From the NCBI GenBank assembly GCA_965277715.1, contig OZ255836.1, positions 32,001 to 96,000 of the forward strand: a DNA stretch of 64,000 nucleotides, in the 5' to 3' direction. The stretch's first letter is position 1. Every line of letters starts with the position of its first letter. The stretch is from Gammaproteobacteria bacterium (lineage in GTDB: Bacteria; Pseudomonadota; Gammaproteobacteria; JBCCGL01). The position numbers and the translations under genes are program-made. Below the pieces are notes generated by a model, which was given only the letters and a program-made list of their open reading frames with translations, had not been told where the DNA came from and ran no database searches. Of this stretch, positions 1 to 64,000 are shown piece by piece.

Positions 1-164
1 GGGCTTTTATCTGCTGTAACGCTAATAATATGTAGTGTAAAGTTTTCTTGATTATATTTTAACTAATGCCTTAACGTTTATATTAAGAAAATTTCGCTGC
101 AGTAGAAAATTAACTAGTGATGGTTCATTTTAAAAGCTGGCAATGCATAAGGTTCTAGTTGATC

Positions 165-1310
165 GGGTATGACCTTAATTTGATGTTGTATTTAAGCGGC
201 GATAGGCAAACCAAATTGACCGACCTTTTGCCAAAACTGCTGCCATCTGCCAGTACTATAGTTTATGCAGCGTAAACCTAACACGGCTGCCGCCCCTTTT
301 TCTTTCCACTTCATTGCACAACCACATAACCGTTGTTTCACAATCACCTTGCAAGCCGCTTCCGTTACACCCGAACCAATGGGTAAGCTATTTTTTACAT
401 TATGAGCATATTTCATCTTATCTTTGTTGTTTGTAAAATAGGTGATAACAGAATTAAGGGCATTTCGTTTCTCTTTCGATAGATCACTGTTATTGCCAAA
501 AGCCACCATTTCGTTCAGTAACCGCGTTGCCGAACCCACACAGTGCTTTAGCTTATGGCAAGATTGATCAAGCCATTCACTCCTATCTAACGCGTTTCTT
601 TTTCCATGAAACATCACATGAGCGGCTTTTCCAAGGTATTCGCTCACATGCCAAAAGTCGATTGTTTGGGTATGAGTATGTCGCTTTAAAAAAGGCCAAT
701 TACATTTCGCACCATCAGCAATTCCTACATAGTGGGCATCAGAGTAGTACTTCTTTACTTTGATGATCGCCTGTTCAAAACGCCCCAAAAAGGTCTCCTT
801 GCCATACTCAGGCGTAGCCGCCATATAGGTGGTATGTTGTCTATCACCCTTTTTGTCATAAAAAGCAATGGTGCCCACCATTGCTTCACGATAGCCTTCA
901 TTGCAAAGCAGCATACAAGTACCATCCATCCCTATCGATACCGTTTTCACCGGATAGGCCATCTTGGGCAGCTCATCGTTCCACTGTGCTTCCTTAGCCG
1001 TAACCACCGCACTCACCGCCTCAGCGATATCTTGTATAAAACAACGTGCCACTTTCCTACTATGGTTTTCTTCAAGGTCAGCTCTAACACGCGATGCACC
1101 AAGGTCGGCATATTTTGAAGAGACCATCTTGGCAAATTTGGGGGTCGAGGAAATGATAATACGGGCATTGGCATCAACAGGGCAATACGTCTTTCCCCCT
1201 TTTGAACCTTGATAAACAGGGCGTTGTATATCTACTGCTCCATAAGGCGTTTGATATATTTTTGATTCTTTACCCTTGCTGGTAAATTTAGTGCTGCCCA
1301 CTATTATAGG
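165..1310 (-). mobile_element. ISKra4/ISLre2-like (IS256 superfamily) element, 5'-truncated by the IS4-like insertion at 1311
   Basis: ORF 192..1364 has DGT, ADGA..W, DFWH and PIGSGVTEAACKVIVKQRL motifs. Its first ~18 codons come from the neighbouring IS end. Putative terminus GGGTATGACC at 165-174. Confidence 0.75.
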
Positions 1311-2861
1311 CATGGGTGTACCACTAGAATCTTGCCAGGAAGCTAATAACGCAATGAATAACACCTGAAAAGAGCCGCCATAAGCTACAAATAGTATTTT
1401 TTATAATATTTGTACTGTTTTTTTATAAACCGATAACAAGCTTTATAATTAATAAAATAAATAAAATTATCTAAAAAAAACACTTGAATTCACCAGCAGA
1501 ATTTTTTTTAAAATACCCATTTAATATCTGATTAAATGGGCAAATTGAATATGAACGAAATGATGACCGTTGAAGAATATATCACCGAACACTGTAAAAT
1601 AAGTATGGAAAAAGCAATTGCTGCTGAACGCTTCCCTTTATGGAAAAGATCATGCGATTCCATTGATGACGTAGCTTTTTCTCGACATGGGTTACTTCAC
1701 TGTATAAGTCTTGTACATAGTGGTCGTCACTATCTACAGGTTACGGATGAAATATACGACGAGACAATTTGTCATTCAAGCTATTTTAACGCATTGAAGT
1801 CGACAAGACGGATGAAGATGATGCAAGCCATGGAAAAGCAAAGCTATCAACTGCAAAGTGAGAAATTATCTTCTTTGGACATTGATTATTTAAAACAATT
1901 TCCTGAACTTGAAGAATATCGAGTAGAAGCAGCTGATGGTCATTTTATACAGCATGCTTGTCACACAGAGAAAAATCGTCAGGGCAACGTCTTCGCAGCA
2001 GGCTTTATTCATGCCTTGAACCTCAGAAATGGACTTCTAAGACCACTTTGTGTCGTGACTAACGGTACTGAACGACACCAGGAAATACCCGCGTTACGTT
2101 CTTATATTGAACAACGTTGTGGCGAAAAAGAGACTTGGCAAAAGCATCTCTATATATACGATAAGGCGGTGACTGATTATGCATGGTGGGAAAAACAAAA
2201 ACAGCATCAGAATTTTATGATTTCAGTACTCAAAGAAAATGCAGTTGCAACTTTTGTCAACTCTATACCCTATGACCAGGGTAGTGAAATTAATACAGGG
2301 GTTGAAGGCTATAGTGTATATAAAAATAAAAAGGTCCAATTTCATATTGTTAAATACCGCGACCCAGAAACAGGTCAATTACATCAATTTATTTCAACGC
2401 TACCAGAGTCAATTAACCAAGGCACTATTGCTATGCTCTATTACAAGCGTTGGACGATAGAAAAATCATTCAACAATAGTAAAAGTGATTTCACCGAAAG
2501 AAAAGCCTGGTCTTCAAACCTGAATGCGCTGAACAGTCAAATGCGTTTTACTGCTATGGCCTATAATATCATGCGTATTTTTGAAGAAACATCAAAAACA
2601 AAGAACCTGGACTGTATTCATCCATCTGATAAAAAATACACTAAAATACACTAAAATGCTTGATAAGAGACAACAAATTGCCCAGAAAAAAGGCGGCTTT
2701 GTTAATCCATTGTTTTTTTACGCTAGAATTACCCGTATATGCTCATTCACCATCCGCTCTCTGCAAAATGCAATAATGACAAGAAAGTCCCTTAGAACTA
2801 TTATGCATAGCTTAGTGAGGCATTTAAAACCTCGACAGCCAGGAATTTTGAAACACTGATG
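1311..2861 (+). mobile_element. IS4-like element, copy 1
   Basis: Ends CATGGGTGTACC... and ...GAAACACTGATG recur at 12520/15752 and 48874/47326. The flanks do not form a TSD. Confidence 0.85.
1536..2654 (+). CDS. IS4-family DDE transposase (372 aa), ended early by a 10-bp duplication; the natural tail runs to 2859
   Basis: ADGH / YDKA / YYKRWTIEKSF (YREK-like) motifs. AAAATACACT x2 at 2633-2652. Confidence 0.8.
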   Translation: MGKLNMNEMMTVEEYITEHCKISMEKAIAAERFPLWKRSCDSIDDVAFSRHGLLHCISLVHSGRHYLQVTDEIYDETICHSSYFNALKSTRRMKMMQAMEKQSYQLQSEKLSSLDIDYLKQFPELEEYRVEAADGHFIQHACHTEKNRQGNVFAAGFIHALNLRNGLLRPLCVVTNGTERHQEIPALRSYIEQRCGEKETWQKHLYIYDKAVTDYAWWEKQKQHQNFMISVLKENAVATFVNSIPYDQGSEINTGVEGYSVYKNKKVQFHIVKYRDPETGQLHQFISTLPESINQGTIAMLYYKRWTIEKSFNNSKSDFTERKAWSSNLNALNSQMRFTAMAYNIMRIFEETSKTKNLDCIHPSDKKYTKIH

Positions 2862-2956
2862 ACCATGTTAGTAAAACTGCAATGGTCCCTGTGTGTCAAC
2901 CTCACCTCAAGCCACTATGATTTAAGTTAACATCTAAATCAGGGCAGCTATCGAGA

Positions 2957-3379
2957 GTGAGAACAATGCCAAAACCAATGTTAGATAAACCACAACCTGA
3001 GTCATGTGAGATCAAGCCTGATCGGACACTTGAGAAAAAGACTCGCCGCACTTTTACAGCAGCCTATAAGCTAAAGATGATCAATCAAGCTGATGCTTGC
3101 CAGCATGGACAGCTTGGCGCTTTGCTACGCCGTGAGAAGCTTTACTCCAATCAATTGTCTCAGTGGCGAAGAGAACTGGCCGAAGGCGGTTTGTCAGGGC
3201 TATCAAAAAGCGCGCCCGGCCCTGCACCGCAAATGACGTCTGAGCAGCGCCGGATAGCGCAGCTTGAAAAACAAGTAAACCGTCTGGAAAAACAAATCGC
3301 CCTTAAGGATGACTGTCTGGAACTCCAAAAAAAAGCCTTGGCGATGCTCGACCGATTGAACAGCGGGATCGAGCAGTGA
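2957..3379 (+). CDS. IS3-like transposase OrfA (HTH)
   Basis: RRTFTAAYKL..LLRREKLYSNQLSQWR. A8 slippery run near the 3' end. Overlaps orfB. Confidence 0.85.
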   Translation: MRTMPKPMLDKPQPESCEIKPDRTLEKKTRRTFTAAYKLKMINQADACQHGQLGALLRREKLYSNQLSQWRRELAEGGLSGLSKSAPGPAPQMTSEQRRIAQLEKQVNRLEKQIALKDDCLELQKKALAMLDRLNSGIEQ

Positions 3380-4455
3380 ATACCGCGTTGACTGACCGCC
3401 CACCCTCAGTGTCCCAACGTCTGGCTTGTAAGGTATTGGCATTGTCACGGTCACACGTCCGGGCCAAGCAAAGCCGCCGCCATTTCTGTGGCCCTCCCAA
3501 ACCAGCAGGAACCGTGCGAATCACTTGCCATCAGCCACGCCAACTGAGTGAAGAAGAATGCTCTGTGGTATTGAATACGCTCAATAGTGAAGCGTTCTAT
3601 GATCAACCACCGGCGCAGGTTTACCATACCTTGCTGAGTCGCCGTATTTACCTCTGCTCCATCAGCACCATGCACCGCCTGCTGCGTCAGTCCGATCAGT
3701 CGGGGGAACGCCGAAAACAGCGTCCTGGGCAAACCAACGCAGTGCCAAGGCTTTCGGCCAGTCAGCCTAATGAGGTCTGGACATGGGATATTACAAAATT
3801 GGCCACCGTTAAGCGCGGCGTTTATTTATCGCTCTATGTGGTGATGGATTTATTCAGTCGCTACATCGTGGCCTGGATGCTTTCCCATAAAGAAAACAGT
3901 GCACTGGCACAGCAGCTCATTCAGGAGGCCAGTACACGTTACGCGATTAGACCCGACCAGCTGACGCTGCATCAGGATCGAGGGGCACCGATGACCGCAC
4001 ATTGCTACCTTGACTTACTGGGCGAGTTGGCGGTCACCGCTAGCCACAGCAGACCCCGCGTGAGTAATGACAATCCTCATAGTGAAAGCCAATTTCGAAC
4101 ACTGAAGTATCAGCCTGACTACCCGCGTCGCTTTGATAGCTATAGCCATGCCAATGGATGGTGCACTGAGTATATTGATTGGTATAACCATCAGCACTGT
4201 CACAGTGCGTTGGAGGGCTTCACACCTTGTCAGGTGTTTACTGGGCAGTACATACCACTCAGTGAGGTTCGTCAGCAGGCACTCAATGAAAAGTATGTCC
4301 AACATGCAGAGCGATTTGTCAATCAGCGGCCTGTTGTCAGGATGCCGCCTGCGAAGGTCTACATTAATCCCGTGCGCGATGAACTGGGTAATATAGATCA
4401 CGATGCACCCGTCAACTTCCCAACACTAAATCGGGCTAAATATATGGTAACTTGA
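3376..4455 (+). CDS. IS3-like transposase OrfB (rve integrase core)
   Basis: WTWDIT, HQDRG, SNDNPHSESQF DDE motifs. Confidence 0.9.
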   Translation: MNTALTDRPPSVSQRLACKVLALSRSHVRAKQSRRHFCGPPKPAGTVRITCHQPRQLSEEECSVVLNTLNSEAFYDQPPAQVYHTLLSRRIYLCSISTMHRLLRQSDQSGERRKQRPGQTNAVPRLSASQPNEVWTWDITKLATVKRGVYLSLYVVMDLFSRYIVAWMLSHKENSALAQQLIQEASTRYAIRPDQLTLHQDRGAPMTAHCYLDLLGELAVTASHSRPRVSNDNPHSESQFRTLKYQPDYPRRFDSYSHANGWCTEYIDWYNHQHCHSALEGFTPCQVFTGQYIPLSEVRQQALNEKYVQHAERFVNQRPVVRMPPAKVYINPVRDELGNIDHDAPVNFPTLNRAKYMVT

Positions 4456-4489
4456 GTAACTGTGGCTTGAAACAGGTTGACACCTTCCG

Positions 4490-4925
4490 GTTGGGTGTGA
4501 TACCTTCGTTTAGCAGGCCATCGGTAAGCGATGATAATCCTTATTCAGAAAGTCTGTTTAGAACCTTAAAATACACGCCTGCCTATCCGTCAAAGCCATT
4601 TGATAGTTTAGCCTCTGCCCGAAACTGGGTGCATGGATTTGTGCAATGGTATAACGACTCTCATTGCCATAGCGGCATTGGGTTTGTGACACCAACCTCA
4701 CGTCATAAAGGCGAAGATCACGCGATACTGGCAGCCAGAAAAGCAGTTTATGAACAAGCAAAGGCCAAACACCCTGAACGCTGGAGCCAGGATATTAAAC
4801 ACCTCGAACCGGTATCGGGGGTGTGGTTAAACCCGGAAAAGGAAGGCTTGGCCATGAGACAAAAGCATAATGGAATTGAAAAGCAAGTAGCACAGTAAAA
4901 CGGACAACTACCTTGACAAACACCG
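4490..4925 (+). mobile_element. 3' remnant of IS3-like element A
   Basis: Near-identical to the reverse complement of 13322-13757. Ends GGACAACTACCTTGACAAACACCG. Confidence 0.85.
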
Positions 4926-5054
4926 ATGCGTACATACTGCACGTCCTTAATCATATCGGCAGTGCCGATACTCTTGAAAAGATAGAGGCCTTGCTACCTT
5001 GGCATGTCGGTTTGGACATTACCGGGGAATAGAGGCTGATTTAAGGGCGCTTAC
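4926..5054 (+). mobile_element. IS66 right-end fragment (tnpC 3' end and IR)
   Basis: Matches the reverse complement of 10567-10695. Ends GGCGCTTAC (GTAAGCGCC IR). Confidence 0.85.
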
Positions 5055-5110
5055 TCTAAATGGGTATCTACACCGACAATAATTTCACCTTTTTGAAGAG
5101 CGAATTTCAT
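5055..5110 (-). pseudogene. N-terminal stub of an IS110-family recombinase, cut by IS66
   Basis: ATG at 5110 with GAGGTG RBS. Encodes MKFALQKGEIIVGVDTHL, matching the first catalytic GxD strand of the DEDD RuvC domain. Confidence 0.75.
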
Positions 5111-5124
5111 GGGTTCACCTCATT

Positions 5125-5300
5125 AATTATGAAGCATTACCAATCCCATTCGTTGGACAGGACACTCATGATGCAATACAAAGCTCCTATTAGGTCACAG
5201 ACTCTGGGCCCGGAAACGCTCGGGGAACACCAATACTGATCGACAGGTCAACGCAAAGACAAAAAAGCCAATCCCAGCACAGGTCAGATCAGCAGGGTAT
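5125..5300 (-). ncRNA. Putative IS110 bridge RNA in the non-coding left end (boundaries approximate)
   Basis: Stem/internal-loop/hairpin with guide TGCTGGGAT identical to the flanking target. A second loop carries TGAGTGT, complementary to the element's own end. Confidence 0.7.
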
Positions 5301-5322
5301 TCTCAAGCATAGTAGGCTGAGT

Positions 5323-5994
5323 ATCCCAGCAATTGCCTTTGCGGCTCATACTTTGAATAATATGGTGTTGTTTTAGTAAGCGGGGATGGTGATTAGAGGC
5401 ATACTGGCAGCCACGATCTGTGTGCCATAGCAGGCCAGCTTTGGGCTTACGCCGCCAAATAGCCATCAGCAATGCGTCATCCACCAGACTGGTTCTCATG
5501 TGTGATTGGATAGACCAACCCACTATTTGACGAGAGAACAGGTCAATCACGACGGCCAGGTAAAGCCAGCCCTGTTGCGTCCAGATGGAGGTAATGTCAC
5601 CAACATAACAGCGGTCAGGTTGTTCAACGGTGAAGGCTCGATTCAGATGATTGGGCGCAATGGGGTTATGGTGTTTGGAGTCTGTTGTCACTTTGAACTT
5701 ACGTTTGGTACGGCAACAAAGCCCTGCTTGTACCATGAGACGGCCTATTCGGCGGCGACTGATACGAACCCCTTCATTGGCAAACAAACGCTTTAAACGC
5801 CGGGTACCATAAGTCCCTCGTCCTTGCTCAAAAAAAACGTGCAGACGTTCTGTCAGCTGTTGATCTTCCTGATAGCGGGCTGTGGTGCATTGTTTTGACC
5901 ACGCATAATAGCCGCTACTGGAAACCGCCATAAAGCGACAAAGAGGTCGAACACCATAGCCAGATTGATGTTGCTGTATCCAGGCGTACTTCAC
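5323..5994 (-). pseudogene. IS3 OrfB, truncated before the catalytic E
   Basis: GDIT, HTDRG, SMSRKGNCWD, then foreign sequence. Confidence 0.85.
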
Positions 5995-6278
5995 GCTTGT
6001 TCCTTGGCAAAGTACGCGGCCGCCTTTTTTAACAGGTCGCGTTCCTCTTTCAAACGCGCGTTTTCTTTTTTCAACCGTTTGAGTTCATCATATAAGTGCT
6101 CATCGCTGTGGCCACTGCCATCCGCTTTCGGTTGGCTATACTTGCTGATCCAGGTATGCAAAGTATTCTCGTTCACGCCCAGTTCGCGTGCGGTCGCGGC
6201 TATAGGCTGGTCGTTTTTCAGGACTAATTTAACCGCTGACTCTCTAAAATCAGCCGTATAGGGTTGCTTCTCTTTCAT
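5991..6278 (-). CDS. IS3 OrfA
   Basis: YTADFRESAVKLV..ARELGV..TLHTW..LLKKAAAYFAK. Confidence 0.9.
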   Translation of the reverse strand: MKEKQPYTADFRESAVKLVLKNDQPIAATARELGVNENTLHTWISKYSQPKADGSGHSDEHLYDELKRLKKENARLKEERDLLKKAAAYFAKEQA

Positions 6279-6543
6279 TTTCGGTTCCTCGCGTAAACTC
6301 GGTTTACTTCAAGTGAGGGGTCCGAATTAGTGTAGCCACATCACAACCACCGTTACCAAATCAACAAGACGACAGAGATAAACGTTGAAAACCAGTCGAA
6401 AGTGCATGGTTTGTAGCATTTTGGCTGTATGGTTGACGCTATGACTGATTGGCATAGTGAGACGGTATAGAAATACTTTCCTCTACATACAACGCTTTAC
6501 AGCAGGCGTAGAAAAAACGTGCTGTTCATCCACTTAACAAATC

Positions 6544-6578
6544 TATAATATAAGACTGACACTTAACCAACGGAGGTG
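6544..6578 (+). promoter_or_regulatory. Putative -10 box and RBS of the small H-NS-like gene
   Basis: TATAAT at 6544-6549 and GGAGGTG at 6572-6578. Confidence 0.45.
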
Positions 6579-6582
6579 TGAG

Positions 6583-6759
6583 ATGAAATCTTATGACGAG
6601 TTGAAAGCTGAAATGGAAGCAATTCAGCAGCAGATGGTTGAAGCAAAGAAGAACGAACGTGCTAATGCATTGAAAGAGGTAAAGCGTCTTTGCAAAGAGT
6701 TTGGCTTTACTGCTGGGATGCTGAAAGGCGCGCTTGCTGAAGGCAGGAAGAAGCAATGA
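6583..6759 (+). CDS. 58-aa H-NS-like protein, oligomerisation domain only (missing from the ORF track)
   Basis: MKSYDELKAEMEAIQQQMVEAKKNERANALKEVKRLCKEFGFTAGMLKGALAEGRKKQ. Strong RBS. ATGA overlap with the next gene. Confidence 0.7.
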   Translation: MKSYDELKAEMEAIQQQMVEAKKNERANALKEVKRLCKEFGFTAGMLKGALAEGRKKQ

Positions 6760-7715
6760 AATACGAATATTTAAATTTCTTAAAATGCCCAGTAACAGAA
6801 GAAGAGTTAGAGTTAGATGTGTATGAAGAGCATAAGGGAGAGATACTAAGTGGTAAGCTCTACTCGTCAAAATCTGACTTTCCAATTATTAATGGTATTC
6901 CAAGATTCGTGAAAAATGAGGGTTATTCTGATAACTTTGGTTGGCAGTGGAATCATTGGGCGAAAGTTCAATTTGAGTGCGAGAATACTGGTAGACCAAT
7001 GGCTGGTTATACAACAAAAATGTTTAAAGCTATTACTGAATTAACAAGTGAAAAATTACAAGATAAAACGATTCTCGACATTGGTTGTGGTCCGGGTAGG
7101 TTCGTGGATGTCTCCAGAACATTAGGTGCAAAATTAGTCATAGCATTAGATTATTCTACAGCGATTGATGCTGCAAAAGAGAACTTTGAGGACGCTACAG
7201 GAATTTTCTTTGTGCAAGGTGATGCATTAAATCTTCCTTTTAAAGAAGGAGTGTTTGACTTTGTCTACAGCATAGGCGTGCTACATCATACACCTAGCCC
7301 AATTAAAGGTGTTCAAGAAGCTGCTAGAGTATTAAAAAAAAGCGGCGAGTTCGCAATCTCTGTTTATAAAAAAGGGGGCTATTACGACTTTGTCACAGTA
7401 CAAATGTGGCGTATATTGTTCAAATCGTTGTGGCCAATATTTGGACACAGATTACCTTACGTTTACTCTCAATTTTTTGGAAGAACAAATCACTATATTC
7501 GCCGCTATTCACGAATTTTAAGTCTTCCGATTAGGCTAATTTTTCCATCAGTAACTTTGCCAGATGTTAGATGGAGTGTCTTAGATACCTTTGATAGTGT
7601 CACACCATCTTATCAATCTGCTCATACCGTTTATGAAGTCTATTCCTGGTTTAAAAAAATGGATTTTATAGATATAAGAGTCGCTGCTTGGGAGAACATC
7701 ATAGGAAGAAAATAG
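6756..7715 (+). CDS. Class I SAM-dependent methyltransferase with an N-terminal Trm112-like segment
   Basis: LKCPVT..FPIINGIPRF, ILDIGCGPG, GDALNLPF, SIGVLHHT. AT-rich. Confidence 0.85.
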   Translation: MKYEYLNFLKCPVTEEELELDVYEEHKGEILSGKLYSSKSDFPIINGIPRFVKNEGYSDNFGWQWNHWAKVQFECENTGRPMAGYTTKMFKAITELTSEKLQDKTILDIGCGPGRFVDVSRTLGAKLVIALDYSTAIDAAKENFEDATGIFFVQGDALNLPFKEGVFDFVYSIGVLHHTPSPIKGVQEAARVLKKSGEFAISVYKKGGYYDFVTVQMWRILFKSLWPIFGHRLPYVYSQFFGRTNHYIRRYSRILSLPIRLIFPSVTLPDVRWSVLDTFDSVTPSYQSAHTVYEVYSWFKKMDFIDIRVAAWENIIGRK

Positions 7716-7766
7716 GTTGATACAGAATGTTAAATTTTCAGCGATACCTATACTGTGGATGAGTGA

Positions 7767-8063
7767 GTGGTACGACAGCCAAAAAAGAAGCTACGTGGCA
7801 ACTTCCGTAAGTTGATACAAGGACGAATAGAAAAAGCTATTCCACGTCATACACTTACAGCTGAAGAAAAAAGTCGGTTAGCTAAACTTAAAGCTATAGC
7901 TGCAAGATTGAGCGTGGGGAAAACGTGCAAAACCGTCAGCTGCAAACTTGGCTAAGTGAAGACGAGTACGCACAGATAGAAGTTGAGTTGCAAGAACAAC
8001 GGAAACTACGTGAAGAACTAAAAGATAAGCCAAGCGGCTTAAAACGCTATGAAGAAAAGCTTA
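7767..8063 (+). pseudogene. Frameshifted, IS-truncated hypothetical gene
   Basis: The ORF shifts frame near 7910 and continues RGENVQNRQLQTWLSEDEY..RYEEKL until the IS1595 end. Confidence 0.45.
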
Positions 8064-8223
8064 CCTAATTACCACTCAAGCTAAGCCTATTTTTCAGCAT
8101 TTTTTCAGTCATAGGTGGTGTTCTTAATGCCACATAGAAGAACCGGGGGAGTATATCTTTAAGTGAAAATCGCCGATTAAACCGGTACTGAAAGTCAGCA
8201 AGGTAGCGCTGAGCATATTTTGG
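8064..8223 (-). mobile_element. IS1595-family 3' fragment
   Basis: KYAQRYLADFQYRFNRRF C-terminal motif. End CCTAATTACCA. Confidence 0.7.
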
Positions 8224-8445
8224 AAGTTCAAACTTGATCTGACAGTTACCCAATTTTCAGTGACTGACTGTCAGCTTAAGTTTAGTTCAACAACTTAAGT
8301 TTCCAGATTGATTTACCGTCGATAAGAGTTTCCATCGGGGTTCTACCGCAGCACACTTTATCTTGGTGGGTTCGCTGAGTATTGTACTTGATTAATCATT
8401 CGTCAAGATCAACTTGAAGTTCCTCCATACTTTGATAGATTTTTC

Positions 8446-9763
8446 GGTTCTTCCCCGATTATTGTGAAGCCACCGGTTCCCTATCCAGCTTTCCGCAGTA
8501 AAACAAGATACTCCGCCGGTAACTTTCAAACGAACGAAATCCTCTTGCATTCGATTTGACTGTCTGAATTTTTGAATTCAAACCCTCTGACACGGCATTA
8601 CTTATTGTGTGCTTAAACCATGTCAATATGTTCGGCATGTGCGTTTTTATCATCTTGGCCACTTTCTTTATGCTGTCCAATCGGCACCGAATTGCCCATG
8701 AATACCACTCGTCAAAGAAACGCTTTGCCCAACCCGCTGTCTTATACGTCCAAAAATCACGAAACAGTTCTTTTATCGCCCAGGCTCGGGCTGTCAATAA
8801 CTGATCATGCTTGAGTGACTCAAAGTGCTCGGCTGCTTTGTCAGACAAATTTTCTTCGTTTTTTAACCAGTGATAACGACTCTTTTTCAACCGGGTATCG
8901 CCCTGTGACAAAAGGTCTCTATGTTTATCACGACGGACCTGATCCACCGCCTTATTCAGGTGTTGGCTAATATGAAAACGGTCGTGAACAATCGCACTGT
9001 CTGACAGTTTTACCTCAACGGCATTAATGAACGCAGGCCACCTATCAATCGCGACAGCTTTCACCTGTTCTCGCTGGTTATCCGTCAGCGCAACCTCCAA
9101 CGCCTCCTCACAAGCTGCCTGGGTGTGATCTTTCACTCCATCCAATACTCGCCCTCCATCGATATCATTGATGAGCGTCACATAGTCATGCCCTTTACGG
9201 TGGGACTTCTCATCAATACCCAGGTACTCAATTGTCACCAATTCCCGACGCGAAAGTCCCCGCTCGACAGCGCGGGCTTTGATGGCTTCCACTGCGTTCC
9301 AGCTAAGTCCCAGTAACTTACGCGCCTCTTCGACGCTACGTGAGGCTTGCAACACCCTGATGGAAAATAATTCAAACAACAACGTAAAACGACTGCGCTT
9401 GCTTGCCCAGGGTAACACCATACTTTTAACACCATGCTCCAGACAATTTACTCGGGGAATGCGACTGTGTAGACGCGTTTCAAACTGCATAGTATCCAGG
9501 TGTCTCCAGGATCGCTCTTGTGAACGGTGATCATAGAACGGACTCACTTCGCCACAGTGCGAACAAGGGCCGTGGTTGCCGCTAAATGCCAACGAAATGG
9601 ATACTTTTAACCCTGAAGGGTCTAAATCAACTGATGTCACTGACCAATCATCTGTCAGACCCAGGAGCTGGCTGTAGTGTTCTTCAAGGCTCGATAGCAC
9701 CGGAGTCTCTCAATAGCAAAGGGAGATGAAATACTATAACCTCACACAAACCGGGGAGGAACC
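8446..9763 (-). mobile_element. ISL3-family element, apparently complete
   Basis: IRs GGTTCTTCCCCGATT / GGTTCCTCCCCGGTT. TSD GATTTTTC / GATTTTTT. Confidence 0.9.
8459..9700 (-). CDS. ISL3 transposase
   Basis: Zn finger C-x2-C, GIDE, DRFH, SNAVSEGLN..ARGFR. Confidence 0.9.
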   Translation of the reverse strand: MLSSLEEHYSQLLGLTDDWSVTSVDLDPSGLKVSISLAFSGNHGPCSHCGEVSPFYDHRSQERSWRHLDTMQFETRLHSRIPRVNCLEHGVKSMVLPWASKRSRFTLLFELFSIRVLQASRSVEEARKLLGLSWNAVEAIKARAVERGLSRRELVTIEYLGIDEKSHRKGHDYVTLINDIDGGRVLDGVKDHTQAACEEALEVALTDNQREQVKAVAIDRWPAFINAVEVKLSDSAIVHDRFHISQHLNKAVDQVRRDKHRDLLSQGDTRLKKSRYHWLKNEENLSDKAAEHFESLKHDQLLTARAWAIKELFRDFWTYKTAGWAKRFFDEWYSWAIRCRLDSIKKVAKMIKTHMPNILTWFKHTISNAVSEGLNSKIQTVKSNARGFRSFESYRRSILFYCGKLDREPVASQ

Positions 9764-10588
9764 GATTTTTTTACGCAAAGTGATCTGATCAAACTCGTTC
9801 AAAATAGTCTTGTGGAATCGTTCGCAAATACCGTTGGTCTGAGGTGACTTGATCTTGGTTTTAGTGTGTTCAATATCATTCAGAGCCATATAAAGCTGAT
9901 AATCATGTTGATCCGCACGCCCACAATACTCGGTGCCTCTATCGGTCATAATTCGCAGCATAGGAAGGCTGTGTTCTTCGTAGAACGCCAGCACCTGATC
10001 ATTGAGTATATCCGCTGCGGTAATAGGAGTTTTGGTCGTATAGAGTTTGGCATGGGCTACCTTGCTATAAGTATCCACAAACGTTTGTTGATAAACACGA
10101 CCAATGCCCTTAAAGGTGCCAACGTAATACGTATCTTGAGAGCCTAGATACCCTGGATAGGCAGTTTCTATTTCACCACAAACCTCATCATCGTCTTTCT
10201 TTCGCTCCATGGCGGCGACCTGTGATTCGGTCAGAATCAAACCCTCTGAGGCCACTTTTTCACAAAGCGCTTTTAAGCGATGTTTAAAACAGGCTAGACC
10301 ATGCCGTAGCCAGATACCTCGCACACCACTAGTGTGATACAAAAATTCCCCGTTTACGTCATTCATTACTGGTGCGAGTTTGCCCATGAGCGGGTTCTTC
10401 AAGTGCAGAGTCCAACACGACATTTTCAATGCTCGGATCAACACGGTTTTTGAGGGTGGGGCTACGTCGATTACGATCCAATAATGCTTCAACTCCTCCT
10501 TCATCGTTAGCGGCTTTGTAGCGATAAAAGGTATCGCGTGATAAGCCCATCATTTTGCAGGCTTTCGTAAGCGCCCTTAAATCAGCCT

Positions 10589-11919
10589 CTATTCCAAGGT
10601 AATGTCCAAAACGACATGCCAAGGTAGCAAGGCCTCTATCTTTTCAAGAGTATCCGCACTGCCGATATGATTAAGGACGTGCAGTATGTACGCATAGGGT
10701 TCAAGCCCATTAGCTTTGGCCGTTTCGATCAATGAGTAACATGTGGCACTGGCATGGGCGCCACGGGTTGAATCGGCAAACAACCAGGCTTTTCTACCCA
10801 CGGCAAAAGGCCTAATAGCATTTTCAGCCAGCACGTTGCTGATGTGTAACCGTCCATCATCACAGTAGCCTGTGAGGGTATGCCATTGATTCAGTGCATA
10901 GTCCATGGCGTTTTTTGCTGCTCGCACACCCCGTTATACCCTGAATAGCCATCGACTTGCAGAGTGCCTTGAAAATCTTCCAATAAGCGTTGCGGCACTT
11001 CACCCGAACGAGAAGGGTCGTATTCAAATAACACACTGGGCTGGTCTGGAGGGCCACTCCGCGTTAGCCACATCCATTTATCGGATTGGGCAGTTTTGCC
11101 ATTTTCTTTGAGTACCTGGATACGCGTTTCGTCCATTTGCACATAATCACCGTCATTTTGACTTTCCCGCAGCAAGGTCATCAGGGGTTTAAAAACCGCT
11201 TCCAGGCGAATCATCCAATTGGCCATGTTGGTGCGGCTCACGGCATGTCCATAACGCTTTAAAATACTTTCCTGGCGATACAAGGGCAATCCATCGGCGT
11301 ATTTGGACACCATGATGTTGGCGAGCAGGGCCGTGCTGGCAAAGCACTTACCTAAAGGGTGTATGGGGCGTTGCGCGGCGATAATGTGATCATCACCTGC
11401 GTAGCTGAAGACGGCCTTTTCTTGCCAGTACTCCAAAACGTTGAGTTGTGCGGGAATGTATTGGAGTTCTTCTTTGACTTTAACGAAGAAAGTACGTGTA
11501 GCACCTGCTTTTTCCTCATCGCTTAAGGCCAGCTCAACGCGCACACGGGGTAAACGGTTGGAGAAGCCGCGTTGACGTTTTTTCTTGTTCGTGGTCGTAG
11601 GCTGAGGTAACAACTCATCCGGTAGCTGGCTATCAATGTCGACAATGGCTTGTTCGAGTTCCGCTTCATCAAACAAGTCGATTTGGAAGGCAAGCTTTTC
11701 GCTGTTAGCACCGAACCTCTGAACCTTGGAAAGACGCAACCGTTCTTCCAGCAAACGAATGTAGTGATCGCGGTTTTTAATGGTGTTTTTGTGACGTTGA
11801 ATAATTTGGTTATGGTGCGTTAATTCGGCTTCTTTTTCTGCCAGCACGATCACTAATTCAGCCGCCGTTAAGCCGATGTAATCGTGTTGTTTTTGTTGAG
11901 TTTTCGATGCCAAAACCAT
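10589..11919 (-). pseudogene. tnpC: IS66 TnpC with an internal deletion and frameshift near 10920
   Basis: DET, DGYSGY, then a jump to AMDYALNQW..ISNVLAENAIRP in another frame. Confidence 0.85.
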
Positions 11920-11986
11920 CGCGTAATAATACCAAATAACCGTCTAAAGATCATTAAAATTAAACACTTTCCCACTATTTAGCAGG

Positions 11987-12355
11987 CTAAAAAACAGATT
12001 CGTAATGCAAGACTTTGTGGCCTTTCATTGCGGCTAAATCATAGCCATCAAGCAACCAATTTATTTTTGTGCCGGTCAGTGAAATGATTTCCTCGTCAAG
12101 GCTAGGCCACTTAAATTGCTCTTCGGCCAAGGCTTTGTAATACAGTACAAAACCGTTGTCCTCCCACATCAGACATTTGATTTTGTTGCGGTGCCTGTTG
12201 GTGAACACATATAGACCACCATCAAACAGGTTGTGGCCAAGCTCTCGCTCAACAATGGCCGCAAGGCCATTGCTTTGCTTACGAAAGTCCACCGCCTCTC
12301 GGTATAAAAACACCTGCGCAATATCGAGCGATGGTCGCAAATAACGGGCCGTCAT
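11987..12355 (-). CDS. tnpB: IS66 accessory protein TnpB (Orf2)
   Basis: VDFRKQSNGL..VFTNR..KIKCLMWEDNGFVL. Confidence 0.9.
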   Translation of the reverse strand: MTARYLRPSLDIAQVFLYREAVDFRKQSNGLAAIVERELGHNLFDGGLYVFTNRHRNKIKCLMWEDNGFVLYYKALAEEQFKWPSLDEEIISLTGTKINWLLDGYDLAAMKGHKVLHYESVF

Positions 12356-13351
12356 AATTGCGCCAGTAACGCGCTAACTAACGTCACGTTAGCGGCGGTA
12401 ATGCCAGAAATGGCACAGCCATTGGCCAGCGTAAAACACAAACCCGGATCAGCCCTTTGCCTATCAGCCACCATCACTTGGGTAAAGCCTGCTACAGGCA
12501 TGTTACTCTGCACTGCTTGCATGGGTGTACCACTAGAATCCTACCAGGAAGCTAATAACGCAATGAATAACACCTGAAAAGAGCCGCCATAAGCTACAAA
12601 TAGTATTTTTTATAATATTTGTACTGTTTTTTTATAAACCGATAACACGCTTTATAATTCATAAAATAAATAAAATTATCCAAAAAAACACTTGCATTCA
12701 CCAGCAGAATTTTTTTTAAAATACCCATTTAATATCTGATTAAATGGGCAAATTGAATATGAACGAAATGATGACCGTTGAAGAATATATCACCGAACAC
12801 TGTAAAATAAGTATGGAAAAAGCAATTGCTGCTGAATGCTTCCCTTTATGGAAAAGATCATGCGATGCCATTGATGACGTAGCTTTTTCTCGACATGGGT
12901 TACTTCGCTGTATAAGTCTTGTACATAGTGGTCGTCACTATCTACAGGTTACGGATGAAATATACGACGAGACAATTTGTCATTCAAGCTATTTTAACGC
13001 ATTGAAGTCGACAAGACGGATGAAGATGATGCAAGCCATGGAAAAGCAAAGCTATCAACTGCAAAGTGAGAAATTATCTTCTTTGGACATTGATTATTTA
13101 AAACAATTTCCTGAACTTGAAGAATATCGAGTAGAAGCAGCTGATGGTCATTTTATACAGCATGCTTGTCACACAGAGAAAAATCGTCAGGGCAACGTCT
13201 TCGCAGCAGGCTTTATTCATGCCTTGAACCTCAGAAATGGACTTCTAAGACCACTTTGTGTCGTGACTAACGGTACTGAACGACACCAGGAAATACCCGC
13301 GTTACGTTCTTATATTGAACACGGTGTTTGTCAAGGTAGTTGTCCGTTTTA

Positions 13352-14431
13352 CTATGCTACTTGCTTTTCAATTCCATTATGCTTTTGTCTCATGGCCAAG
13401 CCTTCCTTTTCCGGGTTTAACCACACCCCCGATACCGGTTCGAGGTGTTTAATATCCTGGTTCCAGCGTTCAGGGTGTTTGGCCTTTGCTTGTTCATAAA
13501 CTGCTTTTCTGGCTGCCAGTATCGCGTGATCTTCGCCTTTATGACGTGAGGTTGGTGTCACAAACCCAATGCCGCTATGGCAATGAGAGTCGTTGTACCA
13601 TTGCACAAATCCATGCACCCAGTTTCGGGCAGAGGCTAAACTATCAAATGGCTTTGACGGATAGGCAGGCGTGTATTTTAAGGTTCTAAACAGACTTTCT
13701 GAATAAGGATTATCATCGCTTACCGATGGCCTGCTAAACGAAGGTATCACACCCAACCATTGCAGTTTTGCTAACATGGTAGCACCTTTCATTGGGCCAC
13801 CATTATCCGCGTGTAATACCAATTGACTCTGGCTGCACCCCTCCGCTAAACAGGCACGCTGGATCAGCGCCGCTGCCAGATCAGCCGATTCACTGTCATG
13901 CACTTCCCAGGCAACAATTTTACGACTGTAAATATCCATCATCATGTAAAGCCGGTAAAACCACCCGGTTATGTTCGATTTCAAAAAGGTAATATCCCAA
14001 GACCACACCTCGTTTGGCCTTGATGCCAGGTAGCTGTTAGGTTTGTGCCGTTTTTTAGGCGCCGCCGCCTTACCTCGCCGCTGCAGTTGGTTTTCCGACT
14101 TTAACACCCGATAGAAGCTTGACTCTGACCCAATATACACACCTTCATCCGCCAATTTGGGCACAATTTGCGAGGGGGGTAGCGCTTGGTATTTCGCTTC
14201 ATTACAAGTGGTGACGATCAATGCCCGCTCTTCTGTTGTGAACTTATTACCAGGCGCCTGTCGATGGGCAGTGGGTCTGCCATCAGCACGGACAGTACCC
14301 GCGTTTGCCCAGCGTCGGTACGTCTTAGGGTGTAACTCAAGCACTTTGCACGCTTTGCCTAATGTAGCGCCAGCAACAACGGCCTCTTTGATTAAACGGA
14401 TACTATTTTGGCGATCTGAATGGCAGGTCAT
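13352..14431 (-). CDS. Element A OrfB (DDE integrase core)
   Basis: WSWDIT, HADNG, SDDNPYSESLF. Confidence 0.9.
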   Translation of the reverse strand: MTCHSDRQNSIRLIKEAVVAGATLGKACKVLELHPKTYRRWANAGTVRADGRPTAHRQAPGNKFTTEERALIVTTCNEAKYQALPPSQIVPKLADEGVYIGSESSFYRVLKSENQLQRRGKAAAPKKRHKPNSYLASRPNEVWSWDITFLKSNITGWFYRLYMMMDIYSRKIVAWEVHDSESADLAAALIQRACLAEGCSQSQLVLHADNGGPMKGATMLAKLQWLGVIPSFSRPSVSDDNPYSESLFRTLKYTPAYPSKPFDSLASARNWVHGFVQWYNDSHCHSGIGFVTPTSRHKGEDHAILAARKAVYEQAKAKHPERWNQDIKHLEPVSGVWLNPEKEGLAMRQKHNGIEKQVA

Positions 14432-14922
14432 TCGTCCTCTACCTCCCCCCAGATCGCTTGGGCCTTTTTTCTAAGCACCTGCAAAGCGGCTGTTTCGGCT
14501 AACGCTTTCTCCTTTCGGTGCAGGTCTTGTTCGAGACGTTTAATACGTTTATCCGCTTCTCTACGACTGGTTTGTAAACGTTTCGTTTGGGCGCGATCCC
14601 AGTCATTGGCTTGTTCACAAGCCATTCGCCACGCCTTAATCTGATCAGGGGACAAACCACGATGACGGCAATAAGCTGAAAGGTCTGTTTCGCTTAATGA
14701 CGCACTTTCCAGAACCGCTGCAAACTTATCCGAAGAACCCCAACCTGCTGGTGTCAAATCGCCATCTGGCATGAGTTCGCCTTTCGCTCTTGCTTGGGCT
14801 CGCCAACTATAAAGCGTGCCTTGTGCAATGCCTTCTTCTTTGGCTAACTGGGAAATTGTTTGGTTATTTGGCGGCAGCATCTTCTTTAAAACAGCGGCCT
14901 TTCTTTCTACTGGATAACGCAT
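14428..14922 (-). CDS. Element A OrfA (HTH)
   Basis: MRYPVERKAAVLKKMLPP..LAETAALQVLRKK. ATGA overlap with orfB. Confidence 0.85.
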   Translation of the reverse strand: MRYPVERKAAVLKKMLPPNNQTISQLAKEEGIAQGTLYSWRAQARAKGELMPDGDLTPAGWGSSDKFAAVLESASLSETDLSAYCRHRGLSPDQIKAWRMACEQANDWDRAQTKRLQTSRREADKRIKRLEQDLHRKEKALAETAALQVLRKKAQAIWGEVEDE

Positions 14923-15996
14923 ACCACTCTCTCTTTGCCTCCTGTAATAACTTATTGAATCCCAATTTAGGGAGGGGGACAACTACCCTGACACAGGGGG
15001 AACAACGTTGTGGCGAAAAAGAGACTTGGCAAAAGCATCTCTATATATACGATAAGGCGGTGACTGATTATGCATGGTGGGAAAAACAAAAACAGCATCA
15101 GAATTTTATGATTTCAGTACTCAAAGAAAATGCAGTTGCAACTTTTGTCAACTCTATACCCTATGACCAGGGTAGTGAAATTAATACAGGGGTTGAAGGC
15201 TATAGTGTATATAAAAATAAAAAGGTCCAATTTCATATTGTTAAATACCGCGACCCAGAAACAGGTCAATTACATCAATTTATTTCAACGCTACCAGAGT
15301 CAATTAACCAAGGCACTATTGCTATGCTCTATTACAAGCGTTGGACGATAGAAAAATCATTCAACAATAGCAAAAGTGATTTCACCGAAAGAAAAGCCTG
15401 GTCTTCAAACCTGAATGCGCTGAACAGTCAAATGCGTTTTACTGCCATGGCCTATAATATCATGCGTATTTTTGAAGAAACATCAAAAACAAAGAACCTG
15501 GAATGTATTCATCCATCTGATAAAAAATACACTAAAATACACTAAAATGCTTGATAAGAGACAACAAATTGCCCAGAAAAAAGGCAGCTTTGTTAATCCA
15601 TTGTTTTTTTACGCTAGAATTACCCGTATATGCTCATTCACCATCCGCTCTCTGCAAAATGCAATAATGACAAGAAAGTCCCTTAGAACTATTATGCATA
15701 GCTTAGTGAGGCATTTAAAACCTCGACAGCCAGGAATTTTGAAACACTGATGACTGCTTGAATAGTTTTACGGGAACATTTACGGCTCCAATAGTAAAAC
15801 GGCTTCAAGTGGATGCCGTTATCCTGGCAAAACTGCGCACCACTCAAACCGGATGCTTGCCATTGTTCAATTTGATTGCGCCAGTACGACGCGCGTTCTT
15901 TATTACTCATACTACACCTAGCGGGTATTGGGTTGCTGTGGTGCAGTGTGAAGGGCGATCAGAGTAATTGGTAGACGCCTATTCTTTGGCGCTTAC

Positions 15997-16230
15997 AGAT
16001 TGATTACCAAGACGCCAGAGCCAAACACTTACCCCTACCAGGAAAGCGAACGCAGGCGCAGAGTAGCTTTCCATATCGATCCAATAGAACAGTAGCCCAT
16101 CAGTAACCGTGCCCAACTCGCGCAAGGCATACCAATCTGACCAGTAATAGACAAAATGTCCCTGGATCATAAATAAAATCGCCAATGCTCTCACTACATC
16201 AATCCAAATGAACCTATCTCTATCCAATGT
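15997..16230 (-). pseudogene. N-terminus of a membrane acyltransferase-like protein (DUF1624/HGSNAT-like), truncated by IS66
   Basis: RFIWIDVVRALAILFMIQGH..APAFAFLVGVS motif. Confidence 0.65.
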
Positions 16231-16253
16231 AATATTCCTGTTTGTTGAAATTC

Positions 16254-18880
16254 TTACTGTGCATCGGCAATCAGGTCGATTCGCGAAAAAAATACCCCAC
16301 ATAACAGCATAGACGCACACAGCATTACTATCGGCCACGAACCCCAGCGAGTATAAAACGTACCACCAAAACGCGGTTTTACCTCACCGTACACACTGTA
16401 TTGGCCAACAGTTGGCCCACGGTTAATCAACACACCATTGTGAGCAATCACGGCAGAAAGGCCCTTGTTACTTGAGTAAAGCGCCGGTTTTTGGCTTTCT
16501 ATAGCCCTTACCCGTGCATTCAGCAACAAATACGAGGCGACCCAGCCTCCGCTAAACCAACCAACATCGCTGGTGTGAACATGCAGGTGGGAACCATGCA
16601 GGCGGTCGCGTAATTCATCGCCGAACAGCACCTCAAAACAAATTGACGCCGCAAGCCTAAGCTCCTGGTAATCGACAGAACCCGTTTGACCCGTCCCTGG
16701 CACCAAACGACTCATATAGGCGTTAGGCAACAGCGTAGACACCCACGAAAACCACGTGGGAGAATATTCACCAAAAGGTATTAAGTGTTGTTTTCTGTAA
16801 CTGGCTTCACCGGTACTCGCGTCGATAATCGCATTGTACTTGCGCTCGCCATCCTGTAAATAGCCGCCAAACAATACTGCAGAGGCTCCCGCTGAAAAAG
16901 ATATCCGTTGATGTACAGGGAAAATGCAAAGCTCGCGTTTATCAAGGGAAGCCGTGTCCGTCACCGGTTGAACGGCTGTTCTGATTATGGCTTGATTTTC
17001 CTGAAAAACCTCACCTAGGCACACCCAGTCACAGCCATCGTTCAAGAGGTGTCGATGGGGATGATCGTGGGTTTGAGTTGGCCGACAACCCCTCGGTATA
17101 AAACCACCCAATCGGGAATCAGGAAGCTGGCAAACAAGCTACGCAGCCGACGCCAAAAGCGCGTTTTGCTCAGCGCCTTGTCCAGCGCATGCTGAAATAG
17201 ACCACAACAGCGTTGCTGGATTTGGTCGATCAAAAAGGCCAACATCATGAGGTGCATGAGCACCGTGGTGAGGTGGCGATGGCCGTGACCGTAGTTGTGC
17301 TCAAAGTGATAGCCTTGGTTCTTCAGGGTGTTAAACGTCTCATTCTCAATGCGCCACCGCGCCCGCCCTGCTCGTATGAGCATCGGTGCATTGTTGGCAT
17401 CGATTTCGATGTCGGTGACCCAGGCAAAGTGCTGTGTTTTACCCTTCGGTGAGGTTTCCCAGTACTCCAGGAAATTCACCTCCAGGTCAAAATGGGTCTC
17501 ATTGAGCGGCACACCATTGAGCGCACGATAACGGGAGGTATACCCGCGCTTATCGGTATCCGTGTGCTCGGCCACCCCGGTGGTTTTGTCAACCCAGTCG
17601 AACAAAAACCTATGATCGCTTTCTTTAGCGAGGGATATTTCAAACCAAACACCGCCAATCCACTCATCAAATGATCCACGAGGGGAATCTGGCAGCGCGT
17701 TTTGTGTTCGGGTATTGCCTCAAAGGCCCGTCGGACCAGGGACAATAGCCCTGGAATACTGACATCCTGGCGAAACACGGTTCTGGGCATCGGGAGAACT
17801 CCAAGCGATTGGCTTGGCGTCACAGGATAACCAAAAACAGATTAAATGTTTACGAAAACTTATTTCAGCACTTTCTCAGATACCGCGTTTTTACTGGGTG
17901 GCTGGGGTATTCAAACCTATAACGGGAAGTGCTGACAATACTGTAGTGCCCATTTTCGCGAGCCGCGAAAAACTATCGGTAAATGCGTCAGCAAGCTGCC
18001 GATAATCAGTGCTGGCAGTAGATTCCGGCCATAAACTGATATCCGGTAAAGGGGCCTGCCCGGCCAGTGCAGCGTAATGCTTTATATGGCGCACAACATC
18101 TGCCCGACTGTCCTTTTCACCCAAATCAAAATCACCTTGTATAACTTGAACGTTAAGGGGCTTGACGTTGAGCGGCTGCGTCCACTGAACCTGGCGTAAA
18201 CTGAAAACGATAAAAGCCAAACACGCCAAACCGCAGCACGCCATCACCAACGTATTCCAGCGCAGCCTAGTCAGCACCAGACACAACAGACCAACACCAA
18301 AATACAACAGTAAACTCAACCCCAGGATGCCTGTAAGTGGCAACAACGAATTAAACCCCCGGTCTACGAGCAGGTAACCCGCCTGTTGCCAGGGAAACCC
18401 TGTCCAAAGCCAACTGCGTATCCACTCGCTAAGGCATGCACTAGCAGGCAATATGCCCAACCACCACCACGCACTTTTCCGCTGTACAAACGTAAAACGG
18501 GTGACAATACTGGCTATAAGCACATAATACATAGCCTGAAGCAGAATAATGCTCAATATAAGTGCCCCGGTAGTCCATTTTCCATGGCCTTCAAAGTGCG
18601 AGGCAATATCAAATAACCAATACAAGCCACACAAAAAGTAACCAATACCAAAGATACCAGCCAACATCAGCGCGTGTCGATAACGACTAATCTGTAGTAA
18701 CCGGTAAAGAAGCACATGGCCAAGCAGCCACAACCAGAAATAGGCGTTGTATTGAAATGCCAAAGCTGCACAAACACCGCTAATAAACGCTATGGCGACA
18801 GCCGGTATAAAGCCAATTGATTGCAGTGAAGTCGATTTTATTAAAGCCACAACCCAAACCTGGTTTCTACTGTTATGCAA
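16254..18880 (-). pseudogene. lnt: Apolipoprotein N-acyltransferase (Lnt) homologue split by an IS
   Basis: TGFPW, WPES, YRKQHLIPFGEY, ICFE. The halves rejoin as MGTTVL-FGGYL across a 9-bp TSD. Confidence 0.85.
16880..17934 (-). mobile_element. ISNCY/IS4-like DDE element with an internally deleted transposase
   Basis: TSD ACAATACTG at 16871-16879 and 17935-17943. Ends CAGAGGCTCCCG / CAGCACTTCCCG. GRARWRIENETFNTLKNQGY motif. Confidence 0.85.
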
Positions 18881-19065
18881 GCTAACTCCACACTCAATTG
18901 AAAATAAACCTAATGCCGTTTACTCTATAACAGTTAGGTAGTTACACTTATAAGTATTTTTTTCGCCAACCTGCAAAAAAGAACTTTTTGGTTGTACAAA
19001 ATGTCAAATTATGCATAATTACACTTGCAGTTTAACAAAATTTATTTTAGAGGAGATTTAATACA

Positions 19066-19404
19066 ATGTTTAATAGGATGCTTATATTAGCTACATTACT
19101 TTTATCATCCAATACGGCTTGGGCCATTTCTTCCGAAACCGGAAAAATAACAACACTTCACATTGGAGAAGGTGGCGTTTACGTTTCTGTCTACCTTGAT
19201 GGTACCGATGACAATAGCCAATGTTCAGGAGGGGCCAGATGGACAATACATATAAGTGACCCAATGTTTGAGGGTAAATACTCCACTCTTTTAGCGGCAC
19301 ATATCTCGGGAAAAACCATCGGTCTTAGGCATCTAAGTTCTACATGCGGCCTATATTCAGGTAATATTATCGAGCTGATTAGTTTTCCCAGGCAAAGCCA
19401 ATAA
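19066..19404 (+). CDS. Small secreted hypothetical protein
   Basis: GAGGAG RBS, signal peptide ending AWA, two Cys. Confidence 0.75.
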   Translation: MFNRMLILATLLLSSNTAWAISSETGKITTLHIGEGGVYVSVYLDGTDDNSQCSGGARWTIHISDPMFEGKYSTLLAAHISGKTIGLRHLSSTCGLYSGNIIELISFPRQSQ

Positions 19405-19450
19405 ACAGAATTCAGTTCAAAGTTTTAAAAAAATTCACAATCGGATAATC

Positions 19451-19474
19451 ACCGGGGGTAATCTAACCCCCGGT
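19451..19474 (+). terminator. Hairpin, probable intrinsic terminator
   Basis: ACCGGGGGT-aatcta-ACCCCCGGT downstream of the gene. Confidence 0.55.
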
Positions 19475-19536
19475 TTCGACAGAGAAACATCAAGTATTAA
19501 AGACAAGTTGCTGACAGCAGTATACAGCTACTTTGC

Positions 19537-19656
19537 GGGGAAGATTCACCTATTGCTGTGATTTACCAAACTGCTGTTGTACAAACCCGTGTTTTTCAAC
19601 CACATTATGACCGTAGTAGCATCATGGTTTTATAACGGTAATGTGGCACGCTACAA
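19537..19656. repeat. Module A (~120 bp), copy 1; copy 2 at 26458-26578
   Basis: Direct repeat ending AATGTGGCACGCTACAA. Confidence 0.9.
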
Positions 19657-19831
19657 TTAACCCATGACATCATAAGGGGCAACCTACGAGAGTATCGTGG
19701 TCAGCCGACGTTATCGTACGGGTATGATATAGATGGGTAAAATGTCAGATTTTAATAGGGTAAAAATATTTTTTGTTATGATCAGAGTGTGGCAAAAACG
19801 TCGGGAAACTGAACAATATTATGATCGATAA

Positions 19832-19868
19832 TTTGGGAATTTATACGATCAGAAAATGGCACGCTACA
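19832..19868. repeat. Module B (37 bp), copy 1; copy 2 at 23403-23439
   Basis: 32/37 identical. Ends TGGCACRYTACA. Confidence 0.85.
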
Positions 19869-19945
19869 TAAGACTGCAACTATTCCTTCATGCACATAAC
19901 GATTTTTCCTTGCAATGCGAGGCGAACCATATAAGTTACATTTTA

Positions 19946-20491
19946 TTAGTCAATTTCCGAAGAATCCCCTTTATATTCCTCGGTTGCTAGACCCCATTTA
20001 TTCGAGTTATTAAAATTTAAATTTTGTAGCTCCTTGGAAATATTGTAACACTCATTGTATTCAACCTCTCTCCTACTTAGTTTTTTCCAGCATTTAGCAA
20101 CAAAAGTATTCGTCTCTACGACTTCAAAGTTACCAAGCCTATACACCTCTTCAAGCATGTATATTGAAAGAGCATCATTTTTTGATGCCAAAAAATTTAA
20201 TATCCCCAATATTTTTATTTCACGTTTATACAAATTTTCCCCTAATAAATTTTTTTTATCATAAGCCAATATCAATGCCGACCAACTAAGGGACTGAGTG
20301 TGGCCTGCCATTGCACACGGAAGAAGTGCTTTATACAATTTCTCATAATTTCCTTGATCAAAAAATCTTTTAATCTCCTGATCATATATTATATTTCCAC
20401 AAGAACTCTCTAGCTTTTTGTAACTAGAATAACTAGGAGAAAAAAATAAAACTTGCAGTACAAATAAAAACGATATCAAAAAAAATTTCAC
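19946..20491 (-). CDS. Putative exported immunity protein for the metallopeptidase tip
   Basis: Directly downstream of the toxin tip. Signal peptide, four Cys, AT-rich, loosely Sel1-like helices. Confidence 0.65.
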   Translation of the reverse strand: MKFFLISFLFVLQVLFFSPSYSSYKKLESSCGNIIYDQEIKRFFDQGNYEKLYKALLPCAMAGHTQSLSWSALILAYDKKNLLGENLYKREIKILGILNFLASKNDALSIYMLEEVYRLGNFEVVETNTFVAKCWKKLSRREVEYNECYNISKELQNLNFNNSNKWGLATEEYKGDSSEID

Positions 20492-20503
20492 ATTCCGACT
20501 CCA

Positions 20504-22428
20504 TTAAAATGGGATTACTGCATTATATTGAGTCATGGTATGATTATTGCCTTTATATCTCAAATTGTGCCTCATTAAATAGTAATCTTCTACAATTTGA
20601 CCTTGTTGCTCCAATCCATACTCTCCGAAAGACTTCCCAGGAATCAAGGTATACTCATAGTTTCTATCAAAAATAAAACTCAACAAGCTATATGTCTCAA
20701 TTTGATATTGATACACATGTGTCAATTCATGCATAAACACAGCTTTAGTCACATGATCAGCAGTTGAAAAATCACTCATATATGAGCCGCCTGGATAATA
20801 TATATCTCCACTGGGGGAAACATGAGGACGAGAAGTCGGGATATATGCTCCGTCAATTACTTTTATTCTTTCATAGTTAATTCTTTCCTTAAAGATAGTT
20901 CTTGCTAGTTTCTTTTCTCCTTCAGTCATAGATCTCGACTTTAAAGGCTTTCTCTGCGGCTGATCCCCTCTTTCGTTATACATATAAACAAAAGCCGCCT
21001 GAATAGCCCCCTGCAAAAAATCCCCTCCAGCCGCCTTACTCGCCAAACCACCCAAAATAGATATACCCGCTATATTATCCAGCGCTGTACCTTCTAAATA
21101 ATGCCCTCCAACCTTCGCAACAAACCCACTGGCAAGCCCCGCCTGAAACTCCCCTCCCTGAATTTCACTAATCAATCCCTGAAAAACTCCATGCGCCAAC
21201 GCCTGCGAAAACCACGCATTCTCTCCAGTAAAAATGCCACCATGACCTATTTGATCCGTAACCCTCCACTCACACCACCAATAATCCCTCCCTGAAGCGC
21301 CGCACCAAAATCACCACCGCTGGCGAAATAGCCGTTCACAAACCCCACCAAAGCACCATTGGCTACCGCTGCTCCAGTCGCACCTAACGTCGTTGAGATT
21401 GCCAGGCCCGGTTCTATTATGGTCGTACTGACAACAGTATTTGCCGAAAATACAGGATTGGCTATCAACAACGCACTGGCCACAGCAAAACTCACCGTGC
21501 GAATCGTTGGGTCATCCGTAGTGGACCCGATAACATAAAGCACCGCCGCAACGACAAAGTGCCACCAGTGCCCGGTAGGGTCACTGTACTTCAGCGGATT
21601 CCCCACCACATACATATAGCGGTTATACGCCATCCCCATACCCGGTTCAGGCACCACGCTGTCGGCACTGATAAACCGCCCAATTACCGGATCATACAGA
21701 CGCGCATTCATATTAATTAAGCCAGTTTCCGCTACCGATTCGTGCCCGGTGTAACCACGTAGCTCGTGTCGTTTAAACGCCGGGCTTGGTTTGTTCGCAC
21801 TCAGGTTTTCACCATACGGTGCAAACTGATTGCGCATCACCACATTACCGTGGCTGTCGGTTACCGTATCGACGCTACCCAAGGCGTCACGGTGAATATA
21901 GGCCACCTTATCGGGCGTTTCGGTCGTGCCCACCAGCGTCTTCTCGTAGGTAGCCACGACCTGACCATCAACAAAAATATTGTGTCTGGCACGGTTTATC
22001 ACCTCGCCGTTGGCATCCGTTTCGGTCACAAGCTCCAAACCGGGGGTGATGTAGTAGGTGGTCTGCCCATTAGCCTGACGCGATACGCGGTTTTGTTCGC
22101 TGTCGTAACGGTAATCGACCTGGTGGCCCGACTGGCTGACGCGTGCCACTTTGTTAAAACTGGTCCAGGTGTAACTTCTGCCGTCACCCGACTGCATATT
22201 GCCATTGGCGTCGTAAAGATAGGTATGATTAGCCCCGGTTGGGTCTACCCGACTTTGCAGACGATTGTTGGCCGCGTAACTCATCGAACCCGCGTCGCTC
22301 TTGTGGGTGATGTTGCCTCGGCTATCGTAGCTGTAGCTGCGCGCCAACTGCCGCTGTGGATCGCTATATTGCCAGCTTTGCAGGCGATCCAGGCTATCGT
22401 AGCCGTAGTGCTCACTTACACCTGCCAG
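20504..22428 (-). pseudogene. Orphan Rhs 3' module with a zinc-metallopeptidase toxin tip (CT2)
   Basis: 20973-22428 is a near-identical copy of 27682-29138 with a 1-bp deletion at 21262-21264. The tip has HELTHVYQ..LEQQGQIV. Confidence 0.9.
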
Positions 22429-23390
22429 AGGAGTTCCAGGGACAGGCATCAAATAATTGACAGATAGTCCCATTCTCTTTTAGGATGGGATCCAACCAGC
22501 GTTAAAGGAACTGACCATGACCCGCCCTCGCAAAGATCAAATTTCACTATCAGATACCCCCTACTACCACATCGTATCGCGTTGTGTACGGCGCACCTTT
22601 CTATGCAGGCTAAACCCACTGACTCAACGTGATTATGAACACCCTCGCCAATGGATTGTCGACCGCATTCGACTGCTCTCGTCGCTCTTTGCCGTTGACC
22701 TTTGCGCCTACGCCATTATGAGCAATCACTACCACCTCACCGTTAAACTCAATCCAGAGCAAATCGACGCGTTAACTGATCAGGAAGTTATCGATCGTTG
22801 GTTAAGTCTGCACAAAGGCTCCTTGTTGATTCAAAAAATGTAGGCGGGGGAAACCCTCAGCAACGCTGAATACCAGGCCATTCGATGTGCCATTAAAACC
22901 ACTTCTACATTTCTCCGAAAACATTAACGCCACTTCTACCGGCATCCCGCTAGACTTTACTGAGTATCTAAATTTGGTTGACTGGACAGGAAGCGCTATT
23001 CGACAAGACAAGCGGGGTTACATGGCTCAAGACCTACCGCCAATATTGCAACGACTCAACATTAATAAGGAAAGTTGGATAAACAATACCCAGAACTTTG
23101 AATCACGTTATTGGAAAGCGTTAGCTCACAAGGTAATTACTGCTGATACTGGGTAGCCATTCAGCCGTTTCACTGTTTCAACTCTCTGGATCTTCTCAAT
23201 CGATTCAAATCGGTTGCTTTCGTTTTGCCTGAAAAAATATTTTTCATTAAAACAAGGTTCAATAACTGGATCATTACACCGAATACCCCCCTAAGTAAGT
23301 AAAAAACTCAGGTTTGACTATCCTGGGCGCTATTTCCAATTTCTCGGGATATCCTTGCATATTTCTATATAGTGCCTGTCCTATTTTCCT
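22429..23390 (+). mobile_element. RAYT-like (HUH Y1) transposase element, copy 1; internally deleted, with a premature stop
   Basis: TPYYHIVSRCVRR, AYAIMSNHYH (HUH). IR GGACAGGCA at 22440-22448 and 23373-23381. Confidence 0.8.
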
Positions 23391-23440
23391 CTTGATAAAT
23401 AGTTTGGGAATTTATACGGCCAGAAAGTGGCACATTACAA

Positions 23441-24055
23441 TTATGGATGATCTCTATCTATTTTCTGTTGCCACCCAATGGATAAAGATTTATTCATCTC
23501 ATACCTAGACAGCAGCAGAATTTTAGCCCTTTCATATTTATCACGGTTATACGTAGGAGAATTTAAGTGAGGGGCTCTTCCTATAGTTAATAACGCTATT
23601 ACTTTTTCTACATTTAACTCTCTCAACTCCAAACCATAATAATAACTAGATGCATTGGAAAGACCCCTACCTTCTTCATATGGCAAATAGTAACCATATA
23701 ACGATAAAATTTTATCATCCGATAAGCTGACAAGCATAGCAAGGCGAACAAGCCAAAATTTTATGGGCCAACTGCTAATTTTTTTCTGCTCGCTATTGTA
23801 ATACCTCATCCCTACTACTTTAGCTACATAGGTCTTGACACTGTTAGGTAAAATACCTGCATCCTTATCTGATCTTTCTACCCATATAATTGTTTGCTTT
23901 ATTTCATTCGTTAGCGCTTTCTCGGACTCAGATAAATTCTGATACTCATTTTGAATAAATTCATTAATTCCACTTAGGTATACATAGCATATACAGAATA
24001 TGAGAATTACGAAGCCTACTAAAACAAAAGAAGTTCTTCTGTACACTAGACTCAT
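23441..24055 (-). CDS. Membrane-anchored, degenerate transglycosylase(GT51)-like protein; putative immunity for CT3
   Basis: N-terminal TM helix. SDDKILSLY..GRGLSNASSYYYG..L...IALL..GRAP..NSP resembles the GT51 C-terminal motifs. Confidence 0.6.
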   Translation of the reverse strand: MSLVYRRTSFVLVGFVILIFCICYVYLSGINEFIQNEYQNLSESEKALTNEIKQTIIWVERSDKDAGILPNSVKTYVAKVVGMRYYNSEQKKISSWPIKFWLVRLAMLVSLSDDKILSLYGYYLPYEEGRGLSNASSYYYGLELRELNVEKVIALLTIGRAPHLNSPTYNRDKYERAKILLLSRYEMNKSLSIGWQQKIDRDHP

Positions 24056-24060
24056 TTCAA

Positions 24061-24518
24061 TTACCTAAGTCGTTCATTCACAGCATCTAGTAGTCGACGT
24101 GGTGTCACTATACTGGTGAAAGAAATACTGGATTGTTGGCTAATTCCATTGAATGCTGGAATAGTTTCTATTGCATTTGCAATAGTACATGCACAATACA
24201 GTGGACTACGCTCTCCTAATCTATCAATTGTCGCCAATAAATCTGTCACTTCGGCTGGTGAAATATTCAAATCTCTAATAACAACTGTTGAGCCTGTTCC
24301 ATGATGATAAGTTATATAATCTTGAACACTTACATTATATAAAACGTCTCCAGATCCTCTTGTACCTGTTTGGAAACTTCCACCTGGATCATATAAAAAG
24401 CTCTCTCCATTCTGCTGAATCAATAAAGCTGAATGCGTATCAGCCAAATCCTCATCTAAAACGCTTACTAGCTTTGCAGTACTCTTTTCCGCCTTTTGTG
24501 CAAACGCACGACCCCGAG
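24061..24518 (-). pseudogene. Orphan toxin tip CT3, possibly permuted papain-like
   Basis: Open frame from ~24518: PRGRAFAQK..HSALL..YDPGG..YCA. No ATG start. AT-rich and followed by an immunity-like gene. Confidence 0.55.
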
Positions 24519-24870
24519 GCTACATCATAATTCACATCACAGTTTTTCCGGTTCACTCAATTGCTTACAGCCACTTTCCTCCGACGCTTACCTCCATCTC
24601 CAGTAAAAAATTCCCGACGCGCTTTTTTGCTTAACAACACGCCGCCCAGTGCGCACTTTACTCCTTAGTCATCGGTTCAGGCAAGCGGTTAAATGCCGCG
24701 ACAGACTTTCTTCCTTAGCCGCTGTTTTTGCTTTTCAAGAGGGGGCTGTCAGGGCAAAGCGGGTACGAGCAAGGAGCAACGCGACTGCGAGCCGCTTTGC
24801 CCTGACAGCCGGGTGGGTGGGGACAATACCAACGTGCGAAGCACACCTTATGGAGCAAAGCGACGCGGCC

Positions 24871-24983
24871 ATTTACACATAATGTAAATTATGCGGGCCG
24901 ATAGGCCGAACAGACAGCGCCTTGCGCCGACCAGCGGAGAGTGCAAGGTGATGACTGCGCATAATTCCTACATTATGTTAACC
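24871..24983. other. Inverted pair of dif-like XerC/XerD sites
   Basis: Reverse complement of 24871-24899 = GGCCCGCATAA-TTTACA-TTATGTGTAAAT. 24954-24983 = ACTGCGCATAA-TTCCTACA-TTATGTTAACC. Confidence 0.7.
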
Positions 24984-25260
24984 GCCAGGCTTGATGGCCG
25001 CCTATAGCCCCCTTCGGGGGTTGGGGGGAAGTGAGTGCCATCAGGCGTAGCCTGTTGGCGCGAGCGCACCAACTCGCCCCATAACACGGGCGATAGCCGG
25101 TGTTATTCCTTATTTCTTTCAATGAACCATAACGAAGCCACTACACTACCAGACCGGCACGATGCAGGCGGGCGCGGCGCTTGCCGGGCTTGAGCACCGC
25201 AGGATTATGCGAAGACCTTGCAAGCGCCGTGACGGCCGGTCAGATGGGTATTGTGTCCAA

Positions 25261-25452
25261 CTACGCTTGACTGTCCTCCATCCGTTCGGCATCAAGTGTC
25301 GATAGCAGTTCTTCTTCGGTGGCATCCGGCTCGGTCTCAGCGTCTGTTTTCTGGTGCAAGGTCGGATGCGTCATCTCGTGGATTTGCTTGAGTTTGACTA
25401 TCGACACATGCGTGTATATCTCGGTGGTGCCAATGCTCACATGCCCTAGCAT
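25261..25452 (-). pseudogene. C-terminal fragment of a XerC/D-like tyrosine recombinase
   Basis: MLGHVSIGTTEIYTHVS..LKQIHEMTHP contains LGH and the catalytic Tyr. The 5' part is replaced by the RAYT-like copy. Confidence 0.85.
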
Positions 25453-26450
25453 ATGAACAATCACTACCACCTCACCGTTAAACTCAATCCAGAGCAAATC
25501 GACACGTTAACTGATCAGGAAGTTATCGACCGCTGGTTAAGCCTACACAAAGGCTCCTTGTTGATTCAAAAAATGCAGGCGGGGGAAACCCTCAGCAACG
25601 CTGAATACCAGGCCATTAGTGATATTGTCGCCGCCTGGCGTCAACGGTTGAGTAGCCTAAGCTGGTTTATGAAATGCCTTAATGAACCCATTGCCAGGCG
25701 GGCTAACAAAGAAGATCAATGTACGGGGCATTTCTGGGAAGCCCGGTTTAAGTCACAGGCACTGCGCTCTGATGAAGCTTTATTGGCCAATATGGTGTAT
25801 GTCGACCTCAATCCCGTTCGTGCTGGTATCGCCGATAGCTCCAAGGTGTCCTATTACACCAGCATTCAGGAGCGGATCACTCCCCAATTCGATCTCAGAC
25901 AGGCCATCCAACAACAAATTACCGGTGAAGAGTTACAACAGTTCGATGTGCCAGTAAAACCACTTCTACATTTCTCCGAAAACATTAACGCCACTTCTAC
26001 CGGCATCCCGCTAGACTTTACTGAGTATCTAAATTTGGTTGACTGGACAGGAAGCGCTATTTGACAAGACAAGCGGGGTTACATTGCTCAAGACCTACCG
26101 CCAATATTGCAACGACTCAACATTAATAAGGAAAGTGGGATAAACAATACCCAGAACTTTGAATCACGTTATTGGAAAGCGTTAGCTCACAAGGTAATTA
26201 CTGCTGATACCGGGTAGCCATTCAGCCGTTTCACTGTTTCAACTCTCTGGATCTTCTCAATCGATTCAAATCGGTTGCTTTCGTTTTGCCTGAAAAAATA
26301 TTTTTCATTAAAACAAGGTTCAATAACTGGATCATTACACAGAACTCCCCCTAAGTAAGTAAAAAACTCAGGTTTGACTATCCTGGGCGCTATTTCCAAT
26401 TTCTCGGGATGTCCCTGCATATTTCTATATAGTGCCTGTCCTATTTTCCT
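25453..26450 (+). mobile_element. RAYT-like element, copy 2; 5'-truncated, with a premature stop at 26062
   Basis: NHYH, GHFWEARFKSQ, YVDLNPVRAG. The right end is near-identical to that of copy 1. Confidence 0.8.
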
Positions 26451-26457
26451 TCTTTAT

Positions 26458-26578
26458 GGGGAAGATACACCTATTGCTGTGATTTACCAAACTGCTGTTG
26501 TACAAACCATCTTTTTTTCAACCACATTCTGATCGTAGTAGCATCATGGTTTTATAACGGTAATGTGGCACGCTACAA
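26458..26578. repeat. Module A, copy 2
   Basis: Direct repeat of 19537-19656. Confidence 0.9.
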
Positions 26579-26739
26579 ATGAAACAATTTAGGCTAAGGT
26601 TCATTTGAAATTGGGTGGTGTTACGAGGCATGATAAAAAACAATAAATGCAATGGTTTGTATTTTATCATAGAGTAAGCTTAGCTTGGGTGGTAATTGGA
26701 TATTTCTATATAGTGCCTACCCTATATTTCTTTTTGTTT

Positions 26740-27270
26740 TCACTCACAAGGGTTAGATAGTTGTTCAGGCGCACGAAAATTATTCAAATAGTACTCTATA
26801 TAATTTACCATTTTCTGTTTTTCCATTGCATTTGATATTTTTTGCAAAATTCTTTGTATATTTATTTCACCATCAGTAAAGTTTGTTGACAACTTTATTT
26901 TTTTAAGATCTATTTTATTGTACATCCAAAAAGCAATAATTTCTTCATCATCATTAAGTACTGCGTTAAAAAATGACACCGATTCGTCATAGTTTTTATT
27001 TTCTTTCACGTAGTTACAAGATATTTTTATTAAAAATTTAGAAACTTCTTTATTTCTTTCGTTCGATAAATAACGGTAAAGCAAGTAATCTATTGTTGTC
27101 AAACCTTGTTTTTCTTGATACTCCCAACCAAAAATTTTTTTTATTGTTAATTCAGACATATTTCTCACTATATTTGAATTACTTTCTAAACCATAAATTA
27201 GATACCTTCCTGAATATAAAAATACAACTAAAGTAATTAGCAAAAAAGAGATTTTAAAAACCATTCTCAT
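26740..27270 (-). CDS. Cognate immunity protein of the full-length Rhs (TM-anchored, possibly ankyrin-like)
   Basis: TAATG stop/start overlap with rhs. N-terminal TM helix. FFNAVLNDDEEIIAFWM resembles an ankyrin repeat. Very AT-rich. Confidence 0.7.
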   Translation of the reverse strand: MRMVFKISFLLITLVVFLYSGRYLIYGLESNSNIVRNMSELTIKKIFGWEYQEKQGLTTIDYLLYRYLSNERNKEVSKFLIKISCNYVKENKNYDESVSFFNAVLNDDEEIIAFWMYNKIDLKKIKLSTNFTDGEINIQRILQKISNAMEKQKMVNYIEYYLNNFRAPEQLSNPCE

Positions 27271-30200
27271 TAGTATTTTCCTGAATAGTCTATATCATAA
27301 ACAGATCTATTTCGAAGAGCCACAGTATCCTTTATAGAATCATAAATTAATGGGTTTTGAGAATTAGAACTACTCAACAAAAACCTCCAAACACTAAAGC
27401 CACTTGTAGCAAGATCCATCGACGTACTCGAAACAATATCACGTAAAGATGTTGGGTGAAACCCAGCCGGGCCGACCAAAGAAAATAACCGATCTATGAA
27501 CCCCATATTTCTTGATTTAAGGTATCCTTCATTTAGCAGATACTCCGCATAATCAACATGCTTGTCTGATATTTCTTCAGGAACGTCATCAAAATAAAAC
27601 TTAAACACTTTTTTGGCTTGATCTTTGTCTAAATTAAGTTTTAAAGCATCTTCTGAATCAGTTTTCTTTTGTTCTCCTTTATCGTTATACATATAAACAA
27701 AAGCCGCCTGAATTGCCCCCTGCAAAAAATCCCCTCCAGCCGCCTTACTCGCCAAACCACCCAAAATAGATATACCCGCTATATTATCCAGCGCTGTACC
27801 TTCTAAATAATGCCCCCCAACCTTCGCAACAAACCCACTGGCAAGCCCCGCCTGAAACTCCCCTCCCTGAATTTCACTAATCAATCCCTGAAAAACCCCA
27901 TGCGCCAACGCCTGCGAAAACCACGCATTCTCTCCAGTAAAAATGCCACCATGACCTATTTGATCCGTAACCCCTCCACTCACACCACCAATAATCCCTC
28001 CCTGAAGCGCCGCACCAAAATCACCACCGCTGGCGAAATAGCCGTTCACAAACCCCACCAAAGCACCATTGGCTACCGCTGCTCCAGTCGCACCTAACGT
28101 CGTTGAGATTGCCAGGCCCGGTTCTATTATGGTCGTACTGACAACAGTATTTGCCGAAAATACAGGATTGGCTATCAACAACGCACTGGCCACAGCAAAA
28201 CTCACCGTGCGAATCGTTGGGTCATCCGTAGTGGACCCGATAACATAAAGCACCGCCGCAACGACAAAGTGCCACCAGTGCCCGGTAGGGTCACTGTACT
28301 TCAGCGGATTCCCCACCACATACATATAGCGGTTATACGCCATCCCCATACCCGGTTCAGGCACCACGCTGTCGGCACTGATAAACCGCCCAATTACCGG
28401 ATCATACAGACGCGCATTCATATTAATTAAGCCAGTTTCCGCTACCGATTCGTGCCCGGTGTAACCACGTAGCTCGTGTCGTTTAAACGCCGGGCTTGGT
28501 TTGTTCGCACTCAGGTTTTCACCATACGGTGCAAACTGATTGCGCATCACCACATTACCGTGGCTGTCGGTTACCGTATCGACGCTACCCAAGGCGTCAC
28601 GGTGAATATAGGCCACCTTATCGGGCGTTTCGGTCGTGCCCACCAGCGTCTTCTCGTAGGTAGCCACGACCTGACCATCAACAAAAATATTGTGTCTGGC
28701 ACGGTTTATCACCTCGCCGTTGGCATCCGTTTCGGTCACAAGCTCCAAACCGGGGGTGATGTAGTAGGTGGTCTGCCCATTAGCCTGACGCGATACGCGG
28801 TTTTGTTCGCTGTCGTAACGGTAATCGACCTGGTGGCCCGACTGGCTGACGCGTGCCACTTTGTTAAAACTGGTCCAGGTGTAACTTCTGCCGTCACCCG
28901 ACTGCATATTGCCATTGGCGTCGTAAAGATAGGTATGATTAGCTCCGGTTGGGTCTACCCGACTTTGCAGACGATTGTTGGCCGCGTAACTCATCGAACC
29001 CGCGTCGCTCTTGTGGGTGATGTTGCCTCGGCTATCGTAGCTGTAGCTGCGCGCCAACTGCCGCTGTGGATCGCTATATTGCCAGCTTTGCAGGCGATCC
29101 AGGCTATCGTAGCCGTAGTGCTCACTTACACCTGCCAGCGTATCGTGTCGGCTGGTGACGTTATAACGTTTGTCGTAGCTGTAGCTCAGGTTGCGCAGCA
29201 AATCGTTGCCGATACCAGTTTTGATGCTGTTCAACCACCCGGTGTTACGATCAAACTCGCGCCGAGTCAGCAGGCCATTGCCATACAATTCGCCCTGCAA
29301 ACGGCCCGCCGCATCACGGCTGGTCGACGCCCATAACAATACTGTTTTATCATCCTGAGTATCGTCACCCAATACTGTTTCCAGTTCCTGCGCGGCATTT
29401 CTCAGATCTTCCAACTCTGTGCTAATAGCCGCAAGCATATCGGTTTGACGGCGCGCCATGTCCGCATAAATCGTTGCCAGCGCCATATAGTTACTGGCCA
29501 GTGCACCATATTCATCGGCAACGCCATCAAAATGGGCAAGCTGCGCATTGGAATCGTCGAGTTGTTCAGCTATTGCATCCGCTTCTGACTGCCATTGGCT
29601 GGCCGCTTGCAGATACACTTCTGATACATTAATACGCGATTTTGGCCCCCATACACAGTGGGTAACAGTGATCTCCGCAAAATCCTGACTCTTGCCGAGT
29701 CTGCGAACGTAGCTAGTGCAATTATCGGTATCCTGAATCAGGTTGGCCTCTATCCATTGGTGGAAACTGTTGCGATTCTTGCAATGCCTTTTCCAGTTAC
29801 TATTGGTACACTCGGTATTGCTGTAGAGGTGGTAACCGTTGGTAGTGCGCTGGTATTCGAGGTAATTGCTGCCGAAGGCCTGCCAGGCTACGTCCGCCGT
29901 TGTGCGATAATTGCTGGCGCGATCCTGAGCGTGGCGCAACGCGGCTTCCAGCTCGGCGATACCCGCTTGTATCTGCTGGGTTTCAGTTAAGGTGGTAGCC
30001 TGTTGTGCGTAGAGCTGGTTGGCCAGTGTGCGAAATTTCTCCAGCTGACCTGCATAGTGACCGGCTCGACTTTCATATTCAGTGGCGATGCTTTCCAACC
30101 CGGCTATGCGCTGCAGAATCGCTCTAAAGGCATCTTCAATTTGTAGGTAGTCATAGTCCCAGATAACGCTTTTGGGGATGCTGACCCGCTTGAGATTGCC

Positions 30201-33200
30201 ATCCAATGTGTAGTCGTGCTCAAGCACAACGCCGTCGGCATGTTCAACCTTATCGATACGGCTGGCTTGGTCGTAACTGTTGCGCGTGGTAAAGCGGCGA
30301 CCATCGATATTCAGGGTTTCGCTGTCTGGTCTGGCGAGATCATCATAGGTGTAGCGACGCAGCGATTCCGGCCCTTCGCGCTCGCTGAGCTGGCCCAGGC
30401 CGTTTTCGGCACTGTCGTAACGCCAATGGTAGTTTCCATCGACCTGTTGGCTGGCCGTTTTACGGCCCAGCACATCGTATTGCAATACAACTTCCTGGCC
30501 CTTGGCATCCTTTTGGTAAATCAGCTCGCCGAAGGCATTGTAGCGGTATTCCCAACGCCCCATCGAGGGGTCGCTCATCGCTATTTTATTGCCCAGCTGG
30601 TCGTACTCCAGCGTGGTGATATAGCCGTTACTATTGGTTTGAATAGCGTTACCCAAGGCATCGTACTGATAGCTGACCGTGGACGCACCATTTTCATCAA
30701 TGGAAACAGGGTTATCGCGCACATCGCTTACCGTGACCTTACGATAATCATTGGGTTCAATAACGGTAGTAGTCAGCCCCTGGTATTCATAGCGGGTGGT
30801 AATAGGGCCATCACTGGATGGCATATGTTGCGCCAGTTGTCGGCCCAGTTGGTCATACTCAATGGTCGACCAGAAAGTGTTATCACCGGGGAAATGACCT
30901 TCAAAATACGGCAGGGTGGCAGCGGCAATTTGACCACGGTGGTTGTATACCTTATCGGTAATCACGTATTTGTAATTGCCGTCCAGGTGCATAGTGCGCA
31001 CTTCGCGATCCAGGGCATCGTAGTATATGCGTGACCAGGCACCGGTCGTGTTGTTGCGCTCGGTAATCATATACACGCTGCGATCCCCCAGCGGCAGCCC
31101 CAGGGACTGGTAATCCAGCCCTGCGTCGGCGCCGTCACTCCACTGGTAAAACCACTCGGTCACCTGGCCATCTGGCAGGGTTTCCTTGATTTTTCGACAG
31201 GCACCATCGTACTCCCACAAGACACTCAGGCCATTGGCATCGGTTTGTGCCACCGGCAGCCCGCACAGTGCATGGTACTGCGTGCGGTTGGTATGCCCCA
31301 GTGCATTAGTGGCAAGCCCAGGGCGGCCATCGACGTCGTATTCACCCAGGCTGCTAGTACGCGTTTCGCTACTCTCAACGCCCTTGATGAAGGTCTGTGT
31401 GAGATTACCTTCGGTGTTATAGCTAAAGGTACTTTCCAGGGCCAATGGATGACCGGGCTGTATGGTTTCAGTACGCAGGGCGCCGTTGGGGTAGTAGCTG
31501 AACGCGGTGGCGCGTTTTTTGGTATCACCTGGCACAGAGTGGGTAACTTCTATTGTTAAGGGTTTGGCCAGTACCCACTCGGCCTCATCGTTGAGGTAAT
31601 TACTCTCAGTAAGTTGACGATACTCGATACCATCGGCACCACGGGTAACCGTTTCCAAGCGCAGCAGCTGGTCGAAAGCGTTGTATGCGTGGTAGTGGGT
31701 TTCCTCGGTTTTTATCAGGCTGCCGTCGAGTGCGTAATCGTGCTCTACAGAATAGCTAACACGAGCGCGCTCCCGACCGGTAAGTGGGTCGGTTATTTCT
31801 TCGTGAGTGGAGGCGGTTTCGCTTATCAGCTGGCCGTTAGAATGCTGGGTCACGCGCACTGGCGTGCCTTTTAGCAGCTCATCGGTGCTGTACTCGGTCA
31901 AGGTAGTGAGGCCGCTGGTGAGATTGCGTTTCTCTATCTTGTGGTAACCAACAGCACCATCTTCACGGTGGGTTTTATAGCCCTGGTAGTGGAATTCCAG
32001 CGTGTTTTTACCACCTATAGCGTTGTCCGAGACAATGCTGTTAATCACCAGTGTTGCCGGTGTGATATCAAGCAGTGGTGACACCGCATCACTTTCTGGG
32101 GTGTAGACTGCGGGGCTGGCGAGATTGGAATAGTTGAAGTCCGTGCGCAAACCATAGCCGTCGGTAACTGACACCAAGCGCGCCAGTGGTTGGTAGACGG
32201 CGATACCACAGCTAATGCCGTCGTGGCTACGGTAGCAATCATCCGGGTAGCCGTCACCGTCAATATCCGACACTTGCTTGAAGGGGCCATAGGCGGCACG
32301 CATGATGACTGTGTGGATATGGGTTTTTAGCCCAAATAGTCTTTTTAGCGAGTGCAGGTAGAGTGATTCGCTCTTATCTTCAATCTCATAGTCGGCCAAT
32401 ACTGGCATCCTGGCGGCATAATTGGTAAACGCCCCACCGTCGCTATAGGCGCATTTTTGTTCGTCGGCAACCAGGGTGCAGAAATCTGCCAGCTGATCAC
32501 CATTCCTGTCGGTCAGGCTGATTGAGGCCTCAATGACCGGCAACCATACACTCTCGGCCCAGTCTGCCCCGCTAAAAGTAAACCAACTCGTCTCAGCGTT
32601 AAAACCTGCCCCAGTGTTGATTCGGCACATATAGTCACCACCACGCCGGTAGCAGAGATCAGCCAAACCATCGGCGTTGATATCAGCGTGGCGAAACGTG
32701 CGGTTCAGGACTCTTGTTTCGATAAATTCCTGTGTGGTACTGAGTGCTGGCAAACTAGCGGCCCATACCTCAGGACTACCAAACTCAGGGTATTCAACTC
32801 CATCTACGCTGGCATAACCGTGGCCCAGGGCGCACTGATAGTCCAGATCAGATGAATCTGGATCGCGTTTCAGACCACAGATATCCGCATAGCCATCGCC
32901 ATTGACATCCATGCGGGAGGGCTGGGGGGTTTTGCTGGTTTCGGTTGTGGTGCTGGTTTCGGTTGTGGTGCTGGTTTCAATACGGTCATCGCCTTTAGTC
33001 TTATGTATGGTAGTAGTGGTTTTGCTGACGGCATGCTCCAGCAAAAAGCCAAAATCAGTACCGGGCACTTTGACGGTCTCAGTCACTGACGTGCCTTCCA
33101 GGTTGCGTGCACAGTACAGGCCGTCCTCTTTAAAGGCGCAAAAATCCACCCACCGATCACGGTCTATATCAATAAAGCGTACGGCATTGTCGATAGTGAG

Positions 33201-35204
33201 GTCACTCACCTTATAACTGCTATCAACAAAGCGCTCGCCGTTTTCGTTGATACCACAGAAAATGCCGTTGTCACCGAGCAGGCAATAATCAGGTTGTGCG
33301 TCACGGTTGATATCAATCAAACTCAAGGTAATGAGTTTTTCTTCTTCGCCACGGTCATCGTCGTTGGAGTTGGTCCAGTTTTCACCGCCAGCACCCGGAT
33401 CCAACGCGGTTGTCCACTTAGTGGCCGTGGAGAAGTTACCGTCACCTGCATTCAGTGAGCAGTACAGACCATCCTCATAGTAGCAGAGGTCATTGTTACC
33501 ATCCTTATTCAGATCGCCAACAACATAGGTAAGAGGTTCATCCGAGGCGGCAAGTAACACCTGCTGAATAGCGCTGGGGGCGCTAATTTCCGCAGGTTCT
33601 GAGTGGTAGTCGAACTGCAATGGGGCAAGGCAGTTGCCTTGCGCATCGCAGCGCGTTACTTTCGACAGGCGACTGTAGCGCGACTCGCTGGCTGTCGAAG
33701 TGGTGTTGGTCTGTACCTGCTGGTTGAGAGTGGTGGCCACATCATCCTCAAGGGTGTCCGCCTGTTGGCGCAGGCTGGCAGCCGAGGCTTCGAGTTTGCT
33801 GATACTTGCGTTGGCCAGTTCGGCGGCGTGTTGTGGCAGAGTGCGCGCAGCCTCGATTTCCGCTATCGCCTCGCTATAGCCCTGAGCGCTTTCAGTACTG
33901 GCTTGTGCGAGATCTTCGTGGCTACTAGCCAATCGCATGTAACTATTTGACTGCGCCAGTTTATCCTCATGGGCAGTTTCCCAGAAAGAACTATTGAAGG
34001 TGGTGTTGGTGTGTTCGTGGACAAAAAACATAATATCGCCAACCGAAATAGGCACCGGATTTGGGTAGGCTTCAGTGGTCGTCGTGGTGTGCTGCTGGTA
34101 TATCTGCATAGCCTCCTGCTGCAATTGCAGTGCATTGCTGCGGTATAGCGTCGCGGCATTCTGTTTATTAGTGGCATCATCCTCGGCATTCTGAATTTTT
34201 TCTTCCAGATCAGCACTTTGTGCACTGTATTCATCGAGTTGATCGGTATGCTGAGCACGCTCGCTACGTCGTTCCTCAATGAGCTCATCGATACTGTCTG
34301 CCTGAACGCGCAACCGAGCTACGTGCTCCAGTTTCGTCTGGCTGTTGTCGCGTGCTATACCCGGTGGAATGAATGCATCATCAGGGCTATCCGAGTAACC
34401 GAAACGGTATTCGTAGATCAATTGACTCTGGCGTTTTACCTGCAAACGACTTAGACGGTTATCCTGTGTAGTAGCCTCACCGAGCTGATAGGAGGTCATC
34501 ACATCGGGACGCTGTTGGTAGACGAACTCGACGGTGTAACTGGAGTACTCTATGTCCTTTAGTTGTATTAGTCCATTTTGATTCTGATAGGTATAGGTAA
34601 GCGTGTTGTCAAATCGATCACGCTGTTCGCGTAGATACCACTGCTGGGCTTTGCCAGCGATAAGTTTAATGCTGTCGCCACCTTGCCCATAGTGGTGGAT
34701 AAAACCATCTGCCGATCTTACTTCCCAGTACTCAGGCCCCGATGCCTGCTGACCATGTGCAGTGACCTTGGTACCGGGCGAGTAGCGCAGACGGTATTCG
34801 CTGCCATTACCACCGTCAGTACCGGCAACCACTATCAATCGCTGGCCGTTGAGACAATAGCGATCGTTGCTATCGAAACGAATCGCACCCTGAAAACCGT
34901 CGTTGTCCTCATCCGCCGCGCAGCGCTGAATAGAAGAGACACCACCGAGTGCAAAGCCAAGGCCGAAAACACCGTTGCTGGCTCCCTGCTGGTAATTGAG
35001 TGACAGCGCCGGGCGCATATCATGGACTCCAGCCGGTAATTCCAGCGGCAGACTGTAGCTAAGCATACCCTGTCGCACTTCAGCATCACCACTGAGCTTG
35101 CCAACTAACAGTTGCTCTTCAGCAAGCGATGGGGTGATTTGTATCACCAACAGTGCGGCGAATGTCAGGAGGGTTTTAGCTATGATCTTAATAAAGCTAT
35201 ACAT
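27270..35204 (-). CDS. 2644-aa SpvB / FG-GAP / YD-repeat Rhs polymorphic toxin with a signal peptide
   Basis: SpvB-like N-terminus (LSYSLPLELPAG..PALSLNY), DxNxDGxxD repeats, YD repeats, Rhs core RGYTGHE..MNARLYDP..NPLKYSDPTG. Confidence 0.92.
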   Translation of the reverse strand: MYSFIKIIAKTLLTFAALLVIQITPSLAEEQLLVGKLSGDAEVRQGMLSYSLPLELPAGVHDMRPALSLNYQQGASNGVFGLGFALGGVSSIQRCAADEDNDGFQGAIRFDSNDRYCLNGQRLIVVAGTDGGNGSEYRLRYSPGTKVTAHGQQASGPEYWEVRSADGFIHHYGQGGDSIKLIAGKAQQWYLREQRDRFDNTLTYTYQNQNGLIQLKDIEYSSYTVEFVYQQRPDVMTSYQLGEATTQDNRLSRLQVKRQSQLIYEYRFGYSDSPDDAFIPPGIARDNSQTKLEHVARLRVQADSIDELIEERRSERAQHTDQLDEYSAQSADLEEKIQNAEDDATNKQNAATLYRSNALQLQQEAMQIYQQHTTTTTEAYPNPVPISVGDIMFFVHEHTNTTFNSSFWETAHEDKLAQSNSYMRLASSHEDLAQASTESAQGYSEAIAEIEAARTLPQHAAELANASISKLEASAASLRQQADTLEDDVATTLNQQVQTNTTSTASESRYSRLSKVTRCDAQGNCLAPLQFDYHSEPAEISAPSAIQQVLLAASDEPLTYVVGDLNKDGNNDLCYYEDGLYCSLNAGDGNFSTATKWTTALDPGAGGENWTNSNDDDRGEEEKLITLSLIDINRDAQPDYCLLGDNGIFCGINENGERFVDSSYKVSDLTIDNAVRFIDIDRDRWVDFCAFKEDGLYCARNLEGTSVTETVKVPGTDFGFLLEHAVSKTTTTIHKTKGDDRIETSTTTETSTTTETSKTPQPSRMDVNGDGYADICGLKRDPDSSDLDYQCALGHGYASVDGVEYPEFGSPEVWAASLPALSTTQEFIETRVLNRTFRHADINADGLADLCYRRGGDYMCRINTGAGFNAETSWFTFSGADWAESVWLPVIEASISLTDRNGDQLADFCTLVADEQKCAYSDGGAFTNYAARMPVLADYEIEDKSESLYLHSLKRLFGLKTHIHTVIMRAAYGPFKQVSDIDGDGYPDDCYRSHDGISCGIAVYQPLARLVSVTDGYGLRTDFNYSNLASPAVYTPESDAVSPLLDITPATLVINSIVSDNAIGGKNTLEFHYQGYKTHREDGAVGYHKIEKRNLTSGLTTLTEYSTDELLKGTPVRVTQHSNGQLISETASTHEEITDPLTGRERARVSYSVEHDYALDGSLIKTEETHYHAYNAFDQLLRLETVTRGADGIEYRQLTESNYLNDEAEWVLAKPLTIEVTHSVPGDTKKRATAFSYYPNGALRTETIQPGHPLALESTFSYNTEGNLTQTFIKGVESSETRTSSLGEYDVDGRPGLATNALGHTNRTQYHALCGLPVAQTDANGLSVLWEYDGACRKIKETLPDGQVTEWFYQWSDGADAGLDYQSLGLPLGDRSVYMITERNNTTGAWSRIYYDALDREVRTMHLDGNYKYVITDKVYNHRGQIAAATLPYFEGHFPGDNTFWSTIEYDQLGRQLAQHMPSSDGPITTRYEYQGLTTTVIEPNDYRKVTVSDVRDNPVSIDENGASTVSYQYDALGNAIQTNSNGYITTLEYDQLGNKIAMSDPSMGRWEYRYNAFGELIYQKDAKGQEVVLQYDVLGRKTASQQVDGNYHWRYDSAENGLGQLSEREGPESLRRYTYDDLARPDSETLNIDGRRFTTRNSYDQASRIDKVEHADGVVLEHDYTLDGNLKRVSIPKSVIWDYDYLQIEDAFRAILQRIAGLESIATEYESRAGHYAGQLEKFRTLANQLYAQQATTLTETQQIQAGIAELEAALRHAQDRASNYRTTADVAWQAFGSNYLEYQRTTNGYHLYSNTECTNSNWKRHCKNRNSFHQWIEANLIQDTDNCTSYVRRLGKSQDFAEITVTHCVWGPKSRINVSEVYLQAASQWQSEADAIAEQLDDSNAQLAHFDGVADEYGALASNYMALATIYADMARRQTDMLAAISTELEDLRNAAQELETVLGDDTQDDKTVLLWASTSRDAAGRLQGELYGNGLLTRREFDRNTGWLNSIKTGIGNDLLRNLSYSYDKRYNVTSRHDTLAGVSEHYGYDSLDRLQSWQYSDPQRQLARSYSYDSRGNITHKSDAGSMSYAANNRLQSRVDPTGANHTYLYDANGNMQSGDGRSYTWTSFNKVARVSQSGHQVDYRYDSEQNRVSRQANGQTTYYITPGLELVTETDANGEVINRARHNIFVDGQVVATYEKTLVGTTETPDKVAYIHRDALGSVDTVTDSHGNVVMRNQFAPYGENLSANKPSPAFKRHELRGYTGHESVAETGLINMNARLYDPVIGRFISADSVVPEPGMGMAYNRYMYVVGNPLKYSDPTGHWWHFVVAAVLYVIGSTTDDPTIRTVSFAVASALLIANPVFSANTVVSTTIIEPGLAISTTLGATGAAVANGALVGFVNGYFASGGDFGAALQGGIIGGVSGGVTDQIGHGGIFTGENAWFSQALAHGVFQGLISEIQGGEFQAGLASGFVAKVGGHYLEGTALDNIAGISILGGLASKAAGGDFLQGAIQAAFVYMYNDKGEQKKTDSEDALKLNLDKDQAKKVFKFYFDDVPEEISDKHVDYAEYLLNEGYLKSRNMGFIDRLFSLVGPAGFHPTSLRDIVSSTSMDLATSGFSVWRFLLSSSNSQNPLIYDSIKDTVALRNRSVYDIDYSGKY
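32934..32978. repeat. 18-bp tandem repeat x2.5 inside rhs (ETSTTT)
   Basis: GCTGGTTTCGGTTGTGGT repeated. Confidence 0.9.
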
Positions 35205-35296
35205 GCCTTGTATTCCTGTCGTTGTATTTCCCAGCTACCGTATCGGTGCTTTGCGCAACCGAGCGTACCGATGATTTTTAGTTGCTTGAGCGAATC

Positions 35297-35851
35297 TTAG
35301 GGTTTACCGATATTTTCCAGTTTTTGTTTAGTGCTCGCCAGATCGTCTAGAAGCGCCTGTGCTTCAGCCGTTTTGGGATAGACCCTGTTTTGTTCTTGAT
35401 CGGCGCGGCTGAGTGCGGCGGCATCGATACCTTCACGGGTAATAATACCGGCGATCAGTGCCTGCATATTATCGACGGTGCTGTCAGCACGCTGAAACTG
35501 TTGATAACCTTCTGCATCGACGGCTTGTTGCTCAAGTGTTTGTTTTGCCTGGATGACAGTGGCATCAAGCTGATCAAGCGATGCTTTTACTGGCACCAGC
35601 TCAGGCGGCAAAGCACCTTTTATAACACCGCGTCCATCAGCACTTTGTTCTATAACAGTGGGTTCAGGTGTTTTCTGGAGGGGATTCTTCGATAGGTAAT
35701 CCTGGGACAGGACTTCCGGTTTGAACACAGCCGTGGCGGGAATATTATTACTATGGGTAATAATGCCGCTGGTTACCAGTGCGTAGACACCAACCAACGC
35801 CACAACAACCGCGCTGCTGAATAATACTTTTTTTATCGTAAACATACTCAT
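35297..35851 (-). CDS. Membrane-anchored helical hypothetical protein upstream of rhs
   Basis: One N-terminal TM helix and a coiled-coil C-terminus. Co-oriented with rhs, 92 bp upstream. Confidence 0.7.
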   Translation of the reverse strand: MSMFTIKKVLFSSAVVVALVGVYALVTSGIITHSNNIPATAVFKPEVLSQDYLSKNPLQKTPEPTVIEQSADGRGVIKGALPPELVPVKASLDQLDATVIQAKQTLEQQAVDAEGYQQFQRADSTVDNMQALIAGIITREGIDAAALSRADQEQNRVYPKTAEAQALLDDLASTKQKLENIGKP

Positions 35852-36066
35852 TAAGTCCTTATTCCCACTACATATCAGTATCTTACAAGCTTCATTGGAT
35901 AGTGTGCAAGCACTTAACGCGCCTGTAGGGTTACTTTGTTCTACCTAGTACACCGCCTAACTTGTATTGGCGGGTTCAGCATTGCCTTTTTGATCCATCG
36001 ATTCTACTAAAAAACCTAAATATTAAGAACTGACTAATTCCATACAAGCAAACCTACAGTAGGGAA

Positions 36067-37986
36067 TCATTGTTGTACGGCAATATCGTCCAGTAACTGC
36101 TTATTAATAGTGACACTCGCACGCTCACGCAGTGCAAGTAACCAGGCCGCATATTCATTCCGACCTATTGCTGTACGCGCATTATCATTTGCTGATAATA
36201 TTTCGTTTGGCTCTCCCGACGCTATTGCTGACAAGGCAATCACCGCATAATCACCTGATAGTGTTTTCGTCATCGCATATGTAGGCCCAGCCGTTGGTTT
36301 TGGCATTTTAAATAGCTCAGCGATAATGTTGGCATCCGTTTTTGTATCATCACGAGATATTGAAGTTTCCTCGTTCACATTACCACCCAGCGAACTGTTT
36401 ACTTGTGCCATTGTGTCTCCGTTATTTAAAGAAGCCAGTGCTTCTGCGGCAATTGCGTTTAGCTTATCCTCTCGCTGTTTTGTCTCTAGTATATTTTGAA
36501 TTTCAGCGCGGACTTCATCCAGAGATTTTGCTTCGCCCGGCTGGTATTCACGCATTCGGACAACAATAACGTGATTATCACCGACACTAATCACCTCCGA
36601 ATTTAGTTGCTGATCAATAATCTCGTCATCAAAAGCAGCCTTTTTAACAGCGGGGTAACTAAAAATCCCCTCATTACTATCAGCGCCCAACCATTCAGTT
36701 TCAATCACCGGAATATCCAGGGTTTCTGCTGCTACCTCAAGTGTGTCATCGTTTTCGTAAACCTGATTTGCTAATGTTTCAGAAAGCTCAGAGAACAATT
36801 GCTCTGCTTCCTGAACGCGGTAGGCCTGTTCCACTTCCTCTCTAGCCTGATCAAACGACTTGCCCTGTTCAGCAATAATTTCATTCAGTTGAATTAAGTG
36901 AAAGCCAAAAGATGATTCCACAATCTCACTGAGCTCACCTGCCTCAAGGGAAAATGCAGCCTGCTCGAACTCTGATACCATAACACCACGGGGAAACTCA
37001 CCCAAATCACCTCCCTGCTGCGCAGACCCCGGATCTTCTGAATGTGTTTTGGCAAGCTCGGCAAACGATTCCCCCGCCAATACCCTATCGCGCAAGGTAT
37101 CAATTAACTGCCTCTTTTCCGCTTTATCCTCTGCAGAAATTTCATCATCCAGGGTAATTAAAATATGCGATGCACTGCGTCGCTCTGGCAAGACATATTT
37201 GTCTTTTTCGTTAAGATATGCTTCACGCAACCGCTCTTCGTCTACATCGATTGTCTGCGCCAAGGTATTCTGGTTCAGTTCAATATAATCCAATTTAACT
37301 TTTTCAGTATGCTGGAATTGTGCCGTATTGGCCGAGAAATATGCTTCAACCGATGCTTCATCCGGTGTTTCTATTGAACCGAGTAAATCAGCGGTAATAG
37401 CTATTGTTGAGAAAGTTCTGGTTTGGTTTCTCAGCGCATCAACACGCTCAGACTCCCGCTTTGTTTGAAACGATGAGGATAGAACGCCTTCACGCATTTG
37501 ATTAACAATGAGATCCTGTTTCAACTGCTCTTCAAATTGCTGAGCCGTTAAACCCTGCGATTGAAGCTGCCGCTCATAGCGTTCTTTATTAAAGGCACCA
37601 TCTTCCTGAAAAGCCGCCTCATCATATAACTGCAATGCAATCGTCTGATCGCCCATTGCATAACCGCTATTGTTAGTGTGCTGTTGTAATAAAGTACGTG
37701 TTATCGATGTTTCCAACGCTTGTTTGCGCAGAAAAGAAGCACTATCAAACCCATCCGGGATTTTGCCACCAAATGCTGCGCGCAATTGATTGCGTTGTAC
37801 ATAATAGTTTTGCTCATAAGCGCGAATGCTAACCTCGTCATCGTTGACTTTAGCCGCGTAATTATTCCCACCTCCACCAAAATAGGAACCAATCCCGAAT
37901 AATGCAAATGGAATAGAGATAACAACGATAACAGTCGTTCCTAACCATTTGGAACCTTTAACTCGATCACGAAGCGATAACAACAT
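36067..37986 (-). CDS. ppiD: Periplasmic folding chaperone / PPIase D
   Basis: SurA-N domain, ASHILI..SEDPGSAQQGGDLG parvulin domain, conserved synteny. Confidence 0.95.
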   Translation of the reverse strand: MLLSLRDRVKGSKWLGTTVIVVISIPFALFGIGSYFGGGGNNYAAKVNDDEVSIRAYEQNYYVQRNQLRAAFGGKIPDGFDSASFLRKQALETSITRTLLQQHTNNSGYAMGDQTIALQLYDEAAFQEDGAFNKERYERQLQSQGLTAQQFEEQLKQDLIVNQMREGVLSSSFQTKRESERVDALRNQTRTFSTIAITADLLGSIETPDEASVEAYFSANTAQFQHTEKVKLDYIELNQNTLAQTIDVDEERLREAYLNEKDKYVLPERRSASHILITLDDEISAEDKAEKRQLIDTLRDRVLAGESFAELAKTHSEDPGSAQQGGDLGEFPRGVMVSEFEQAAFSLEAGELSEIVESSFGFHLIQLNEIIAEQGKSFDQAREEVEQAYRVQEAEQLFSELSETLANQVYENDDTLEVAAETLDIPVIETEWLGADSNEGIFSYPAVKKAAFDDEIIDQQLNSEVISVGDNHVIVVRMREYQPGEAKSLDEVRAEIQNILETKQREDKLNAIAAEALASLNNGDTMAQVNSSLGGNVNEETSISRDDTKTDANIIAELFKMPKPTAGPTYAMTKTLSGDYAVIALSAIASGEPNEILSANDNARTAIGRNEYAAWLLALRERASVTINKQLLDDIAVQQ

Positions 37987-38143
37987 GGTTTCACCAAAAA
38001 TGCGGGCTTATTATTGATTGTCTCGGCTAACCTGATCCAGTTAACCGGGTATTGTCCAGAAATAAAAATAAAAGGGTGCCTATGACACCCTCTACTTTAA
38101 ATTCATATGTTACTCATTAAAACAGACATAGAATTTATCCTTA

Positions 38144-38220
38144 TGGCGGAGCGGACGGGACTCGAACCCGCGACCCCCGGCGTGACAGGCCGGTATTCTA
38201 ACCAACTGAACTACCGCTCC
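38144..38220 (-). tRNA. tRNA-Asp(GTC)
   Basis: GGAGCGGTAGTTCAG..CTGTCAC..GTTCGAGTCCC..CGCCA. Confidence 0.97.
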
Positions 38221-38227
38221 AATATTG

Positions 38228-38303
38228 TGGTGGGTGCTGAGGGACTTGAACCCCCGACCCTCGCCTTGTAAGGGCGATGCTCTCCCAACTGAGCTAAGCA
38301 CCC
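38228..38303 (-). tRNA. tRNA-Val(TAC)
   Basis: GGGTGCTTAGCTCAG..CTTACAA..GTTCAAGTCC..CACCA. Confidence 0.97.
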
Positions 38304-38319
38304 CTTCCCAGAAAGCGCG

Positions 38320-38592
38320 CTAGTTTACGGCATCTTTCAATGCTTTACCAGCTTTAAAACTCGGCACATTAGAGGCAGCAATCTGTATGGTATCACCCGT
38401 ACGCGGGTTGCGACCTTCACGTGCTTCACGTTTACGTACTAAAAAAGTACCAAAACCAATCAACGTCACCTGGTCACCCTCTTTAAGGGCATTCCCCACA
38501 GTGGCAACCATCGAATCAATGACCTTAGCGGCCGTGGTTTTCGGTACATCGGCGCTTTGCGCAACCGCTTCTACAAATTCTGTTTTATTCAT
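38320..38592 (-). CDS. hupB: DNA-binding protein HU
   Basis: GFGTF..GRNPRTG..FKAGKALKDAVN. Confidence 0.95.
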   Translation of the reverse strand: MNKTEFVEAVAQSADVPKTTAAKVIDSMVATVGNALKEGDQVTLIGFGTFLVRKREAREGRNPRTGDTIQIAASNVPSFKAGKALKDAVN

Positions 38593-38836
38593 CCAGCACT
38601 CCCTAAGTTAGGCTAAAAAATGAAAATGGTTATTTGGAACCACCTATATATATTATAACAGGTAGCTGGCGTATTAACGGAACGAACTCTCTACAAAGGT
38701 CACACCCGCAGTAATAATTGCAACTTGCAGGCAAGGCAACCTGTATTTGGCCTTATCTCAAACAAGCAACTACTGTTTATACCAACTGGATAGAAGCCGT
38801 GTCAACACAAAACCCTCTGTACACGCGCATTCACTA

Positions 38837-41293
38837 TCAGTGGTGCCGAACACTGCCTTCAGTGTCTTCTTTCTGTTCACCCGAGGCTGCGACAGGAGAT
38901 ACAAGCTGCTCGCCATTATCGTCGCTATCTATCGGTGTGGGCATTGATTGCAGTGCAATATCAAGGACTTCCTGAATCCAGCGAACGGGCCTGACATCCA
39001 GTTTTTGAATAATATCATCAGGGATATCCGTCAGATCTTTTTCATTTTCATGCGGAATAAGCACCGTGCTGATACCACCCCGGTGGGCCGCCAGCATTTT
39101 TTCCTTCAAACCACCGATAGGCAATACTTCACCCCTCAGTGTTATCTCTCCCGTCATCGCGACATCAGAGCGTACGGGTATATTGGTCAGCGCAGAAACC
39201 AACGACGTGCACATACCAATACCGGCGCTGGGACCATCTTTTGGTGTAGCGCCCTCGGGGACATGAATATGAATATCTTTCTTCTCGTGGAATACCGTCT
39301 GTAGGCCCAGTGTATTGGAATGGCTGCGAACCACTGTCATCGCCGCCTGGATAGACTCTTGCATCACCTCACCCAATTGGCCCGTGTACAATAACTTCCC
39401 TTTACCTGCCACCACGGCTGCCTCAATAGTCAGTAACTCCCCTCCAACTTCTGTCCAGGCTAACCCAGTCACCTGTCCTACCTGATCATGTTCCTCGGCA
39501 CGGCCATATCGAAAACGGTGCACACCTAGATAGTGCTGTAATTCGTCAACACCAACCACAACCTGATGCCCACTGACTTGACTCAGCATAATTTCCTTAA
39601 CCACCTTTCGGCAAATTTTCGAAACCTCACGTTCCAGGTTACGTACACCCGCCTCTCGCGTATAGGTGCGAATGATTTCCCGGACAGCCTGTTCGGTAAT
39701 CTGTAATTCAGCATCCTTCAAACCATTGTCTTCCATCTTTCTTGGAATCAAATAATTATTGGCAATATTTAGCTTTTCATCTTCGGTATAACCTGGAATA
39801 CGGATCACTTCCATACGATCAAGCAGGGGAGCAGGTATATTTAAGCTATTCGCTGTAGCGACAAACATAACGTCAGACAAATCCATATCAACTTCAAGAT
39901 AGTGATCAGCAAAGGTATGGTTCTGTTCGGGATCAAGCACCTCTAACATAGCAGACGATGGATCACCGCGAAAATCCATCGACATCTTGTCTATTTCGTC
40001 CAATAAAAACAATGGGTTACGCTTTCCAACCTTAATCAGGTTTTGAACTATTTTTCCTGGCATCGAGCCAATATAGGTACGGCGATGACCACGAATTTCG
40101 GCCTCATCCCGGACACCGCCCAATGACATGCGGCCAAATTTGCGACCCGTCGCCCGGGCAATCGAACGCCCAAGCGATGTCTTACCAACCCCCGGCGGTC
40201 CCACCAGGCACAAAATAGGCCCTTTGATTTTTTTCACACGCTGCTGAACCGCCAAATACTCTAAAATACGCTCTTTGACTTTTTCCAATCCGTAGTGGTC
40301 TTCTTCCAGTACTGCCTCAGCCTCAGCGAGGTCGGTTCGTACTTTAGAGCGTTTACGCCAGGGAATGCTGGTTAAGGTGTCGATATAATTGCGCACCACC
40401 GTCGCCTCAGCAGACATTGGCGACATCATTTTGAGTTTCTTCAGTTCGCCATTGGCTTTATCCAATGCCTCTTTCGGCATTTTAGCCTTTTCAATTTTTT
40501 TACCCAGTTCGTCCGATTCATTGACTACCTCATCCATTTCACCCAGTTCTTTTTGAATCGCCTTAATCTGTTCATTCAAATAGTACTCACGCTGGCTTTT
40601 CTCCATTTGTTGCTTTACCCGGCCACGGATACGTTTTTCAACCTGAAGCAAGTCAAGCTCACCTTCCATCAATAAAATCAAATGCTCCAACCGCGCACGT
40701 GTGCTGATCAATTCAAGCACTTTTTGCTTTTCATCGATTTTTAACGACATATGTGCAGCAATGGTGTCAGCCAGACGACTTGGATCATCGATACCAGCAA
40801 GTGACGTTAGAATTTCCGGGGGTATTTTTTTATTGAGTTTGATGTATTGATCGAATAAACCGGTAACCGAACGCGACAGGACTTCGGCTTCCTTATCATC
40901 AAGTACTTCCTTGTCAGACAGCAGCTCAACACTGGCCGTAAAAAAATCGTTTGTCCGCTCTCCCAGGCGGACGATACGCGCACGACCGGTTCCCTCAACC
41001 AAGACCTTGATGGTACCATCGGGCAGTTTTAATAATTGTAATATGGTGGATACAGTGCCGACGCTATATAGATCCGGCTTTGAAGGCTCTTCGGTATCTG
41101 CCGTTTTTTGCGCTACCAGTAATATCTGCTTGTTGGCAGACATCGCGGCGTCGAGTGCACGTATTGATTTCCCTCGACCAACAAACAGAGGAACAACCAT
41201 GTGCGGATACACCACAACATCACGAAGCGGCAGCACAGAAATTGGAAATGATTCGGATACCGTTTCAAGGCCCGGTTCGTTTGTGTCGTTCAT
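38837..41293 (-). CDS. lon: Lon protease
   Basis: GPPGVGKTS and PKDGPSAG. Confidence 0.98.
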
Positions 41294-41414
41294 TCGGTAT
41301 CCATCAGGATGTAGGGTTATCCACTTTTAATGGTGATGGATCCCCATATTTCAATGGGGGGTTGCTTTTTACTGGCCTCGTTTAGGGCTTGTTCATGGGC
41401 AGACTGCCAGCAGG

Positions 41415-42716
41415 CTATTCGTCAGATGCCGCTCTTTTATACTCAGTGTCATCACCCAGCATAGGGTCGTGCCCTTCGAGCAGTAAATAGGGCTTGGTTT
41501 CACCGCGTACCACACCGCCATCAACCACCACCTTGGTCACATTTTCCATTTGTGGCAGTTCGTACATTGTCTCCAATAATACATTTTCAAGGATCGTACG
41601 CAGGCCACGTGCACCTGTTTTTCTTTCTGACGCTTTACTGGCAACGGCATATAGCGCTTCTTCGCGAAACTCCAATTCACAGTTTTCCATACCAAACAGT
41701 TTTTCATACTGTTTGGTGATAGCGTTTTTAGGTTCCTTAAGGATACGCACCAAAGCATCGTCATCCAGCTCTTCAAGTGTAGCAATCACCGGCAGCCGAC
41801 CAACAAACTCCGGTATCAATCCATAGCGGATCAAATCCTCAGCTTCGACCTCTTGCAATATATCACCGACATTGCGGGTATCATCTTTGGATTTAACATC
41901 AGCAGCAAAACCAATACCACTCTTCTCAGAGCGGTTGCGAATCACCTTATCGAGCCCGGCAAACGCACCCCCCACCAAAAACAGGATATCCGATGTATCT
42001 ACCTGCAAAAATTCCTGTTGTGGGTGTTTTCGCCCGCCTTGTGGTGGCACAGAAGCGATAGTGCCTTCAATCAGTTTTAACAGCGCCTGCTGAACGCCTT
42101 CGCCCGACACGTCACGGGTAATCGACGGGTTGTCAGATTTTCGGGAAATCTTATCGATTTCATCGATATAGACAATGCCTGTCTGTGCTTTTTCAACATC
42201 GTAGTCGCATTTTTGCAGTAGTTTTTGAATAATATTTTCGACATCTTCACCAACATAACCCGCCTCGGTCAGGGTGGTTGCATCGGCAATGGTAAAAGGC
42301 ACATTCAACAAACGAGCAAGTGTTTCTGCCAGTAGTGTTTTACCCGAACCTGTGGGGCCAATCAGCAAAATATTACTCTTGGCGAGTTCTACACCGTCTT
42401 TATCATCACGAAATTCAAGGCGCTTGTAGTGATTGTAAACAGCTACTGCGAGCACTTTTTTTGCCGCTTCCTGACCAATGACATATTGATCGAGAATATC
42501 TTTAATTTCATGCGGCTTGGGCAGTTGCTCGCCGCTCCCTGGTGACTGCTCCTGCATTTCTTCGGTAATAATGTCATTGCAAAGATCCACGCACTCATCA
42601 CAGATGAATACTGAAGGACCTGCAATCAATTTTCTTACCTCGTGCTGGCTCTTGCCGCAAAATGAGCAATAGAGCAACTTGCTATCATCTTGATTCTTAT
42701 TGTCGCCACCACTCAT
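41415..42716 (-). CDS. clpX: ClpX ATPase
   Basis: CSFCGK zinc finger, [11 protein letters not shown] loop. Confidence 0.98.
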
Positions 42717-42775
42717 TTCTAAACTCCGGTTACTTTTATTGACGCGTTCAAATTACCCATCATTCGGCGTTTTTT

Positions 42776-43414
42776 TCAATTGTCGGTTTTAGTAGTGCGG
42801 TTAGTCACTACCTCATCTACCAGACCATAGCTCACCGCCTCCCCTGCTGTCATAAAATTGTCCCGCTCAGTGTCCAGTTTTACTTTGTCGGCATCCTGCC
42901 CCGTATGTTTAGCCAATAGTGCATTTAAACGATCACGAATGCTCAATATTTCCCGTGCGTGAATATCAAAATCACTCGCCTGCCCCTGAAAACCACCCAG
43001 CGGTTGATGGATCATGCAACGCGAGTGTGGTAACAAAAAGCGTTTACCTGTAGCCCCCCCCGTCAGTAGCACTGCTCCCATGCTCGCCGCCTGACCAATG
43101 CAGAGTGTGCTGACATCGGGTTTAATGAATTGCATTGTATCGTAGATAGACATACCGGCTGTGACTGAACCGCCAGGGGAGTTAATGTACAGAGAAATGT
43201 CTTTATCAGGGTTTTCCGATTCAAGAAAGAGTAACTGTGCCACAACCAGATTGGCATTGTAGTCTTCAACTGGCCCGACCAGGAAGATAACACGCTCTTT
43301 TAGTAAACGTGAATATATATCATAGGATCGCTCACCACGCGGTGTCTGCTCAACCACAATGGGTATTGTCAGCGCATGTGGTGATGACACTGTATCCGAA
43401 ATTATCGGTGTCAT
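42776..43414 (-). CDS. clpP: ClpP protease
   Basis: YINSPGG, AASMG, MIHQP. Confidence 0.98.
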
Positions 43415-43616
43415 GGATGTCTCTCCAAAATTAATAAGGTAACGCCAGCACTGTGTGCCAGAAAATACAGAATGCCATCCAGAAACAGACTACTCTACTA
43501 CGCGTACTGTACTGGAAAGCCTCCTGATATAAAAATCTCAAGAACCCGTCAGGAATGCAGTAACCACCATTGACCAACTGTCACTCAGACAGCCAGAACG
43601 ATTACCGATAACAGTG

Positions 43617-44930
43617 TCAACCAGTTGAATCACGGCTCATGACTTCCTTAAATGTCGTCGACACATCAGTTACCTTACACTGAGATACCACCCATTCAAT
43701 GACTTCCTGCTCTAATGCCAATCCCTCAATGTTCTGCAGTAATTCCTGATTCTGATAATAATAGTTCACAATTTGCTCAGGTTCCTGGTATGACGCAGCC
43801 ATATCTTCAATGATTTTACGCACATTGTCCGGATTAGCCTGAAGTTCAGCGGTCTTAATAACCTCAGCAACAACCAGACCCAACTTAACACGATGTTCGG
43901 CCTCTTCACGAAATAACGCATCATCAAGCTGAGGTGTTTCATCGTTCCCCGATGATTGTATTTGTTCCTCCAGCTGCTGACGCAGACGGCCTATCTCGTC
44001 AGAAACCATTGTATTGGGAATTTGTACTGTATTTGCCTCGACCAAGGCCGCCATTACCGCTTGTTTAAGTTTGCTTTGGACAGCTTGTTCAAGCTGTCGA
44101 CGCATATTATTGGCAATGTCGTCACGAAACGCCGCAACACCGCCTTCTTCAACACCAAATTCTTTAAGGAATGATTCATCTATCTCAGGCAGTTCAATTT
44201 CACTGATAGAATGTACATGAATTACAAACTCAGCTTGTTTTCCAGCCAGTTCCGCGCTTTGGTAGTCTTCAGGGAAGGTTACCTGAATTGTCTTATCCTC
44301 GCCTTTTTTCGCGCCCAGAAGTTGCTCCTCAAAACCTGGAACCATCGTCCCGGAACCTAATTCCAGTGGCGTGTTTTCCGCCTTACCACCCGGTATATGC
44401 TCCCCATCAACTGTGCCATCAAAATCAATATTCACTTGGTCGCCCAGCGCAGCCTCGCGCTCAACTTCATTCCAGCTCGCCCTCTGTTTGCGGAGATTTT
44501 CGATCATTGTATCGATATCCGACTCAAGCACTTCAGCAGTGGGGCGTTCGATTTCAATTGAGTCAGCGGGGGTGAGTTCAAATTCAGGAAAAATTTCAAA
44601 TGTAGCGGTATAAGCAAACCCTTGTTCGTCACCCCCCTCATTCTCCAGAGGGAGAATGCTAGGCATACCTGCCAGTCGCAAACTTTCATTAACAATAGCT
44701 TCCTGTAGGCTCGATTGGAGTACTTCACCCAATACTTCCTGCCTTACCTGCCCGCCAAAGCGTTTTTTGACCACGGTAAACGGTACTTTTCCTGGTCGAA
44801 AGCCATCGAGCCTAACAGTGCCTTTAATAGAATGCAGGCGCTCATCGACAGCCCCCTGAATCTGTTCTGCGGGTAGCCTCACCGTCAGTTTTCGCTCCAG
44901 CCCATCAGTTGTTTCTACAGAGACTTGCAT
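43617..44930 (-). CDS. tig: Trigger factor
   Basis: MQVSVE.., GFRPGKVP. Confidence 0.97.
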   Translation of the reverse strand: MQVSVETTDGLERKLTVRLPAEQIQGAVDERLHSIKGTVRLDGFRPGKVPFTVVKKRFGGQVRQEVLGEVLQSSLQEAIVNESLRLAGMPSILPLENEGGDEQGFAYTATFEIFPEFELTPADSIEIERPTAEVLESDIDTMIENLRKQRASWNEVEREAALGDQVNIDFDGTVDGEHIPGGKAENTPLELGSGTMVPGFEEQLLGAKKGEDKTIQVTFPEDYQSAELAGKQAEFVIHVHSISEIELPEIDESFLKEFGVEEGGVAAFRDDIANNMRRQLEQAVQSKLKQAVMAALVEANTVQIPNTMVSDEIGRLRQQLEEQIQSSGNDETPQLDDALFREEAEHRVKLGLVVAEVIKTAELQANPDNVRKIIEDMAASYQEPEQIVNYYYQNQELLQNIEGLALEQEVIEWVVSQCKVTDVSTTFKEVMSRDSTG

Positions 44931-45039
44931 TAAATACCTCAAAGTCAGATATACGCTGACGTTTATTATTCGTTACATTAAGGGCAGAGAAAGTATTACT
45001 TCCCTTCCCCCTTAACAATGGAGTAAGGGCCATAAAATC

Positions 45040-45124
45040 TGGTGCGAACGGAGAGACTCGAACTCTCACGGGTTACCCCACTGGCACCTAAAGCCAGCGC
45101 GTCTACCAATTCCGCCACATTCGC
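45040..45124 (-). tRNA. tRNA-Leu(TAG)
   Basis: 85 nt, long variable arm, CCA end. Confidence 0.96.
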
Positions 45125-45323
45125 AAACTCGGCATTATACCCGAGATGCCACCTGTATTTGCAATCGAAAATGGCCATCATCCGTTAAATACTGCTGGGA
45201 AATCAAAATTAAGGAAGGAAATGATCGTACCGTTGGAAAGCTGTTGATCAACAAAGCATTGGGAATAGATCAATGTTCAATAAAAACCTTCTGGATCTGT
45301 GGATTTTCAGGTGAAGGTGAAGA

Positions 45324-45380
45324 TGGTGGGCCGTGAAGGATTCGAACCTTCGACCAATTGATTAAGAGTCAACTGCTCTA
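45324..45380 (-). pseudogene. 3' 57 nt of tRNA-Lys(CTT); probable att site
   Basis: TAGAGCAGTTGACTCTTAATCAATTGGTCGAAGGTTCGAATCCTTCACGGCCCACCA. The 5' acceptor strand and first D-stem strand are absent. Confidence 0.85.
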
Positions 45381-45428
45381 TTTAGTCGTAGATAGAAGCG
45401 ATTAAGTCTCCTCAACAGGGGGCTTATT

Positions 45429-47325
45429 TTGAAGATTGTAACAGTTTGTTCAACAAAAGGTGGTGTAGGCAAAACCACTATCTCAGCCAATATCAGTGGC
45501 TATGCCGCTCATCTTGGTATCAAAACATTACTGATTGACGCTGATATACAGCCATCTCTCAGTTCATATTTCTCAATACCTCACCTAGCCGAGGCTGGTC
45601 TACAAAAACTTATCACAACAGGCAGCACCCAAGGCTGTATCAGCAAAACCAAATACAAGAACCTAGACCTCATCGTATCTGATGATCCAGAAGGAAAGTT
45701 AGCTTCACTCATATTACACGCAGCTGACGGTCGGATGAGAATTAAAGCTGCGCTCGATAAACTAACTAATTACGACTTAGTAATTATAGACACTCAAGGT
45801 GCAGCAGGCCCGCTTCAAGACGTTGCCGCCCTCGCTGCCACTACGCTCCTGTCACCCGTGCCACCCGAAATACTGTCAGCAAAGGAATTTCATCGAGGAA
45901 TGTTGAGCTTACTAGAACGTATGAAACCGATGGCAATGTACGGACTGTCAATCGCACCTTTATTTGTACTGCCCTACAGAGTTGATCACACCAATGACGC
46001 AAAAAGCATACTGAATACTGTACGTCACTCATTCAGCAAAGTGGGTGGGATAAGTGTAATGGAAACCATCGTCTCTGCTGCTGTCGCTTATCGCAAAGCG
46101 GCAACCGAACAAGCCCCAGTTCACATTATTGACCGGGCAACTGCTATCTACCGTGTCAAAATGGATTTAGAAGAACAAGTTAGTGACTTTTCAGAGCGTC
46201 AATTTTTAGCTCGGCTAAAAGAACGTGGTTACACCGCACTAGACCGTAAAATCTTACGGTTAATGCTCTACGCCGTTGCAGCCCTCCAACCGTATATACC
46301 ACTAGCACTATCAAGTGGCATAGGTAGAGATAAGGTTCAGCGAATTCGCAAGCTAGATCAAGCAGGATTAGCCGCGTGGAAAAACCTGGGCCAACCCGAA
46401 GAAACCTACCAATCAGCTATTTTCACTCCTGCCCTCGCATCCACAGATGATGACGAAGCCTGGGACTTTGATGGGTTATATTTTGCTATCAGACAAAGAA
46501 TGATAGAAATCAGCAAATTAGATTTTAACGTTGTTGAAGTCGAGTTGATTAACAATCTCGAAATCGCACAAAACAAAACCACTACCCTTGAACCACCCCT
46601 CCCTTCACTTGTTACCCTAGATAGCCAGATCGATACTAATAACACAACGCCCTCAACCACATCGGATAACAGCGCCTCATTGCCCACCCCAAAGTTAGTA
46701 ACAACCACCCAAACCAACAACCCTGATACCACATCCACAATAAGCACGGTACAACCCACACAGGCTCTTGTACAGCCACCCACCGCCCTCTATGAGGATG
46801 ACTCACGACCAAGCTCACCTCCCAGCACAAGCAATATTGACACACTAAACCAAAAGCAACGCCGGATGGCAGAGTGCGCGATCCACTTAGCATCACTAAT
46901 ACACCGACAAGACATCATCCAGCCAATCCAAGCTGGATATGGTTTTACACTGACATGCATTCCGCCGTTTGAAAATGACCCTGACCAATCAGTTGAAGCA
47001 CAAGGATGGCGATCCTGGCTAATCTGGCATCTGATAAGCCTCAGCCACCTCACCGACCCAGCGTTTCACTCTCTGTTATCAATACACGCCACCCCACATA
47101 CCAGCCTGGTACATTATTTTGGCAACGGTGATGACCTGGAAATCCTACTGCACTCAGAAGACAAGACAGCCTACCGTCTCCCCTTCACAAACGACCGACA
47201 GGGCGAACACTGGATCCAACTACCAGCAGCATCATTGACATCATATATAGACACAATCTCACTACACAACGACATCACGCTGTTTGCCGTAGAACACAAC
47301 TTGACGTTAACAAGCGTAATAAATG
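45429..47325 (+). pseudogene. ParA/Soj fused in frame to a fragment resembling ICE-type ParB; 3' end cut by an IS
   Basis: STKGGVGKTT, DADIQPSLS, IIDTQGA. After ~aa 235 it switches to ..LARLKERGY..YAV..IPLALSSGIGR.., then a Thr/Pro-rich linker. Confidence 0.7.
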
Positions 47326-48874
47326 CATCAGTGTTTCAAAATTCCTGGCTGTCGAGGTTTTAAATGCCTCACTAAGCTATGCATGATAGTTCTAAGGGAC
47401 TTTCTTGTCATTATTGCATTTGCAGAGAGCGGATGGTGAATGAGCATATACGGGTAATTCTAGCGTAAAAAAACAATGGATTAACAAAGCTGCCTTTTTT
47501 CTGGGCAATTTGTTGTCTCTTATCAAGCATTTTAGTGTATTTTAGTGTATTTTTTATCAGATGGATGAATACATTCCAGGTTCTTTGTTTTTGATGTTTC
47601 TTCAAAAATACGCATGATATTATAGGCCATGGCAGTAAAACGCATTTGACTGTTCAGCGCATTCAGGTTTGAAGACCAGGCTTTTCTTTCGGTGAAATCA
47701 CTTTTGCTATTGTTGAATGATTTTTCTATCGTCCAACGCTTGTAATAGAGCATAGCAATAGTGCCTTGGTTAATTGACTCTGGTAGCGTTGAAATAAATT
47801 GATGTAATTGACCTGTTTCTGGGTCGCGGTATTTAACAATATGAAATTGGACCTTTTTATTTTTATATACACTATAGCCTTCAACCCCTGTATTAATTTC
47901 ACTACCCTGGTCATAGGGTATAGAGTTGACAAAAGTTGCAACTGCATTTTCTTTGAGTACTGAAATCATAAAATTCTGATGCTGTTTTTGTTTTTCCCAC
48001 CATGCATAATCAGTCACCGCCTTATCGTATATATAGAGATGCTTTTGCCAAGTCTCTTTTTCGCCACAACGTTGTTCAATATAAGAACGTAACGCGGGTA
48101 TTTCCTGGTGCCGTTCAGTACCGTTAGTCACGACACAAAGTGGTCTTAGAAGTCCATTTCTGAGGTTCAAGGCATGAATAAAGCCTGCTGCGAAGACGTT
48201 GCCCTGACGATTTTTCTCTGTGTGACAAGTATGCTGTATAAAATGACCATCAGCTGCTTCTACTCGATATTCTTCAAGTTCAGGAAATTGTTTTAAATAA
48301 TCAATGTCCAAAGAAGATAATTTTTCACTTTGCAGTTGATAGCTTTGCTTTTCCATGGCTTGCATCATCTTCATCCGTCTTGTCGACTTCAATGCGTTAA
48401 AATAGCTTGAATGACAAATTGTCTCGTCGTATATTTCATCCGTAACCTGTAGATAGTGACGACCACTATGTACAAGACTTATACAGCGAAGTAACCCATG
48501 GCGAGAAAAAGCTACGTCATCAATGGCATCGCATGATCTTTTCCATAAAGGGAAGCGTTCAGCAGCAATTGCTTTTTCCATACTTATTTTACAGTGTTCG
48601 GTGATATATTCTTCAACGGTCATCATTTCGTTCATATTCAATTTGCCCATTTAATCAGATATTAAATGGGTATTTTAAAAAAAATTCTGCTGGTGAATGC
48701 AAGTGTTTTTTTGGATAATTTTATTTATTTTATGAATTATAAAGCGTGTTATCGGTTTATAAAAAAACAGTACAAATATTATAAAAAATACTATTTGTAG
48801 CTTATGGCGGCTCTTTTCAGGTGTTATTCATTGCGTTATTAGCTTCCTGGTAGGATTCTAGTGGTACACCCATG
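47326..48874 (-). mobile_element. IS4-like element, copy 3 (CDS 47532..48650)
   Basis: Near-identical to copies 1 and 2. No TSD. Confidence 0.9.
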
Positions 48875-48890
48875 ACCCTGACACAGGGGG
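48875..48890 (-). mobile_element. 16-bp left-end stub of element A
   Basis: ACCCTGACACAGGGGG, identical to 14985-15000. Confidence 0.75.
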
Positions 48891-49104
48891 CAACGCTGAA
48901 GGCAACCGCTTGGGTGCCTTCCAGAAATTGATTAATGGAATCAAACGTGGTGAGGTGTTCTAAGCTCATGATCATTCTCATTGTCTGATCATGAACGAAC
49001 TCAAAGATTAACTCAGGCTCATCTCATATTGGAGAAGACTTTGTGTAGAAAGCCAACTTGGTTCATGGTATTACTTGGTCGTAGCCTCTGGAAAGCCTCT
49101 CATA

Positions 49105-50613
49105 ATGAATAATCAACTCTGTATTGCGGTAGGTGGTTTTCAACATGAAACCAATACATTTGCCCCACACAAAGCGCACTACGATGATTTTGTCAAAGCC
49201 GACGCCTGGCCTGGGTTGACAGAGGGTGAGGTTATTTTCTCGAAAATGGCGGGCTTAAATATCCCTCTACCAGGTTTTATTGAAGCGGCGCAATCCCGGC
49301 ACTATACCTTGCACCCAATACTTTGGTGTTCGGCGGAACCCAGTAATTTTGTTACCCGTGACGCGTTTGAACGCATTGCCGGGAAGTTTTGTACGTCAAT
49401 TAGCCAGGCAGCGCAGTTGGATGCCGTGTATCTCGATCTACACGGGGCTATGGTTTGTGAACATTTTGAAGACGGTGAAGGGGAGCTGCTACGACGAGTA
49501 CGCGAAATTATTGGTTCCCAGTTGCCGTTGGTTATCAGTCTGGATTTGCACGCTAATATTACTAAGGCAATGATTGAGCACACCACGGCGATGACGGTTT
49601 TCCGTACCTATCCACATCTGGATATGGCCGAAACCGGCGCCCGTGCCTGTGCTTTACTGGTAGATATACTGGCGGGAAAGCCAATGGTTGGCGGTATGCG
49701 AAAAATCCCATTCCTTTTTCCACTGACATCACAATGCACGTATTTTGAACCGTGTAAGTCTATTTATGCCGATATTGCATCAGTAAATACGCCAGGGGTT
49801 TGTAGTGTGGATTTTGCCACTGGATTTCCACCGGCGGATATTGAAGAGTGCGGTGCCGCAGTCGTTGCCTATGGGTCTGATCAACCGTCAGTTGAGGCTG
49901 AGTTGGCGCGTTTGTATACACGCATTGTCGGTGTTGAGGCACAGCTTGCCAACCCATTGTTATCGCCGGATGAAGCTGTACAGCACGCTATGTCGTTTGA
50001 AACAGGTAAACCGGTGGTGCTTGCTGATGCGCAGGATAATCCGGGTGCGGGCGGCACGTCTGATACTGTCGGCATGTTAGACGCTTTGGTGAGAAACCAT
50101 GCGCAGGGTGCTGTCATGGCCGTGGTATACGATCCTGAAGTTGCCGCGACAGCCCATGCGATGGGAGAGGGTGCACAGGTTTCACTGTCTCTGGGGGGGA
50201 AGATAGAATACCCCGGTGTGACGCCGTTTACGGGTGACTTTATTGTAGAAACACTTGCCGATGGCAATTTTATCTGCACCGGAGAAATGTATAAAGACAG
50301 CCGTGCAGAGCTGGGGCCAATGGTGTTATTGCGCGTGGCAGGCTGTGCGTGTGATGTGCGCGTTATTGTCAGCTCGGGGCGTTTTCAATGCCTCGATTTA
50401 GCGGTGATACGGCATCTGGGTGTTGAACCTACTGAACAGCGCATTCTTGTGATTAAGAGTAGCGTGCATTTTCGCGCTGATTTTGATCCTATTGCCGAAC
50501 AAACGCTGGTCGTTGCCGCACCGGGTGCACACCCCTGTAAACTGGCCGATCTGCCCTATAAAAAGTTGCGTAAAGGTATCCGGTTGGAACCCAATGGGCC
50601 AGTTTTTCAATAG
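49105..50613 (+). CDS. MlrC-like (M81) metallopeptidase
   Basis: HETNTF, LDLHGAM, DLHAN, YPHLD, DNPGAG, KSSVHFRADF. Confidence 0.9.
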   Translation: MNNQLCIAVGGFQHETNTFAPHKAHYDDFVKADAWPGLTEGEVIFSKMAGLNIPLPGFIEAAQSRHYTLHPILWCSAEPSNFVTRDAFERIAGKFCTSISQAAQLDAVYLDLHGAMVCEHFEDGEGELLRRVREIIGSQLPLVISLDLHANITKAMIEHTTAMTVFRTYPHLDMAETGARACALLVDILAGKPMVGGMRKIPFLFPLTSQCTYFEPCKSIYADIASVNTPGVCSVDFATGFPPADIEECGAAVVAYGSDQPSVEAELARLYTRIVGVEAQLANPLLSPDEAVQHAMSFETGKPVVLADAQDNPGAGGTSDTVGMLDALVRNHAQGAVMAVVYDPEVAATAHAMGEGAQVSLSLGGKIEYPGVTPFTGDFIVETLADGNFICTGEMYKDSRAELGPMVLLRVAGCACDVRVIVSSGRFQCLDLAVIRHLGVEPTEQRILVIKSSVHFRADFDPIAEQTLVVAAPGAHPCKLADLPYKKLRKGIRLEPNGPVFQ

Positions 50614-50774
50614 CGAGTGACTGCCATGAGCATTCCTATGTCAATCCAAACAGTGCAGTGATGGTCGAGCCATTGGTCGGTCAGCGCAATCCGGATTTTG
50701 TGCCGTTTCAGTATGGCGAATACCAACGCAATCGGTGGCGTCGTGCATTTCCGGTAGCAGAGATTCCGTGATGT

Positions 50775-51758
50775 TTACAACACCTGGTTAATCACGTTAC
50801 CGCGAAAAAACTGCACCAGGTTGTCTGTAGCAATATCAAATAAAGTGTCCACTGCCTGTTGGGTATTAAAACCGATGTGAGGTGAAATAATGACATTATC
50901 CATTTTTATCAATGGATGATCACTCGGTAAAGGCTCTTGCCAAAACACATCTAACCCGGCACCACCCACTTTTCCTGTAATCAGTGCGTCGATTAATGCG
51001 CCTTCTTCAACCAGCTCGGCGCGTGCGGTGTTTATCAATAAAACGCCTTTTTTCATCTGTGCAAAGGCATTGGAATCAAGCAGTTTTTCAGTTTGTGTAT
51101 TAAATGCAGCGTGTAGCGAAATAATATCACTCTGTTTATAAAGGGTTGCCAATGGCACAAATGTTACGCCGTGCTCTGTGGCACGCGTTGCCGACATATC
51201 ACGCGTCCACACCAATACCTGCATACCCAGTGCCCGACACAACCGTGCAAAAATTTGCCCGATACCACCAAAACCAATAATCCCGACTGTCTTGCCGTGT
51301 AACTCAATGCCGTCGAGTGATTGATCCCAGTCACCGTTGCGCAGCGATCTATCCAGGTGCACAAGGTGGCGGGCGACGCTGAACAGCAAAGCCAGTGTGT
51401 GTTCTGCGACGGTGTTATTCGAGTAACCAGGACAGTTACAGACGCAAATAGTGCGCTCGTGCGCCTGCGGTAAATCCACAAATTGCGCTACACCAATTCC
51501 GGAAAAAGAAATAACCTGTAGGTTCTTCGCCTCGCGCATTACCTCACCTGGCATATTCCAGCCAAGCAGAATACCGTCGGCATGGCTCACCCGGTGGATA
51601 AATTCATTATGGTCTTTTGGTTTACCGGTAAATAATTGAAAGTTGGCAAATGCGCGCAGACGGTCAAAATGATGGTTGTGCTGTGTGATTTCTGATGGCT
51701 GCGCATCAGGGTAAACAATAGTAATTTTCTTATTCATTGGTTCGGGAATGCGGCTCAC
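50775..51758 (-). CDS. D-isomer-specific 2-hydroxyacid dehydrogenase
   Basis: GFGGIG, INTAR, LDVF..EP, SPHIG. Confidence 0.9.
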   Translation of the reverse strand: MSRIPEPMNKKITIVYPDAQPSEITQHNHHFDRLRAFANFQLFTGKPKDHNEFIHRVSHADGILLGWNMPGEVMREAKNLQVISFSGIGVAQFVDLPQAHERTICVCNCPGYSNNTVAEHTLALLFSVARHLVHLDRSLRNGDWDQSLDGIELHGKTVGIIGFGGIGQIFARLCRALGMQVLVWTRDMSATRATEHGVTFVPLATLYKQSDIISLHAAFNTQTEKLLDSNAFAQMKKGVLLINTARAELVEEGALIDALITGKVGGAGLDVFWQEPLPSDHPLIKMDNVIISPHIGFNTQQAVDTLFDIATDNLVQFFRGNVINQVL

Positions 51759-51825
51759 AGCTTCTTTGCCAGCAATATACCGCTATCTTTCGGCGGTGGG
51801 CCTGTTTGCAGAGAGTACTTGAATG

Positions 51826-52701
51826 TCAACGAATGATGCCGAGCATTTCTGCCGCTTGCGCGGGTGTGGCGGGTTCGTTGCCAAGCTCGCGTATAATCCG
51901 TACGGCACGCTCTACCAATTGCACATTACTGGCGAACTCGCCTTTGTTGAGGTAGAGATTGTCTTCCAGGCCGACACGGCAATTACCCCCCAGGCTCGCT
52001 GCCTGAGCGACAATAGGAAATTCAAAACGCGAAATACCAAATGCGCTCCAGTTGGCATTCGTTGGCAGCAGGTTTTTCATTACGCTGAGAATTTCAGGTG
52101 TGGCGGGGGAGGCATGCGGAATGCCAAGGCATAGTTGGAACATTGGGTCGCCATCGATCAATCCCTCTTCAATTAATTTGTGCGCAAACACAATGTGGCC
52201 TGGCTCAAATACTTCCAGCTCTGGCTTGACGCCCAGCGTTTGAATACGTTCGGCCATAATGCGCAGATGGGCAGGGGTGTTAACGAATATTGTTTCACCA
52301 AAATTAAAGGTGCCGACATCGAGTGTACAAATATCGGGTCGCAGCGCTTCGATATGGTGTAGTCGATCGAGTGGCTGTACTAAAGTAGTGCCGGGGCCAC
52401 CTACACTGGCATCGACTTCACCGGGGGAGAAGCGGGCGCCCTCGCTGGTGGTGAGGTTGATTAATACATCGCTACCGGCGTCGCGGATGCGCTCAACCAC
52501 TTCGCGAAACAGCGCGGGATCACCGGAACGCATCCCTGTTTGTGGGTCGCGCACGTGAATATGCACGATGGCTGCGCCGACCTTGGCGGCGTTAATGCAG
52601 TCGTTGGCAATGTGTTCCGGGGTGATTGGGTAGTTGGGGTGTTTATCCTGATTATTGTGACCACCGCTGACGGCACAGGTCAAAATGATAGGCTTAGGCA
52701 T
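51826..52701 (-). CDS. Beta-keto acid cleavage enzyme (BKACE/DUF849)
   Basis: IVHIHVRD and RVGLEDN. Confidence 0.92.
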   Translation of the reverse strand: MPKPIILTCAVSGGHNNQDKHPNYPITPEHIANDCINAAKVGAAIVHIHVRDPQTGMRSGDPALFREVVERIRDAGSDVLINLTTSEGARFSPGEVDASVGGPGTTLVQPLDRLHHIEALRPDICTLDVGTFNFGETIFVNTPAHLRIMAERIQTLGVKPELEVFEPGHIVFAHKLIEEGLIDGDPMFQLCLGIPHASPATPEILSVMKNLLPTNANWSAFGISRFEFPIVAQAASLGGNCRVGLEDNLYLNKGEFASNVQLVERAVRIIRELGNEPATPAQAAEMLGIIR

Positions 52702-52746
52702 TTGATGTATTCCGGTTTTATATTTAATCAATTTAACATGAAACGA

Positions 52747-53418
52747 TTATTGCCATGCAAAATACGGCTGTTCGTAATGTGCTACGCGCGTTTGTCGGCC
52801 CAAAATCGCTATTTCCCGAAACTGGTAAGCTATCGCGGCTGTTGGTGCGGCGAACCAATCATCACCCAGTGGCATCTTTAATACCGGGTGTTCGCTTTCG
52901 GGGATTGTTTCTAAAATAGGGGCGTCATCACGCAGTAACTCATCAATGGGAATGCGGTGGATCGAGGCGACTTCATTGGGGTTTGCTGTTAATGTTATCC
53001 CGCTACCCCCCCATACAACCACTGGTGTGATAACAAACCCTGATCGGGTTGCATAATCGTCGAGTCGCCCCAGAATGTTTTCCGGTGGCAAAGCGATCCC
53101 CACTTCTTCCTGTAACTCTCTCAGCGCCGCTCGTTCGGGGGATTCACCGGGGTCGATACGCCCGCCGGGAAAAGCGCGTTGCCCCGCGTGGTTTTTTAGT
53201 TTGGCGGTGCGAATCGTAAGGATAAAGGCGGCCTGATCGGCTTGCGCAGGCGCAAACGGTATCGCGCCGATATTTGCATCGCCTTGCCGGTTGACAACGG
53301 TGATTGCAACTGCTGCGTGTTTCATACTGGTGAGCGGGCTTTGCCTGTGGGTGAATGCCTGCAGATTTGCGGTGATATGTTGGCGCAGTGTGTTGTCGGT
53401 TGTTAACTGGATGGTCAA
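52747..53418 (-). CDS. CoA pyrophosphatase-like Nudix hydrolase
   Basis: HAGQ.AFPGG..AALRELQEEVG. Confidence 0.88.
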   Translation of the reverse strand: MTIQLTTDNTLRQHITANLQAFTHRQSPLTSMKHAAVAITVVNRQGDANIGAIPFAPAQADQAAFILTIRTAKLKNHAGQRAFPGGRIDPGESPERAALRELQEEVGIALPPENILGRLDDYATRSGFVITPVVVWGGSGITLTANPNEVASIHRIPIDELLRDDAPILETIPESEHPVLKMPLGDDWFAAPTAAIAYQFREIAILGRQTRVAHYEQPYFAWQ

Positions 53419-53727
53419 ATTAATACCTGTTAGGTAGGCGCACGGTCATCATGCGGTATATAAAAAATATCATTGCACTATTCTTGCACAACCTCTATGG
53501 GTTAAATTGTGAGGATGGCTACGATGATTAAAGAAGTATATAAGAGCCTGTGATGAAAGGGCGGATAGGGTAGCTGAAGCTGTTGCCGCGCATGGTCAAC
53601 GGTTTAATAAAATCGTTGACCATTTGCTTATTCTCAAATAGGTGGTGAGATTGGTTTTTGTTGTCGGGATTTTACCCATACCCGCAAGCCCGTTGTAGTC
53701 TGGAAAAATTGGGTTTGCATAACACGT

Positions 53728-54741
53728 TTATATAAACGAAGCACCCAATTCCGCTACAGGTCGGGCCATTGCCCCAACCTGTGCAGCGTCTCCGGCAGAG
53801 GCATTGCCATCAATGGATCGTTTTAATACTCCCTGAGTAATCGCCGCAAAACGAAAACACTGGAATGCCAGCCAGAATGCCCAGCTATGCGATGCTGCTA
53901 AGCGGGCTTTGTGTAAAAACCTAGCGAAAATTTCCTCTTCCTGCGGAATACCCAGTTCAACCCGTCGTTGTTCGGTAACACCGGAAAAATACCCCCCTTC
54001 AGGAAAGCGCAACATAGTCATCCAGTAAGTGATGTCTACCAGTGGATGGCCGAGTGTTGAGAGTTCCCAGTCGATAACCCCTATTACCCTTGGCTCCGTA
54101 GGGTGGATAATCATATTATCCAGGCGAAAATCACCATGGACCAGGCAAGGGTTGCCTGTATCCTGCGGCGTATTTGCGGGCAGCCATTCAATCAATAATT
54201 CCATCGCTTCGATCTTTTCCGTTTGTGCTGTTCTGTACTGCCGTGTCCAGCGGGAAATTTGCCGTTGCATAAAGTCACCATTGCGACCGAAATCGGCAAG
54301 CCCAACACTGTCGATATCAATGCTGGCGATATGCGTCACCATTTCGAGTTGTGATTGGTAGATAGCTGACCGCTCACCCCGGTTGAGTGATGGCAGCGCA
54401 GGGTCAGAGAATACCCTGCCCGATAAATACGCCATGACAAAGAATGCCGTGCCGATAATTGTTGTATCCTCACACAGGGCCAACATTTTTGGCACAGCGA
54501 CCCCCGTGGCGTCAAGCGCCTGCATTACCCGAAATTCTCGCTCTATTGCGTGAGCTGATTTCAGTAACACCCCCGGTGGCTTTTTGCGTAGTACGTATTG
54601 ACCTGATTGAGCGGTAATCAAGTAAGTGGGATTGGATTGACCGACAGGAAATTTTTTAATTGCAGTAAATCCTTCAAATCCCTCGATGTGGCTTTGTAGC
54701 CATGCCGCCAATGTCTTGGATTCAACGTCATATGTGTTCAT
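53728..54741 (-). CDS. APH/ACAD10-11-like phosphotransferase
   Basis: GQSNPTY, HGDFRLDN, DWELSTLG. Confidence 0.9.
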   Translation of the reverse strand: MNTYDVESKTLAAWLQSHIEGFEGFTAIKKFPVGQSNPTYLITAQSGQYVLRKKPPGVLLKSAHAIEREFRVMQALDATGVAVPKMLALCEDTTIIGTAFFVMAYLSGRVFSDPALPSLNRGERSAIYQSQLEMVTHIASIDIDSVGLADFGRNGDFMQRQISRWTRQYRTAQTEKIEAMELLIEWLPANTPQDTGNPCLVHGDFRLDNMIIHPTEPRVIGVIDWELSTLGHPLVDITYWMTMLRFPEGGYFSGVTEQRRVELGIPQEEEIFARFLHKARLAASHSWAFWLAFQCFRFAAITQGVLKRSIDGNASAGDAAQVGAMARPVAELGASFI

Positions 54742-54814
54742 AGGCTTACTGCAAGGTGGCTTATTGCGTTAGGATAAAATCTGAATACTGAATAAAGCAA
54801 TATATCAACATACC

Positions 54815-56737
54815 ATGATGACTATAGATAACACGACCCATAACATACCTTCTCACCCATTGGATCCACTGAGTGCGCAGGAGCTGTCACTTGCTATCGA
54901 GGTGATTCGTCGTGAAAGGCATCTCGACGACCGGGTTTTGTTTGAACAGGTGAGGCTGAACGAGCCATCAAAACAGACCGTTCGCCACTTTTCTCCAGGT
55001 GGCAGTATAGAGCGCGAAGCATTTGCCGTTGTACTTGACCGTAATGCCGCCAAAACATTTGAAGCGTTGGTGTCATTGAATACTGCCAGCTTGAAATCCT
55101 GGGTGCACGTGCCCGGTGTGCAAGCCTGTATTCTTGCTGAAGAATGCGAGGAGATGGCTGATCAGGTCAAATCACACCCTGATTTTCTCGATGGCTTGAA
55201 GCGGCGTGGTATCGAAAATATCGCGCAGGTATCAGTAGAAGGGTTTGCTGTCGCCAACTTCGCAGCACCACAGGAACAGCACTTGCGCTTGCTACGGGCG
55301 CATTGTTTTTATGTGGAAAATCCAGGCGATAATGCGCATGTGCGCCCCATTGAAGGCCTGGTGCCCGTGATCGATTTGAATGCTATGCGGGTATTGCGGG
55401 TTGAAGATAACGGCGTAGTGCCGATTCCACCAGATCGTGGTGATTACCACGTTGAGCGACTTGAACCGACAAGGACACCGCTGGCCGCATTGAATATTAC
55501 ACAGCCCGATGGCCCGGATTTTGTTGTCGATGGCCATGCCGTAAGCTGGCAAAACTGGCATTTCAGAGTAGGGTTTACACCACGTGAAGGCTTAGTGTTG
55601 CACACGCTGTCATTCACCGAGGGCGACCAGTGCAGGCCTGTTATTTACCGTGCTTCACTGAGTGAGCTGGTGGTGCCTTATGGTGATACCGCAGGTGATC
55701 ACGCGATGAATCACTCGTTTGACCTGGGTGAAGGCGTGTTTGGCTCGGCGGTTAATTCACTGACGCTGGGGTGTGATTGCGTCGGTGAGATTTATTATTT
55801 CGATGTTAATCTCGTTAGTGCCTATGGCGATATTAAGCACCTGGCCAATGCAATCTGCATGCACGAAGAGGATTACGGTGTGTTATGGAAGCACACCGAT
55901 GCGCAAACCAAACGAACTGAAGTGCGCCGTTCGCGGCGTTTGGTCGTGTCTTCATTTTTCACTATTGGCAATTACGATTATGGTATTTTCTGGTATTTAT
56001 ATCTTGATGGCAGCATCGAATTTGAAGCTAAACTGACAGGCATGCTGTATACGCGGGCCGTCGAGCCAGGCGAGAAAACGCCTTATGGCCGGTTGGTTGC
56101 GCCGAACCTGAATGGCATGATGCATGAGCATTACTTCAATATACGCCTGGATATGTGTATTGATGGTGACGAAAACACACTCCTTGAAGTTGAGGCGGCA
56201 AGGGTTGAAACGGGGCCGTCTAACCTGCACGGCAATGCACATGGCGTTAAAGAAATCGCTATTACATCAGAAAAATACGCAGGTAGAGACACCAAGCCAG
56301 AGAATGCACGTTTCTGGAAAGTGATTAATCCATCGAAAAAAAATACGCTGGGCTGGCACCCTGGCTATAAACTTATTCCCGGTCCAACAATTAAACCGAT
56401 GCATCAACCTGGCTCGCCTTTTATGCGGCGAGCAGGGTTTGTCGGGCACGATTTATGGGTAACTGCTTATGATCCAGAGCAACTTTATGCGCCTGGTAAA
56501 TACGTTAACCAGCGCGAATATGGCCCAGGTATTCCAGAGTGGGTGAAACAGGATCGACCACTGCTGGGTTCGGATATTGTACTCTGGCATACGATGGGGG
56601 TAATGCATTTACCCCGGCCTGAAGATTTTCCGGTCATGCCGGTCGAATATGTCGGATTCATGTTGAAGCCTGTGGGGTTTTTCGAACGAAACCCAGCGTT
56701 GAATTTAGCGCCGCCAGGGTGTCATGGTAGTCGCTGA
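54815..56737 (+). CDS. tynA: Copper/TPQ primary-amine oxidase
   Basis: HPLDPL, TIGNYDY (TPQ), HEH and H.PRPEDFPVMP. Confidence 0.92.
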   Translation: MMTIDNTTHNIPSHPLDPLSAQELSLAIEVIRRERHLDDRVLFEQVRLNEPSKQTVRHFSPGGSIEREAFAVVLDRNAAKTFEALVSLNTASLKSWVHVPGVQACILAEECEEMADQVKSHPDFLDGLKRRGIENIAQVSVEGFAVANFAAPQEQHLRLLRAHCFYVENPGDNAHVRPIEGLVPVIDLNAMRVLRVEDNGVVPIPPDRGDYHVERLEPTRTPLAALNITQPDGPDFVVDGHAVSWQNWHFRVGFTPREGLVLHTLSFTEGDQCRPVIYRASLSELVVPYGDTAGDHAMNHSFDLGEGVFGSAVNSLTLGCDCVGEIYYFDVNLVSAYGDIKHLANAICMHEEDYGVLWKHTDAQTKRTEVRRSRRLVVSSFFTIGNYDYGIFWYLYLDGSIEFEAKLTGMLYTRAVEPGEKTPYGRLVAPNLNGMMHEHYFNIRLDMCIDGDENTLLEVEAARVETGPSNLHGNAHGVKEIAITSEKYAGRDTKPENARFWKVINPSKKNTLGWHPGYKLIPGPTIKPMHQPGSPFMRRAGFVGHDLWVTAYDPEQLYAPGKYVNQREYGPGIPEWVKQDRPLLGSDIVLWHTMGVMHLPRPEDFPVMPVEYVGFMLKPVGFFERNPALNLAPPGCHGSR

Positions 56738-56844
56738 TAATATGCCTACTTCTCTATTAAACAGTATTTGCGTTAACGCTGGGGCTCGGGGTAAGGCGTA
56801 GCGGTGCACAATCGTTTTCGACAACTCACCGTTGTAAAAATCTT

Positions 56845-57429
56845 TCAGGTCCCAGTGTTTAGAAAATTCTGCAACAATGCGTGGCCGTGTTCGCTCATTA
56901 TCGATTCGGGGTGGAATTGAACTCCTTCAATTGCCAGTGTTTTGTGTCGAAGGCCCATAATTTCATCGATTTCACCATTGGCTGTTTGTGTCCAGGCAGT
57001 GACTTCCAGGCACTCGGGTAAACAGGCTTTATCGACCACCAGTGAGTGGTAACGCGTTGCCTGAAAGGGCGAGGGAATATGGGCAAACACACCGCAGTTG
57101 TTGTGATAAACCATCGATAACTTGCCGTGCATAATGTCTGTGGCAGAGGTGATTTTACCCCCGTAAACCTGACCAATACATTGATGACCCAGGCAAACCC
57201 CTAATAACGGTATCTTGCCTGCTATTGCCTCGATGATTGCCATCGATATGCCCGCATCATTTGGTGTGCCTGGCCCGGGCGAAATCATTATACGCTCTGG
57301 TGACAGTTCACTTAATTGCGCAATACTGATTTTGTCATTGCGGTATACCTCGACATTACCGCCAAGCTCGCTCAGGTACTGTACGAGATTAAAGGTAAAC
57401 GAATCATAATTATCGATCACTAACAACAT
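56845..57429 (-). CDS. trpG: Anthranilate/aminodeoxychorismate synthase component II
   Basis: IDNYDSF, SPGPG, GVCLGHQ, QFHPES. Confidence 0.92.
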
Positions 57430-58254
57430 CTACAGATCCTCCCGCACGGTAGTTGCCTGGTTATCCATGCGTTGTTCTAGGCGCACCAACGCTGCACGCG
57501 TTGCCTCCAGTTCGCGCAGGATATCGCCCTGAGTAGGCGCCTCCCGCAATGCTTCGAGCTGTTCGAGCTTGGCCTCTTCCAGATTGTTCAATACCACGGC
57601 AATAAACAAATTGACGATGACGAATGTGCCAACGATAACGAAGCTGACGAAGTACACCCAGGCCATCGGGTGTAGTGCCATCGCTGTGTACATGACATCG
57701 GTCCAGTCTTCGAGTGTCACTATGCGAAACAAGGTGAGCAGTGAAACGCCTAAATTGCGCCAATGGGTGGGGTCGTGCTCAGCAAATAAGTGGTAACCAC
57801 ATACAGCGTAGATATAAAAAATAACTGACATGAGGAGCACCACATGCCCCATGCTTGGCAGTGAACGAATTAATGTGCTGACAATAAGGCGCAGTTTTGG
57901 CACGGTGGAAATCAGCCGCAATACGCGCAGCAAGCGCGCCAGCCGTGCGATCATGGCAAACTGGCCCGTAGCCGGTATCAGGGAAAACAGGATGATAGAG
58001 AAATCGAACAGGTTCCAGCCATCGCTAAAATAGCGCCCATAACGTGGCGCGACGGCGATGATTTTTATAGCCGCTTCCAGTATAAACATACCGAGGATAA
58101 CCCGGTTGGCCAAGACCATTTCGTGGTGATAGGCTGTGCGAATTACTTCAATGGTTTCCAGGCCAAGCAGTACCGCGCTGAATAAAATCAGGCCAATAAC
58201 AGTGCGCTCAAATAAGGGATTGGCAATCAGTTGTCGGCACAGTAGTCGCATCAC
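57430..58254 (-). CDS. Bacterial voltage-gated cation channel (BacNav family)
   Basis: WNLFDF, S4 [12 protein letters not shown], filter TLEDWTD, NLFIAV, C-terminal coiled coil. Confidence 0.9.
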
Positions 58255-59774
58255 ATACTCTCCGTTGTTTGCTGTTTTGTGTTGGTTTGCCGCTCTCCCA
58301 GTCTCGTCAGGCCCTTTTCGGCAAGGGTTACCGCACGAAACACGGCGCGTGCCTTGTTCATGGTTTCATCCCATTCGCTTTGCGGCACTGAGTCATACAC
58401 CAGCCCGGCACCTGCCTGAATATGCAGCACATCATCTTTAATAACCGCTGTGCGAATGGCGATGGCGGTATCCATATTGCCGTTCCAGGCCAGATAACCT
58501 ACCGCACCGCCATAGATACCGCGTTTAACGGGTTCGAGTTCGTCGATAATCTCCATTGCGCGTACCTTTGGCGCGCCACTTAGCGTGCCCGCAGGAAAGG
58601 TGGCACGCAATACGTCGATAGCGGATAGGCCTTTTTTGAGTTTGCCGACCACATTGGAAACGATATGCATCACATGCGAGTAGCGCTCAATAACCATTTT
58701 ATCAGTCAGCTCAACGCTGCCTGTCTCGGCAACCCGGCCAGTATCATTACGCCCCAGGTCGATTAACATCAAATGCTCGGCAATCTCTTTTGGGTCTGCC
58801 AGTAAATCCGCTTCCAGTGCACGGTCTTCAGTGTCGTTAGCGCCACGTGGGCGGGTGCCTGCAATAGGGCGTACTGTGACCTCGCCCGCTTCGAGCCGCA
58901 CCAGAATTTCCGGGGATGAACCAACCACAAAGTGATCACCGAGGTTGAGGTAGAACATATAGGGTGATGGATTTAACAGGCGTAGCGAGCGGTATAAATC
59001 CAGCGGCGGTGCACTAAAGGGCGTCGATAAGCGCTGTGATAACACCACCTGCATACACTCCCCTTCGGTAATGTAGCGACGACAAGTCTCAACGCCTTGT
59101 TTGTACTCCGCCTCGCTGTAACCGGATACGAAATCACACTCCTGCACTTCACGGGGTGATACCTGGGGTTGCTGTGGCAGTGGTTTACCTAAATCATCGA
59201 TGATGTGTTGCAGGCGTAACTCGCCATCGGCAAGCGCCTGGGGGTGATCCGGGTCGATATGAATAACGACAAATAATTTGCCATTGAGGTTGTCAAATAC
59301 CAGCACCTGATCGGCGAGCATCAATAAAATATCGGGTGTGTTGATTGGGTCAGGGTGTTTGTTTGGCCCTAACCGTGGCTCGATATAGCGCACAGTGTCA
59401 TAGCCAAAATAACCTACCAGCCCACCGGTAAATACCGGCAAACCCTCAACCTCGGGTACGCGGAACTGTTTTTGGTAGTGTTCAATCCAGTCGAGTGGGT
59501 CTTCAGCATGCAGTTGTTCAACCGTGTTACCAGACTCGCTAATCGTGATGTGCTGTCCATGTACTTGCACCACCCGCCGCGCTGGCAGGCCGATAATTGA
59601 ATAGCGACCCCATTTTTCGCCGCCGTGCACCGACTCGAACAAAAACGAATACGGTTGTGCTGCCAGCTTTAGATAGACAGAGAGAGGGGTATCGAGGTCA
59701 GCCAATACCTCGCGGTACAGGGGGATGCGGTTATAACCAAGGCTGGTGTAGTGGTCAAATTGTTCAGGTGTCAT
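58251..59774 (-). CDS. trpE: Anthranilate synthase component I
   Basis: [33 protein letters not shown]. Confidence 0.96.
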
Positions 59775-59808
59775 AGCATTACATCAAATCAGAGGGTAGT
59801 GGGTAGTA

Positions 59809-59871
59809 TCAAACAACGTGCATAGCACGATGCCATCGCCAACCCCTCACTGATTTGGTGTATACAGACAT
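59809..59871 (-). promoter_or_regulatory. trpL: Putative trp leader peptide MSVYTKSVRGWRWHRAMHVV
   Basis: 20-codon ORF with W-R-W ending 34 nt before trpE. Confidence 0.65.
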
Positions 59872-60075
59872 ACATAAACATCGCATAAAAAAACGGTGCA
59901 ATGATAACCTGAAATACCCTTGAGTGGTCAAGTATGGGATGCGTACTTTATCGAAATTGATGTTTATTTTTGCTTAATTCAGATTATAGACGGCCAGACT
60001 GTGTACTAGGTGTAAAACGGCCATGTGTTAAGCTACAACTCCTATCTTGCCGTTAATTCTCTGCTGGGAAAAACC

Positions 60076-60861
60076 ATGAATCTGCCTCAACCACGCACCC
60101 GAAAAAATTTTTCTTTGATTGGGTTGGGGGCGCTTGCGTTTAAATTATTTAAGAGCGTCAAAGTGATAAAAGTGGCCTTGCTTGGCCTGAGTGCGGGGGC
60201 TTATTCACTGTTGTTCTCGTGGCAATTTGCCGCTGTGTTGTTGGCCTGTATTGTGTTTCATGAGTATGGGCATATCAGGGCCATGCGCTATTTTGGTATG
60301 AAAACCAAGGGCATTTACCTGATACCGTTTGTCGGTGGCCTGGCAGTGACCGATCAACGCATCGAAACCCGTTGGCAGGATGTGACTATTTCGATTATGG
60401 GGCCGGTATTTGGCTTGCTGCTAAGCCTGGCGGCGGCGCTGGTTTATGTGCTTACCGGTCAGGTTTTTTGGGCGGCGATTGCCTCGTTTAACGCGTTTAT
60501 CAATATCTTTAATTTGTTGCCGATTATGCCGCTGGACGGTGGGCGTATTATCAAAAGTATTGCCTTTTCACTGCATGGCATTGTCGGTTTTGCAGCGGCA
60601 GTTGTCGGGTTGTTGGTGGGTATATTTTTTCTGGTGTATTTTAAAATCTATCTATTGGTGTTATTGCTGATCATCGGCCTGCTGGATTTAATAGGCGAGT
60701 GGAGAATACGTGGGATGTCACCTATAAGACCGATGAACGCTTATGCGTGCCAGGTTGCCTTCGCCTGGTATGCCCTGGTATTGGGTGGGTTGATCGCGAT
60801 TATCTGGCAATTCGCGAGTATTGAGGGGTTGGGGATACCGTTGATGGTTTTAAGTAGCTGA
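60076..60861 (+). CDS. Site-2 (M50) membrane metalloprotease
   Basis: HEYGH and NLLPIMPLDGG. Confidence 0.9.
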   Translation: MNLPQPRTRKNFSLIGLGALAFKLFKSVKVIKVALLGLSAGAYSLLFSWQFAAVLLACIVFHEYGHIRAMRYFGMKTKGIYLIPFVGGLAVTDQRIETRWQDVTISIMGPVFGLLLSLAAALVYVLTGQVFWAAIASFNAFINIFNLLPIMPLDGGRIIKSIAFSLHGIVGFAAAVVGLLVGIFFLVYFKIYLLVLLLIIGLLDLIGEWRIRGMSPIRPMNAYACQVAFAWYALVLGGLIAIIWQFASIEGLGIPLMVLSS

Positions 60862-62121
60862 TAGGGTGTTGCCACAAAGCAGGCCAAGCGGTAGCGCAAA
60901 AAAACGATTGTCCCCCCAGCGAAATGGCAATATCTGCTGGCCCGCGTAAAACAGGTAGCCCTGTTTGAACCGCTCCTCAGCAAATTCTGCCAGTTTGCCG
61001 AGGCCTTTAAAGTCCGCTTTGTTGACACTGGCAGATGCCTTGACTTCGATGCCAATAATAGTGCCATCACTCCTCTCCAGAACAATATCAACTTCATTTT
61101 TCTGCTTATCTCGAAAGTGGTATAACGCGGTTTCCTCTTGTGCCCAACCGGCCTGTTTGCAGCATTCCATATAGAGCAGGCTCTCCAGTAAACCGCCGTA
61201 ATGCGGGCTATTTAGTAGTTGCGCTCCGCTGCGAATGCCCAATAAATAACAGGCCAGTCCTGTATCGACGAAGTGTACTTTGGGTATGCGCGTGGCTTGT
61301 CGTTTTGACCGGTTTTTTAAGTAGGCGGGTACACGCCGTAGAATAAACATCAGGTCGAGTATTTCACTGTAGTTTTTTGCCAGTTTGTCATCCAATTCAA
61401 GGTCATTGGCAATACTGGCGTATTTGAGCAGATTGCCACTTAAACCGGCGAGATAAGGGGCTAGTGCCTGTATCTTGGCGTGATAGTCACCGCGTGCGGC
61501 GTAGAGGCTTTCAAAGTCTTTGTACAGGCGGCCTTCAATATAGGATTTAAACCAGAATGACCGCATCCGGGGGCTTTTATTCTGTATTTCCGGGTATCCT
61601 CCGTTCACTACCCAATTGGCTATTTGCTCGCGGTTTATTGCAGGAATTACAGTAGATTGAAAATCTCCGGCCAACATGCAGTCGATAATATTGCATGGCT
61701 GGGATGATATTTCGCCAAGGGATAAAGGGTATAGCTCCAGGCGTGCCATATGTCCGGGAAGTGCTTCTTGCGTATGCGCAGAGCGAAAGATGTCCGCTGA
61801 GCCGGTCAACAGAAACCGGCCTTTTTCATTGGTGTCGAGATTATCTGAAATGTATTTAATGGCGGGTATTAATTCTGGCGCATATTGAAATTCGTCAAGT
61901 ACGGTTTTTTTTGCCCCCAGTGATTGTATAAACCCATGTGGGTCGTTGCGTGCGGATGCCAGGGCTGCCTGATTATCAAGGCTGATATAGTCCATACCCA
62001 GTTGTTTGGCTGTCGAGCGCGCCAGCGTGGTTTTACCTGCCTGTCGCGGGCCGGTGAGATAGAGTATGCGAAAAGTTGCCAGTAACTCTCCAATAATAGG
62101 TTCCAGATTTCTTGCGTACAT
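60850..62121 (-). CDS. AAA_14 ATPase with a DUF4143 C-terminus
   Basis: GPRQAGKTT, LDEFQ, LTGS, GGYP, EVDIV..IEVK. Confidence 0.9.
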   Translation of the reverse strand: MYARNLEPIIGELLATFRILYLTGPRQAGKTTLARSTAKQLGMDYISLDNQAALASARNDPHGFIQSLGAKKTVLDEFQYAPELIPAIKYISDNLDTNEKGRFLLTGSADIFRSAHTQEALPGHMARLELYPLSLGEISSQPCNIIDCMLAGDFQSTVIPAINREQIANWVVNGGYPEIQNKSPRMRSFWFKSYIEGRLYKDFESLYAARGDYHAKIQALAPYLAGLSGNLLKYASIANDLELDDKLAKNYSEILDLMFILRRVPAYLKNRSKRQATRIPKVHFVDTGLACYLLGIRSGAQLLNSPHYGGLLESLLYMECCKQAGWAQEETALYHFRDKQKNEVDIVLERSDGTIIGIEVKASASVNKADFKGLGKLAEFAEERFKQGYLFYAGQQILPFRWGDNRFFALPLGLLCGNTLSAT

Positions 62122-62158
62122 GGCATTTCAGGCTGTGTATAGTCGCTTGTAGTCTAGC

Positions 62159-62220
62159 CTTAACCCGAGAAATATCAACTCTTAACCCGAGAAATATTAT
62201 CTCTTAACCCGAGAAATATA
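62159..62220. repeat. 22-bp-period direct repeat x3 upstream of the AAA_14 gene
   Basis: CTTAACCCGAGAAATAT at 62159, 62181 and 62203. Confidence 0.9.
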
Positions 62221-62324
62221 ACATTTAGCTTACTGGTACGCTTTATTTACGCAATGGCAGGGCTATCCAGTGCGCACGATGTAATACTTGCAGATTTCTA
62301 CACCGATAACCTCTCTTAAATACA

Positions 62325-63083
62325 CTATTCTGGTAGAGAGTAAAGTACATCACTGCGAATGATGTATTTCACGCCTGAGGTAATCGCTTCACCCGCGTGC
62401 AGGCAGTGCTGTGGATGAAAGCCATGCGGAAAGCACAAGGCTGCGCCTCTGGGGGTCGATACAGCGACCGTATCGGGCACTGATTTTGGTTGCCCGATTG
62501 TATTATCGGTAAAAAATAATGTGCGGCCACCACTGTATTCTTCTGACAGAAACAATAAAAATGTCATCTGGCTCTCACGGTCGCCGTAGGCATCATGCAC
62601 CAGTTGCCGGTTGACAATACGGCTGCCCGGCCAGGCGCCATCGGTATGGGGTTTAAAAAAATCGCCTTCACTGTAGCGGTAGAAGCGAAACCGCGCATTC
62701 AACCCCAGTGCCTGTTGGCCGTTAATGCGTTCATCAATCAGGCCACGACAACGCGCCCAAATAGGTTCATCGACAGAGGCGTCGACCACCCAGTTCAGGT
62801 TGTGGTTGTGGCGGATGCTGTGTGGCAGTGACACGGGGGAATCAGCGTGATACCCAAGTGATTCGGTGATACGTATAAATTGATCGCATTCATTGGTGGT
62901 CAGTACATTAAAAAGTTGAAATACACCGGGAACGGCATCGATATCCTGCCGGGTAACGGTGGAGCTGGTGGCGTTATCGAATGCGATAACCCCTGTGCCA
63001 GTATCTGCCCATGTTGGCAATGCCGGTGTTTCTCTTCCCGGTTCATAGGCCGCTGTGTAGAAGTTGTTTGTAGTGTCAGTCAT
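62325..63083 (-). CDS. 2OG-Fe(II) oxygenase (prolyl-4-hydroxylase-like)
   Basis: RFYRY..FKPHTDG, GGRT, H.G..I..G.KY..RSD. Confidence 0.88.
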   Translation of the reverse strand: MTDTTNNFYTAAYEPGRETPALPTWADTGTGVIAFDNATSSTVTRQDIDAVPGVFQLFNVLTTNECDQFIRITESLGYHADSPVSLPHSIRHNHNLNWVVDASVDEPIWARCRGLIDERINGQQALGLNARFRFYRYSEGDFFKPHTDGAWPGSRIVNRQLVHDAYGDRESQMTFLLFLSEEYSGGRTLFFTDNTIGQPKSVPDTVAVSTPRGAALCFPHGFHPQHCLHAGEAITSGVKYIIRSDVLYSLPE

Positions 63084-63332
63084 ATCCGTTTCATTAATTT
63101 AGGGCAAGCTGCTAGTACACCGTCTATCTTATATTGGCGGGTTCAGTTAGCCCACAAGTGTGGCAGATCAAGGCGTTTTTGCGCAATCACAAAGGTGGTT
63201 TTAAAAAGTATTTTAACGCCGGGAAGAGATGTTAAGGGTTGGAATGCTTATCGCAGGTGGTCAAAGTGTGTGAGGTCGTCTGTATTCACCTACTCACCTT
63301 TGGGGCGGCGCTTAGCTTTATCGGGATGGCGT

Positions 63333-64000
63333 TCAGGTGCCAGACAATGCGGCTACCGCTTGCGTGATAGCGGCATTTGTTTTCGACAGGTCATCATCGG
63401 TCAGGGCGAGTGATGGATAGAACTTCCCAGGTGATTTAAAAACACCGTTTCTGCGAAGCACGTCGTTGTAGATGGCGTGCTGATTTGGGTCGCGGTGTTT
63501 CGCGCTGCGGTAATCGACACAATCGGCATCGGTGAAGTACACATCGAATAGTGTCGGGTCACCGCAGATTTGGTGTGCGATGCCGGCCGCTGTCAGTTTG
63601 TCGGACTGCATGTTCTGTAGCGTTTGCCCCCGCATGCGCAATGTGTCATAGGTTCCTTCACGTCTCAGGATTTCCATGGTTTTCAGGCCAGCCGCTGCGG
63701 CGATGGGGTTGCCGGAGAGAGTGCCGAGTTGCATCAGCCATTTGCCACTGCCGACGATGCGTTTGTCGAAGTGTTGCATGATTTCTGCGCTCGCACCCAG
63801 AGCCGCGAGCGGAAAGCCACCACCGATAATCTTGCCAAGGGTGCAGATATCTGGCACCACACCATAACGCGCCTGCGCACCGCTGTAGGCCAGCCGGAAG
63901 CCGGTGACGATTTCATCGAAGATCAGGAGTGCGTCGTGCTGATCGCAGAGCGCTCGCAAACCTGCAAGAAAGCCGGGTGCGGCGGGGATGATGCGCTGTA
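63333..64000 (-). CDS. Class III aminotransferase (GSA-aminomutase-like); 5' part lies outside the window
   Basis: LIFDEIVTGFR, TLGKIIGGGFP, GTLSGNP. Confidence 0.88.
   Translation of the reverse strand, partial: QRIIPAAPGFLAGLRALCDQHDALLIFDEIVTGFRLAYSGAQARYGVVPDICTLGKIIGGGFPLAALGASAEIMQHFDKRIVGSGKWLMQLGTLSGNPIAAAAGLKTMEILRREGTYDTLRMRGQTLQNMQSDKLTAAGIAHQICGDPTLFDVYFTDADCVDYRSAKHRDPNQHAIYNDVLRRNGVFKSPGKFYPSLALTDDDLSKTNAAITQAVAALSGT

Follow-up and report, generated by a model that had tools for sequence, protein, structure and literature searches.

A proteobacterial IS110-group lineage, represented by a truncated left end in an IS3-family transposase gene, whose predicted guide RNA very probably directs insertion at the C-W-D^N codons of IS3 transposases

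Within the window (the whole stretch of DNA analyzed, 64,000 nucleotides), minus-strand positions 5055-5322 are occupied by the left end of an insertion sequence of the IS110 group, made up of 212 nt of non-coding DNA and 18 recombinase codons. It sits in sense orientation in the orfB gene of an IS3-family element, directly after the C-W-D codons. The locus carries the following features (^ marks the insertion point here and below).

4452..5054, plus strand: end of another IS3-like element (rve_3 fragment at 4452-4898, Pfam); its terminus at 5054 truncates the IS110
5055..5110, minus strand: first 18 codons of a predicted DEDD recombinase (..GVDTHL); homology ends at 5055
5111..5322, minus strand: IS110 non-coding left end (212 nt), predicted source of the bridge (seek) RNA; homologous left end in 76 loci
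5134..5219, minus strand: predicted donor-binding domain, two covarying stems around the donor loop (consensus fold, pair counts)
5160..5168, minus strand: right donor guide TGAGT, complementary to ACTCA of the left end and followed by GT and CC; GT pairs with target AY and CC with target GG
5183..5190, minus strand: left donor guide ATAGGAGC, equal to bases -11..-4 of the family right end ..ATAGGAGCGTC
5225..5302, minus strand: predicted target-binding domain (consensus fold, pair counts): an outer stem GAATACC/GGTGTTC and a second stem CTGATC/GATCAG around an internal loop that holds both target guides, with GGC-T6-GTC as inner hairpin
5247..5255, minus strand: right target guide TGCGTT (complement of AACGCA), then GAC, which complements the GTC ending the family right end
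5271..5279, minus strand: left target guide TGCTGGGAT, in the same sense as the target top strand and pairing with the bottom strand, a layout as in IS621
5309..5314, minus strand: TACTAT, a -10-like hexamer at left-end positions 9-14; the promoter would be complete only in the circular form, with the right-end TTGACA
5323..5331, minus strand: left target half (LT plus positions 8-9), TGCTGGGAT, the Cys-Trp-Asp codons; most relatives have the same flank or TGTTGGGAY
5323..5994, minus strand: IS3-family orfB, N-terminal part only, ending ..SRKGNCWD (Pfam rve 2-102/102 and HTH_21)
5991..6278, minus strand: IS3-family orfA of the host element, 95 aa (ORF list; Pfam HTH_Tnp_1, E 2.4e-16)

The reading frame and the Pfam matches of orfA and orfB agree with the original prediction, made from this DNA, that an IS3 orfB ends in ..G-N-C-W-D at the IS110 junction. 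According to tblastn, the C-terminal part of orfB (N-x-x-x-E...) is absent from the window. Near-identical uninterrupted IS3 copies from sequencing runs X2 and X3 read TGGGAT-AACAGC (N-S) and not the TGGGATAACGC that had been expected of intact copies. The empty site in these runs is TGCTGGGAT^AAC.., with no duplication. Because the local IS3 continues AACAGC, only three of the five right-target bases would pair with the window guide.

The start codon of MKFALQKGEIIVGVDTHLE lies at 5110..5108 (minus strand), and the 18 window codons align to the N-terminus of the recombinases of relatives, which at full length carry PF01548 and PF02371 (Pfam), the DEDD (RuvC-like) and Transposase_20 domains of IS110-group recombinases. 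At 5055, contigs of runs X2, X3 and X6 run on into the recombinase gene, and loose ends at 5054/5055 are seen in several sequencing runs; run X1 contains the junction of the window itself. The remainder of the window IS110 was lost when another IS came to end at 5054. Since it has neither recombinase nor right end, the window copy is immobile; it is a dead relic in an IS-rich region. No further copies of the element (blastn) and no more recombinase pieces (tblastn) were found within the 64-kb window, and an exact-pattern scan of metagenome contigs for the window's own element gave no match.

Public genomes yielded 76 loci with an alignable left end which, together with the window, trace back to 72 separate insertion events. 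IS3 sequence lies on both sides in 47 of these events, reading GNCWD^N[AS]xx[E/T/Q], and is recognizable on one side in another 11. In G-N-C-W-D^N-(A/S), the insertion point separates the Asp codon from the Asn codon and lies five codons before the catalytic Glu. In 4/4 loci tested with Pfam, the rve profile is matched to its end on the left, and the right flank begins at rve_3 position 16 or rve_2 position 1. These flanks and profile matches bear out the earlier proposal that the target consists of the C-W-D^N-A codons of IS3 transposases. Reading D^N across the flanks, no codon is gained or lost and there is no target duplication. The right flank is AACGC or AATGC in 49 of 65 events of the lineage. 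In eight events neither flank reads as IS3. Seven of these are look-alike sites, whose left flank agrees with the target guide at 6-9 of nine bases, and an AACGC-like right flank is also kept at five of the seven. Such sites include L016 (TGCTGAGAT^AACGC), L025 (TGCTCGGAT^..) and L048 (TGCTGGGAT^AACTA). Relatives of the lineage occur in 291 plasmid records and in 173 confirmed stretches of species-representative genomes. Among the fetched loci, the left end is split by other insertions in L017 and L045 only.

The 65-sequence consensus fold has 96.3% of its cells paired, against 90.9 +/- 0.2 in shuffles (0/500 reach it, in a test that ignores the kinship of the copies) and 34.5-42.9% in slid controls. 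Compensatory changes were found in 26 of its 47 pairs. They occur in helices 1, 2 and 5 of the target-binding domain and in 11 of the 16 pairs of helices 6 and 7 of the donor-binding domain. Taken alone, the window RNA is unexceptional (MFE -53.6 kcal/mol; z = -1.68; 15/200 shuffles reach a fold as good), and an Rfam search with it returned nothing relevant at E up to 10. The case for the predicted structure is thus made by covariation and not by the window fold alone. Together with the left ends of relatives, this covarying fold supports the original prediction that this is an IS110 left end whose bridge RNA has two loops. On rechecking the coordinates, all strings that it named were present at their minus-strand positions: the outer stem CTGATC (5292..5287) with GATCAG (5241..5236), TGCTGGGAT in the flank (5331..5323) and in the loop (5279..5271), and, as strings, TGCGTT (5255..5250), TGACCTAAT (5197..5189) and TGAGTGT (5168..5162).

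Four guide segments match the left target, the right target, the right end and the left end, and co-vary with them. In the window, the left flank is identical to the target-loop 5' arm at 9/9 bases, and the right junction is absent from the window copy. As this copy has no right end and no right junction, two of the four pairings are read from relatives alone. Counting Watson-Crick and wobble pairs, seven of the nine positions of the left target guide each pair in 63-66 of 67 events, with position 3 (C) mismatched in 28/67, and the right target guide pairs in 54-61 of 62 events at right-target positions 1-5. The right guide makes 285 Watson-Crick pairs versus 263 when guides are permuted among events (0/10,000 permutations reach the observed count), and the left guide 520 versus 513 (73/10,000), with kinship ignored in both tests. 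Two relatives are retargeted: L080 has the guide AGCTACGAT and the flank AGTTACGAT, and L087 the guide TGTAATGAT and the flank TGTAATGAC. Window strings and the pairing in relatives therefore uphold the predicted target loop, in which the 5' arm equals the 9-nt flank and the 3' arm complements AACGC(A).

On the donor side, the window strings confirm pairing of TGAGT(GT) with the bases that open the element (ACTCAG, the right-donor half). Compensatory changes in the right donor guide and left end occur in L013 (TGAGAGT / TCTCAG), L014 (TAAGTGT / ACTTAG) and also L036. The other donor claims had to be revised. The right end, which had been expected to finish ..TGACCTAAT, is ..GACATAGGAGCGTC, ending GCGTC, in 69/69 events having a right end. 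The donor-loop 5' guide is not TGACCTAAT but ATAGGAGC (5190..5183), immediately 3' of the string first chosen. A shared AT core was not found either: target positions 8-9 are AT in 37 events, AC in 30 and other in 2 (n=69), while donor positions 8-9, before the crossover, are TC in 69/69, and nothing is duplicated. The core readings 'YA' and 'A+1' were rejected because each would require a mixture of bases at one of the two junctions, which was not seen. Left-end positions 9-14 are YAnnAT in 71/71 hexamers counted (50 TAnnAT, 21 CAnnAT); the right end of relatives carries TTGACA, and the 18-nt spacing between the two was read from the sequences.

An IS110 member that targets IS3 transposases, ISEc21, has been described before (Siddiquee et al. 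2024, Nat Commun, PMC11187229). For both ISEc21 and IS621, experiments demonstrate that the RNA is required and programmable (PMC11187229, PMC11208160, PMC11208158). The window element might accordingly be a mere copy of ISEc21 with the same target. Like ISEc21, it belongs to the IS110 group, has its predicted guide RNA encoded upstream of the recombinase gene, lies in a conserved stretch of an IS3-family transposase gene, shows no duplication on insertion and would make a promoter at the circle junction (PMC11187229). The two elements also have in common a right end that closes with ..GCGTC, preceded by a TTGAC box, and the motifs GACCTGTCG and CCTGTCC that flank the loops, and their four guides stand in the same register (AGAAGGGC in the ISEc21 loop and right end), each matching its own ends and flanks. 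However, all four guide sequences differ from those of the window lineage, the ISEc21 recombinase is 42.9-45.1% identical to those of the 4/4 lineage members compared, and its left end has no blastn match to that of the window. L086, the locus named for ISEc21 by the paper and annotated as 'IS110-like element ISEc21 family transposase', sits at ..VMFHSD^QGSQY (second catalytic Asp), 31 codons upstream of C-W-D in the window orfB. The E. coli copies of the window lineage are annotated merely as generic 'IS110 family transposase'. With the window element and 47/72 events at CWD^N(A/S), and with recombinase identity of 42.9-45.1%, the lineage falls outside the ISEc21 clade, and a mere copy of ISEc21 is very improbable. 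ISMch6, compared here by description, belongs to the ISEc21 clade and not to the window lineage because its recombinase is reported to be 72% identical to that of ISEc21 (PMC11187229). In ISMch6, as in L080 and L087, a few base changes in the bottom-strand guide go with a changed flank (PMC11187229).

The two remaining alternatives concern the role of the RNA. The window alone shows just a 9-nt direct repeat, whose copies at the junction and in the loop lie 52 nt apart, and these are two of three occurrences of TGCTGGGAT in the 64-kb window (0.53 expected; 3/100 shuffles reach 3). The loop/flank identity could thus be a by-product, a short IS3 piece duplicated or copied into the left end at insertion. 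The strongest argument against chance is comparative, as the flank/loop pair recurs in relatives from many genera. The loop string is kept in such copies even at non-IS3 sites, covarying stems enclose the internal loop that holds it, and retargeted relatives change loop and flank together. Nor would a duplication account for the opposite arm, which complements the target on its other side, and we regard a by-product as hardly credible. Insertion could also be directed by a recombinase protein recognizing DNA, or by recombination with IS3 sequences, with RNA complementarity minor at most. The frequent mismatch at left-guide position 3 and the 3/5 fit of the window right guide to the local IS3 would suit direction by protein or recombination, and covariation is limited because the target is highly conserved DNA. 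Yet the right guide and right flank co-vary beyond all 10,000 permutations, L080 and L087 change guide and flank together, and deletion or reprogramming of the ISEc21 and IS621 RNAs abolishes or redirects insertion (PMC11187229, PMC11208160, PMC11208158). We therefore consider it very unlikely that the RNA has so small a part.

The best explanation, which we hold with high confidence, is that the IS110 left end in the window encodes a bridge (seek) RNA with two loops, and that this RNA guides a lineage widespread in proteobacteria into the C-W-D^N codons of IS3-family transposase genes. Anatomy, insertion sites, covariation and the absence of duplication were all seen in our analysis. As in IS621, the left end would be the source of the two-loop RNA, in each loop the 5' arm has the same sense as the DNA and would pair with the bottom strand, the 3' arm would pair with the top strand, the bases after the 3' arms would pair with partner DNA after strand exchange (handshake guides), and the top strand would be cut directly after position 9 (PMC11208160, PMC11208158). 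Unlike the lineage, IS621 targets REP elements (PMC11208160, PMC11208158), and its core, CT in donor and target, is strongly preferred (PMC11208160). Because positions 8-9 of the lineage are AY in targets but TC in the donor, only the pyrimidine at position 9 is shared. An identical core dinucleotide in donor and target, as in a strict IS621 type, was thus not found, and since the two bases before the crossover differ, the mechanism is not identical in detail to that of IS621.

Elements of the IS1111 group differ from the lineage in having the guide RNA downstream of the recombinase gene, subterminal inverted repeats, and non-coding structured sites rather than transposase codons as targets. 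Transposon terminal repeats are also targets of IS1111-group elements. Members of this wider family resemble the lineage in living inside other mobile DNA, for example at integron attC sites (PMC11187229). Our literature search, made outside supplementary files, found no paper describing a CWD^NA target; the motif may already be recorded in the target logos for ISfinder members that accompany Siddiquee et al., as supplementary figures and source data, or in Durrant et al. (Supplementary Data 2). In the portions available, two Ralstonia IS surveys mention IS110 in counts only, and a 2026 preprint on expanded IS110 loci leaves IS3 unmentioned.

RNA expression and chemistry are proposed here from published relatives. 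If the lineage behaves like IS621 and ISEc21, joining of the right end to the left end in a circular form would rebuild a TTGACA-N18-TAnnAT promoter that would express the RNA and the recombinase. The recombinase would bind the lineage RNA, as is known for ISEc21 and IS621 (PMC11187229, PMC11208160). The 5' arm of the donor loop (AUAGGAGC) would pair at the right end and its 3' arm (UGAGU) with the left end. GAC and GUCC, after the two 3' arms, complement partner DNA at the recombinant junctions, as handshake guides do. Insertion, in sense orientation, splits the IS3 integrase core.

A more extended reading is possible, though we lean slightly against it. The lineage would be a dedicated IS3-transposase parasite separate from ISEc21, at a second motif, C-W-D^N-A/S, so that two lineages divide the IS3 catalytic core. 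Its RNA would work without a shared dinucleotide core in an 'all-handshake' manner, the bases after both 3' arms pairing fully only with recombinant junctions. The guide would have U or G facing the third base of the Asp codon and of the Asn codon, and synonymous variants would therefore still pair by wobble. The sequencing runs, X1 and X6 around position 5215, also hint at recombinase-made internal deletions that would leave a 108-nt left-end scar in IS3 genes, with the scar joined to the C-terminal part of the IS3 gene; the fetched loci gave no true case of this scar form, and three chance-looking regex matches.

IS3 targeting itself was known from ISEc21; the present lineage adds a second, broadly distributed case at a different conserved IS3 motif. 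For bridge-recombinase engineering, it offers natural donor/target pairs that differ in the two bases before the cut, and natural guides whose wobble positions tolerate target variation. ISEc21 is not a single curiosity among RNA-guided IS110 elements that attack transposase genes of a different IS family. A conserved codon block in a multi-copy, dispensable and horizontally mobile gene is a safe and portable landing pad. Each insertion kills one IS3 copy, which bears on the mutual regulation of IS populations.

Read from the minus strand, every string and coordinate of the original prediction was correct. According to the ORF list and Pfam, positions 1-10500 of the window form a dense IS graveyard, in which we recognized the following features:

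1536-2654, IS4-like DDE transposase (ORF list and Pfam)
2957-4455, complete IS3-like orfA/orfB (ORF list and Pfam)
4452-4898, plus strand, end of another IS3-like element, a C-terminal rve_3 fragment (Pfam) below the cut at 5055
5110 to the cut at 5055, minus strand, IS110 recombinase open frame, reading MKFALQKGEIIVGVDTHLE and then a stop
5322..5111, minus strand, gene-free stretch of 212 nt
from 5994, minus strand, IS3-family orfB with HTH_21 and the rve integrase core (Pfam)
6278..5991, minus strand, IS3-family orfA with HTH_Tnp_1 (Pfam)
8459-9700, ISL3 transposase (ORF list and Pfam)
9734-10504, rve-domain ORF (ORF list and Pfam)

The IS3 homology of the interrupted orfB ends after ..S-R-K-G-N-C-W-D, whose final nine bases are TGCTGGGAT (5331..5323), and its second catalytic Asp (..W-H-T-D-R-G-C-Q-Y) precedes the C-W-D Asp by 31 residues. 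By blastn, the 277-nt stretch occurs only once in the window, where tblastn found neither additional IS110 recombinase pieces nor the C-terminal part that the IS3 orfB lacks. The window copy is a dead fragment.

Relatives were collected with a protein-pattern scan of species-representative genomes, which confirmed 173, the best 80 of them being retained; by blastn, the stretch matched 291 plasmid records. The left end could be aligned to that of the window in 76 of 83 loci, truncation or splitting having removed the anchor from the other 7, and these 76 loci together with the window represent 72 distinct insertion events. Full-length copies, such as L001 on an Aeromonas plasmid, begin with ACTCAG, encode a recombinase of ~350 aa (domains DEDD_Tnp_IS110 and Transposase_20) and terminate with a short right end, ..CTTGACATAGGAGCGTC. 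Two E. coli copies of the window lineage (L084 and L085), inserted between GNCWD and NSPMERFF, are annotated merely as "IS110 family transposase". A degenerate copy of the lineage, also located after GNCWD and without an annotated recombinase, is carried by L003 and ~140 Salmonella plasmid records; its guides have changed, to TGTACT for the right target and ACAGGAAC for the donor, and it is kept at about one position in many large plasmids.

We scored the left-flank translation as G-N-C-W-D with at most one substitution. Both flanks are IS3 in 47 of the 72 events (left G-N-C-W-D, right N-(A/S)-x-x-(E/T/Q)), and a single flank is IS3 in 11, the opposite one being short, absent or different. The remaining 14 consist of 5 events too short on both sides, 1 whose left flank is odd and whose right end is absent, and 8 with no IS3 reading on either side. 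Pfam analysis of four loci showed that rve runs to its last profile position in the left flank while the right flank begins at rve_3 position 16 or rve_2 position 1 (4/4 in each case), and no codon was gained or lost at the insertion in the four loci tested. In the relatives, the Glu of N-A-x-x-E lies 5 residues after the Asp of C-W-D. A DD(35)E spacing is known for this superfamily. The distances of 31 and 5 residues fit this spacing, and the element was therefore rightly placed just upstream of the catalytic Glu.

Seven of the 8 non-IS3 sites resemble the target in their left flank, with 6-9 of 9 bases matching the guide, and in 5 of these 7 the right flank is still AACGC-like. Among them are TGCTGAGAT followed by AACGC, TGTTGAGAC by AGCGC, CTCTGGGGC by AACGC and TGCTGGGAT by AACTA. 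Such look-alike sites are expected if insertion is guided by sequence and not by gene. A single Mycoavidus MAG has at least 10 loci (L016-L026) carrying one identical element, several of them at non-IS3 look-alike sites; these several are natural off-target insertions. A few junctions are unusual. The left junction of a Halomonas locus (L062), TGTTGGGA-GCGTC-ACTCAG, contains five bases of the right end moved to the left side, and its right junction, ..ATAGGAGC-GCACCG, has neither GTC nor the AAC codon, as though recombination had been shifted or secondary. L002/L054 and L030 have IS3 on the right, but on the left a degenerate string resembling a right end (..CATAGGAGCCGTAC and ..GATAGGAGGAC) takes its place before the left end and may be what is left of tandem or nested copies.

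The guides of the window lineage were read by the IS621 definition. In each IS621 loop (PMC11208160 and PMC11208158), the same-sense 5′ arm pairs with the bottom strand and the 3′ arm with the top strand, which is cut after position 9; once strands have been exchanged, the bases past the 3′ arms pair with the partner DNA. The 5′ arm of the target loop is TGCTGGGAT in 65/72 events. At seven of its nine positions, the left target guide pairs with the left flank in 63-66 of 67 events; at position 9, the third base of the Asp codon, the pair is Watson-Crick in 35 events and a U-G wobble in 31, and position 3, third in the Cys codon, has a mismatch in 28/67. For the 3′ arm, pairing with the right flank at positions 1-5 is seen in 54-61 of 62 events; at position 3, third in the Asn codon, 40 pairs are Watson-Crick and 17 are G-T wobbles. 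When guides were permuted among events, ignoring kinship, the right guide count of 285 Watson-Crick pairs (permuted mean 263) was reached in 0/10,000 permutations and the left guide count of 520 (permuted 513) in 73/10,000. For example, guides predicting AAYACA adjoin the N-S codons AATAG or AACAG. By these counts, guide and flank co-vary.

Two retargeted relatives, in which guide and flank changed together, are clearer evidence of this co-variation than the permutation counts. A Massilia copy has guide AGCTACGAT and flank AGTTACGAT. L087, a solo left-end fragment without recombinase gene on Ralstonia megaplasmids (~2460-2640), has guide TGTAATGAT and flank TGTAATGAC, and the bases past its right donor guide are altered to match the new target. 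The central interpretation, that an IS110 bridge RNA is aimed at codons of IS3 transposases, is supported. A run of 14 nt past the donor loop of L087 is complementary to the entire left junction; 87 of the plasmid records matched by blastn are from Ralstonia.

The stretch is also present in sequencing runs labelled sponge metagenome, and contigs of four runs (X1, X2, X3 and X6) were compared with the window. One X1 contig repeats the 5054/5055 junction without difference, i.e. the truncated form, while contigs of X2, X3 and X6 extend past 5055 into the recombinase continuation ..L-D-V-H-V-G-A-V-I-N-H, and longer copies therefore exist in related populations. X2 and X3 also contain uninterrupted IS3 contigs (2-3 differences in 379 nt) in which TGCTGGGAT passes directly into AACAGCGTGGCTGAAAGC (W-D-N-S-V-A-E-S); this is a scarless empty site at 5322/5323. 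It reads AACAG, which refutes AACGC as the local right target and pairs with the window guide at 3/5 bases. For comparison, pairing of four bases, including the core, is reported for the IS621 right guide (PMC11208160 and PMC11208158). In X1 and X6, one contig each joins left-end base 108 (..CCCCGAGCGTT, end 5215) straight to AATAGTGTTGCAGAAAGC (N-S-V-A-E-S), and summed contig depth is higher over 5210-5345 than over 5074-5209. This join has the appearance of an internal deletion that starts at a string within the left end resembling a right end and extends to the true right junction, with the cut in its normal position. The deletion may have been made by the recombinase, leaving a 108-nt scar that carries the target loop only; a search of the fetched relative loci gave no confirmation of this form.

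The donor side differs from what had been proposed. Neither TGACCTAAT as donor guide nor ..TGACCTAAT as right end holds, as the right end is ..GACATAGGAGCGTC in 69/69 events having one; the left donor guide consists of the eight bases that follow, ATAGGAGC (5190..5183), which are the same as bases -11 to -4 of the right end. The complementarity of the donor 3′ arm TGAGT to the left-end start ACTCA was borne out, and left ends TCTCAG (L013) and ACTTAG (L014) are compensated by guides TGAGAGT and TAAGTGT. The AT core was correctly positioned but is not shared: the two bases before the crossover, belonging to the target Asp codon, are AT in 37, AC in 30 and other in 2 of 69 left junctions, whereas the right junction always has TC, the donor sequence. 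Past the right target guide stands GAC, the complement of the donor's GTC; past the right donor guide stand GU, complementary to AY of the target, and then CC, complementary to its GG. As a result, each 3′ arm has full complementarity to a recombinant junction, which is the IS621 handshake logic (PMC11208160 and PMC11208158). The position-9 pyrimidine alone can pair on both substrates. All junctions match top-strand exchange products. This would fit the unligated, mismatched bottom strand reported for IS621 products and the predominant single-strand excision described in a preprint abstract.

When 65 distinct left ends were aligned, their consensus fold had two stem-loop domains. Standard pairs occupy 96.3% of cells, compared with 90.9 +/- 0.2 in shuffles (0/500 reach it) and 34.5-42.9% with slid partners, and two-sided changes affect 26/47 pairs, compared with 14.3 +/- 1.8 and 9-15, respectively. 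Compensatory changes fall in the stems enclosing both internal loops (helices 1, 2, 6 and 7); the predicted CTGATC/GATCAG stem is helix 2 and GGC-T6-GTC the inner hairpin of the first loop. Folded singly, the window sequence is unremarkable (z = -1.68) and no Rfam family matches its RNA, so that the case for structure rests on covariation.

According to Siddiquee et al. (2024, PMC11187229), ISEc21, of the IS110 family, needs RNA from its upstream non-coding region, and its insertion is reprogrammable and occurs without duplication. In the E. coli locus named for it (L086, 530-2064), we found ISEc21 in an IS3 transposase gene, between ..V-M-F-H-S-D and Q-G-S-Q-Y; this site is the second catalytic Asp. 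In the right flank of this locus, the C-W-D motif is intact, 28 codons beyond the insertion. ISEc21 ends with ..AGAAGGGCGTC on the right and begins with AGTAAT on the left. Its recombinase shares 42.9-45.1% identity with four members of the window lineage, and its left end has no blastn match to theirs. The four guide segments nevertheless stand in one register, beside common conserved motifs, and each ISEc21 segment matches ISEc21's own flanks and ends, which amounts to cross-clade covariation for all four pairings. Our literature search found no paper describing the target of the window lineage, although the supplementary target logos of PMC11187229 and Durrant et al. may contain it. Since the ISEc21 work on IS3 targeting is in print, the general idea is not new, having been published in 2024. 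The window element belongs to a lineage other than that of ISEc21: ISEc21 uses the site between HSD and QGSQY, whereas the target of the window lineage is a second IS3 motif, located 31 codons further downstream.
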